Shown: positions 1-64,000 of the stretch, one piece after another
Layout of the letters: the number at the start of each line of letters is the position of its first letter
Numbering within the stretch: the first letter of the stretch is position 1
Assembly: GCA_002104905.1 (NCBI GenBank)
Contig: MCFE01000315.1
Coordinates: forward strand, 33,259 to 97,258
DNA: 64,000 nt
Direction of reading: 5' to 3'
From: Basidiobolus meristosporus CBS 931.73
Taxonomy: Eukaryota; Fungi; Basidiobolomycota
Notes under the pieces: model-generated
Seen by the model: the letters and a program-made list of their open reading frames with translations, nothing else
The model's database searches: none
What the model was told of the DNA's origin: nothing
Position numbers and translations under genes: made by a program

Positions 1-116
1 GTTTGGCTACAACAAAGCAATCATTCTAGGTGAGCTTGTAACTGAAAAAGGGAGATTGCCTGATCCTGCAAAACTTTCATTGACACTAAACTGGAAGCCA
101 ACTAGTAATATTCATC

Positions 117-848
117 AGACGTGTTCCATTGGATAGTGCCACATTGGGCCATGAGTGCCAAATGATGCCATAGTGTGCCAGGGAGGCTAAGTGAGCCTTT
201 ACTTGGCCACAGAGTGTGAAACATAGATCTGCATCTTCATGCAAAGCAGCCCCTGTGTTTCACCAATTGTGTTAGAGAAAATTCATTTTTTGACCTTTTT
301 TTTAGGTCAATGTTGTGCAGGATGTGTAGGAGCACAAAAGAATTGAAAATATGCATTTGGTACTCAATACCCATTGCACTCTGAATCTAGCTCCTGTGGC
401 TTGTAACATGTCACAACAATGCATGGCACTATCTTGATCCACTAGTACTATCTGGCACTTTAAGTGCTTTATATAGATCTTACTTTAGGGCTAATAATTA
501 AATATAGTGCCAGATGGTACCAGTGGACCAAGATAGCGCCATTCATTGTTGTGACATGTTACAAGCCACAGGAGCTAGATTCAGAGTGCCATGGGTATTG
601 AGTACCTGATGCATGTCCTCAGTTCTTCTGTGCTCTTACACATCCTGCATAGCATTGATCCACAAAAAACATCAAAAAATGGATTTTCTCCTGCATCATA
701 GGGGAAACACAGGGGCTGCTTTGCATGAAGATGCAGATCCATGTTTCACACTCTGTGGCCAAGTATAGGCTCACTTGGCCTCTCTGGCACACTATGGCAT
801 CATTTGGCACTCATGGCTCAATGTGGCACTATCCAACAGAACAAGTCT
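117..848. mobile_element. Foldback (long inverted-arm) MITE, copy 1, 732 bp, TSD ATC
   Basis: Ends AGAC(G)TGTTCC...GAACAAGTCT; ~340-bp inverted arms around a ~45-bp spacer; ATC at 114-116 and 849-851; the empty site restores the gypsy reading frame. Confidence 0.95.
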
Positions 849-851
849 ATC

Positions 852-1440
852 AAGTCAGACAACAATTAGGACTTGCTGGTCTATTCAGAATCTGGATCAA
901 GAACTATGCTCAAATTGCTAAGCCATTCACTAAGCTATTACAGAAAAACCAGAAATTTGAATGGCATGAAGAACAGGCAAATGCTGTGTTGACATTGCTT
1001 GAGTCATTATCAAAGCCACCTGTCTTAGCAGCTATAGACTACAGTGTTGTTGATTCACAACCAAGCATTGTATCAGTTGATAGCTCTGGAATTGGGGTTG
1101 GTGGAATCATGATTCAGGTTTCAAAAGAGCATCATTGAAAACCTTGCAAATATCTCAGTAGACTATTCAAAGGAAATGAGTTTAACTATCCATCTATCAA
1201 GAAAGAAGCACTGGGAGTACTCCATGTACTCAAAAAGCCAAAGCCATACTGATTAGGAGTACACTTCATGCTGGAGGTTGATGCCAAGCCATTATAGAAA
1301 TGTTGAATAAGTTGGAGCTTTTGCCTGATCCTATTCTAGCACAGTGGATATCATTCATCCCAATCTTTGACTTTACGCTGCAACACATACCAGGGGCCAA
1401 TTACAAAGGACCTGACGCCTTATCTAAAAAGCAATCAAAC
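852..1440 (+). pseudogene. pol: Gypsy A RT connection / RNase H fragment
   Basis: KPFTKLLQKNQKFEW, PPVLAAIDY, VDSSGIGVGG, HIPG..KGPDALS; contains stops and frameshifts. Confidence 0.85.
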
Positions 1441-1779
1441 TCACTGTCCTTAACTGATCCATATGAAAAATAATTTGGTCCTGCAGGTGGATCCAATCCA
1501 GATCATCCATCAAGAACCTGTTTAGAGACTGTCATAATAACAGCAGCTTGGAATTAGTGACCCTCCTGACAATCTTTTAACAAGATCATGATGGTGTTTT
1601 GCAAATTTTACAGCCAATAAAGGGATAAAACTTGACAATCTTTGATTGTTGCTGTGACAATATTCACATGGCATTGTTGCAGTCTTTCAGTGCTCTATTA
1701 CTATTTTGAGTGGATCCAGTTAGCCAGGACATCCAATTGCCTTATATGGCAAGAAACTTGATGGTATTTTGATGACCTC

Positions 1780-4500
1780 ACAGCAAGACCCTGATGGCAT
1801 TTTTTTGGCAGTATGAAGGCCTACTGCTGGTCTGTATAATGCAACCATACCCATTTACCAAATGGTATTTCCTTTTTCTACCTCCCCTTGTGCAACTCAT
1901 ATGTTCCACTGTAAAATCACCTTTCTTTGTTTGCTTACCCACTACTACCTTGGGTATTCCACATATAGTTTGAATCAAAAAAAACTATGGCCTCCTGCTT
2001 ACTAACCTCTACAAATGTGCACACCTGCTGCAATTGACATAATTCTATCACCTCAACTTTACAACTTTTTAGTGTGATACTTGCAAAGTTGCCATATACC
2101 TTGTACTGCTGATAGCATATACATCTTGCAAACATATGCTTGGTTGTTGCCACTTCTGCCATGGATACCTCCTGAACATTGGCAAAGAACTTCTTGGTAT
2201 ATAGCCAACAAGAAATCCGCCATATCTTGGTGGAGTTTTGCTGATAAAAATCAGTTGCTTGTTGCACCCAACCCAACTTTTCATTACTTGACTGATTATC
2301 CACACATTGGGGCTGCTTAGCTTCTTAATGCCATAGGCATAGGTGTCTCCATGTGCACATTTGTCCTCATTATTTTCCAACTCTTTCTGGCTGTCCTCCA
2401 TGTGCCAACTCTTCACATCCATGATGGACTTGAAGGTAATATTCTTGATGAGATTGGGATATGGTAGTACCTGCAACTTGACTCATCTTCCCATCTCCCC
2501 ACACATCCGCTCCATAGGAGACTCCCAAAAGGTGAAGCAAGGCCTGATATTCTCCACACATTATGCAAGATGGAATAGATAATGGATACAGTAGCAGCAG
2601 AAATCTATGAGCTCAGCCTAAGTTTGTAGGATAGCAACTCAAATCCCGTCACAAACCTCTCACACAACAGCTGTAGATGCGTCAAGTTGGCATTGGTGAT
2701 GTGCTTCTGCATAAATATTCATACAATGTCCACATATGACTCCCAATGCTTCCAATGTACTCTTAGCAGGAATGGCTTCAGAACACCACTTGAATAAATA
2801 CATATCCAGTTCATCCAGTCTTTGCATGTGCATTGTTGCATATGCATATGAATATTAATTGGAGCTTGTGAGAAGTACTTAGGGTAGCAGATACTCTGTA
2901 ATATCTTGCCAATTTTTTCAAATTTCTCTGGTATCTTGAAGGGCTCATTTAGCTTGAAATCCCCCATGTACAACTTGGTCATCAGTATAGGGATTTTGTT
3001 GAAAAGCAAATGCATTGCTTTCAGTGGTAAGCTTTTGCGCCAACAGATACCCTCTATCTTAAGTATCTATGGTTTGCAATTGATTTCATATTCTGACCAA
3101 TGGCTTATTACTTGCCAACTTTACTGCAATTGCCTGCTTACTTCTGTACATTCTCTCTGTGGAAAGATGATGTTCTTAGTTCTAGTGTTTGGGTAGTAAT
3201 AATAATGTGTGTGAGTTATGGAGTAAATCCCCTGGATCTCACACATTTGACAGCAATAATATCCTTTGTACCCAGAAAAACCTGCTATCTTGCTGATGGC
3301 TGGGGTATCTCCAATGCTGATAATAATATCTGCTTTTGCATCACTGCCATTTACCATTATCCTGCTGGAAAGTATACAAAATTCATCCAGCAATGAATAC
3401 AGGTAGCAATCCTGGTTGGACGGTGATTTAGGCCCAGATACCAGTAAGACTACCATCAGAGTATTACTCTGATACTGTAAAATGAGCAGTAGATTTAGGT
3501 TGATGAGAAACAGCAACCAGCAGGATTTGCTGGTAGAGTACTTGTTCAATGAAAGTCCATCAAGTGCTAAAGCAAAGGCATGGTCATACATACCTTCAAA
3601 GTTGCCCTTGCTTCTTAGCTGTTTGTAATGTTTGCCATCAAGTATACTGGATATGTTTGTGCTTGATTAATATTGAGTGCAGTACTGTATAGCTTTGCAG
3701 TATTTGTCGGACTGCATCAGTTCTCTCAGACAGGGTATGACCAGAGTATATCTGGAGTGTGAACAATGTTTTCCCTCAATGGTGGTGGATTCCTGACAAT
3801 TTGAACATGTTGCAATGTTAGCATTTTTGGATGTGAGTGCCATGCAAACTGTTAACACATGCTGGAATCATGACAGTTTCTGGTTCATATGTTGCCAGCC
3901 ACATGATAGTTGTCCACTTGTACCATGTACATGGTAAATTGCATCCCATTATGATTTTGGCAAGAAGTAGTAATAAATCCCCAAAGCCCCCATTATTGAT
4001 ATTAGTGGAAATGCACCACTTCTCAAGCCACAACATTAAATCATTCACCAGCAGATGGATTACTAGGCTCACTTGGCTCCATAAAGTATCCTTAGCATTT
4101 GTTTCAGTGGGTGTTGTCTCATTGCATATTGGGATTTGACCAGGCTCATACATGGTACTGTTGTTAGGGGAGATAGGCTTAAATCCATCAGTGAACCTTC
4201 TTTGTCAGAGATATAACTCTGTGTGCCATATTCAGAAGGCTTAGGTCAGTCTAAAGGCATCACAAACTCACCTGACTTAGTTGGTGCAAGGTGACAAAAA
4301 CAGCTAGGTGCCAATATAGAAGTATATACTGGCTGGCAAGATACTGTTGGTACAGTAGTGACCAATGAATGGTTAAATATGACTTGGGTGGCAAAATACT
4401 GGCTGTGATTCTTGTAATACTTCCTATGCTGTCTGCGTGCTTCATGACTGAGAGGCTTGCCACAATAGCCACATGGTTTTTTTGCTTCTCTTACAGCATT
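1780..4500 (-). pseudogene. Tnp2-family (CACTA) transposase, multiply disrupted
   Basis: N-terminal KPCGYCGKPLSHEARRQH, then FALALDG, SCW, VSGPKSP, IGDTPAISK.AGFSGYKGYYCCQMC and FWESPMERMCG, all typical of EnSpm Tnp2 proteins. Confidence 0.85.
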
Positions 4501-4809
4501 GAGTCAAAGTAGTCTTGTCCATGGGGCAAACAGTTTGACCTTCAACACATAATGCTATTGTATCACTTTTTGGTCAATACTTGTGTGAACTTAAGACAGT
4601 CTTGTATTTAAGACATTGCACCTACATCAATGTAAGATTCAATGATGACCCACCATAGTAAGCATTATAAATAAAGATGTGACACCACATACACATGTAT
4701 ATGTAACACTATTTCCCCTTTGATTTGACTCACTTCCATATATATACCACCAAGAAATAAAGCAAAGTTGTCTGGTTCTCAATCAAGCCCCACCACTGAT
4801 GGCAATAGA

Positions 4810-6300
4810 AGAATGGTTGGACAGCAGCTTGCTTTGACATTCAGTGCAACAAGCAGGGCTACATCCAAAAAAGACCCTGTGGACAGTTTGCCCATTGAAG
4901 GTAATAATGCGGACTATTAGAGCATGGGAGGGAGACAATATGGTGTTTATACCAAAGCCTAAAAATAAAAAGACATTGAAGATCTGTGAAGCCATTGAGT
5001 GCAATAATGAAGAGTGGGCTAATATGCAAGAGGCCATCAGAAGTCTAGCATGCCATCACCTTAAGGCTGGCATACCATGGGACCATCAGGAACTCAAGGC
5101 CAAGCAGAATGCACTTGACTTGTTCCATCAGCATTATCCTGGATTCAAACAGGCAAACAGATTTTGGGTCAGCATTGGTATGCTAAGAGAGTATCTTAAG
5201 AATAGCAGAAACTGTCAAAGGCAGAAGTACAAGGGTGCCATGGCTAAAAACAAGCAGCTTCCTCAAGAGCCCATTACAAGCGGGGCCAAAAAGCTCCAGA
5301 CAAGTGTCAAAGAGACGTCAGGCAGCCCAAAGAGTGCCAGTTAAGGACAAGCAGGCAGACATGGATGCACTAGAACAACATTTATCAAGGAAAAAGCGTA
5401 GTACCACTCAAGAAGCACTTAGTCAAAGTAGCAGTGAAGGACCTGGCAGTGATAAAACCACCTGCTTTTACAAGAGCCTGTCACAACTATGGTTGAGACT
5501 TCAAAACAAGCTTAAAAGAGATGTTAGGCAGCCTGAAGAGTGCCAGCAAGGTACAAGCTGGCCAAAACAGATGCGTTGGAGCAGAATTTATCCAGGAGAA
5601 AATGTGGTTCTTTACAAGAAGCACTCAGACAAAGTAGCAGTGAAAGACCTGGCCGTGATAAAGGAAAAGGTAAAGGGAAAAATGTCTACCTAAGCCTGAG
5701 ACAGGGAGGCATGCAAAAAAAACTGCAGTTCTTGTCAATTAATGCTGCAAGCCAGGAACAGACTGAATCCCATCATAGCCAAGAAGAATTACAAACAAGA
5801 AAACAGCTGTTTTCACAAGAGTTGGGAGCACAGCCAGTTGATCTACACTCCAGCAAGGTAGATGAGTTTGCTGAAAAAGGCAACTTGTCTACCACAGCAT
5901 CCATAGCCTCCACAGCCTCCATTGTTGACAGAGTGGAGATTGCACTGACAGAAAAGGCTACAATGTCAAGAGCTTGAAAGACTATCACCATGCCTTCAGT
6001 GGAGTTTTGGAACATTAGTAGGCTCACCAAAAGGTTGCAGCACTTCTTCAAGAGCAGTGCTCAAGAAAAAACACTGGAATATTGCAAGGATTTATTGCAA
6101 TGACTGGCAGATGAGGAGCTAGACCTTGCAGTGCTGGCTGAAGACCAGAATGTGTGGGAACTGGTGAACAAACAGTGGCATAAAGCCATTGGGTTCCTGC
6201 CAAAGTTGTGGAACCAGAGCGTTACAGCAGAAATACTTATTGAGTAGTGGATTTTAATGGAGTTACTTGTTGAGTGTGGGGTTGGGCTCAATGTTAGTGT
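4810..6300 (+). pseudogene. CACTA accessory ORF (low complexity, ~206-bp internal tandem duplication)
   Basis: WDHQELKAKQNALDLFHQHYPGFKQANRFWVSIGMLREYLK block and a repeated KQLPQEP...EALSQSSSEGPGSD unit; homologs at 19197-20765 (+) and 54595-55677 (-). Confidence 0.6.
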
Positions 6301-6646
6301 AGGGTATAGTGACTTGTATAGGTCAATACAAGTGGAAATTAAGGTACAAGTGAAGCTTCAACAAAATAAATCAATTTGCTTGCATGAAAGTAAGAGAAAC
6401 AATTGAGTCAGGAAGTAAGGAGTGTGAAAATAAGGCAACAGCCAATCAGTTCACAAATGTAGGAGGTAATAGAGTGTCCAGGATCAGAAAGTGAGCAAAT
6501 TGGCAGGGAACCAATCAAAAGCCACTTATAAATTGTTGTGATGAAAAATTTTGACCAAGTTTTTTGTGAAATCTGGGAGCAATTATTTTTCAACAGTGTC
6601 TGGATGGTGTCCTGACAAGGTCAGTACCTCTTAGTCATGGGACACT

Positions 6647-7358
6647 AGACTTGTTCTGTTGGATAGTGCCAAAAGATGCCATAGTGTGCCAGGGAGGCCA
6701 AATACACATATACTTGGCTACAAAGTGTGAAACATAAATCAGCATCTTCATGCAAATCACCCCCTATGTTTCACCCATAGTGTTGGAGAAAATCCATTTT
6801 TTGACCTTTTTTTTAGGTCAATGTTGTGCGGGATGTGTTAGAGCATAGAAGAACCAAAGACATGCATCAGGTACTCAATACCCATGGCACTCTGAATCTA
6901 ACTCCTGTGGCTTGTAACATGTCACAAAAATGCATGGCACTATCTTGGTCCACTGGTGCTATCTGTCACTATATTCAATCATTAGCCCTAAAGTAAGATC
7001 TATTCAAAGCGCTTATAGTGCTAGATAGTACCAGTGGACCAAGATAGTGCCATGCATTTTTGTGACATGTTACAAGCCACAGGAGTTAGATTTAGAGTGC
7101 CATGGGTATTGAGAACCTGATGCATGTCTTCAGTTCTTCTGTGCTCTTACACATCCTGCACAACATTGACCTAAAAAAATGTCAAAAACTGGATTTTTTC
7201 CAGCGTCATAGGTGAAACACAGGGGCTGCTTTGGACAAAGATGCATAGCTATGTCTCACACTCTGTGGCCAAGTATAGGTTCATTTGGCCTCCCTGGCAC
7301 ACTATGGCATCATTTGGCACTCATGGCTCAATGTGGCACTATCCAATGGAACAAGTCT
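6647..7358. mobile_element. Foldback MITE, copy 2, 712 bp
   Basis: AGACTTGTTC...GGAACAAGTCT; long inverted arms; flanks ACT / AAT (one mismatch). Confidence 0.93.
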
Positions 7359-7489
7359 AATAACTTTGTGATTTGTGGCCTTTTGACAGGATCATCTCAA
7401 TAATATGTCATAGCGGATGGTGATGAGATTGCTGAGTTTCTTGTATATACAAGTCTTGGATTCTCATTCAGACATAAGATACAAAGCAA

Positions 7490-8740
7490 TTATCAGCAAA
7501 TCAAGGAATTTCTTACATCACTCAAAGTTCCTGCTGATATTCTCATACATCAATGCACAAATTTTAAAAAGAAGGCTTTGAAGTTTATACTGCATGACTG
7601 CACACTTTTCAGAAGAAGAAAACATGGAGTTCCTTGATGGTATATACAAAACAAGCATGATCAAGAGTAGATCATTCCAGAATTGCATGTATCTGAATCA
7701 GGAGGTCATAAGGGAATTACATCAACATATACAAAAATCTCCTTACGGTATATTGGCCTACACTATACACCAACACAAAAGAATATGTGAAATCATGTAT
7801 TCCATGTCAAAGAAGAGACAACCAAAAGATGAATGAACCATTTCACAGTATTTACACATCTTATGCTTGGCAAATGGCACATGTAGAAATTATACAATTA
7901 CCAAAGGCAACAGCAGGGAATAAGTGTGTAGTGGACTGTTGTGATAGCTTTACTGGTTGGATAGAGGCTAGAATGCTGAAGCAAGCCAATGCAAAAGCAG
8001 TAGCAAGATTTCTTAAAGAAGATGTGTATCTCAGATATTGTTCAGTTGGTACCCTTATTGCAGAAAATGTAGAATGTGGATCTTATGAAATACAAAAACA
8101 AGCAATGAAGCATAGAACCAAGCTTGTACATACTACACCATACAACCTGCAAGCAAATTCACCAGTTGAATGTGGCCATTCCGCTTTTGCAAACACATTA
8201 GCAAATCTTAGCTATGAAGAACCCAACAAGTGGGCAAATAACTTTCATGCAGCAATTTGGGCTGATAGAGTTACGGTTAAAAGAAGTACAGGGTATAAAC
8301 CATTTCTTTTAATATATGGGCATGAAGCTGTTTTGCCAATAGACACTTCTTTTGAGAATTGGTGTACCCTCCCATGGAAAGCAACCATGACAACATCAGA
8401 GCTATTGCTAGCAAGAGTATAGCAGATCCAACAAGCACACACTCTGCAAAAGAATGCAATAGAAAACCTGAAGAAATCCAGAATGGCTGGCAAGGTGTAC
8501 TTTAACACCCAAAAATGCCTAAGAAAAACATTGCTAGAAGTGGGTGAATTGATACTACTTAACAGCACCAAGAGCCAAAGAAACAAGGCACCCAAGCTGG
8601 AAATGCAATGGTAAGGTCCCTACAAGATCATACATGCAAACAAAAATGGATCTTACAAACTAGCTGTACTTGACAGTACACCATTTACACTGGCCCAGCC
8701 TGGAAACAGACTGAAGAAGTTCCATATCAGATTAATAGTG
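7490..8740 (+). pseudogene. pol: Gypsy A integrase (degenerate)
   Basis: ORF 7787-8422: WQMAHVEI, DSFTGWIEAR, HTTPYNLQANSPVECGH, WADRVTVKRSTGYKPF; C-terminal GPYKI...GNRLKKF. Confidence 0.9.
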
Positions 8741-10501
8741 AGTGCATTATTTCTCAAAGTTAGGGGAGGCTTGTGGTAATGAAAAGTATTTCATTACTGC
8801 TATATCTCAAAATCAATATTGCACTCATTTCTTTATTTTGCTTTTTGCTATTGTAACACATAGTTGAAAGATCAAGAATTTACAATTTCAAAAGACAAAT
8901 AATCCAGACCCTGATAAGCAATCTATCCATGAATATTATGACCTACAGAACATGCAGTGGCCAACAAATGTTTCAAATTACAGCTCATTTGAAGCAGTAC
9001 TTAATGAGTTATGACCAAAAGAGTCCAACTATTGTATGTACTAGGTCTCTATTGCTAGCATTACTATGGTAACTTTGATTGCCTGTAACTTTTGAAACAG
9101 CATGACAAATCACATGAAACTTCCACAGATGCTGCGCTAATGTCTGAACTACGCCACTGCAAAAATTTAGCTTTGTACCACATGTATTGCTTGCGCATTG
9201 CCCAAATATTTTGATCCTTCAGAAATATCATTTATATGACTTCCCCAGCTGAAAAACCAAGGAGAGACTCTCTTCCCAGAGCCTCCACACAACAATTACA
9301 AGCTTAAAGGTTATGAGACTTCCCCTGCATCACTTGCACTGTTGAGTATTCTGACATTGATTGGTACTACATCAATAGAGAGACTGAAAAGCTCACAAGA
9401 GCCCAATCTAAGTTCTACAAGAAACTACCACTTTGCTGTCGGAAAAGTCCCCTCTAAGAAACCCCTTTACTTGGAAGACACCCCTTGAGTCTAAAGGCCC
9501 ATTCAGAGACTCCTTTGAGAAGCCCCTTTCTTTAAAGAAGCCCCTTTAGGCACCCCTTTAGTATAAAGTCCACATTAGAGACAACTACCAGAAGCCCCTT
9601 TGCACTCAAGACACTCCTTTAGGTCTAAATAACCGTTTAGAGACTTCTATAACACACCTCTTTAGGTGAAAGGGGAGCTCAGAATTTCCATATCAGGAAA
9701 TATTTGCTCAGAAAGGAAAGTAACTTCCAAATAAGGAAAAGCCACTATGAAGTTAATAGACTTGTTCCATTGTACCGTGCCAGGGCGTGCGGCGCAATCC
9801 GCGGTTGCAAAGAACAATCGGGCGCAATATTATAGCTACCAGAAGGCAGGATTGTTCTTGGATGATTTTGCACTATGCGGGACAATCTCGCACACTATGG
9901 CACAATCTGACACAATGAGGTTGGCGCGGATGATTGCGCCCACTTGTAATGTTTGCATCACGTGCGCAATTGGATACCGCTATAATGGCAGGTAAAACCC
10001 GGTATTTGGATATGTTTCTTTAATGTAAATGGAAATAAATGTGTATCACACTATAAACTACACTGATACTTACCATTTTGGTTACCCTCACTCCAATTGG
10101 ACGGTATCTCAGTGGTTAATTGGTCCAAAAGTATCCTGAAACTGGCAGCCCCCAATTGGCTCATTGACTACTGAAAAAGCTACTTGATTTGCCATTAAAT
10201 ATCCCATTTTGCCCATTGAGCAAGTAAATCCCTGATCCTAGTGATTGGACAAGGTGTCATAGCTAGCACTCAAGCGATTGTGTAGGTACAAAACAGATCC
10301 AATAGCTGCACTGGTAGTACAGATGACGTATGTATATGCAGGGTGTTTATTTATAGGGGTTCTGTCTCAAATGTGAGACAACCTTGATATTACTTATATC
10401 AAAAATTTGATGATCACTGATTTGCGATGGCTCCATTCGGATTGCCAAAAAAAAAGGGTTGTCGGGATCATTACAAATGTGAGCGATTCAAAGCGATCGC
10501 A

Positions 10502-11751
10502 TCATCTTCTCCTGGGTTTTTTTCTCACAGAAATTACTACTGAAGCATTTGGTAGTGACTCACTTTGCACACCTATACTACTTCCTGGCTGACTATCATC
10601 TTGGCTACTTGTGTATTTGTAGTCAGTATTTTGCCTCCTAGTTGATGAGTGCAATGCTGCAGCTTGGCCGCGCCGAATCGCTCCAACTGAACCAACTGAA
10701 CTGGCCTGTAGTGCCACGCGCTGATGCGTTCTTTTACTTGCCAAGGGCTCCGGTGGTTGAGGCACTTCATGTTGGTCATCATCAGTCAGTTCACCAGAAG
10801 TAACTCGCTGATGGTCAGGCGAGACGGCACGCGCAGGCGCGCCTTGACGCGTTGAGATGGCCCTTGGCTGAGTTTGATGTGATGCCGCATGTTGACGCGA
10901 CTCGGTCCGCTCCAATGGACTTGTGTCTAAATGACCAGTTTGGTGAGTTCTTGTAGTTTTGCTCTGAAGCGCGTGCGTTGACCCAACGCGGGTTGACTCA
11001 ATGCACGTTGACTTGACGTGGGGCGTTCTGGTAAAGGGTGTTGGCGTACTCTGGACTGATGTGCGCCGGCGCGCTGTGGTTGCAAGAGATGGTAGGGAAT
11101 CCAGCAAGGCGTGCTGGCGCAATCTGGACGATGTTGCTTGCGGTCTGTATTCTTCCTCCTGAGGCTCACCATCTGATTCCTCAAGGTATTCACTTACCCT
11201 CTGTCTGATACTTTGGAGCTGTTGCCTGGATGAGTCCTGTGTATATTGCTCTCAGAAGCCACTTAGCTCTACTAATATATCACGTAGTACATTAGTCATT
11301 TGAGGCAAAATTTCTTTGGTTCCCAAAGTTGAGGCACAAACGGCCGCATCCGGCCCGTACTGTGCAAATTGCGCGCAAAATTGTTCCCGCGCGGCTTCTT
11401 TGTCAAATCCCTCACTCTCAGCTCATTCTTGATTTCAATACTTGTCTTGTTATATATCTTTTTACATACATTGGCTGGCATCTTTATGTAGAACTCATGC
11501 CACAGCTTTCTACTCAAATTCTTCCATCTTTGTCAACTCTCTGAGGTATCTAGTTCTGCTAGATTAATCAGTAGTGCCCAAATATCTGTATGAAGGCTCA
11601 TCATAGACACTTGTGCCATACTAAAATCATTTGGCGAGAAATCAAACGGATCTGACATCGACTTTTCTGGTCCGGACCACGCTTGTGAGCTGGGGGATGG
11701 GTTTTGTCTGGGTTGTACTAAAGATGAGTTGAGGCTTGGTATGGGGACCAT
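10502..11751 (-). pseudogene. PHIS ORF2 (~415-420 aa reconstructed): putative Myb/SANT-MADF-like N-terminus, S/T/R/Q-rich tail, C-terminal NLS-like RKKPRRR
   Basis: Four copies can be merged into one frame. W-S-G-P-E-K and IW...RWKNL spacing resembles Myb/MADF (weak, by eye). This copy has two stops (one clearly CGA->TGA) and a small deletion. Confidence 0.65.
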
Positions 11752-12110
11752 AGCAACAGATTTGGATACTTATACAGCAGTATATTGGCATCAACCTGGT
11801 CTTATATGAAATATATATGAAAACTAAAGTGATTGTTGAATTTTCCATACATTATGCATGATGCATCTTGGATTGTGTTGACACGGATCAGATCACATCA
11901 ATCGCAGATTTCCTATTTGATTATAGACCTAGGATTAAACCATCAATAAAAGTACCAAGGCATTGTTTGCGGATGATTTTTGCGACATAATGATGGGATA
12001 CATGGCAATTGATGGAGATTTAACCAAAATGTGTTAAAAATCAGATAAATAACGCAGATCACGCCGAATCGATTCAAACCACCTCCATACAATCATCCAT
12101 CAATTTTAAT

Positions 12111-12995
12111 ATGACTTACTCATCTGAATGGTCTTTTCTCATCAATACCATCACTACCACTGGATTTCCTTTTGACACACTGGAGGAGATCTATACCAAG
12201 TACTGTGGACCATCAACCCCAATCTACTCAAGGAGATCCCTTGTTAAGCTTCTCTGCTATTACAAGAACTATTGCCCCACAAGGTTTCATCCCACCATCC
12301 ATGGCAACAAAAGTCCTAGAAGCTTTCATTCCCAGCTGACAGCAATGGAGAACCACCTTGTAGAGGGTATGATTGACTTAGAGCAAGCTTGGAATACTAG
12401 GTTCAGAAGCTCCAATAGACTTCCATATCCTAGAGTGTTCAGCAACAGGTTCTATATAAGGAGTATTTTGGATACCTTCCCAGTGAGGATTAACAGACCT
12501 TCTAGAGGGCAGAGGCACTTTTATTCTGGCAAGTACAAGGCACACTGTGTGAAGTTTCAAGCACTGTCTGACATTGAGGGTAACATCATCTGGTTTAGTG
12601 GGCCATTTGCTGGAAGTATGCATGACAAAGCACTCTGGGTAGAGAATCATCCTGAATTCAGTAGAGGGGAGAAATGTATGGCAGACTTAGCCCATACAGG
12701 AGAGGATTGTCAGAGATTAGGATGTATTACAGCTTATAGGAAGCCAAGGAATGGTGTGCTTAGCAGGAAGCAGAAGCTCTACAATGAGATATTTAATCAT
12801 TTCAGAGTAAGGGTAGAGCACACATTTGGATATCTGAAGAGATTCAGCATATTGGCAGGTTAATACAGAGGAAAGTCATATATAGGAGAAAACAGCAGAA
12901 TAGGTAAAATAGTTAAGATACTTATTAATGCACAGTATGTTCATACAAGAAGACATCCACTGAGAGAAATGTGTCTGGAGCATTATGAAGAGTAA
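12111..12995 (+). pseudogene. Harbinger-type DDE transposase (294 aa with one internal TAA at 12861-12863)
   Basis: ILDTFP (D1), YSGKYKAHCVKFQ, FSGPFAGSMHD, CMADLA(H/Y) (D2), YNEIFNHFRVRVEHTFG (E): DDE_Tnp_4-like. The frame continues past the TAA to YEE*. Confidence 0.92.
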
Positions 12996-13417
12996 ATAAA
13001 GCAAGGAAAGCACTATTCTGAGCAACACAAGTAAGATTGAGTAAAATTACCAGTAACTGTATCATACCACTGGCATCATGGTAGAAATTATAGTGCCAGA
13101 TAGTGCCGTAGGGTGCCAGATTGATCAGGCACTATAAACAGGCTGGCACTATGTGGCACTATCCAACGGAACAAGTCTAATAAGCCCATTAGTGAGCAGA
13201 ATGTCAGAACACTGCTGTAGAAGTGAGAAACACTGCCTATAGTATATTTTAAGCCTAAAATTGAGGATATTAGTGAAAGTTTTATCTTCTATTGGTATAT
13301 CAAACTCCCAATAAACTATTTTGGTTTTAGCATACTGGAAGCTGTTGGATATTGCTGATTAGCCTCCACATTGTAGAACAAGCCCCAAACAAATCATAAT
13401 ACAACACAACAGATTTG

Positions 13418-15927
13418 GTTACTGGTAATTTTACTCAATCTTACTTATGTTGTTCAGAGTAATGATTTCCTTGCTTTATTTATTCTTCATAATGCTCAAG
13501 ACACATTTCTCTCAGTGGATGTCTTCTTGTACAAATGCACTGTGCATCGATAAGTATCTTAACTATTTTACCTATTCTGCTGTTTTAGCCTATATATGAC
13601 TTTCCTCTGTATTAACCTGCCAATATGCTGAGTCTTGTTAGATATCCAATTTGTATGCTGTACCCTCACTCTTATATGATTAAATATCTGATTGTAGAGC
13701 TTCTGCCTACTGCTAAGCACACCATTCCTTGGCTTCCTATAAGATATAATACATCTTGATCTCTGACAATCCTCTCCTATATAAGCCAAGTCTGCCATAC
13801 ATTTCTCCCTTCCACCAAACTCTGGATGATTCTCTACCCAGAGTGCTTTGACATGCCTATTTCCAGCAAATGGCCCACTAATCCAGATGATGTTACCCTC
13901 AATGTCAGACAGTGCCTGAAACTTCACACAATGTGCCTTGTACTTGCAGAATAAAGGTGCCTCTGCCCTCTAGATGGTCAGTCAATCCTGACTGGGAAGG
14001 TATCCAAAATACTCCTTATATGGAACTTGTTGCTGAACACTCTGGGATATAGATGTCTATTGCAGCTTCTGAACCTAGTACTCCAAGCTTGTGCCTAGTC
14101 ATTCATACCCTCTGCAAGGTGATTCTCCATTGCTTTCAGCTGGGAATGAAAGCTTCTAGGACTTTTGTTACCATGGATGGTGGGATGAAACCTTATGGGG
14201 CAATAGTTTATGTAATAGTAGACAAGCTTAACAAGGGATCTCTCAGAGTAGATTGGGGTGGATGGTCCACAGTGTCTTGATATAGATCTCCACTAACGCA
14301 TCCAGATGAAATCCAGTGGTAGTGATGGGATTGATGAGAAAAGACCATTCAGATGAGTAGGTCATATTAAAATTGATAGATGACTGGGCTGAGGTGATTG
14401 GATTCAACTTGGCACAATCTGCTTTATTTTTCTGATTTTACATGCATCATGATTAAATCTCCATCAATTGCCAGGTATCCCATCATTATGTTGTAAAAGT
14501 CATCCTCAAGCAATGACTTGGTATTTATATTGATGCTTTACTCACAAGTCTATAATCAAATAGGAAATTAGCAATTGTTGTGATCTGGTCCATGTCAATG
14601 CAATCCAAGATGCATCATGCTTAATATATGGAAAATTCAACAATCACATTAGTTTTCATATAAATATCATATAAAACCAGGTTGATGCCAAGACACTACT
14701 GTATAAGTATCCAAATCTGTTGCTATGGTCCCTATGCCAAGTCTCAACTCATCTTAAGTACAACCCAGACAAAATTCATCCCCCAGCTCACAAGCATAGT
14801 CTGGACCAGAAAAGCTGATGTTGGATACATACAAGTTCTTGCCAAATAGTTTCAACATTGTCCAAGTGTCTATGATGAGCCTTCATGCAGATATTTGGGC
14901 ACTACTCATGAATCTAGCAGAACTAGATACCTCAGAGAGTTTACAAAGATGGCAGAACCTGAGTAGAAAGCAGTGGCATGAGTTCTACATCAAGATTCCA
15001 GCAAATGTATGTAAGAAGATATATAAAAAGACAAGTATAGAAATCAAAATTGAGCTGAGAGAGAAGGGACTTGATGAGGAAGCTGCGCAGGAACAATTTG
15101 GCACGTGGTTTGTTCAGTATTGGCCAGACGCATCTGCTTGTGCCTCAACTTTAGGAACCAAAGTGGTTTTGAATGATTTTTGCCTCAAGTGACTAATATA
15201 CTATGTGATATATTAGCAGGGATAAGTGGATTCCAGTAGCAATATACACAGGACTCATCCAGGCAACAGTTCCAAAGTATCAGACACAGGGTAAGTAAAT
15301 ACCTTGAGGAGTCAGAAGGCAAGCTTCAAGAAGAAGAATACAGACTGCAAGCAACAGCATTGAGATTGTGCCAGTACACCTTGCTGGATTCCTTACCATT
15401 CCTTGCAACTTTGGCATGCCAGTACACATTAGTTCAAGCTCTGCCAACACCCGTCACAAGAGTGTCCTGCATTGAGTCAATGCATGTTGGGTCAACCTGC
15501 ACACTTTGGAGCAATACCACCAGAACTTGCCAAGCTGCTCATTGAGACACAAGTTCATTGGAGCAGGCTGAGTTGTGTCAACAAGCAGCATCATATCAAA
15601 CTCAGCCAAGGGCCATGCAAGCTCATCAAGTTGTGTCTGCACATGCCGTGACACCTGACCATCAACAAGTTTCTTGTGGTGAACTGACTGATGATGACCC
15701 ACATGAAGTGCCTCCACTACCAGAGCCTTTAGCAAGTAAAAGAACATGTCAGCACATAGCACAGCCAGCCAGCTCAGTTGCATCATCCAGAGCAACTCAG
15801 CACAGCCAAGCTGCAGCATTGCACTCATCAACTAGGAGGCAAAATACTGACTACAAATACACAAGTAGTCCAGAGGATAGTCAACAAGATAGTAGTTTTG
15901 GTATGCAAAGTGAATCACTACCAAAAT
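13418..15927 (-). mobile_element. PHIS element copy 2, reversed, both ends missing
   Basis: Transposase remnant 13480-14365 (-) and ORF2 remnant 14725-15927 (+), colinear with the reverse complement of 9758-13178; CpGs decayed. Confidence 0.9.
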
Positions 15928-18900
15928 CAAGAATGGAAGAATGCTAAGCAACAAATCCTGGTCCAGCAGCAGCAGTTACTCCAGATCCTTAGCCAGCAGC
16001 AAAAAGGAATGACAACCATGGCCCAAAGCCCACAAAACCCTGTCAAGAGCCACTTTGGTGTAAAGGTCAACCAGTACCATGGCAGAGTCCATGAAAACCT
16101 GGGAACTTGGCTCTTCCAGATGGAAGAAGCTTTCAAGGATAAAGGAATTGCTCCTGAAAGCAAGTTGCATTATGCAGCCTCTTACCTGGCAGACGCAGCT
16201 TTGCAGTGGTACCACAACAAGATCAGGTCAGCCACTATGATGGGATGCTCTACAATCTCTACCTGGGATCAGTTTGTGTTAGAAATTCAGGATGCTTTTG
16301 AACCTCCACACCAGCAGACACTACTAAGAAGGAAGTTAAAGACACTCAGACAGAAAGGAATGGCTCAAGAATACATCTCTAAGTACAGATGTCTACTTGG
16401 ACAAATTGAAAGAATGGACCCTCTGGATCAAGCTGAATACTTTATTGATGGGTTGAAAGAAAGAACTTGTAAGGAAGTGAATTATTGAAGACCTCAGACT
16501 ATTGAAGAAGCCATCAAGATTGCCATTGACTATGACTCAGCTATGCTTGGAGTTGGGAAGCCCATAATGACTTATCAGAGAGGCTACAACCACTATGAAA
16601 GAAGACAATCAGAAGCAGTGCCATGGAAATAGACACTATGCAGAAGAATCCTACCTCAGATGAATGTAAGGATAAAGGACTTTGCCTCAATTGCCACCAA
16701 CAAGGACATATTGCAAAGTACTGCCGTCAGAGAAGAAATGGACACCAGCCATCAAGAACCTTTAGCCGTATTGAGACCACAGAGCATAGTAACATGGAGG
16801 ATGAGCTTGAGAAGACTCAGAACTCACCTTTCACATGACAGAAGCATACCTATTCCAAATGAGCTCAAACTCAGGAAAGCTATTATACTTGAATGGAGTA
16901 ATCAATGGAGTACCTGCCAAGATCATGATTGACTCAGGAGCATCACATGAGTGCATGTCATTGCAATTTGCTCTGAAAGCTGGAATCAACTTGGAACCTA
17001 CCAAGTCAACTTCAGTCTCAACAGCTGATGGGAACTCTCACATAATCAACCGCATTACTCAGCCAGTAAGGATGAAGATCAATGACTATGAAGAAGATCC
17101 ACAGGCTTATATATTTGGGAACTGCAAGTTTGACTTTGTACTTGGGAAAACCTGGCTATTTTGTTGTAATCCTTCAATCAAATGGAGAACCCATGCTACT
17201 CAGATCCAGAAGGACAATATGACCTATGAGCTATTACCTGCCAGACTGGATTTCAACTTGGTCAATTCCAGTATGTGTGAGACAAGTGCACTTAGCAAGA
17301 CCCAGTTCTGTAGAGCACTTAGAAAAGGTACCCACATGTTCCTCATGGCAGTGTTACAGGAGGATCCCTCTTCCCCAGCACCCCAGCAGGTCCAGATTCT
17401 CTTTAAGAAATATTCAGACATGTTTCCAGATGAGCTTGTAAGCTTACCACCAGTCAGAGACATGTATTGTGCCATTGACACAGAAGATAGCCCTACAGTG
17501 AGCAAGACACCTTACAGAATGAGTCCATTGGAATTGGAGTAAATGAAGAGACAAATTGATCAGCTATTGGAGCAAGGATATAGCAGACCCAGCAAGTCAC
17601 CCTGGGGATTACCAGTACTTTTTGTGAAGAAAAAGGATGGAGCACTTAGGATATGCATTGACTACAGAGCCCTCAACTGAGTCACCATCAAGAATAAGTA
17701 CCCCATACCTTGGATTGATGAGCTTTTGAACCAACGTAATGGAGCCACCATATTTAGCAAGATTGACCTCATGTCAGGATACAACCAGATTAGGGTGAAG
17801 GCAGAAGACATCCCTAAGACAGCATTCAGGACCAGATATGGACATCACAAGTACTTAGTCATGAGTTTTGACCTCACCAATGCCTCTGCAAGTTTCATGA
17901 CCCTGATGCAGACTGTCTTCCAGGAGTACTTAGAAAAGTTTGTCATAATCTACCTAGATGATATACTGATATACAGCAAGACAGAAGAGGATCACTTGGT
18001 GCACATTGAAAAGGTCTTGAAGAAGCTAAGAGAGAACAAGCTTTATGGCAAGCTACCCAAGTGTGAAATCTTCAAGGAACACATTGAATATCTGGGACAC
18101 ATACTGACTAGCACAGGAGTAACCTTAGACCCTAAGAAGGTAGAAGTAATCAAGAATCTGAAGCAGCCCCATGGCATATCAGAACTCAGATCATTCCTTG
18201 GAATGGTTTCCTGTTATTGGAGATTTCTCAGGTCTTTGCAAGTATTGCAGCCCCTCTAACTGATATCCTCAAAAAAGACAACACCTATAAGTGGGACATA
18301 GCTTGTGAGACTGCCTTTCAGATGCTCAAAAATGAACTTGCTTAATTACCAAGCTTAAGTGCACCAGACTTCAGAAGAGAGTTCACTCTGTGCACAGATG
18401 CTTCAGGTTATGCAATTGGTGGAATGTTGAGCCAAGAACACAAGGGAGAGGACTACCCTGTTGCCTTTGAATCCAAAAAACTGAACTCAGCAGAACAAAA
18501 CTATCCAGTCCATGAGAGGGAGATGCTTGCTATAACACACTGTTTGAATACATGGAGATGATATATTGAAGGAGTGAAATGCACTGTGAAGACTGATCAT
18601 GCCTCCCTCAAGTATGTATTTACTCAGAAGGTACTCTCTAGAAGAATGAAAAGATGGAGTGAATACATTCAGCAATTTGACTTAGAGATTGTCTACTGCC
18701 CTGGAAAAAACAACACAGATGCTGATGCTGAAGCTTGCAAGACTTGCTGATAATACTGAACCATCAAGGTATTGGTATTGCAAGAAAAGAGATTCAGCAG
18801 AACCCTTTCAACTTTAGCAGGGGAGAATGTTGTGATCTGCTGCTTGAATGTTTAGGTTAGATCAGTTTTTAGTCAAATCAGTTAGCTATTTGTTTAGATT

Positions 18901-19196
18901 ATCAGTATATCAGTATTATTTATCAAATCAGTAACATTAGTCAGCAAATGTATTAGCATATCCTTATCAGACAGAAATAGACATATTAAGTAGGATCTTA
19001 TTGGGTGATGATGATGCAATTAAATGAGTCATCAGCCACAGCCTACATTAGGATATACAATCAGTCAGCAATTGATCTGGCAAAATGTATATAAGGAGCT
19101 GCTGGAATCTCAATAGAGATCAGTTCATATTTTAGTGAATTCAACACTTGCTAAACTCCCTATTCCTCTACAACTCTTATACCAAGAGTTGTAACA
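15924..19196 (+). mobile_element. Ty3/gypsy family B copy lacking the 5' LTR; integrase deleted; 3' LTR 18828-19196
   Basis: gag (WYHNKIRS; CLNCHQQGHIAKYC), protease MIDSGAS, RT IYLDDILIYS, RNase H TDASGYAIG; jumps from ADA to the integrase C-terminus at ~18730; PPT AGCAGGGGAGAA. Confidence 0.92.
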
Positions 19197-21273
19197 CACC
19201 ATGGGTATGCTAAGAAAGTATCTTAAGAATAGCAGCAACTATCACAGGCAGAAGAACAAGGGTGCCATAGCAAAAACCAGCAGCTTCCTCAAGAGCCTGT
19301 TACAAGCGGGGCCAAAAGCTCCAGACAAGTGTCAAAGAGACGTCAGGCAGCCCAAAGAGTGCCAATTAGGGACAAGCAGGCTGACATGGATGCACCAGCA
19401 CAACATTTATCAAGGAAAAAGCATGGTATCACTCAAGAAGCACTCAGTCAAAGTAGCAGTGAAGGACCTGGCAGTGATAAAAACCAGCCGCTTATACAGA
19501 AGCCTGTTACAACTACAGTTGAGAGCTCAAAACAGTTGGAAAAGGGAAAAATGTCTACCTAAGCCTGAGACAGGGAGGCATGCAAAAAAGACTACAGTTC
19601 ATACCAATCAAAGCTGTAAGCCCTGAACAGAGTGAATCCCATCATAGCCAAGAGGAAGTATCAACAAGAAAACAGCTGTTTTCACAAGAGTTGGAAGTGT
19701 AGCCAGTTTAGCAACACTCCAGCAAGGTAGATGAGTTTGCTGAAAAAGGCAATTTGTCTACTGCAGCCTCCATATCCTTTATTGTTGACAGAGTTGAGGT
19801 CCATCTGACAGACAAGGCTACAATGTCAATAGCTCACAAGACTATCACAATGCCTACAGTAGAGATTTGGAAAACTAATAGACTTGTTCCGTCAGATAGT
19901 GCCGTGGTGAGCTGCAAGTGCCAAATGATACCATAGTGTGCCAGGGAGGCCAAGTGAACCTATACATGGCCACAGAGTATGAAACATAGCTCTGCATCTT
20001 TGTCCAAAGCAGCCCCTGTGTCTCACCTATGATGCTGGAAAAAATCCAGTTTTTGACCTTTTTTTGTGGGCCAATGTTGTGCAGGATGAATAAGAGCACT
20101 AAAGGATTGAAGATATGCATCTGGTACCCAATACCCATGGCACTCTAAAACTAACTTCTCTGGCTTGTCACATGTCAAAAAAATGCATGGCACTATCTTG
20201 GTCCACTGGTACTATCTGGCACTATATTTATTTATTAGCCCTAGAGTAAGATCTAATCAAAGCGCTTATAGTGCCAGATAGTACCAGTGGACCAAGATAG
20301 TGCCATGCATTTTTTTGACATGTGACAAGCCAAAGAAGTTAGTTTTATAGTGCCATGGGTATTGGATACCTGATGCATGTCTTCATACATTTTGTGCTCT
20401 TACACATCCTGCACAACATTAGCCCACAAAAAAAACGTCAAAAAATGGATTTTTTCCAACAAAATGAATGATACACAGGGGTGGCTTTGTATAAAAATGC
20501 AGAGCTATGTTTCACACTCTGTGGCCAATTATAGATTCACTTGGCCTCCCTGGCACACTATGGCATCATTTGGCACTCATGGTTCAATGTGGCACTATCC
20601 AATAGAACAAGTCTAATAGGCACACCAACAGGTTACAGCACTTCCTCAAGAGGAGTGCCCAAGAGAATGCCCAGGAATATTGCAAGGATTTATAGCAAAG
20701 ACTGGCAGATAAGGTGCTAGACCATGCAGTGCCAGCTGAAGACCAGAATATGTGGGAACCAGTGAATGACCAGCCTAACCCTAAATTCCCAATTGCCTAC
20801 TTGACTGCAAGCTTAAGGTATCAGCATTATTACCTTCAGTGGGCACACTGACCACAGGGCCCTTTTTGATTGTAGCCCAGCTTGTAGCACTGGATGTCAA
20901 AGCAAACTGTTGTCCAACCATTCATCTGCTGCTGTCAACAGTGAGGTTTGGTTGAGAACCAAGCAAGTTTGATTTGTTTTTTGATAGCATATATATAGAA
21001 GTGAGTCAAACTACAGAGGAAATGTCATTACACATACATGTGTATGTGGTGCTACAACTTTATTTTTAATGCCCACCATGGTAGGCCACCATTGAAGCAT
21101 ACAAACATGTTGGTGCAATGTCTCAAATACAAGCTTGTCTTAAATTCACATAAGTATAAACAAAAAAGAATAGAACAGCATTAGATTGTTGAGTGTTAGA
21201 CTGTTTTTTGCCATGGACAAGCCTACTTTGGTTCAACACTATAAGAGAAGAGAAAAAAGACCATGTGGCTATC
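19197..21273. mobile_element. Two CACTA fragments joined in opposite orientation (19197-~20765 +; ~20770-21273 reversed)
   Basis: Match 5170-6170, and the reverse complement of 4460-4910, respectively. Confidence 0.8.
19880..20614. mobile_element. Foldback MITE, copy 3, 735 bp, TSD AAT
   Basis: AAT at 19877-19879 and 20615-20617; the empty site is visible in CACTA copy 1 at ~6017. Confidence 0.95.
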
Positions 21274-24200
21274 AGACTTGTAACATTGGGTGGTGCCTCA
21301 TTGGCCATGAGTGCCATATAGTGCCATAGTATGCCAGAGAGGCTAAATAAACTAATACTTGGCCTTACTGACACATTATGCCATTACTTTGCACTCATGG
21401 CTCAATGTAGCACTCCCACTTCTGCCATGATACCAGTGGTGGGATACGGTTACCTGTAATTTACTCAATCATATTTATGCTGCTCCGAACAGTTCTTTTC
21501 TTCCTCTATTTACTCTTAATAAAGCTCAGGACATATTTCTCTCACTGCACATCTTCTTATATGAATATACCATGCATTAATAAATATCTTAAATGCTTCA
21601 TCTAATCAGCTGCTTTCTACTGATATGAATTTCTTCTGAATTTACCAGCCAATACACTGAATCTATTCAGATATCTAAATGTATGCACTACTCTCACTCA
21701 GAGATGATTCTATATCTCATTGTAGGGCTTTACTTCCTGCTAAGCACACCATTCCTTGGCTTCCTATGGACTCTACTACATCCTAATTTCTGATAATCCT
21801 CACCTGTATAAGCTAAATTTGCCATACATTTCTCCTTCTACAGAGTTCTGGATGATACCATATCCAGAGTGCTTTGTCATGCCTATTTCCAGTAAATGGC
21901 CCACTAAACCAGATGATGTTACCCTCAATATCTGACAGTGCTTGAAACTTAACACAGTGTGCCTTATACTTGCCAGAATTAAGTGCATCTGCTCTCTATG
22001 AGGTCTATTAATCCCACTACAAATGCATCCAAGATACTCCTAATGTGGAACCTGTTGTAGAGCACTATGGGTTATGGAAGTCTAATGGTGCATCTGAGCC
22101 TAATATTCCAAGCTTGCTCTAAGTCATTCATACCTCTTACAAGGTGGTTCTTCATTGCTGTCATCTGGGAATCAGAGTTTCTGGGACTTTAGTTGCCCCG
22201 TATGGTGGGATGCAACATTGTTGGGCAATTTGGTGCAATCAGATTAATTATTTGATTTTCCATGCATTGTGATGAACTTTCCATCATTGACATATATCCC
22301 ATCATTTTGTCACAAGAATCATGTCCAAACAATAACTTGGCTATTTTATTGATGATGCACTCACAAGTCTGTAATCAGATAACAAATCAGCAATTGTAGT
22401 GATCTGATCCATGTCAATGCAATCAAAGATGCATCATACATAACAAATGGAACATTTAGAAATTGCGCTAGCTTTCATATATTTCTCATATAAGATCAGG
22501 TTGATGACAATCTACTACTTGATAGGTATCCAAATTCATCACTAAAGTCCCAAAACCAAGCCTCTGATCATCTTTAGTACAACCCAGACAAAATGCATCC
22601 CTCAGCCCACAAGCAAGGTCCATACTGTAAAAGCCAATGTTGGATTTGTTTAAGTTCTTGCCAAATAATTTTAGTGTGGCCCAAGTGTGTGTGATGAGCC
22701 TTAATACAGATATTTGAGTACTACTCACAATTCTGATAGAGCTGGATACCTCCAAGCATCAAAAGGTATGCAAGAACATGAGTAGTAGGCTGTGGCATGA
22801 GTTTCACATCAAGATGCCAGCAGATTTATGTAGGAAGCTATATAACAAGACAAGTATTGAAATCAACAATGAGCTTAGAGTATTATATTTTAGTAGTCCT
22901 AAGTGGCTTCCAGAGCTATGTACACAGGACTTGTCAATGCAACAGTTTCACTGTATCAGACAGAGGTTAAGTGAATACCTTGAGGAATCAGCTGGTGAGC
23001 TTCAAGAGGCAAAATACAGACTGCAAGCAACTGCATTAAGATCACACCAGCATGCATTGATGGTCACCTTACCATCCCCTGCAACACTGGTGTGCTGGTG
23101 TCTGTCAGTCCAATCTATGCAACACCCTTCATAAGAGTGCACTGTGTCAAGTCATTATGCATCCAATCAACACTCAAACTTCAGAGCAAAACTACTAGCA
23201 AATGACAAACTATACATTTGAACACAAGTACATAGGCATAGGCCAACTTGCATCTACACGCCACATCACATCAAACTTAGCTAAGGGCTATGCCAACACA
23301 TCAAGTTGTGCCTGCACCTTCCATTACACCTCACAATCAACAAGTTACCTCTAGTGAATTACCTGACAATGATCCACATGGAGTGCCTCCTTCACCAGGG
23401 CCTTTGGCAAGTAGAAGAACACATCTGCATATGGCACTTCAAGCTGGATCCAGTGTATTATCTGGAGCAAGCTCCAGCATTGCACTCATCAACTAGGAGG
23501 CAAAAAACTGACTACAAGCACACAAGTGGCCTAAATGGTAGTCAACAAGGAAGTAGTCCAGGTGTGCAAAGTAAATCACTCATAATGCTTCAGTAGTAAT
23601 CCCTGTGAGAAAAAAACCTAGGAGAAGATGATTCAATTGCATTGAATTGCTATTATCTGTAATAATCCCAACAATAATTTTTTTTTGCAATCCTAATTGA
23701 GCCATTGCAAATGAGTGATCATCAAATTTTTTATACAAGTTATATCAAGGTTGTCTCACACTTGGGAGAGAACCCCTACAAATGAATACCTTGCATATAT
23801 ATACATCATCTGTAATACCAGTGCAGCTATTGGATCCATTTTGCACCTACTTGATCACTTGCATGCTAGCTATGACACCATGCCCAATCATTAGGATCAG
23901 GGATTTGTTTGCTAAATGGGCAAAATGGGATATTTGATGGCAAATCAGGTAGGTTGTTTAGTAGTCAATGGGCCAATTGGGCCTGCCAGCTTCAGGACAC
24001 TTTTGAACCAATTAACCACTAACAAACTATCCAACTGGAGGGATGGTAACCAAACTGGTAAGTATCAGTGTACTTTATAGTGCAATATGCATTTATTTCC
24101 ATTTACATTAATGAAACATATCCAAGTACCAGATTTTACCTACCATAATTGAGGTATCTGATTGCACATGTGATGCAAACATTATAAGTTGGCGCAATCA

Positions 24201-24373
24201 TCTGTGCCAATGTAATTGTGTCAGATTGTTTCATAGTGTGCAAGATTGTCCCACATGGTGCAAAAATATCCAAGAGCAATCCTGCCTACTGGTAGCTATA
24301 ATATTGTGCCTGATTGTTCTTTACAACCTGGGATTGTGCTGCATGCGCTGTTGTGGTTTAAAGGAACAAGTCT
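21274..24373 (-). mobile_element. PHIS element copy 3 (more diverged), both TIRs present, flanks unmatched (ATC / AGT)
   Basis: AGACTTGTAAC...GGAACAAGTCT; transposase remnant ~21500-22240 (-); ORF2 remnant ~22540-23630 (+). Confidence 0.85.
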
Positions 24374-24449
24374 AGTAGTACAGTTGTATTTCTTCTACTA
24401 ACATATTATATCAATAGTGAGGGCATTATTTCTCAAAGATGGGGAGACT

Positions 24450-25524
24450 TGCGGTAATGAAAAGTATTCCAATACTACAATATTTCACAACAATATTACA
24501 CTCATTTCTTTATTTTGCTTTTTGCTATTGTAACACACAAGTGAGAGATCAAAAATTTTCAACTTGAAGGACAAATGCTCCAGACCCTGACAAAAAATCC
24601 ACCAATGAATATTATGTCATGCAGAACACTCAGTAGCCAACGCATGTTTCAAATTAAAGCTCATTTGAAGCAGTACTCAGGGAGTTATGATCAAAAGAGT
24701 CCAATTATCACATTTACTAGGCTTTTATTGCTAGAATTACTATGGCTCTTTGATTGCATATAGTTTTTGAACCAGCCAATCAAGTAATGTGAACTATTGT
24801 ACAAGTGCTGCACCTATGTCCAATTGGCACCACCGCAAAATGTTAGCTTTGTATCAGGTGTATTGCTTGCACAATTGCCCAAAAACTTTGATCCTTCAGA
24901 ATTTTCATATATATGACTTCCCTGGCTGAAAATAAAAGAGAGCCTCTCTTTATAGAATCTCCATACTACAATCACAAGCTTAAAGGTTATAAGACTCCCC
25001 TGCATTACTTGCACTGCTGAGTATTTTGACTTTAATTGGTACTGCATCAGCAAAGAGGCTGCAAAGCTCACAAGAATCCAATCTAAGTTCTACAAAAAAA
25101 CTACCACTTTTCTGTTGGAAAATTTGCCACTGAGAAGCCCCTTTACTCTAAAGACACCCCTTTGGAGACCACTACAAGAAGCCCCTTTACTCTAAAAACA
25201 CCCCTTTAGGTTATAGGGGAGCTCAGAACTTCCATATTAGGAAATATTTTCTTAGATAGCAAAGTGACCATCAAACAAAAAGTGTTACTATACAAATAGA
25301 TAAGCCAATAGTCAACAGAAGGTCAGAACACTGCTGCAGAAGTGAGAATCACCACCTATAGTATATTTCAAGCCTAACAATGAGGACATTATTGTAGGTT
25401 ACAACTTCTATTGGTATATCAAACTCCCAATAAGATTTTTTGGTATTAGCATACTGGAAGTTGCTATATATTGTTGATTGGCATTTACATTATAGAACAA
25501 GCCCCACACTAATCATAATACAGC
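24450..25524 (+). repeat. Gypsy A LTR with its PPT (second copy)
   Basis: AAAGATGGGGAGACT then TGCGGTAATG; colinear with 8772-9757 + 13182-13406. Confidence 0.85.
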
Positions 25525-25589
25525 ATAATAGAAGATAAAGAAGTTGTATTGAGTTGTTACAATCTCTCTAGACCCAAACCATGAATTTT

Positions 25590-26271
25590 TTTGCTATCCA
25601 AATGATGCAATTGCAAACCAGTGGTCACTGTACTTTTGATTTATGTAATACCAAGGTTGTCTCATATTTAAGACAGAGACCCTTTAATAAGCACCCTGAA
25701 TATGTATACACCATATGCAGCACCAGTGTAGCTAATTGATCTGATGCGCACCTACACACCTGGTACATGCTTGCTAGGGCATCTTGTCCAATCACTAAGA
25801 TCTGGGACTTACATGCTCAAAGGGCAAGATGGGATAATTTGTGGTAAATCAGGTAGCTGATATATTGGGCAATGAGCCAGCTGGGGGATAACAGCTTCAG
25901 GATACCTTTAAACTAATCAACATTTGACATACTGTTCATTTGGAATAATGGTGAATAAATGGTAAGCATCAGTGTAGTGTATAATGTGATATACATTTAT
26001 TTCCAATTGCATTAAGAAAACCTATCCAAATACCAGAATTTACCTATCACAATAGTGGTATCCAATTGTGCACATGATGCTAACATTACAAGTTGCTGCT
26101 ATCTTCTATGCCAACCTCATCATGTCATACTGTGCCATACTGTGCAAGATTGTCTCACACAAAAATGTGAAAGAACAATCCTGCCTACTGGTAACTACAA
26201 AATTGCACCAAATTGTTGTTTGCAATTGTGAATTGCATTGGCCACCCTGGCATAGTTTGGAAAACAAGTCT
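25590..26271 (-). mobile_element. PHIS terminal fragment (ORF2-side end)
   Basis: Similar to 23640-24373; ends GGAAAACAAGTCT. Confidence 0.75.
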
Positions 26272-26289
26272 AAGTATTTTGTCAGCTGA

Positions 26290-27312
26290 TATTCCTAGTT
26301 TCCCAACATTGGCAACTCTTAATATCTCTGTTGCTAGATGATGGGTAGGCAAGTAAGCATAGTCACCACAAGGGGACTATGCTAGCTAGCTTCCAGACCA
26401 GGTTTGTTAGCTGCTCACTTTTTCCATCAAATATTGCATTTAAAATTTTGAATCAAAAACCAGCTGGAGGTCAGATGTACTTGAAGTGTGTGATTTTTCA
26501 TAGGGAATATGCACTTTGCCATGCAGCAATTTTCAAGTATCCCACTAGATAGCATGAAAAACTCATCAAGGCAAAGATACAGGTAGCTTTCCAGATACCA
26601 GTGAGAATACCATTAGATTTAGGCTCTGGTACTGCAATATAGCTAGCTGATTTAGATTCTTGATAGTCAGCAGCCAGCAGGACTTGCTGGCCAAGGATTT
26701 ACTCAGTAATAATTCATCAGGTGCCAAGGCAAAATCATGCTCATACATACCATTTACGTAGCCTGTGCTTTATAATTGTATGTGATATTTGCAATCAAAT
26801 TTGTTAAAAATGTGTGCACCTGATTGGTTGCAAGCTATGCAGCTGCTAACAGATTCTGGTATCAGAATGGACTCTGGGACTTACATTAACAGCTGCTTAA
26901 TTGCTTTCCATATATATTGAGTAGATGGCTAGTTGCATCTTGTAATTATTTTGGCAAAAGTAGGAGTGGGCTCTCAGAGCTCCCAATGCCAATATTGCTG
27001 GAAATACACCACTTCTCTAGCCACAAAACCATGTCATACACCAGCAAATGGACCACTGGGCTCACTTGACTTAGTATAATATCCTTGGCATCTCATTGGT
27101 TGGTGTTTTGTCATAGCATATGAGAATTTTGCCATGCCAGTGCAGAGTACAGTTGTTAGGGGAGAGAGGCTGACAATCCATCAGTAAGCCTTCTTTTTCA
27201 ATTCTATCACTCTGCAGGTCAAATTTAGAAGGCCTTAGAGAGCCAAAATGTGTAACAAACTCATATTGATTGGCTTGCACAGAATGACAACTAGAGCTGT
27301 GTGCTGTTACAG
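26290..27312 (-). pseudogene. CACTA Tnp2 fragment
   Basis: YEHDFALAPD...SKSCWLL...VSGK; homologous to ~3400-4350. Confidence 0.75.
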
Positions 27313-28902
27313 TATTATGATCTACCACTTGAATGTTTAAGTTAGATAAGTCTTTAATTAAATTAGTTAGATTTATGTTGAGCCCATCTGTATATCAGTG
27401 TTATCTATCAGATCAGTAAAATTAGTCAGCAGATGCATCAACAGATCCTTTTCATACAGAAAAAGATATATCAAGTGTAATCTAATAGGTGATAATGATG
27501 CAATCAAATGAGTCATTAGGCCCAACCTACATTAGGAAATATAATTAGTCCACAATTGATCTGGCAAAATATGTATATGGAGCTACTGGAACCACAATAA
27601 AGATCGGTTCAAGTTTAGTGAGTATAATGTAAGCAAAACTCCCTATTCCTCTACAACTCTTATATCAAAACTTGTAACATTGGTAGCAGCAATAACCAGA
27701 AATCTCCCCCCTGAAGAAAGAAGAAGCCTCCCTACAAGATTTCAGATAATCAGAATGGAGGAATGCTATGCATCAAATCCTGGCCCTGCAGCAACAAGGA
27801 ATTACTACAATTGCCCAAAACCAGCAAAACCTTGCCAAGAGTAACTTTAGTGTTAATATCAACTGGAACCATGGTAGAGGCAATGAAAACCTGGGAACAT
27901 GGCTCTTCCAGATTGAAGAAGCTTTCAAGGCAAAGGGAATTGCTCCTGAAAGCAAGTTGCATTATGCAGCCTCTTACCTGGCAAATGCAGCTTTACAGTA
28001 GTACCACAACAAGATCAGGTCAGCCACCATGATGGGATGCTCTATAACATTGACCTAAGATGAGTTTGTGTGGAAAATTCAGGATGACTTTGGGCTCCCA
28101 CACAAGCAGACACTACTAGAAAGAAGGTTGAAGATACTCAGACAGAAAGGAATGGTTCAAGAGCACATCCATGAATACAGATGTCCGCCTGTACCAGCTG
28201 AAAGAATGGACCCCCTGGATCAAGTGGAACAACTTACTGACGGGTTGGAAGAAACAACTTGCAAGGAAGTGAATTATTGAAATCCTCAGACTATTGAAGA
28301 AGCCATCAAGATTGTCATTGACTATGACTCAGCTATGCTTGGAGTTGGGAGGCTCACAATGACTAATTGGAGAGGCCACATATCACTATGAATGAAGACA
28401 ATCAGAAGAAATGCTAATAAAAATTGATGCTATGCAGAAGAGTCCTATCTCAGAGGACTGTAAGAAGAAAGGACTTTGCTGTAGTTGCCACCAGCAGGGA
28501 CATATTGCAAAGTAATGCCCTCAGGGAAGATATGAACACCAGCCATCAAGAACCTTTAACCGTATTGAGGCCCCTGAGCATGGTAACATGGATGGTGAGG
28601 TTAAAGACAACTCAGAGTTCACCGTCCATATGACCAAAGAGTACCTATGCCAAAAGACCTCAAACTCAGGAAAGCTATTTTACTTGAATGGAGTACTCAA
28701 CAGCGTACCTACAAAGATTATGGTTAACTCAGGATCATTGCAATAGCACATGTCAGAGCAATTTGCTTTGAAGGCTGGAGTCAACTTGGAACCTACCAAA
28801 TCAACTTCAGTCTCATCAGCTGATGGGAGTTCTCACATAATCAAACATATTACTCAGCCAGCAAGGACAAAGATTAATGTCTCTGAACAAGACCTATAGG
28901 CC

Positions 28903-31900
28903 TGTTATAATCTGCCACTTGAATATTTACGTTAGATCAGTTTTTGGTCAAATCAATTACTATATCTTTAGGTTATCAGTATATCAGTATTATCTATCAA
29001 ATCAGTAGCATTAGTCAGCAAATGAATCAACAGATCCCTATCAGACAGAAATAGATCTATTAAGTTGGGTCTTATTGGGTGATGATGATGCAATCAAATG
29101 TGTCATCAGTCACAACCTACATTAGGAAATACAATTAGTCAGCAATTGATCTTGAAAAATATATATAAGGAGCTGCTGGAACCTCAATAAAAATGAGTTC
29201 AAGTTTTAGTGAATACAATACTAGCTAAACTCCCTATTCCTCCACAACTCTAATACCAAGACTTGTAACATTAGTAGCAGCAATAACCAGAAATCTCCCT
29301 CCCGAAGAAAGAAGAAACCACCCTCAAGATGTTGGACAATCAAGAATAGAAGAATGCTATGCATCAAATCCTGGCCCAACAGCAACAGGTACTCCAGATC
29401 CTCAGCCAACAGCAACAAGGAATAACCACCATGGCTCAGAACCAGCAAAGCCTGGTTAAAAGCAGCTTTAGTGTGAAGGTCAACCGGTACCGTGGCAGAG
29501 TCAATGAAAACCTGGGAACTTGGCTCTTCCAGATGGAAGAAGCTTTCAAGGATAAAGGAATTGCTCCAGAAAGCAAGTTGCATTATGCAGCCTCTTACCT
29601 GGCAGACACAGCTTTGCAGTGGTACCACAACAAGATCAGGTCAGCCACTATGATGGGATGATCTACAATCTCTACCTGGGATGAGTTTGTGTTGGAAATT
29701 CAGGATGCTTTTGAACCTCCACACCAGCAGACTTTACTAAGAAGGATGTTAAAGAGACTCAGGCAGAAAGGAATGGTTCAAGAATACATCTATGAGTACA
29801 GATGTCTACTTGGACAAATTGGAAGAATGGACCCCCTGGATCAAGTTCAATACTTTATTGATGGGTAGAAAGAAAGAACTTGTAAGGAAGTGAATTATTG
29901 AATACCTCAGACTATTGAAGAAGCCATCAAGATTGCCATTGACTAAGACTCAGCTATGTTTGGAGCTGGGAAGCCTACAGTGACTAATCAGAAAGGCTAC
30001 AATCATTATGAAAGAAGACAGTCAGAAGCAGTACCAATGGAAATAGACGCTATGCAGACAAATCCTACCTCAGAAGAATGTAGGAAGAAGGGACTTTGCT
30101 TCAATTGCCACCAGCAAGGACATATTGCAAAGTACTGACCTCAGAGAAGAAATGGACACCAGCCATCAAGAACCTTGAGCCGTATTGAGGCCACAGAGCA
30201 TAGTAACATGGAGGATGAACTTGAAGAAGACTCAGAACTCACCTTTGACATGACAGAAGAATACCTACTCCAGATGACTTCAAACTCAGGAAAGCTATTG
30301 TACTTGAATGGAGTATTCAGTGGAGTACCTGTCAAGATTGTGATTGACTCAGGAGCATTGCCATAGCACATGTCAGAACAATTTGCTTTGAAGGCTGGAG
30401 TCAACTCAGAACCTACCAAATCAACTTCAGTCTCAACAGCTGATGGGAATTCTCACATAATCTACCGTATTACTCAGGCAGTAAGAATGAAGATCAATGA
30501 CTATGAAGAAGACCTACAGGCTTATATATTTGGGAACTGCAAGTTTGACCTTGTACTTGGAAAAACCTGGCTATTTTGTTGTAATCCATCAATCAACTGG
30601 AGAACCCATGCTACTCAGTTCCAAAAAGACAACAAGACCTATGAGCTATTACCTGCCAGGCTGGATTTCAACTTGGTCAATTCCTGTATGTGTGAGACTA
30701 GTGAACTTGGCAATACCCAGTTCTGTAGAGCACTTAGAAAAGGTACCCAGATGCTCCTCATGGCAGTATTACAGGAGGATTCTGCAACCCCAGCACCCTA
30801 ACAGGTCCAGACTCTCTTGAAGAAATATTTGGACATGTTTCCAGATGAGCTTGTAAGCTTAACACCAGTCAGAGATGTGGATCATGCCATTGACACAGAA
30901 GATAGCCCTCCAGTGAGCAAGACACCTTACAGAATGAGTCCATTGAAATTGGAGTAAATGAAGAGACAAATTGATCAGCTATTGGAGCATGGATACACCA
31001 GACCCAGCAAGTCATCTTGGGGAGCACCAGTGCTTTTATGAAAAAGAAGGATGGAACACTTAGGATGTGCATTGACTACAGAGCCCTGAACTCAGTTACC
31101 GTTAAGAATAAGTACCCCATACCTTGGATTGATGAGCTTTTGGACCAACTTAATGGAACCACTATTTTCAGCAAGATTGACCTCATGTCAGGATACAACC
31201 AAATTAGGGTGTAGCCAGAAGACATCCCTAAGACATCATTCAGGACCAGATATGGACATTACAAGTACTTAGTAATGAGTTTTGGCCTCACCAATGCCCC
31301 TGCAACTTTCATGACCCTGATGCAGACTGTCTTCCAGGAGTACTTAGACAAGTTTGCCATAATCTACCTAGATGATATACTGATATACAGCAAGACAGAA
31401 GAGGATCACTGGGTGTACATTGAAAAGGTCTTGAAGAAGCTAAGAGAGAACAAGCTTTATGGCAAGCTACCCAAGTGTGAAATCTTCAAGGAACACATTG
31501 AATATCTGGGACACATACTGACTAGCACAGGAGTAACCTTAGACCCCAAGAAGGTGGAAGTAATCAAGAATCTGAAGCAGCTCCATAGAATATCAGAGCT
31601 CAGATCATTCCTTGGAATGGTTTCCTAGTATTGGAGATTTGTCAAGTTGTTTGCAAGTATTACAGCCCTGTTGACTGATATCCTCAAGAAATATAATAGA
31701 CTTGTTCCATCATTCCAGCTGATCATAGTGCCCAATAGTGCCATAGCATGCCAGATGGTGCCTGATCATGCCACAGAGTGCCAAATGGTGCCATACAGTG
31801 CCAATTTGGGATCAAAATTGACGTGCATATGACCCTAAAATATCAAATTAATAATAAAATACACAGCACTCTCTGGCACTTTGATCAATGGCACAATGGA

Positions 31901-33559
31901 ACAAGTCTAATACCTACAAGTGGGACATAGCTTGTGAGACTGCCTTCCAGATGCTCAAGAATGAACTTGCTAAGCTGCCAAGCTTAAGAATACCATACTT
32001 CAGAAAAGAGTTCACTCTGTGCACAAATGCTTCAGATTATGCAATTGGTGGAGTGCTGAGCCAAGAGCCCAAGGGAAAGGACTACCCTGTTGCCTTTGAA
32101 TTCAAGAAACTGAACTCAGCAGAACAAAACTATCCAGTCCATGAGAAGGAGATGCTTGCTATAATACACTGTTTGAAGACATGGAGATGCTATATTGAAG
32201 GAGTCAAATGCACTGTGAAGACTGATCATGCCTTCCTCATGTATATATTTACTCAGAAGGTACTCTCTAGAAGTATGACAAGATGGAGTGAATACATTCA
32301 GCAATTTGACCTGGAGACTGTCTACTGCACTGGAAAAAACAATACAGTTGCTGATGCTTATCAAGAATAGATCAAGTTGCACAACTCAACTTGGTGCATG
32401 AATCAGATTGGCCTAGCCTATTACCAAAGTACTTGCAGGACCAAGCCATTCCTGATGAGGTGGATGAAGATATCAAGAAGATAATCTGTGATGAAGCCCG
32501 CAACTTTGTAGCACAGGATGAAACACTCTACAAAATAGTTGATGGAAGCCCTATTGCCTATCGCCCTTATGTTTCTTGCCTGGATATAATACATAAGCTA
32601 CACAATTGATATGGACATCTTGGAATGGAAGGAACCTATAGTCTTGTGAAAGCCAGAGCATGGTGGCCCAGAATGAAACAAGATATTGAGGAGCTAGTGA
32701 AAGCATGCCCAAATTGCCAAATCAACCAAGGCCAATCACAAAGAATTGCCAACCTGTTTCCCTTGAAGCCTGTAAGACCATTTGAACAATGAGGAATTGA
32801 CTTTATTTGAAGACTGCCAACTACCAGGAAATGCAACTGTTGGATCCTAGTAGCAATTATCCATGCCAATAAATGGCCAGTTGCTAAAGCTGTACCAATA
32901 GCCAGTGAACTAGACTAAAGCAACAGAAGCATTGACAGTTGCAAACTTTATATTGCTAAGAAACAACACTTGGAAGAAGTTTGGGCCACAATGGACAGGA
33001 CCATTCAAGAACATCAGAGAATGCCCATTTGCAACTTACCAACTGGTGGACAAACAAGGCAATATCCAGGAAGATTTAGTGCATAGGGACAGACTCAAGC
33101 TTGCAAGACTTGCTGATAATACTGAACCGTCAAGATATTGGTATCAAAAGAAAAGAGATTCAGGAGAACCCTCTCAACTTTAGTAGAGCAGAATGTTATG
33201 ATCTGCCACTTGAATGTTTAAGTTAGATCAGTTGTTAGTCAAATCAGTTAGTATATGTTTAGGTTATCAGTATATCGGTATTATCTATCAAATCAGTAGC
33301 ATTAGTCAGCAAACAAATTAGCAGATCCTTATCAGACAGAAATAGATATATTAAGTAGGATCTTATTGGGTGATGATGATGCAATCAAATGAGTCATCAG
33401 CCACAACCAACATTAGGAAATACAATTAGTTAGCAATTGATCTGGCAAAATGTATGTAAGGAGCTGCTGGAACCTCAATAAAATGAGTTCAAGCTTAGTG
33501 AATACAATACTAGCTAAACTCCCTATTACTTTACAACACTTATACTAAGACTTGTAACA
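28903..33559 (+). mobile_element. Gypsy B inner element, two LTRs (28903-29270, 33194-33559), TSD GGCC, integrase core deleted
   Basis: GGCC at 28899-28902 and 33560-33563; LTRs roughly 90% identical by eye; many stops. Confidence 0.93.
31698..31908. mobile_element. 211-bp MITE of the PHIS family, TSD AAT
   Basis: AGACTTGTTCCAT...ATGGAACAAGTCT; AAT on both sides; empty site at ~18280. Confidence 0.95.
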
Positions 33560-36406
33560 GGCCTATAGATTTGGGAACTGCAAATTGGACCTTGTACTTG
33601 GAAAAACTTGCTATTTTGTTGTAATCCATCAATCAACTAGAGAACCCATGCTACTCATATCCTGAAGGACCGCAAGACCTATGAGTTATTACCTGCAAGA
33701 ATAGGTTTCAGCTTAGTCAATTTCAGTGCATGTGAAACAAGTAAGCTTAGCAAGGCACAGTTTTGTAGAGCACTTAGAATAGGCACCCAGATGTTTCTCA
33801 TAGTGGAATTACAAGAGAATTTCTCTACTCCAGCAAACCAAAAGGTATAGACTCTTTTGACGGAATATTTAGATATGTTTTCAGATGAACTTGTAAGCCT
33901 ACCACCAGTAAGAGATGTGAACCATGCCATTGACACAGGGGATAGCCCTCCAGTGAGTAACACACCTTACAGAATGAGTCTGTTGGAGTTGGAAGAGATG
34001 AAGAGACAAATAGATCAGTTATTGGAGCCAGGATATATAAGACCCAGCAAGTCACCTTGGGGAGAACTAGTACTCTTTGTGGAAAAGAAGGTTGGAACAC
34101 TCAGAATGTGCATTGACTACAGAGCCCTCAACTCAGTTACCATAAATAATAAGTACCCCATACCTTTGATTGATGAGCTTTTGGACCAACTCATTGGAGC
34201 TGCCATATTCAGTAAGATTGACCTTATGTGAGGATAAACCAGATTATAGTGAAACCAGAAGACATCTTTAAGTCAGCATTGAGAACCAGATATGGCCATT
34301 CCAAGTACTCAGTCATGAGTATTGGCCTTAAAAATGCCCTGCAACATTCATGACCTTGATGGAAACAGCGTTCCAGCAATACTTAGACAGGTTTGTAATT
34401 TTCTACCAGGATGACACATTGATATACAGCAAGACAGAAGAGATTGTAGCAGTTTAAGAAGTGATTTGGATAAAAGGTGATTATCAAGAAATAGTGATAA
34501 TAGTTGAATTGTTATTTATTAATAAAGAAGCTCAGTATTTATACCTTTGTAGAAGTATTACAGCTGTAACACTAAGTAAGGAGAGCTTCTCAATATTCAG
34601 GAGCATTCTGTAAAGCTTCAGGTTTAGTACATAATGTTTAGTAATAGTGCTAGTTGATCCGGACTATAGAGGAATAATCATATGATCATAGATCTGAAGA
34701 AAGTGGCAAAGTTAGAGCTGTAAATTAGTCCCACAGTGACCAAGACTAGTCCAGGATTGTTAAGTAAGCTTTTTGCTGCTGAATGATACCAAATAGTCCA
34801 TTATTTCAACACCCCCCTCAACAAAATACTTTATTGATCCTAATTCCTTCCTGAGATTCTCAAGTTGTGGCCTAGCTAGTGTTTTTATCAATATGTCTGC
34901 CATCATTTTGTTAGTTGGATAGAACACTAACTCTACTAAGTTATTTTCTACAACTTCCCTCACAGAGTGATGCTGTATATCAATGTACTTAGTTCTGGCA
35001 TGGTTAGTATGAACTCTAGCTAATGAAATACATCTTTGATTATCCTTGTAAATACAAGTTGGCTCATCCAAATAAAAGACTGAGCCTTTGAATAGTTTTT
35101 GTAGCCATATAACCTCTGTAGTTGCTTGATGTGCAGCCATACATTCAGCTTTGGTTGTAGATAGGGCCACAGTTGGTTGTTTCTTGCAGTTCCAAGTAGT
35201 AGCTGCACCAGCATAGAGAAATACATATCCTGTAGTAGAGCATCTGTCAATCAGATCCCTACCCCAATCTGAATCACTATAGCCATCGATTTTTTGCCTA
35301 TTAGCTGCTCCAGAGCATTCCAGTACCATATCTATGGTACCTTGTAGATATCTGAAAATCTGCTTAGCTGCTACAATTTGATCTGATCTATAATTCTGCA
35401 TGAATTGAATAACTATTTCAGCTGCCACTGCAATATCTGGACGTGTAGACACCATCAAGTGCATTATGCTACCAACCATTGATTAACAGGGAAAGTTTTG
35501 GTCCATATTTGAGTCATTTTGATCTATCACTGGCTGAGATTTGCTTAGTTTTAGGTTATTGTCCATAGGGGTAGCTGCAGGTTTGCAATTTTGTGTTTTG
35601 AAGCATCTAAGATTGTCTCTGATGTACTTGGACTTATTCAGCACAATTTTCTGTGTAGGTATGCTGAATTTGACTTCAATTCCAAAAAAGTAACTCAATT
35701 TTCCAAGATCTTTCATCTCAAACTTGCTGAGGAGATCTGATTTTGTCTGTTTAAGAGCAACTTGGTCACTTGCAGCTATAACTAGGTTGTTCATATAAAG
35801 AACTAGGATGATAACACCCTTTTTGAGTTGTCTCACATATATACTGTGATCTGCAGTGCTACAAGAGAACCCACTTTCCTCTAGATATGTGTCAATCTTG
35901 TTGTACCAAGTTGTAGGTGCCTGCTTAAGCCCATACAAAAATTTTCCAGGTTTGCACACCTTATGGGGGTCTTTTGGATTGGTAGAACATTCTGGTTGCT
36001 CTATATATATAGCTTCTTGCAAATCCCTATTTAGAAAGGCTTTATTGACGTTCATTTGGTGTAGATCCAGACTGTGTACAGCTGCCAGGGCTAGAGCTGT
36101 CCAAAAGGATTTAGACTTTGCCACCAGAGCAAATGTTTCCTTAAAGTCTATTTCATGGATCTGGGAATAGCCTTTATCTACCAACTTAGCCTTGTACTTA
36201 TCAATGGTACCGTTTGAAGTTATCTTGATCTTGTAGACCCATCTACATCCTATTGGCATTCTCCTATTTGGTAATTTTACCGGTTCCAACAATTTTGCCT
36301 TGATCAGTGATTGGCACTCCTTCAGCATGGCTTGTGGCCACTTAGTAGCATCTGAACTTTGCGCTGCCAGTTCCAGATTCTGAGTTTTGGCACATAACGC
36401 ACAATT

Positions 36407-37299
36407 TGTTGCATTTTAAGAAATGATTTGGATATAAGGCACTTATCAAGAAATAATGAGAATAGTTGAACTGTTGTTTATTAACAAGTAAAGATTTGGT
36501 CAGACCATTTGGTCCGAATTGGAGCAAATGGTCTAATTGAATATAATTGTTTTTTCTGGATGGGTGTCTTACTTTTTTTATTTCATATCATATTTGGATA
36601 AACAATCTGAATATTTATTTTTGGAGCTGTTTTGATAATTTGATATATTTTATTTTATCTTTTCTTAAGACTTAGACCATGCCTTCTAGCAGTAAATATC
36701 TTGATGTTAATGTGCAAGTATCCATATCCAAGCAATTTATCAAATATAAAGAAGTCAAACAACTTTTATCTCTGCATTTTGACTGAAGTACACCTGGTTT
36801 GAGCTTCAAGGGAGTTACCACTGCACACTGAACAGTAAATGGCAATGTGAAATATGATATCATTTTGGATTTGGTACCAGGGGTTACATTAACTTTTTCA
36901 CAAAACTGTTTAAAATATATCAAGACTAACAGCAATGATACGTTGGGAAACATTGAGCATGCAACTGCTAATACTACCAAGAGTATTGTTACTGAAGACC
37001 TAGTTAATTAAGGAGCTCAGCATTTATATATTTGTAGAAGTGATACAGTTGTAACACTAAGTATGGAGGGTTTTGTCAATATTCAGGAGCATTCTGTAAC
37101 GGTTTCAGGGCTAGTACATAATAGTTAGTATTAGTATGAATATGATTCTGACTATAGGGGAATAATCATATGGTCATAGATCTGAAGTAAGTGGCAAAGT
37201 TAGAGCCATAAGCTAGTCCTACAGTGACCAGGAGTAGTCCAGAATTGTTAAGTAACTTTTTAGCTACAGAATCATACAAAATAGCTCAAAATTTCAACA
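36407..37299 (-). repeat. Extra copia-family LTR nested inside the copia element, itself split by a 519-bp insert
   Basis: TGTTGCA...TTCAACA, colinear with 39637-40008; flanks do not match. Confidence 0.85.
36485..37003 (+). other. Unclassified 519-bp insertion flanked by duplicated TTAA; terminal hairpin; 110-codon pseudo-ORF starting at 36679
   Basis: The LTR consensus TTATTAATAAAG is split as TTA TTAA|...|TTAA TTAAG; hairpin at 36502-36534. Confidence 0.6.
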
Positions 37300-39623
37300 A
37301 GATAAGCTTCTTAATGATCATTGGATGTCTGCCACTAGGATCTAGGGGCATTTGTTATTTGGGTAGATCTCCTTACTGGGATAATTTGTTCTGATTTAGA
37401 ACTTGTGGAAGTATCTTTTGTATCTGGCCAAATTTGGTAGATGTCTTCTTCATCAGTGTTGATTGCATTATCAGGCAGCTGGCCAATGATTTATGTGGCT
37501 TTCTGATCTGAATTCTCCTCAAATACAATGTCCCTGCTCTTGATCAGCTTCTGAATTTTGCCATCATACACTCTATACCCTTTAGTATCTTCAAAATACC
37601 CAAGAAAGATCCCTTTCCTTCTCTTTGGTTCCAACCTCAAGCATTTTTTGTCAGGGAAGTGCTAAAAAATGTCACTGCCAAAGATCTTGAGGTATTGGAG
37701 ATCTGGTTTTTTGCCTGTATATACTTCAAAGGGTGTAGAGTCATGTAGTGCTGTTGTTGGGCATCTGTTTTTGATGTATATTGTGGTAGCAACAGATTCA
37801 GCCCAAAACCTGTAGTCCATTCCCTTATCATGTAGCATAGATTTTCACATCTCTACTATTATTCTATTTGCTGTCCTGCTACCTTATATTGCTGTGGAGT
37901 ATGAGGGACTGTGGTCTGTTTAAGTATATCAGTAGACAAGCAGTACTGTGCAAACTCCTTTGAGCAGTATATTCCTCCATTGTCACTTTGTAGTACCTTC
38001 AATTTACAGCCCGTTTGTGTTTCTGCCATGTTTTGAAGTGCTCTAACATCTTTAAAGCTTCATTCTTTGTTTTGAAGAAGTACACCCATATATATCTTGT
38101 TTTGTGATAAATAAACGTCATAAAGTATCTCTTGGCTCCAAATGGCAGTGTTCTCATGGGGCTGCATATGTCTGAGTGTACAATAGCCAATATTTTGGTG
38201 ATATTGATGCCTTCTGAGCTCCTGAAATGTTGCCTAGCTTGTCTGCCATATGAACATTCCTTACAAACATTCAATTTGATTGGAATTGAGTATTTTAGGC
38301 CCAAAATAAGCTGATTTTTCACCAATTGGCTCATTTCCTGTTCCCCAGTGAGTCCCAGTCTCCTATGCTGTGTCTCCCAGATGGTTTTAACAGTTTCAGC
38401 AATGCTGACATACTCAGGTACAATGATCTTGCATTGTAACTTGTATATATTGTGATCTCTGATCCCAAAGCTAATTTTTGTCCATTTTCACTCAATATTG
38501 AGCAGCTCATCTTAGTAAACGCAAATTTTATTCCCTGAGCAGTTGCTTTACTGACTGAGTGTAAGTTCTTAGCTATTCCAGGTACATAGAGTAAATCTGT
38601 CAGTCTTACTGTTGTTGCCCTTAAGCTATTGCTCATATTTAGTTGTATAGACCCACTGGCAGTAGCTTCCAGAGCAAAGTTATCTCCCAGATAATCCTTT
38701 CTTATGGGAATAGTCTTTAAGTTGCTGAACTACTCCTCAATACCACAAATATGCTGTGGGGCTCCAGAGTCAATATACCATTCATTACTTCAGTTACTTG
38801 CACTTTCTTGTACAGTTACAAATCACTGTTCATCAGTAGTTATATGATTTGCCTGCTATAGTTTCTGTTTGTTGTCTGCTTGTTTCTTCTTGCATACTGT
38901 TGCCCAGTGTCCTGGCTTTTTACAGTAGTTGCAGCAACCAGACTTTCTTTGGTTTTGTTGCTTTCCCTTCTTTTCTGAGTGCCTTTCTGAACTGAATAAA
39001 ATATTTTCTTCAATTTTCTGCTTGATCATTATGTCTGAGCTCTTCATGGAGAAGTCTTCCCTTGACATAGTCTAAAGTCAAATTGTCTTCTCTGCTTTCA
39101 AAGGAAAGAATGAGTGGCTCAAACTTTTCTGGTATGCTGCAAAGTAGACAGAGTATCTTTCTTCATCATCTACACCAGCATTAATACTGTAAACTTCTTC
39201 TGCAAGTGCCTCCATTCTGGTAATGAGTTGTAGCATGTAATCATCTTGCTTCTTCCTCATTTTGAAGAACTTTTGCTTTAAATAAAGCTTGCTTGATACT
39301 GACTTTGCTCAAGGATTCCCATGCCACTTTGGTAGTATTTGAGGCATCGATTTGCTCAATGAAGGAATCTTGCACATTTATATATATGGCATTAAAGGCC
39401 TCTCTATCCTTCTCTTGAAGCTTCTCCACTTCTTCTGCTGTTCCTTTGGGCTCAACTTCTTTTCCGGTTACTATATTCCAAAACTTCCTTTCCTCAAGGT
39501 GGATCTGCATCTTGACTCTCCAGAGTCTGTTGTTCTTCCCATCAAACCTCTCTTTTACAGGGAAAATGTTTGTGTTGTTCTGTTTACTGGTAGAAGTCAT
39601 ATTTAGAATAGATTAAGGCAATT

Positions 39624-39636
39624 GGGGCTCATAACC
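39624..39636 (-). promoter_or_regulatory. Copia PBS GGTTATGAGCCCC (internal tRNA-iMet fragment type)
   Basis: Directly abuts the CA end of the 5' LTR on the - strand; resembles the GGTTATGGGCCC PBS of Drosophila copia. Confidence 0.8.
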
Positions 39637-40908
39637 TGTTGCAATTTAAGAAGTGATTTGGATATAAGGAACTTATCAAGAAATAGTGATAATACCTGAA
39701 CTGTTTTTTAATAAAGAAGCTCAGCAATTATACCTTTGCAGAAGTAATACAGCTGTAACACTAAGTAAGGAGGGTTTCTTAATATTCAGGAGCACTCTGT
39801 AACAGTCTTAGGGTTAGCATATAATGTTTAGTAATAGTGATAGTGCTAATTTGACCTTGTCTATAGGGGAATAATCATTAGATCATAGATCTGAGGAAAG
39901 AGGCAAAGTTAGAGCTCTAAACTAGTCCCACAGTGACCAAGACTAGTCCAGAGTTGTTATGTAAGCTTTTAGCTGCTGAATGATACCCAATAGTCCAATA
40001 TTTTAGGAGAGGATCACTTGGTGAACATTGAAAAGGTCTTGACAAAGCTAGGAGAGAACAAGCCGTACGGCAAGCTAGCAAAGTGCAAACTTTTGAAGGA
40101 ACATGTTAAATACCTGGGACACATAGTGACTAGCAAAGGAGTGACCTTAGACCCCAAGAGGGCTGAAGTAATCAAGAATCTGAAGCAGCCCCATAGCATA
40201 TGAGAACTCAGATCATTCCTTGAATTGATTTCCTATTATTGGAGTTTTGTCAAATCCTTTGCAAGTGTCACAGCACCTTTGACTGATATTCCAAGAAAGA
40301 CAACACTGTGAAGTGGGGCATAGCCTTTGAGACTGCCTTTCAGACGCTCAAGGATGAGCTTGCCAAGCTGTCAAGCTTAAGAACCCCAGACTTCATAAAA
40401 GAGCTTGTTCTGTGCACTGATGCTTCAGACTATGCATTTGGTGGAGCACTGAGCCAAGAACAATAGGGAATGGACAGCCCAGTAGCTTATGAGCTCAAGA
40501 AACTGAATTCAGCAGAACAGAACTAATCAGTGCATGAGAAGGACATGCTTGTGATTTCCCCTGCTTGAAGATCTGGCAATGCTACATTGAGGGAGTCAAG
40601 CTCACTGTGAAGACTGATCATGCCTCACTCATGTATATATTTGTTCGGAGGGTACTATCCAGAAGAATGACAAGATGGAGTGAATACATTCAGCAATTTG
40701 ACTTGGAGGTTGTAAACCATCCTAGGAAATACATTACAGTTGCTGATGCCTTATAAAGATTAGAATAAGTTGCACATCTCAACTTGGTGAATGAATCAGA
40801 CTGGCCTAGCTTATTACTAAAGTACTTGGAGGACCAAGACATTCCTAATGAGGTGGATGAAGGATTAAGAAGATAACCAGGATGAGGCCAGCAAACTTGT
40901 GGAACAGG

Positions 40909-41277
40909 TGTTCCAAGTCTTGGTATAAAAGTTGTAGAGGAATAGGGAGTTTAGCTAGTATAGTATTAACTACAACTTTAACTCATTTTTATTGAGATTC
41001 CAGCAGCTCCTTATATATATTTTGCCAGATAAAGTGCCAACCAATTATATTTCTTAACAATGGTTGTGACTAATGGATCATTTGATTGTGTGATCACCAC
41101 CTAATTACATTGCACTTAATATATCTACTTCTGTATGATATGGATCTGCTGATTCATTTGCTGACTAATGCTACTGATTTGATGGATGACACTGATGTAC
41201 TGATAGGCTAAACATATAACTAATTGATTTGACCAAAAACTGATCTAACTTAATCATTCAAGTGGTAGATCATTACA
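40909..41277 (-). repeat. Gypsy B solo LTR, antisense, TSD CAGG
   Basis: Reverse complement of the B LTR; CAGG at 40905-40908 and 41278-41281; empty site GCACAGGATG at ~32515. Confidence 0.92.
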
Positions 41278-41819
41278 CAGGATAAGATACTGCACCAAAT
41301 TATTGATGGAAGCCCTATTGACTATTGAACTTATGTTTCTTGGCAGAATTTAATAAATAAGCTACACAATGAATATGGACATATTGGAATTGAAGGAACC
41401 TATAGCCTTGTTAAAGCTAGAGCATGGTGGCCCAGAATGAAACAAGATATTGAGAAGCCAGTGAAAACATGCCCAAATTGCCATATCAACCAAGGCCCAA
41501 GATTAAGAATTGCCAAGCTCTTTCCCATAGAGCCTACACAACCATTTAAAAGATGGGGAATTGACTCTATTGGAAGACCACCAACCACTGGGAAATGCAA
41601 CCATTGCATCATAGTAGCATTTGTTCATCCTACTATATAGCTGATGGCTAAAGCAGTACCTGTAGCCAGTGACAGGAAGTTGCAAGTTTCATCTACCATG
41701 ATATCTTTTTCAAGTTTGGACACCCTCTAGAGGTTTTATCCAATAGAGGAGCATTTTTTGTGGCAAAGTCATTGAAAGCTTACCTTGATATGCAGCAGAT
41801 CAACCAAGGTACATTCTAG

Positions 41820-44378
41820 GATGCCTTTCTGCAACTAAAGCTGAATGTATGGCAACTTACCCAGCAACTAATGAGGCTACTTGGCAACAGAAACTTTTGA
41901 ACAACTAAGGCTTAAATTAAGATGCACCTACATGTATGGACCTTGATAATAAGAGTTGTATTTCACTAGCTAGAAATCCCACTTATCATGCAAGAACTAA
42001 GCACACAGATATACAATACCATAATGTCAGGAAAGCTGTAGAAAATAACTCATCAGAGCTAGCATACTACCCAACTGACAAAAAGGTGGTGGATTGATTG
42101 ACAAAAACCCTAGCTAGACCACAATTTGAGAATCCTGGAGAGGAATTGGGCTTTAGAAATTATTCAGATTAGGGGGAGTGCTGAAGTATCAAACTATTTG
42201 ATATCATTCAGCTGCTAAAAGTTTACCTGACAAAATATGCACTACTGTTAGCCACTGTAGGATATACTCACAACCCAAGCTTTGCCACTTTATTCAGATC
42301 TACAACCCAGTGAGTAATCCCATCTAGTCAAGATCAAATTAATCCTTTTTCAAACATTGTAACCTAACCCTAAAATGGTTACAGAATGCTCCTAAATATT
42401 GGGAAACCCCCCTACTCAGTGTTACAATTGTAATGCTTCTACAAAGGTGTAAGTACAGTGCTACTCTATGAGTACACACCAGTTCAGCTATTATAACTAT
42501 TTCTTGATAGGCTCATTTTATCCAAATCACTGCTCAAATTGCAACATATACAGGCCAGGACCAGACAGCAAGCACCCTAGGTTTGTTAGCGGTGACAGTC
42601 CCTATCAAGTTCCTGTGTAAAAAATGCTCAAAGTTGGAATTGATAAGCAGAAACTGGCTCTTTCTAGGCTGTTATGAAGATACAAAAGGTGTTTATGATG
42701 TTAAGATTCAGAAGCTGAGCAAGAGCTGGGACAACATATTTGAGCAGAATTCAGATCAGAAAGTCACTGCAATCATTGCCCAGCTGCGTGATGATGCAAT
42801 CACCACTATTTAAGAAGATATGTACCTAATGCAGCCAGACACTGAGGAGCATTCTACCAGCTTCAGATCAGAGTAGATTAACCCAGTTAGAATATTTAGT
42901 GGAATAAGAAATGCCCCTGACTCTTAGTGGCAGATATCAATAACCAAGAAGGAGCTTATCTGGCCTTACGTGCTAAACCTCATATTCTGGAATAGGCAAT
43001 GCAAAGTCTAACTGCTACTATGTGGCAATAAGTCACACAGGAAGAGTATCAATTACAGATCAAAGTAAAAACTCGGGAATTGGTAGATTTATCAAATACA
43101 AAACCAAGATTGACTCAAATTGCACTTTTAATGAGCACAAAGGGAGATTGGTGGCAAAAGTCTATTCACTGATCCAGGGGCTGGACTCCAAGGAAACCTG
43201 AGCTCTGGGAGCCAAATTTAACTCTACTAGGACAGCTCGAGCCCTGGTAGCTGCGCACAGTGTAAATCTAAACCAAACAGACATCAAAACAGCCTTTCAA
43301 AGCAGGGATCTGCAAGAAAGTTTATATATGGAATAGCCAGAAGGTTTGACCAGCCCATAAGGTATTAATAAGTGGCTCAGACTTAGCAAATTGCTCTATG
43401 GCCCTTAGCAGGTACCTAGAGCATAGTGTAATAAGATTAGCACATTTATAGTGCCGGGTAAGTTCCATTGTAGCACTGCAGAACAAAGTGCAAATGTGCA
43501 AGAGCCTCAAAGGGCTTGATAATCCTGGCACTATATGTAGACATCATAATAATTGGGGTGGTTAATTCTGAGTGACAGATGCTCTACCACTGGGTATGTA
43601 TTTCCATATGTTAGCACAGCTATTGCTTGGATCTGTCACAAACAACCAAAAGGGCCCTCTCTACAACTGAGGCAGAGAATATAGCTGCTTGTCAAGCAAC
43701 TAAGGTGCTCAAAAGGCTACAAGAGTTATTATAAGATCTAGGTTTTCATTCAGATGAACTAACATGTATTTACCAGCAAAGAGACTTATTCTGTTGGATA
43801 GTGCCACATGGAGCCATGAGTGCCAAATGTTGCCATAGAGTGCTGGAGAGAACAAGTAAGCCTATACTGGGCCACATATTAATAGATGTATTGCTAGATC
43901 TCATGCTTACTTTTACCCTCCATGCTGGCAAAGTCCTTTTTCTGACCTTTCTTTGGGATCAATTGTGAGGATCATGTGTAAATGCACAATATATATCTAG
44001 GAGTCCTACTAATCATGCCACAACTCACAACATAGATATAAAGCACCACTTTTTGAGTAAAGCTGCAGAAAGTTACTTAGTAGATTCAGTGTACTGACTA
44101 AGTAACAAAAAAATGGCATATATACTTATAAAGCCACTGGCTAGGCCACAGTCTGAATGACTCAGCAAGATATTAGAATACAACACTATTTAGTTGAGGG
44201 GAGAGTTGGAATATCTGACTATGCAGTATTCTTCATTAGCTAAGAATTACTTAATAGCTCTAGACTAGGTGTTGTCACTATAGGACTAATTTACAGTTGC
44301 ACTTTTACCTTGCATCTTGTACTATCCCTGAAACTGTTACAGAATGCTCCTGAATGTTGAGAAACCCACCTTCATAGT
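41820..44378 (+). mobile_element. Scrambled copia fragments (+): RNase H, PPT and LTR 42179-42546; IN/RT/RH relics; second LTR from ~44204
   Basis: ARNPTYHARTKHTDIQYHNVR; PPT AGGGGGAG; LTR homology. Confidence 0.75.
43792..43990. mobile_element. Old truncated foldback-MITE arm
   Basis: AGACTTATTCTGTTGGATAGTGCCAC... decays into sequence still similar to the arm (CTGACCTTTCTTTGGGATCAAT). Confidence 0.6.
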
Positions 44379-45910
44379 AGACTTGCTCCATTGGATAATG
44401 CCACGTAGTGCCAGCCTGTTTATAGTGCCGGACTGATATGGCACTCTACGGCACTATCTGGCACTATGACTACTTGGCACTCATGGTTCACTGCAGAACT
44501 CTAATTTCTGCTGTGATATCAGTGGTATGATACAGTTACTGGTAATTTTATTCAATCTTACTAATGTTGCTCAGCATGGTGCTTTACTTGCTTTATTTAC
44601 TCTTCATACGGCTCCAAAAGCATTTCTCTTGGTGGATGTTTTCTTGTACAAATGTACTGTGCATTGATAAGTTTCTTAACTATTATACCCATTCTGCTGT
44701 TTTTACCTGTATATGACTTTCCTTTGTATTTACCTACTAATATGCTGAATCTCTTCAGATATCCAAATGTGTGCTCTACCTTCACTCTGAAATGATTAAA
44801 TATCTCATTGTAGAGCTTCTGCTTCCTGCTAAGCACACCATTCCTTGGCTTCCTATAAGCTGCAATACATCCTAATCTCTGACAATCCTCTCCTATATAC
44901 GCTAAGTCTGCCATACATTTCTCCCCTCTACTGAATTCAGGATGATTCTCTACCCAGAGTGCTTTGTCATGCATACTTCCAGCAAATGGCCCACTAAACC
45001 AGATGATTTTACCCTCAATATCAGATAGTGCTTGAAACTTCACACAGTGTGCCTTGTACTAGCCAGAATAAAAGTGCCTCTGCCCTCTAGAAGGTCTGTT
45101 AATCCTGACTGGGAAAGTATCCAAAATACTCCTGATATGGAACCTATCATTGAACACTCTGGGATATGGAAGTCTATTGGAGCTTCTGAACCTAGTATTC
45201 CAAGCTTGCTCTAAGTCATTCATACACTCTGCAGGCTGGTTCTCCATTGCTGTCAACTGGGAGTGAAAGCTTTTAGGACTTTTGTTGCCATCAATGGTGG
45301 GATGAAATCATTTAGGGCATTAGTTCTTGTAATAGCAGAGAAACTTAACAAGGGATCTCCTTAAGTAGATTGGGGTTGATGGTCCACAGTACTTGGAATA
45401 GATATCAAATCTATCCAAAGAAAATCCAGTGGTAGTTATGGGATTGATGAGAAAAGACCATTCACATGAGTAAGTCATATTAAAGTTGATGGATGATCAA
45501 GTGGAGGTGATTTGAATCAATTTTGCAAAATCTGCATTATTTATCTGATTTTCCACACATTATGATTAAATCTCCGTCAATTGCCATGTATCCCATCATT
45601 ATGTTGCAAGAACCATCCTCAATCAATGCCTTGGTATTTTTATTGATGTTTTACTCACAAGTCTATAATCAAATTGGAAATTTGCAATTGATGTGATCTG
45701 ATCTGTGTCAACACATCCAAGATGCACCATGCATAATATATGGAAGATTCAACAATCACATTAGTTCCAATATATATTTCATATAAGACCAGGTTGATGC
45801 CAATTTACTACTGTATCAGTATCCAAATCTGTTGCTATGGTCCCCATACCAAGTCTTAACTCATCTTTGTTATAACCCAGACAAAACCAATCCCCAGCTC
45901 ACAAGCACAG

Positions 45911-46713
45911 TGTGGTGGTGTAGAGGTACTCCTGGGAGAAGCTACACAACTCAAGGTGTGTGAGGTGTCTGATGGGTGCAATAACCTCTGTGTCTAAACT
46001 GCTGGTGTCTTTGTCAATATGTCACTATGGTAAAAGCTCCTGCTTCTCTAGCTTCCTAGGTGCTCCAAGTCTCTCCAAAGGCCTCTGTGTGTCTTGTGCA
46101 CTACCCTGAAAAGCTCCTTGATGGCAGGTCTGAGATGTACTGTTGAAGGCAGATGCAGTGATCAACTGCTAATCAATAAGGTAGAAGTGTTAATGATAGA
46201 AGGGATGATTTATTGATGAGGGATTGCTTTCCTTAAATACTTTTCCTGATTGCCAAGTGACTACTAATGACAAGGTTCTAGAAGATTCTAGGCATTGGTG
46301 AAACTCTTGATGAAATCACTATGAGCTAAAAATATGCCAAAAATGTCCTGGAAGGTTCTAAAAGGCACAGCACATTCAACCAATCAGGAATCAGTAGTCT
46401 GAAGCCTGTGCAACATAGAAATACCATAAATGGTATTGAAATGGTAGGGATAGTAACACAGACCTAGGTCATGTGTCACAGGCACTGACGTGGGTACTTG
46501 CCTTATGTAGATACATATACTGATCACAAGGCTGAATAACATCTGGGATAACTGATGCTAATAATTAATCAGGGTAAACATCAAATGGGGATAATACTGA
46601 TAATGTGGGCAAAAGAAGAATGGGTTAATACTGATAAGATAAAATATGGATAAGTATATCACAATGACTATATGAGTAAACTTGTCTGTGGGAGGTATGT
46701 TAACCCTACCACA
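45911..46713 (-). repeat. 803-bp solo LTR related to family C LTR, antisense, 4-bp TSD
   Basis: TGTGGTGG...CTACCACA; shares AATAAATCATCCCT and GAGGTTATTGCACCC with the C LTR; flanks ACAG / ATGG. Confidence 0.85.
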
Positions 46714-47677
46714 ATGGTCTGGACCAGAAAAGTTGATGTTGGATCTGTTTGAGTTCTTGCCAAATGATTTTAGTATGGCTCAAGTGTCTATGAAGAGCCT
46801 ACATACATATTTTTGGGCACTACTCATTAATCTACCAGATCTAGATACCTCAGAGAGTTTACAAATATGGAAGAATTTTAGCAGAGAGCTGTGGCATGAG
46901 TTGTACATCAAAATGCCAGTCAATGTATGTAAAAAAATAAATAACAAGACAAGTATTGAAATCAACAATGAGCTGAGAGTGAGGAGAATTGATGAAGAAA
47001 CTGTGCAGGAATGATTTTGCGTGCAATTTGTGCAGGATGGGCTGGATGTGTCTGTTTGTGCCTCAACTTTGGAAACTAAAGAGCTTTTGAATGAGTTTTT
47101 GCCTCAAATGACTAATGTGCTATGTGATATATTAGTAGAGCTATGTGGCTTCCAAGAGCAATCAACACAGTACTCATCCAGGCAACAGTTCCAAAGTATT
47201 AGACAGAGGGTAAGCAAATACCTTCAGGAATTAGATGGTGAGCTTCAGGAGGAAGAATACAGACCGCAAGCAACAGCATCTAGATTGTGCTAGCACACCT
47301 TGCTGGATTCTTTACCATCTCTTGCAACCACAGCACACCAGCACAAATCAGACCAGAATACACCAACACCCTTCACCAAAATACCCTGCATCAAGTCAAT
47401 GTGCCTTGGGTCATTGTGTGCACTTCAGAGCAAAACTACCAGAACTTGCCAAACTGCTCAAAAAGACACAAGTCCATTAGAGCGGACTAAGTCACATCTA
47501 CAAGCAGCATCACATCAAACTCAGCCAAGGGCCATGCCAACACAGCAAGTTGCATTTGCGCATGCCTTTTACCTGACCATCAGTGAGTTACATCTGGTGA
47601 ACTGAGTGATGATGACCCACATGAAGTGCCTCAACTACCAGTGCCCTTGGCAAGTAAAAGAACATGTCAGTGCATGG

Positions 47678-48065
47678 TGTGGGTTATTACTGACTGTACT
47701 TGGTGAGTGGGAGAGCTTGTAGGTCAAGTCAGTACCACTTGGTTCAGAATAGCTTCCAATAGAAGGTAGCAAGGTAATAAAGACTTCTGTTTATTTCGTC
47801 CAAAAATGTTGTTGTTCTTCCTGGTTCAATTGGGTAGATATATATATCACTTGGGGGGCTTAGACAATAGACAATGTGTTATAAAATAGGGGTGTGAACA
47901 CCTTCCTGTTATGGTAAGTGTTCTAACTAGATAAGGGCAGGGATAGGAGGGGAGGACGCGTGGGGGAATCATAGGGAGGGTACTGGAGGACTTTGGGTAG
48001 GACTCTGGAGGGAACTCTTGGGAGAACTCTTGGACGAAGAGTGGGTACTACATTGAGTACTCACA
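47678..48065 (-). repeat. 388-bp solo LTR of another family, TSD CATGG
   Basis: TG...CA ends; CATGG at 47673-47677 and 48066-48070; TATATA and AATAAA on the - strand. Confidence 0.85.
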
Positions 48066-49429
48066 CATGGCACTACAGGCTGGTTCAATAGGTTCAATTG
48101 GAGCAATTTGGTGCAGCCAAGCTGCAGCATTACACTCATCAACTAGGAGGCAAAACACTGACTACAAATACACAAGTAGCCAAGATGATAGTCAACAAGG
48201 TAGTAGTGTAGGTGCGCAAAGTGAGTCACTACCAAAGCTTCAGTAGTAATCCCTGTGAGAAAAAAACCCAGGAGTAGATGATGCAATTGCTTTGCATTGT
48301 TATTATCTGTACTGATCCCAACAACACTTTTTTTTGCAATCCCAATTAAGCCATTGCAAATCAGTGATCATCATATTTTTGATATAAGTAATATCAAGGT
48401 TGTCTCACATTTGAGACAGAACCCCTATAAATAAATACCCTGCATATATATACATCATCTGTAATACCAGTGCAGCTATTGGATCTGTTTTGCACCTACC
48501 TGATCACTTGCATGCTAGCTATGACACCATGTCCTATCACTGGGATCAGGGATTTATTTGCTGGATGGGCAAAATGGGATATTTGATGGCAAATCAAGTA
48601 GCTTGTTTAGTAGTCAATAGGCCAATTGGGGCTGCCAGCTTCAGGATACTTTTGGACCAATTAACCACTGACATATCATCCAATTGGAGTGGTGGTAACC
48701 AAAATGGTAAGTATCAGCGTAGTTTATAGTGTGATATACATTTATTTCCATTTACATTAAAGAAATATATCTAAATACTAGATTTTACCTGCCATAATAG
48801 TGGTATCCAATTGCATATGTGATGCAAACATTACAAGTTGACGCAATCATCTGTGCCAACCTCATTGTGTCATATTGTGCCCTAGTGTGCAAGATTGTCC
48901 CACATGGTGCATAACTATCCAAGAGCAATCCTGCCTACTAGTAGCTATGATATTGCGCCTGATTGTTCTTTACAACCTGGGATAGTGCTGCACACCCTGA
49001 CATGGTATAATGGAACAAGTCTAGTGTTACAGCTGTATTACTTCTACAAATATATCAATACTTGGCTTCTTTTGCTTCTGCAAAGACAAATACACTGAGC
49101 TTCTTATGAATAAACAGCAATTTAGCCAATACCATCTTTCTTGATAAGTTTCTGTTGTCTGAAACACATCTTCAATTGCCAGAGGTTATTGAGATGCAAC
49201 ACAGCATTTATACTTGGTGCAGAACTGTATAAAAATAACTATTTGGTCATTATTAGGGGATTCTTAGGAGTATTTGAGCCAAGTTTTGGGTCTTGATGAG
49301 TTCTGTGCTTTGCACTTTTCCAATAGCCAGCAAATATCATAAGCTCCAATTTCTAAATTAGTAACTTGTAATATGTGATCTAACTATTCCCTTGTTTGTA
49401 TTATAGTAAAAATCCAGTAAATTTCTATC

Positions 49430-49900
49430 AATTCTAACAAAAAGTAGAATATGTTGTGCTTTCCAGAACCTTCCAGCACATACTTTTGTCATTCTTAGCT
49501 CAGTTTGATGATATTAAGATTTCTATTGAACTCCTGATCCATCTGGGGGTATGATAATTACTAATCAATCAGCAAATTAGTAAAGTATACAAAAACCACC
49601 CTCACTCAATAATAAGCCATCATCCCTTTTATCAATATCCCAACTTGGTACTAGCATGAGCATAGCTACCTGTTGCTACCTCAGCTTCTAATTCCAGACC
49701 ACAGGACATTCCCAGGAAGCCATGCTGATAGGTAATTGACCTTGAAAGCACTACTTGTTGGGAATGCTCAGAATAGGTATCTTTTTATTGTATTTTATAT
49801 TTGCCAAATTTGTTCTTGTACAGGCAAAGATAGTTTTCTAGCTTTCTAGATACTGACCACAACCACACTCAGATCAACTCCCTACACATATTTGAGCAGA
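49430..49900 (+). repeat. Degenerate LTR fragment related to family C and the 45911 solo LTR
   Basis: CTACTTGTTGGGAATGCTCAGAATAGGTAT...TTGTTCTTGTACAGGCAAAGATA matches 56325-56410. Confidence 0.7.
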
Positions 49901-50900
49901 CCTAAGTAGACTGTACATAAAATGATATAGGTGGCAAAAATCTGGCAGTATCTTGTCAGCCTTGATGTGCACATCTTTTGCCATTATAACAGCAGTAGAG
50001 CAGCTACAACTGGTACTGTATAATGCCACCATACTAACTTGACAAATGGTATTTCATCATACCACCTTCTCTTGCATCAGTTGTATATTCAATGTAGCAT
50101 TATCTCAAGTCATTTGTCTACCCACTACCACCATGGGTATTCAATACATAGCTTGAATTAATGAGTTATGGCCTCCTTATTATCAATTCTTACATGTGTG
50201 CACACTGCTGCAATTAACTCACAACCATCACCCCAACTTTAGAGCTCTTCTGTGTGATACTTGCAAAGTGGCCTTATACCTTGTATTGTTGGTGACATAT
50301 ATATCTTGCAAACCTATGCTTGGTTGCCACCACTTTGGCCAAGAATGCCTCTAGAATATATGTAGAATACTGTTTGATACTTGGTCAGCATCTATTGTCT
50401 CCTTGCAGGTTAATAGTGTCCCTTCTGAGTGTGTGCTAGTTTCTGTATCTGTGAATTCCTTATTGAATGGCGCAGATATTGCCGTGTGCCCAGAAGAGAC
50501 CTGGCATACTTTGGTGAAGCTGCTCCAATAATGATTAGTTGCTTGAGGAGTCCACACCAACATTGCATTACTTGAAGAGTTTATCATATTTAAGGGCTGC
50601 TTAACTTCAGAATGTCAAAGGCCAAGTTATTTATTTCCCAACCAGACCCTACTGCTCACTGAAGAAGAAGACTGGTTGGACAACAGCTTACTTTGACATT
50701 CAGGGCAACAAGTGGTGCTACAACCACAAAAGGCCATATGCACAGTGTGCACATCAAAGAAAATAATGCAGACTTCTCAGTCTTTCAGCCAAGTAGGTGA
50801 CTGGGAGCATCTGTGGAGCTGCAAGCGGACCAGAGTGCTGAATCCAAGGGGAAGGTAGCAAGACAGTACCTTCAGCTGAAGATCAGCAGATGGCTGTTTT

Positions 50901-52551
50901 TGTTGAAACCTAAGAAGTGATTTGGTTATAAGGAACTTATCAAGAAATATTGTTAGTAGTTGAGCTGAAGTTTATTTACAAAGAAGCTCCTTATTTATAC
51001 CTTTGTAGAAGTAATTCAGCTGTAACACTAAGTAAGGAGGGTTTCTCAACACTAAGCAGCATCCTGTAACTGTTTCAGGGTTGGCACCTAATATTTAGTA
51101 AAAGTGTTAACTTCATATTAACCGTAGGGGAATAATCATAGCATTGTAGATCTGCAGAAAGTTGCAAAGTTAGGGCTGTAAGTTTGTCTTAAAGTGACCA
51201 AGATGAGTCTGCAAATGTTAAGTAAATTTTTGGTTGCTGAATGATACCAAATAGTCCAGTATTGCAAGACCCCCTCTCAACCAAATAAATTGTTAATCCT
51301 AATTCCTCTCTCAAATTCTGACATTGTGGCCTAGCTAAAAGTTTTGTCAATATATCTGTCACCATTCTGTTACTTTGGCAGCAAACTAACTCCACTAAGT
51401 TGTTTTCTGCAGCTTGCCTCACATAGTGGTATTGTATATCTTTGTGCTTAGTTCTGGCATGATAAGTGGGGTTCCTAGCTAATGAAAACAAACTTGATCA
51501 TCCTTGTAAGTACATGTTAGCCCATCCAAATTAAATTCTAGGTCTTTGAGTAGTTCTTTAGCCATATAGCCTCCTTGGTTGCTTGACAAGCAGCTGTATA
51601 TTCAGCTTTGGCTGTAGTTCAAGCCACAGTTGGTTATTACCTTCTTTTCCAAGTACTAGCTGTGACAGCATAAAGAATACCATACCCATTAGTAGAGCAT
51701 CTGTCAATCAGACCCCTACTCTAATCTGAATTTCTGAAACATCAATTCTTTGCCTATTAGCTGCCCCAGAGTGATCCAGTGCCAAGCTCATGATACCTGT
51801 AGATATCTGAAAATCTGCTGAACTGCCATATTCCAAGAAAATAGCTCAATTTTTTAAGATCTTTAATTTCAAACCTGCTGAAGAGATCAACTTTTGATGG
51901 TTTACATGCCTCCTGATAACTTGTAGCTATTATTAGGTTGATCACTTTGGTTGATCACTTATAGTTACTATTTGGTTGTCCACATATCCACTAGGATCAT
52001 CACACCATTTTCGAGCTGGTTCACATATATGCTATGATCTGCAATGCTATAATTGAACTCAGTCTCCTCTAGATATTTGTAAATCTGTTATACCATGCTC
52101 TGTGTGCTTGCTTAAGCCCATACAACAATTTTGGAATCTCAGAAAAGAATTAGGATTAAAAAAATACTTAGCTGAAGGGGAGTGTTGAAATACTGGACTA
52201 TTTAATATCTATCAGCAGCCACAAATTTACTTAGTAATTTGGGACTAGCCTTGTTCACTCTAAGACTAACTTACAGCCCCAACATTGACACTCTCTTCAG
52301 AACTACAATCTTATGATTATTCCCCTAGAGTCAAGAGCAAGTTAGCACTTTTACCAAACATCATATACTAACCCTGAAGCTGGTACAGAATGCACCTGGG
52401 TGTTGAGGAGCTCTCCTTTCTTAGTGTTACAGTTGGATTACTTCTACAAAGGTACAAAAACTGAGCTCCTTTATGAATAATGAACAGCTCAACTATTATT
52501 GCTATTTCTTGATAAGTTCCTTATGTCAAAATCTCTTCTTAAATTGCTACA
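50901..52551. mobile_element. Copia remnants: - strand LTR 50901-51269 with RNase H relic; + strand PPT and LTR 52183-52551
   Basis: ORF 51189-51491 ARNPTYHARTKHKDIQYHYVR; LTR homology. Confidence 0.8.
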
Positions 52552-52599
52552 TGCATTATGTAGGAAGCTCCCAGAATGTGAAGTACGGTCTAGTATTCT

Positions 52600-54540
52600 C
52601 CCCATATCAGGCAGAATGTGCCAGTGAATGGATGCTGCAGGAGCAAAGATCTATATACTCAGCCTTATGCTTGTAGTATAACCACCCAAATCCTATCACA
52701 AACTCCCTTCCATAAAGGCTGTAGATGTGCCTAGCTGGCATTGGTGATCTACTTCTAGAAAAATGATTCTACCGCATCAACTTATACCTACCAATAGACT
52801 TAGTGGCATCTTGCTAGAAATGACCCCCAAAGGCCTCTAGAATAAGTATATATACAGTTTATTCAGTCCTTTCATTTTTGTTGCTGCATTTTACTATGAA
52901 TATTAAGAGGAGTTTGTGAGAAATACTTCAGGTAATGGATGCACTGCAATATCAAGCTAATACTATCAAGATATTCTGGTACTACAAAGGACTCTTAGCT
53001 TTAAACAACCCATGTTCAGCTTGATCATAAGTATAGAGATATTACTGAGCACAGATGCACTGCACCCAGTGAAAAGCTTTTGCTCTGTTTGATTTCCTAT
53101 ATCTTAGGTACCTCAGGTTTTTGATTAATTCGAAAATCTGTCAAATGGATTTGGGCTGCCAGCCTTGCTGCAACCGCATGCGGCCTACTGTACATTCTCA
53201 CTGTGGGAAGATAATGTGCTTAATATAGATGTTTTGATAATCATAACATGTGCAAGTCATTGAGTAAATACCTTGGATCTTACACACTTGATTGCATTTC
53301 CATTCATTATGCCAAGAAATGCTTACTTGTGGCTGGGATATCTTCAATGCAGATGATAATATATGAATCAACTGGATAGTCCCTTACCAGTATCTTGCTT
53401 GAAAACACAAAAGATTTGTCTTGCAATGAACACAGGTAGCAGTCCAGGTTAAGCACTAATTTAGGCCCAGATATATGTGAAACTGCCATACAACTACTGC
53501 TCTGATACTGTAAGATTGACAGCTGATTCATGTTGATCAGAATTAGTGGCCAGCAGAATCTGCTGGCAGAGTACTTAGTCAATGAGAATCCATCAAGTGG
53601 CAAAACAAAGGCATGATCATAAGCACCATTAAGTTGCCCATGCTTCTTGAATGTTTGTGATATTTGTCATCAGCTATATTGGAAATGTTTGCGCTTTATC
53701 AATGCTGAGCATAAAATTTTTAAGCTTCACACTAATGGTTGGACTGAACAAGCATCTTTGGGTATGGTATTACTATTATATATCTATAGTGTGAGCAATA
53801 TTTCCCACCTGTGCAGGTGGATTCCTGTCAGGTTGGACACCTTGCAATGGTCCATTTTCTGATGTGAAAACTAAGAAATTGCTAACACATGCTTATATCA
53901 AGACAGTCTCTAGTACATATGGTACCAGCTGCATGATGGTTCTCCATCTGTACCAGATACATGGTCAGTTGCATCCCAGAATGATTTTGCCAAGAAGTTG
54001 CAGTAAGTCATTGAAGTCCCTGTTACTTACATTGGTGGAAGTAAATCACTGCTCCAACCACAACATCACATTCTTCACCAGTAAATAGATTACTGGGCTC
54101 ATAGAGTTCTATAAGGTATCCTTGGTATTTTTCCCAGGTGCTGTCTTGTGGCATAATGAGATTTTGCCAGGCTCATGCAGGGTACTGTGGTGAAGGGTGG
54201 TGGGATCAAAATCTATCAGTGAACCTTCTTCTTCAAGGCTACCACTTTATGGGCCAAAATCAGAAGACAAAAGTGAGCTAAGCAGCATCAAATATTCCCC
54301 TGAATCATTATGCACAAGGTGAAAAGTATGGCTGGGGGCTGTTATGGAAGTATCATGTGGCTGGCACAATATTGTTGGCACAGCTGTGTCTGGTGAATGC
54401 TTAAATATGACTTGTATGACAAAACACTTGCCACAGTTCTTGTAGTACTTCCTAAGCTATTGGCATGCCTCACAGCTGAAAGACTTGTTACAACAGTCAA
54501 TGGCTTTGTTTCCCTTCTCTTAGAGTTTTAAATCAGACTA
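52600..54540 (-). pseudogene. CACTA Tnp2 transposase, another copy (a further fragment at ~49950-50340)
   Basis: PLDGFSLTKYSASRFCWPL...ISGPK...EDIPATSK, colinear with 2700-4500. Confidence 0.8.
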
Positions 54541-55677
54541 GTAGTCTTATGTCTGAATGCTTCTAGTATTGAACTATATTTTCTCCTTAGTAAATGCTGC
54601 TCTGATGCATCTGTTTGGGCCTGCTTGTTCCTTGCTGGTGCTCTGGGGTAACCTGACACATTTTTCCCCCTTGCTTCAAGCTGCCAGCACATGTAGCAAT
54701 GGGCTCCTGAGGTAGCTGCTGGTAATTGTCACTGCCTAGTCCTTCACTGCTACTTTGGCTAAGTGCTTCTTGGGTGGAACTAAGCATTTCCCTTGATAAA
54801 TTTTGCACTGGTGCATCTGTGTCTGCATGTCTGTTCCATATTGGCACTCTTCCAGCTACCTGATGTCTATTTGATGCTTGTTTGGAGCTTTTGGCCCTGC
54901 TTGTAATGTGCTCATGTGGAAGCTGCTTGTTTTCACCCATTACACCCTTTTTCTTCTGACCTTGATGGTTTCTACTGCTCTTGAGATACTCTTTTAGCAT
55001 CCCAATACTTGCTCATAATTCATTTGCTTGTTTGAATCCAGGATTGTGCTCATGGAATAGGTCAAGTGTATTTGGCTAGGCCTTTAGTTCAAGATGGTCT
55101 TGTGGTATGCTGGCCTTATGGTGCTGGCATGCTAGACTTCTAACTGCCTCTTGAATACTAGCCCACTCTTCTTCAATGCACCCAACAGCTTCATAGATCT
55201 TCAGTGTTTTTTGATTCTTAGGCTTTGGTATACACACTGTAGCTTCTCCTTACAAGGCTTTGATAGATTAATCTGAGGGCTTTATCTTTGGGCACTGCTG
55301 TTGTGCCACAAAGACTGCAGATTATTCCTCTACTGTTACATTAGAAAATGGCACAATTCTTGGATGTGACATTGTGCTATACAAGTTCCCTGTTTGCACA
55401 AAGCATACTGCCTTATCTTTCTCTAATATTGATTGCTCTACACCAATTATCTGCTTGTCCTGTTTCTTAGCTATTTCTTGACTTCTCTGGTCCATTGCAT
55501 CTATCCTATCAGTTACTGCACCTAATTGCAACATTAATTCTTAGTACAAGCTGACAACACACTTGCTAATATGAGTGGTGGTGATATCAAAACAGCCACT
55601 TGCTGGTTTTCAAATGAAGGTACTGCTTTGGCTACACTGTCACCTGCCTGAGTATTATAGGGATCTTGCAGCACCAC

Positions 55678-56755
55678 TGTAGTGGGGTCACAGTGACACC
55701 CACAGGCAGATGTGCTCATTCTTATGCGTTCACTTCCCTAAAAAGGATTACCCCGCCTATATTATTATCATCCCAAATTTGCAATATTTCCTATTTTTGT
55801 CTATGTGATTATTACTATGCAACCTGACAAACTATTTGTCACTATTAACCCATTGCACAAGCTATTCTTATTCCTTGCCGAGATGCCAAGATAAGATAGT
55901 TACCTTATATGGCAAGTACCCCAACAGTGCCCATGTCATGTGACCATCTTGGTCTCATAATCCCCCATCTCACTACCATAAGAGGCAACCACATGACACA
56001 GAGGTTTCATGTTACCACTACCTGATTGGCTAGGTACTACTATGTCTCATGGAACAATCCGCCAAGAATTTGCGCTATTTTTAGTACACAAAGACATGAT
56101 TGGTTGTCTACTACCTTCTGGAAACTTCGGGAAAGTATTTTCTAGCAAGAAATTGAGCAGCAAAAAAGTATATAAGGGAGGCTATCCCTTAAAATAAATC
56201 ATCCCTCTTCCAATATTCCAACTTATTGATTAGTGAGATCACCGCTACCTATTACCACTATTTTCTGACTCAGACCTGACAATACTCCCAGGAAACTGCG
56301 CTGACAGCCAACTGACCTTGGAGGCACTACTTGTGAGGAATACTCAGAGTAGGTATATTTTATTATATTGTTTGTTTTCCCAAGTTTGTTCTTGTACAGG
56401 CAAAGATACTTTTCAGTCTTTGTAACTATTGGTCAAAGCTGCATTCTTATCAAGTCCCTGTTGGTGGAGTTTACAGTTGTTTTGACTTTGGAAGCTTTAG
56501 TACATTGTCATCTCAAAGGACGTCAAAGCCATTATTAACTTTTGTTAAGACGCCAACTAAGTTGGGGATTGTAGTTCAATAGTTTTCCCTTGACAAGCTT
56601 GAGGCTTTATCCCCCATCACATTAGATTAGATAAAAGACCCAGTATTCCTAGCAAGCTTTTGCCAGAGGTTATTGCACCCAGTGAACACCCCACACACAT
56701 TCACACTTGAGAAGTGTTGGTCGTATTTTGCCCTTTGGACTTATACACCACCACA
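55678..56755 (+). repeat. Gypsy C 5' LTR (1078 bp)
   Basis: TGTAGTGG...CCACCACA; about 7 substitutions and 4 small indels versus the 3' LTR (by eye); TATATAA at ~56169. Confidence 0.97.
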
Positions 56756-56759
56756 TATT

Positions 56760-56776
56760 TGGCACCCAACGTGGGG
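56760..56776 (+). promoter_or_regulatory. PBS for tRNA-Lys(CUU)
   Basis: TGGCACCCAACGTGGGG vs the canonical Lys1,2 PBS TGGCGCCCAACGTGGGGC; the internal difference is CpG->CpA. Confidence 0.85.
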
Positions 56777-56895
56777 GGTTCATACAAGCTCCCTAGGACC
56801 CAACAAGATTTACCTGAAGATTTGAGCCGTCACCCATTTATTGAAACAAGACTACTGATATTATCAAGACTATAACACCTACCTACATACCCAAA

Positions 56896-57762
56896 ATGAA
56901 CTCTATGCCGTTACCACTCTCACATGGAGCCCCACAGTTTGATGGAAAGAATGTGGAGAGCTTCATATTCAAATGGGAGAAGCTCTGCAAGATGTGCAGC
57001 CTATCTGAACAAGAAATGGCTGAAGACTTCCCCTACTACTGCACTGATGATATTACTACCAAGCTTCTCAGACAAGGAGACATTCTGACTGACTGGACCT
57101 TAATGAAGACCTACCTACAGGCCGAGTATGGCAGACCCCAGATATACTATGGAATTGAAGACCTCAGACACTTTGGGAGGATGGGACTCTCCAAGCTACC
57201 AATTGAAGAGTTCATTCAACAATATGAAGATATGGCCAAGCCACTCCTAGAGTCCCAGGCGATAACTGAGTTTACCATGACACTTTACCTTGCACAAGGG
57301 CTTCCCCAGGAGTTGGCAAGGAAAGTTGACCTACATGCAGCCAAGGATGACAAGTCTGGCATTCCTTGCTTTGCAGAGATGAAACATGTACTCCTAGAGG
57401 CAAAGCAAACTTCTACCTTCATGAGACTCCTGACATCTAATCTGCCAGACCAGCCAACCAAGGAGCTAAAGAGTGCTGTTGCTGACAATCAGACCTACAC
57501 TACCAACAGAATTGACCAACTTGCTGAACAGCTACAAAAGCTAGCCCTCAAGGTTAACGGCTCAGCTGAGGTAGCTACTGAGGGCCAAAGAGCTTTGTCT
57601 AGACACTGCATTTGGTGTGACTCTACTCAGCATGCCAGACGTGAATGCTCAGAGCTTAGCCAGCTACTTAGAGAAGGAACAGTACAGTTTGATGCTGATG
57701 GAATGCTTGCTGATAAGGAAGGAAAAAGGATTCCCACTAATTTCCGAAGAGGCGGAATGTGA
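56896..57762 (+). CDS. gag: Gag (288 aa) with a CCHC zinc knuckle
   Basis: APQFDGKNV..F...WEKLC; CIWCDSTQHARREC (CX2CX4HX4C); ends GGM-TGA in frame with pol. Confidence 0.9.
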   Translation: MNSMPLPLSHGAPQFDGKNVESFIFKWEKLCKMCSLSEQEMAEDFPYYCTDDITTKLLRQGDILTDWTLMKTYLQAEYGRPQIYYGIEDLRHFGRMGLSKLPIEEFIQQYEDMAKPLLESQAITEFTMTLYLAQGLPQELARKVDLHAAKDDKSGIPCFAEMKHVLLEAKQTSTFMRLLTSNLPDQPTKELKSAVADNQTYTTNRIDQLAEQLQKLALKVNGSAEVATEGQRALSRHCIWCDSTQHARRECSELSQLLREGTVQFDADGMLADKEGKRIPTNFRRGGM

Positions 57763-60700
57763 GCCCTTTTCCAGAAGTCTGACTCAGCAACTAGAAAAAT
57801 TACTGTTGATGCCCCTATTGAGACTCATACAGTGAGTCCAAACAGCCCTGACAACAGAAAATACGAAGTAGACACCTTTGCTACTAAGAGACACCTTCCT
57901 GAAGAACCTGTCAAACCCATCCTTAGAAGACCACGATTTGAAGAGCCTGAGGTTATTATTGACAAGAGGCATAGAACACTGCCTACCCAAGACCCATTAC
58001 CTCACTTTCAGATGACCTCAAAGATAGCAGGCTACTCAAGCCCCCAATTGATTACTGAGAAACTACTGAAGCAGAACCTCACTTTGTCAGTTGGAGAAAT
58101 CATGAGTGTATCACCGTCTGTTAGGAAGACCTTTGATGAGCAGCTTAGAACAAGAAGACAAGCTGTTGAACATATGGACACCCATATAATCCAGACAAAC
58201 CATGAAGACCACAAAAAGGATGACAATGCTACCAAATACAAGACCTTTTACTCAGTTGCAACTGCTGTGGTGAAAGGGTACATATATGATGACCCTGTTG
58301 ACTGCCATATTGACAGTGGTTCAGAGATTTGTGTTATGCCGCTAGACTTCTGGAAGACACTTAGAAGCAAGGAGCTACTGCCTGTTGATAGAGATATTGG
58401 ATGGAACATGACTGATGCAAACTCAGGGTCTAGCCCACTCTATGGTGTAGTGCACAAGTTCCCTATTGAGGTACAAGGAATCAAGGTCTGGCTTCCCCTC
58501 TTTATCTGCCAGAAGGCAAACTTTGACCTTCTGTTAGGCAGACCATGGGAGACCAGTACTAAGGCTACAACTACCAACTATTCTGATGGGTCAGTGTGGT
58601 ACACTATACAAGGATCCAACCCAGGACTACAGTCAACATTCTGTGGGGTAACACCCAACAATAAGAGGACACATACCGCTTGCCAGAAGACACATCTTGT
58701 TATAGAAGAAGATGAGGAGCTTGACAGTATACACCCTAACAGTTGGAGCTGCTCATTAGGTATACAGGAGCAGTCAGCTATGGTTTGCACAAAATACAAG
58801 ACAGTGGAACAGAAGATTAGACCATCACTTACACCTTTAACTGATGGGTCTCGACCTGCTGATTACATCAGACCACCAGAAGGAACACCAGAAGATATAC
58901 GACTTACACCTGAGAGACTTAAGCAACTTATCATTGGTGATGGAAACCTAACACCGGAGGAGATCTTACTATTTGAAGAAACCCTGAAAAGGCTTGATAA
59001 GGTTTTCTCATATAACAACAAGGAGATGGGACTCTTAAAGACATCAGTTGAAAAACCTATCAAAATTCATACAGTGCCCCACACACCCTGGTCATTTAAA
59101 CCTTACCCACTGCCTAGAGGACTCCAAGCTGATGTGCATGACCTACTTAAGAAGAAGATTGAAGCTGGTATCCTAGAACCTTGCCATGGACCTTATGCTA
59201 ACAGATGGTTTGTGACCAAAAAGAAGAATGGGAAGCTCCGATTCATTCAAGACATGCAACCTGCAAATGCTGTCACTATCAGAGATGCCGCAATACCTCC
59301 GTCTATTGATGACTTTGCAGAAAGCTTTAGTGGTCACTCTATCTACTCAACATATGATCTCTACTCAGGATACGACCAGATTCCCCTAGATGAGACATCA
59401 AGAGATATGTTTGCACTCCAGACACCATTTGGACTGTTAAGAATGACAAGACTTAGCCAAGGGGCAACAAACTCCGTGGCTCAGTTCCAGAGGTGCATGG
59501 TAAATGTGCTCTACCAGTTTATACCTGAGAAACTTGCTGTCTTTGTTGATGACTTAGGCATCAAAGGACCAAAACTCCAGGACACAACTGAAGTTATGCC
59601 TGGAGTAAGAAAGTTTGTCTATGACCATATTTCAGACAATGATGTCATATTAGGAGCCATTGAAGAAGCTGGACTCACCATCAGTGGTGAGAAAAGCAGC
59701 TTTGGTGTATCAGAGATATCCATTGTTGGACAAAAATGCAACACATTTGGCCGTTCACCCGGAGACTCCAAGACACAAAAGATATGCAACTGGCCTACCC
59801 CCACAAATCTAACACAAGCTCGTGGCTTTGTGGCAGCTTGTGGGTTCTTTAGGATCTGGATCCCAAGATTTTCTGAGATAGCAGAACCAATCTACCGACT
59901 ACAGAGAAAGAATGCCCCATTTAACTGGGGAGAAGAGCAAGAAGAAGCCATGCAATTACTAAAAGAGGCCTTAGTATCTCCACCAGTTCTGAGACCTCTT
60001 GACTATCAGAACACTGAATGCCCACCTATCTTGACGGTGGATGCAAGCCCTGTAGGAGCTGGAGCACTACTTGGCCAAGATGATGAAGATGGTAACCGCT
60101 ATACCTGCAGATATGAGAGCTGCCTCTTCTCTCCTAGAGAACAAAGATACTCACAGATTAAGAGAGAGCTACTAGGAGTTGTGAAGATGCTGAGAAAGCT
60201 GAAGTCACAACTCTACATGACACATTTCATCCTGGAGACAGATGCTAAGCCACTTATAGGAATGATCAACAAGCCTGATCTACCTGATGATGCCACAAAT
60301 TGGTGGATGGCATGGCTGAAAATGTTTGACTTTGAGGTCAGACATATCCCTGGCAAGACAAATGTTGTGGCTGATGCACTCTCCAGGAAGGGACCACAGT
60401 TGTCTGAAGATATGGACCCTGACTTTGATGACATAATTGATGCAGAAATCCGACAACTACACGTGAAGAAGCCCAGCAACTCTACGTGGAACACCATTCA
60501 AGACTATCTGAGAACCTTAGAGAAGCCACCAGAAATGAGCCCACATGATTTCAGAAAGCTCAGGAAGAAGGCCCATCATTTCTACATAAAAGACGGCCTC
60601 CTCTTCAAACGAGTAAAGCCTGGACAGACACCAAGAAGAGTTATAGTTGAGCTCCAAGAACAACTGACTATTATGTCAAGCCTTCATGAAGGAAGACCCG

Positions 60701-61755
60701 GTGGTCATAGAGGCAGAGATGCCACTTACAATGTTGTTTCCAGTAGATACTACTGGGAGCATATGTATCATGATGTCCAACACTTTGTTGAATCTTGTGA
60801 CATTTGCCAAAGAAGGTCAACCAAGAGATATGAGGAGCCACTCCATCCAACCTACACACCTTGTCTATGGCAGAAGGTTGGCATTGACCTGGTCCACATG
60901 CCAACTGCTGGAACCAAGAAGTACCTTGTTGTTGCCAGAGATGATCTGAGTGGGTGGGTAGAAGCTCGAGCCCTACCCAATAACAAAAGCCACACCATAT
61001 GGAGATTTATTCTTGAAGATATAATATGCAGATTTGGCTGCATCAGCCAGTTTGTTGCTGACCGAGGAGAAATGACCTCAAATTTGATCCAGGAACTCTG
61101 CTCACAATACAAGATACATATTGCTTTCACTACCGCTTATCACCCACAGGCCAATGGAATGGTTGAAAGAGGCCATGGCCCGCTAGTTAACTCCCTGGTC
61201 AAGAGCTGCAACAACATGACACTACAGTGGCCTACACAGCTTCATCTAGCACTCTGGGCCAGATAGAATCACTACAAAAGTGCAGCACAAGGTCTATCTC
61301 CCATTCAAATTGCTTTACGGACATGATTGCGTTCTTCCCATAGAGCTTGACTCAATATCCTGGAACATGCTAGAGTGGAGAACTACAATGAGTACAGAAA
61401 GAACTACTGACTACACGCATCAAACAGCTTGATCACCATGAACTTGATATTACCCAAGCAGCTGCTAAACTCAAAGAGACAAGACTTCAGAACAGGGAAC
61501 CATTTGACAAGTCACATAGCCTTAGACCAAAGCCATTACTGGCAAGGAGATCCAGTACTGCTCTATGATTCCACTTTAGACAAGCAGTGGAGTCGCAAAT
61601 TTGACAATAAGTGGTCTGGCCCATATATTGTCTCTAAGGTGATTGGAAATGGAAGCTACTACCTGTCTGAACTTGATGGAACACCGCTAAGAGCACCTGT
61701 GGCAGGAAACCGACTTAAGCTATTCAAGCACCGGAATTTCGCACATCACATTTAG
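57763..61755 (+). CDS. pol: Pol (PR-RT-RNase H-IN); open to 61266, with a frameshifted C-terminus to 61755
   Basis: HIDSGSE; DLYSGYDQ...FVDDLG; TVDASPVGAG, ETDAKP; H..H...C..C; GIDLVH, VADRGE, GMVERGH; WSGPY...GNRLKLF. Confidence 0.93.
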
Positions 61756-61780
61756 TTTGCTTTGACCTGAGTTCAAAGCT

Positions 61781-61794
61781 GAGAGGGGGGTGGA
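61781..61794 (+). promoter_or_regulatory. Polypurine tract
   Basis: GAGAGGGGGGTGGA immediately before the 3' LTR. Confidence 0.9.
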
Positions 61795-62870
61795 TGTAGT
61801 GGGGTCACAGTGACACCCACAGGCAGATGTGCTCATTCTTATGCGTTCACTTCCCTAAAAAGGATTACCCCGCCTATATTATTATCATCCCAAATTTGCA
61901 ATATTTCCTATTTTTGTCTATGTGATTATTACTATGCAACCTGACAAACTATTTGTCACTATTAACCCATTGCACAAGCTATTCTTATTCCTTGCCGAGA
62001 TGCCAAGATAAGATAGTTACCTTATAGGCAAGTACCCCAACAGTGCCCATGTCACGTGACCATCTTGGTTTCATAATCCCCCATCTCACTACCATAAGAG
62101 GCAACCACATGACACAGAGGTTTCATGTTACCACTACCTGATTGGCTAGGCTACTATGTCTCATGGAACAATCCGCCAAGAATTTGCGCTATTTTTAGTA
62201 CACAAAGACATGATTGGTTGTCTACTACCTTCTGGAAACTTCCGGAAAGTATTTTCTAGCAAGAAATTGAGCAGCAAAAAAGTATATAAGGGAGGCTATC
62301 CCTTAAAATAAATCATCCCTCTTCCAATATTCCAACTTATTGATTAGTGAGATCACCGCTACCTATTACCACTATTTTCTGACTCAGACCTGACAATACT
62401 CCCAGGAAACCGCGCTGACAGCCAACTGACCTTGGAGGCACTACTTGTGAGGAATACTCAGAGTAGGTATATTTTATTATATTTGTTTGTTTTCCCAAGT
62501 TTGTTCTTGTACAGGCAAAGATACTTTTCAGTCTTTGTAACTATTGGTCAAAGCTGCATTCTTATCAAGTCCCTGTTGGTGGAGTTTACAGTTGTTTTGA
62601 CTTTGGAAGCTTTAGTACATTGTCATCTCAAAGGACGTCAAAGCCATTATAAACTTTTGTTAAGACGCCAACTAAGTTGGGGATTGTAGTTCAATAGTTT
62701 TCCCTTGACAAGCTTGAGGCTTTATCCCCCATCACATTAGATTAGATAAAAGACCCAGTATTCCTAGCAAGCTTTTGCCAGAGGTTATCGCACCCAGTGA
62801 ACACCCCACACACATTCACACTTGAGAAGTGTTGGTTGTATTTTGCCCTTTGGACTTATACACCACCACA
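61795..62870 (+). repeat. Gypsy C 3' LTR (1076 bp)
   Basis: About 99% identical to 55678-56755. Confidence 0.97.
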
Positions 62871-62942
62871 CCGCAATGATTTTCAACTGCCTACTTGACT
62901 GAGAGCCTGAGGTGTTGTATTATTACCTTTAGTGGGCACTAT

Positions 62943-63675
62943 AGACTTGTTCCGTTGGATAGTGCCACATTGAGCCATGAGTACCAAATGATGCCATAGT
63001 GTGCCAGAGAGGCCAATATAGCCTCCACCTGGCCACAGAGTGTGAAACATAGCTCTGCATCCTCATGCAAAGCAGCCCCTGTGTTTCACCCATTGTGTTG
63101 GAGAAAATCCATTTTTTGACCTTTTTTTTGGATCAATATTGTGCAGGATGTATTAGAGCACCAGCAGATTGAAGATATGCATCTGGTACTCAATACCCTT
63201 GGCACTCTGAATCTAGCTCCTGTAGCTTGTATCATGTCACAAAAATGAATGGCACTATCTTGGTCCACTGGTACTATCTGGCACTATATTTAAATATTAG
63301 CCCTAAAGTAAGATCTATACAAAGCACTTATAGTGCCAGATAGTACCAGTGGACCAAGATAGTGCCATTCATTTTTGTGACATGATACAAGCTACAGGAG
63401 CTAGATTCAGAGTGCCATGGGTATTGAGTACCAGATGCATATTGTCAGTTCTACTGTGCTCTTACACATCCTGAGCTACATTGATCCACAAAAAAAGGTC
63501 AAAAAATGGATTTTCTCCTGTGCAATGGGTGAAATACAGGGGCTGCTTTACATGAAGATGCAGAGCTATGTTTCACACTCTGTGGCCAAGTATAGGCTCA
63601 CTTGACCTCTCTGGCACACTATGGCATCATTTGGCACTCATGGCTCAATGTGGGACTATCCAACAGAACAAGTCT
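62943..63675. mobile_element. Foldback MITE, copy 4, 733 bp, TSD TAT
   Basis: TAT at 62940-62942 and 63676-63678; AGACTTGTTCC...GAACAAGTCT. Confidence 0.95.
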
Positions 63676-64000
63676 TATGTCCACAGGGCTTTTTTTGGTT
63701 GTAGCCCTGCATATTGTACTGAATATCAAAGCAAGCTGTTGTCCAACCATTCTTCTGCTGCTGTCAGCAGGGGGTTTAGTTGGGAACCAGATGATTATGC
63801 ATTATTTCTTGGCAGCATATACATCAAAGTGAGTCATACCAAAGGGAAAATGGTGTAATATGTATATGTGTAAGTGGTGCCACAACATTACTTGTAATGC
63901 TTACTATGACAGATCAACATTTCATCTTACATTCATGTAGGTGTAATGTTTCGATTGGAAAACTGTCTTGAATTCACATGAGTATTGACAAAAATACAAT

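Follow-up and report, generated by a model that had tools for sequence, protein, structure and literature searches.

The foldback element and its relatives in the window

The window, i.e., the entire stretch of 64 kb analyzed here, contains a non-coding foldback MITE of the hairpin type in four full copies, termed C1 to C4. The element is approximately 733 bp long (712-735 bp across the four copies) and consists of two arms of about 345 nt (346 nt as detected at 117-848) that enclose an asymmetric loop of 42 nt (40 nt between the arms as detected). It has the termini AGACTTGTTC...GAACAAGTCT and a 3-bp target duplication. When the copies were scanned for open reading frames, none longer than 62 aa was contained within the element. 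Perfect 3-bp target site duplications (TSDs) flank three of the four copies, while C2 is flanked by ACT and AAT. The copies and the two elements related to them are located as follows:

117-848, minus strand: MITE copy C1, arms at 117-461 and 504-848, loop at 462-503, TSD ATC/ATC
6647-7358, plus strand: MITE copy C2, arms at 6647-6972 (with a 19-nt deletion) and 7015-7358, loop at 6973-7014, flanking triplets ACT/AAT
9758-13178, plus strand: candidate autonomous PHIS (Pangu-like) transposon, TSD AAT/AAT, DDE_Tnp_4 ORF at 12111-12863
19880-20614, plus strand: MITE copy C3, arms at 19880-20225 and 20268-20614, loop at 20226-20267, TSD AAT/AAT
43782-43996, plus strand: related element end, about 70% identical to MITE arm columns 1 to approximately 225
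62943-63675, plus strand: MITE copy C4, arms at 62943-63287 and 63330-63675, loop at 63288-63329, TSD TAT/TAT

The loop of C1 is inverted on the plus strand relative to the loops of the other three copies. All copies were oriented by the loop (C1 as its reverse complement), and the four left arms (L) were aligned with the four reverse-complemented right arms (R). The resulting alignment comprises 347 columns, numbered from the tip (1) to the loop side (347). Columns 241-347 (107 columns) are referred to as inner and columns 1-240 as outer.

Sequences matching the MITE with at least 80% identity were found in approximately 8,400-9,100 contig pieces per run in two public runs, figures that count pieces and are not on a copy-number scale. 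Some contigs from the public runs have the flanks of C3 joined without the MITE. The thousands of matching pieces together with the empty C3 site indicate that the MITE family is mobile and very abundant. As single-stranded DNA, C4 is predicted to fold into a single long hairpin (-357 kcal/mol, z = -59).

C1 is located inside a decayed Ty3/gypsy-type pol reading frame (1-116 and 849-1500 of the window). Elsewhere, at 57832-61266, an intact-looking pol ORF of 1144 aa with RT, RNase H and integrase is present, the nearest database relatives of which are only 47% identical. Within the left arm of C3, 10 changes are clustered in 13 nt (19904-19916, columns 25-37), and the 19-nt deletion in the left arm of C2 (6665) was found at the same subterminal spot, between two GTGCC motifs. 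This spot seems to be prone to rearrangement. A mini-foldback of 141 bp (21274-21414) is located about 660 bp downstream of C3; it is composed of arm columns 1-92 followed by inverted columns 19-76 and has approximately 80% identity to the MITE arms.

The ORF at 12111-12863 of the candidate transposon matched DDE_Tnp_4 with E = 2.9e-21; an exact-protein look-up of this transposase ORF gave no match. The right tip of the transposon (13155-13178) fits the 24-nt tip pattern of the MITE with no mismatches, as do the tips of C2R and C4L, and its left tip has three mismatches to the same pattern. The motifs ATAGTGCC and GGCACTAT are common to the right end of the transposon and the MITE. Next to the loop, a stretch of 43 columns is conserved between the MITE copies and contains two GGCACTATCT motifs, which are also present in the right end of the transposon. 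Both MITE arms would derive from this right end, and a Pangu-like PHIS transposase would mobilize the MITE in trans. The DDE_Tnp_4 transposase, the length of 3.4 kb of the candidate autonomous element, TIRs that begin with AG and a TSD of 3 bp (AAT in the autonomous copy) resemble the Pangu group of the PHIS superfamily (PMC4482050). With respect to the MITE copies, AAT of C3 and ACT/AAT of C2 fit the 5'-ANT-3' of Pangu, whereas ATC of C1 and TAT of C4 deviate from it. Apart from these two MITE TSDs, the sequence of the transposon at 9758-13178 fits the Pangu group, of which we regard it as a candidate member. Exact-pattern scans for further copies of the MITE gave no matches in collections of metagenomes and of viral and prokaryote genomes.

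The homology between the MITE arms and the element end at 43782 stops at approximately column 225, and the inner 120 nt or so of each arm together with the loop are therefore specific to the MITE. The region 43782-44402 carries two tips of the family type that point the same way and are separated by about 600 bp (43782 and 44379), and the interior behind the first of these differs from the MITE. Behind the tip at 44379 lies a minus-strand DDE_Tnp_4 ORF (44597-45043). A 2-kb palindrome was found at 12202-14273, with three collinear arm blocks that are each 91% complementary. In this palindrome the PHIS element's right part with its DDE_Tnp_4 region is opposed by a partial copy in inverted orientation, in which ORF 13568-13927 also matches DDE_Tnp_4, and the right end of the PHIS element (13178) falls within the spacer. 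Right parts that face each other in this manner could give rise to a foldback MITE with two right ends. Another inverted repeat, located at 50901-52551, has arms of 427 nt that are 77% complementary and 797 nt apart. The PHIS tip motif is absent from this repeat, which may represent a different element with long TIRs.

Mirrored substitutions in the inner arms

In the inner 107 columns, a minority base was present in exactly two arms at eight sites, and at all eight the two arms belonged to the same copy. The chance of this is 1/7 per site (binomial P = 1.7e-7). In the outer 240 columns, only 2 of 11 such doubletons were shared by the arms of one copy, which does not amount to arm pairing and differs from the inner columns (Fisher P = 7e-4). 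The identities gave the same picture. Within a copy the arms are 95.6% identical in the inner zone compared to 90.3% between copies, whereas within- and between-copy identities were practically the same in the outer columns (88.9 vs. 88.6% and 82.8 vs. 81.7%). Arm pairing in the outer region was also rejected on the basis of sites with a minority base in three arms, as 7 of 12 included a complete copy compared to 43% expected (P = 0.21).

The mirrored private sites were unevenly distributed between copies. Five were found in C3 (20128/20365, 20150/20343, 20157/20336, 20169/20324, and 20178/20315), two in C4 (63224/63393 and 63232/63385) and one in C1 (417/548). C2 had none, and the mirrored A that it carries in column 276 is common to C2 and C3. 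The arms are identical over 65 nt adjoining the loop in C3 and over 88 nt in C4. C2 has an identical run of 63 nt that is broken near the loop, and C1 is without an exceptional run; its inner zones (355-461 and 504-610) contain nine arm mismatches in addition to the single mirrored site. In C4 the identity between the arms drops from 99% in the inner zone to about 87% outside it. A maximum likelihood tree of the inner region paired C3L with C3R (99% bootstrap) and C4L with C4R (97%), but left the arms of C1 and those of C2 unpaired. In the tree of the middle region the sole supported pair was C2R and C3L (83%), i.e., arms from different copies and from opposite sides of the loop, and the central and middle regions are consequently in conflict. 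The tree of the outer region had no supported grouping.

Parallel mutation of the two arms does not account for the mirrored sites. Even with generous private rates, only about 0.24 same-copy inner sites are expected compared to the eight observed (Poisson P = 2e-10). Of the eight mirrored changes, five are transversions, and changes of the CpG type are absent. Since, in addition, the arms contain only zero to two CpG per third, CpG hotspots were rejected together with parallel mutation. A base that is derived in both arms implies that sequence was passed from one arm to the other. Arm-to-arm copying in this element is therefore real. It is restricted to a central zone of approximately 100 nt beside the loop and is clear in only two copies. 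Only four copies were analyzed, and the five mirrored sites in C3 could have resulted from one event, which would bring the effective number of events down to maybe three or four. The mirrored zone corresponds approximately to the stretch of the arm for which the element end at 43782 has no homologous sequence.

The initial annotation had claimed that each copy carries private variants in both arms, and had quoted strings as examples. All of these were recovered in both arms of the copy named, but several are not private to it. The A of the copy 2 variant CTAACTCC is also present in both arms of C3, while ATGAATGG is also found in one arm of C1, and the same is true for TAGGTCAAT and for GGATCAAT. 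CACAACAATG differs from the other copies by a substitution and not by an indel. With no private mirrored site in C2 and nine inner mismatches in C1, the extension to every copy was overstated. The mirrored examples that had been listed further out have no statistical support, given the outer doubletons and identities above. The transfer of sequence between arms was borne out, with parallel mutation excluded, and the prediction that arms would group by copy in trees of the region near the loop held for C3 and C4 but not for C1 and C2.

Mechanism and timing of the copying

In the mechanism that we propose, one arm would be copied onto the other in the central zone, approximately 45-100 nt from the 42-nt loop, so that a mutation arising in a single arm would become mirrored in both. 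This could be brought about by a polymerase switching template between the arms or by hairpin-templated repair synthesis, and the occasion could be either replication or the repair of a gap left by excision. A template switch would need homology between the arms on both sides of the center; it would replace a tract around the loop and could invert the loop. We consider template switching between the arms to be the most likely mechanism. In data from yeast, human and RNA genes it homogenizes the arms of inverted repeats and inverts spacers (PMC8604942, PMC5453318, PMC8794818, PMC13100816).

Template switching would also account for an apparent flip of the loop. A haplotype block in columns 149-157 was found in exactly one arm each of C1, C2, and C3, and its column 156 also in one arm of C4. 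In C1 and C3 the block is located on the left side of the loop, and in C2 and, at the one site, in C4 it is on the right side. The numbers of same-side and cross-side differences in the middle region agree with the block in four of the six copy pairs and carry no signal in the other two. This suggests that the loop has been flipped relative to the outer arms, with the copies split 2:2 in orientation. The evidence in the sequence is essentially one marker block of 8 nt and the similarity between C2R and C3L.

The initial annotation had the homogenization strongest next to the loop. Its confinement to the central part was confirmed, but the 43 columns nearest the loop contain none of the eight mirrored private sites compared to 8 of 16 unmirrored ones (Fisher P = 0.022). 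Columns 79 and 276 split the copies into C1 and C4 on one side and C2 and C3 on the other, with both arms agreeing within each copy. Each of these variants is thus mirrored in a pair of copies, and some of the mirrored variants, at the least, were already present in the element when it inserted. Mirrored and unmirrored private changes stood at 7:5 in C3 and C4 together compared to 1:11 in C1 and C2 (P = 0.027). The gap of 43 columns, the shared columns and the unequal ratios together favor copying in lineages that were still transposing, an argument on timing that rests on small counts (P of about 0.02-0.03). Most of the mirrored changes would accordingly have been made in propagating lineages and then have been inherited by the present copies when these inserted, while the unmirrored differences between arms would represent later decay at each locus. 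It looks as if the mirrored changes passed a filter for transposition competence, and as if the unmirrored ones are later neutral decay. Taken as a whole, the explanation that we prefer is a foldback MITE moved by a Pangu-like transposase, with copying between the central arms by template switching or hairpin repair that took place mostly before insertion, and we judge the chances of its being right in all these parts to be about even.

The alternative closest to this is that conversion between the arms continues in situ within every inserted copy, by hairpin or cruciform repair and independently of transposition, and so maintains a low steady-state level of central mismatch. We regard it as possible, but as clearly less probable than the explanation above. 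It agrees with the level of arm mismatch, which in three of the four copies is 3-4 times lower in the inner zone than outside it, and with the contrast between the inner zone of C4 and the rest of its arms. In C3, private divergence amounts to about 7% in each arm, inside the inner zone and outside it alike, as would fit a single locus that had decayed and had its inner part mirrored. The number of inner arm mismatches (1, 4, 5, and 9 among the copies) was not significantly heterogeneous (P = 0.075), and steady-state conversion in situ therefore stays a live rival. Against it are C1, where nine inner mismatches are found with one mirrored site, and the 43 nt beside the loop, in which conversion in situ should be most active and in which mirrored sites are absent but unmirrored changes frequent. 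The variants in columns 79 and 276 that two copies have in common also speak against the repeated conversion within each inserted copy that had initially been proposed. That all resting copies of the MITE undergo germline arm conversion driven by hairpins or cruciforms, with tracts of about 100 nt around the loop, is in our opinion rather doubtful. In the contigs of the public runs, the letters of C3 had a depth share of 2-4% at the mirrored sites, and mostly of 0.4-1.5%, with one of 4.3%, at the unmirrored private sites. Recurrent mutation in a family with thousands of copies could account for both sets.

Two further explanations were found to be improbable. Selection could have kept the central stem paired, either as a DNA hairpin required for transposition or as a hairpin RNA, and compensatory changes would then be favored. 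The central 225 nt are indeed the best-paired part of the element, the 43 nt beside the loop are conserved between copies, and there are matches to models of long miRNA precursors, although these are below threshold. A single mismatch will, however, hardly alter the stability of a stem of 345 bp, a mismatch of 12-17% is tolerated in the outer arms, and the conserved stretch is explained by the repeated binding-type motifs that it shares with the end of the transposon. For the central 225 nt of C4 (63197-63421) the Rfam scores were 111 bits for MIR2630 (gathering threshold 144) and 67 bits for MIR5512 (gathering threshold 139). Scores were equal on both strands, as for a generic hairpin, and a miRNA or other known RNA family was rejected. 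Selection for pairing is in our judgment a distant alternative, and still slightly less probable is an artefact of assembly or polishing, in which one arm of a copy would have been corrected with reads from its partner arm. Palindromic repeats in high copy number are hard to polish, and the contigs of the public runs may derive from the sample that was also used for the assembly. However, different variants are mirrored at the four loci, and unmirrored differences remain within the same zone. Mis-assignment of reads should moreover peak far from the loop and be least where reads span the asymmetric loop, which is the opposite of what was observed.

Comparison with known inverted repeats and implications

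The two terminal repeats of a long-TIR or foldback transposon, such as Galileo of Drosophila, Foldback-like elements and MuDR-class elements with TIR cycling, are closer to each other than to those of other copies or subfamilies, and this is also the case in the inner zone here. In Galileo, the TIRs are 98-100% alike within a copy while the subfamilies diverge, for which recombination and conversion have been proposed (PMC3573991), and exchange of TIRs has been described among Mutator elements (PMC10401008). The present element differs from these in being a non-coding PHIS MITE of 733 bp that is almost wholly palindrome, in having only about 100 nt beside the loop homogenized, and in that its outer 240 nt differ as much between its own arms as between copies.

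Template-switch (quasipalindrome) mutagenesis likewise produces mirrored changes of several bases, perfect stems near the loop and inversion of the spacer or loop (PMC8604942, PMC8794818, PMC5453318, PMC13100816). The arms described for it are about 4-20 nt with spacers of a few nucleotides, whereas the MITE has arms of 345 nt, a loop of 42 nt and apparent tracts of 60-100 nt.

The parallel to Y-chromosome palindromes that was drawn in the initial annotation is valid with respect to mechanism only. Intrachromosomal transfer between inverted arms keeps the arms of sex-chromosome palindromes similar. Those arms are, however, kilobases to megabases long, near-identical throughout, present at a single locus and gene-bearing. 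The MITE is a dispersed mobile element with arms of 345 nt, and only a short central zone is alike, with 63-88 nt identical in C2 to C4. Near-identity over the whole arm was not found, the arms being 87-90% identical within copies.

Altogether, the mirrored arms are statistically solid, but narrower in extent and less general than first described. They represent a further example of behavior already published for inverted repeats and add no new principle. Three regimes are found within one small element, i.e., independent decay of the outer arms, old arm-specific haplotypes in the middle and copying between arms in the center. As a practical caution, the identity between arms in foldback MITEs is no clock for the age of an insertion. 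With its thousands of copies, the family could be used to gauge how far arm-to-arm copying reaches from the tip of the hairpin, and whether it is tied to transposition. If it is true that resting copies convert their arms, the dispersed copies would be natural replicates from which the tract length, the rate and the loop flipping of palindrome repair could be determined.
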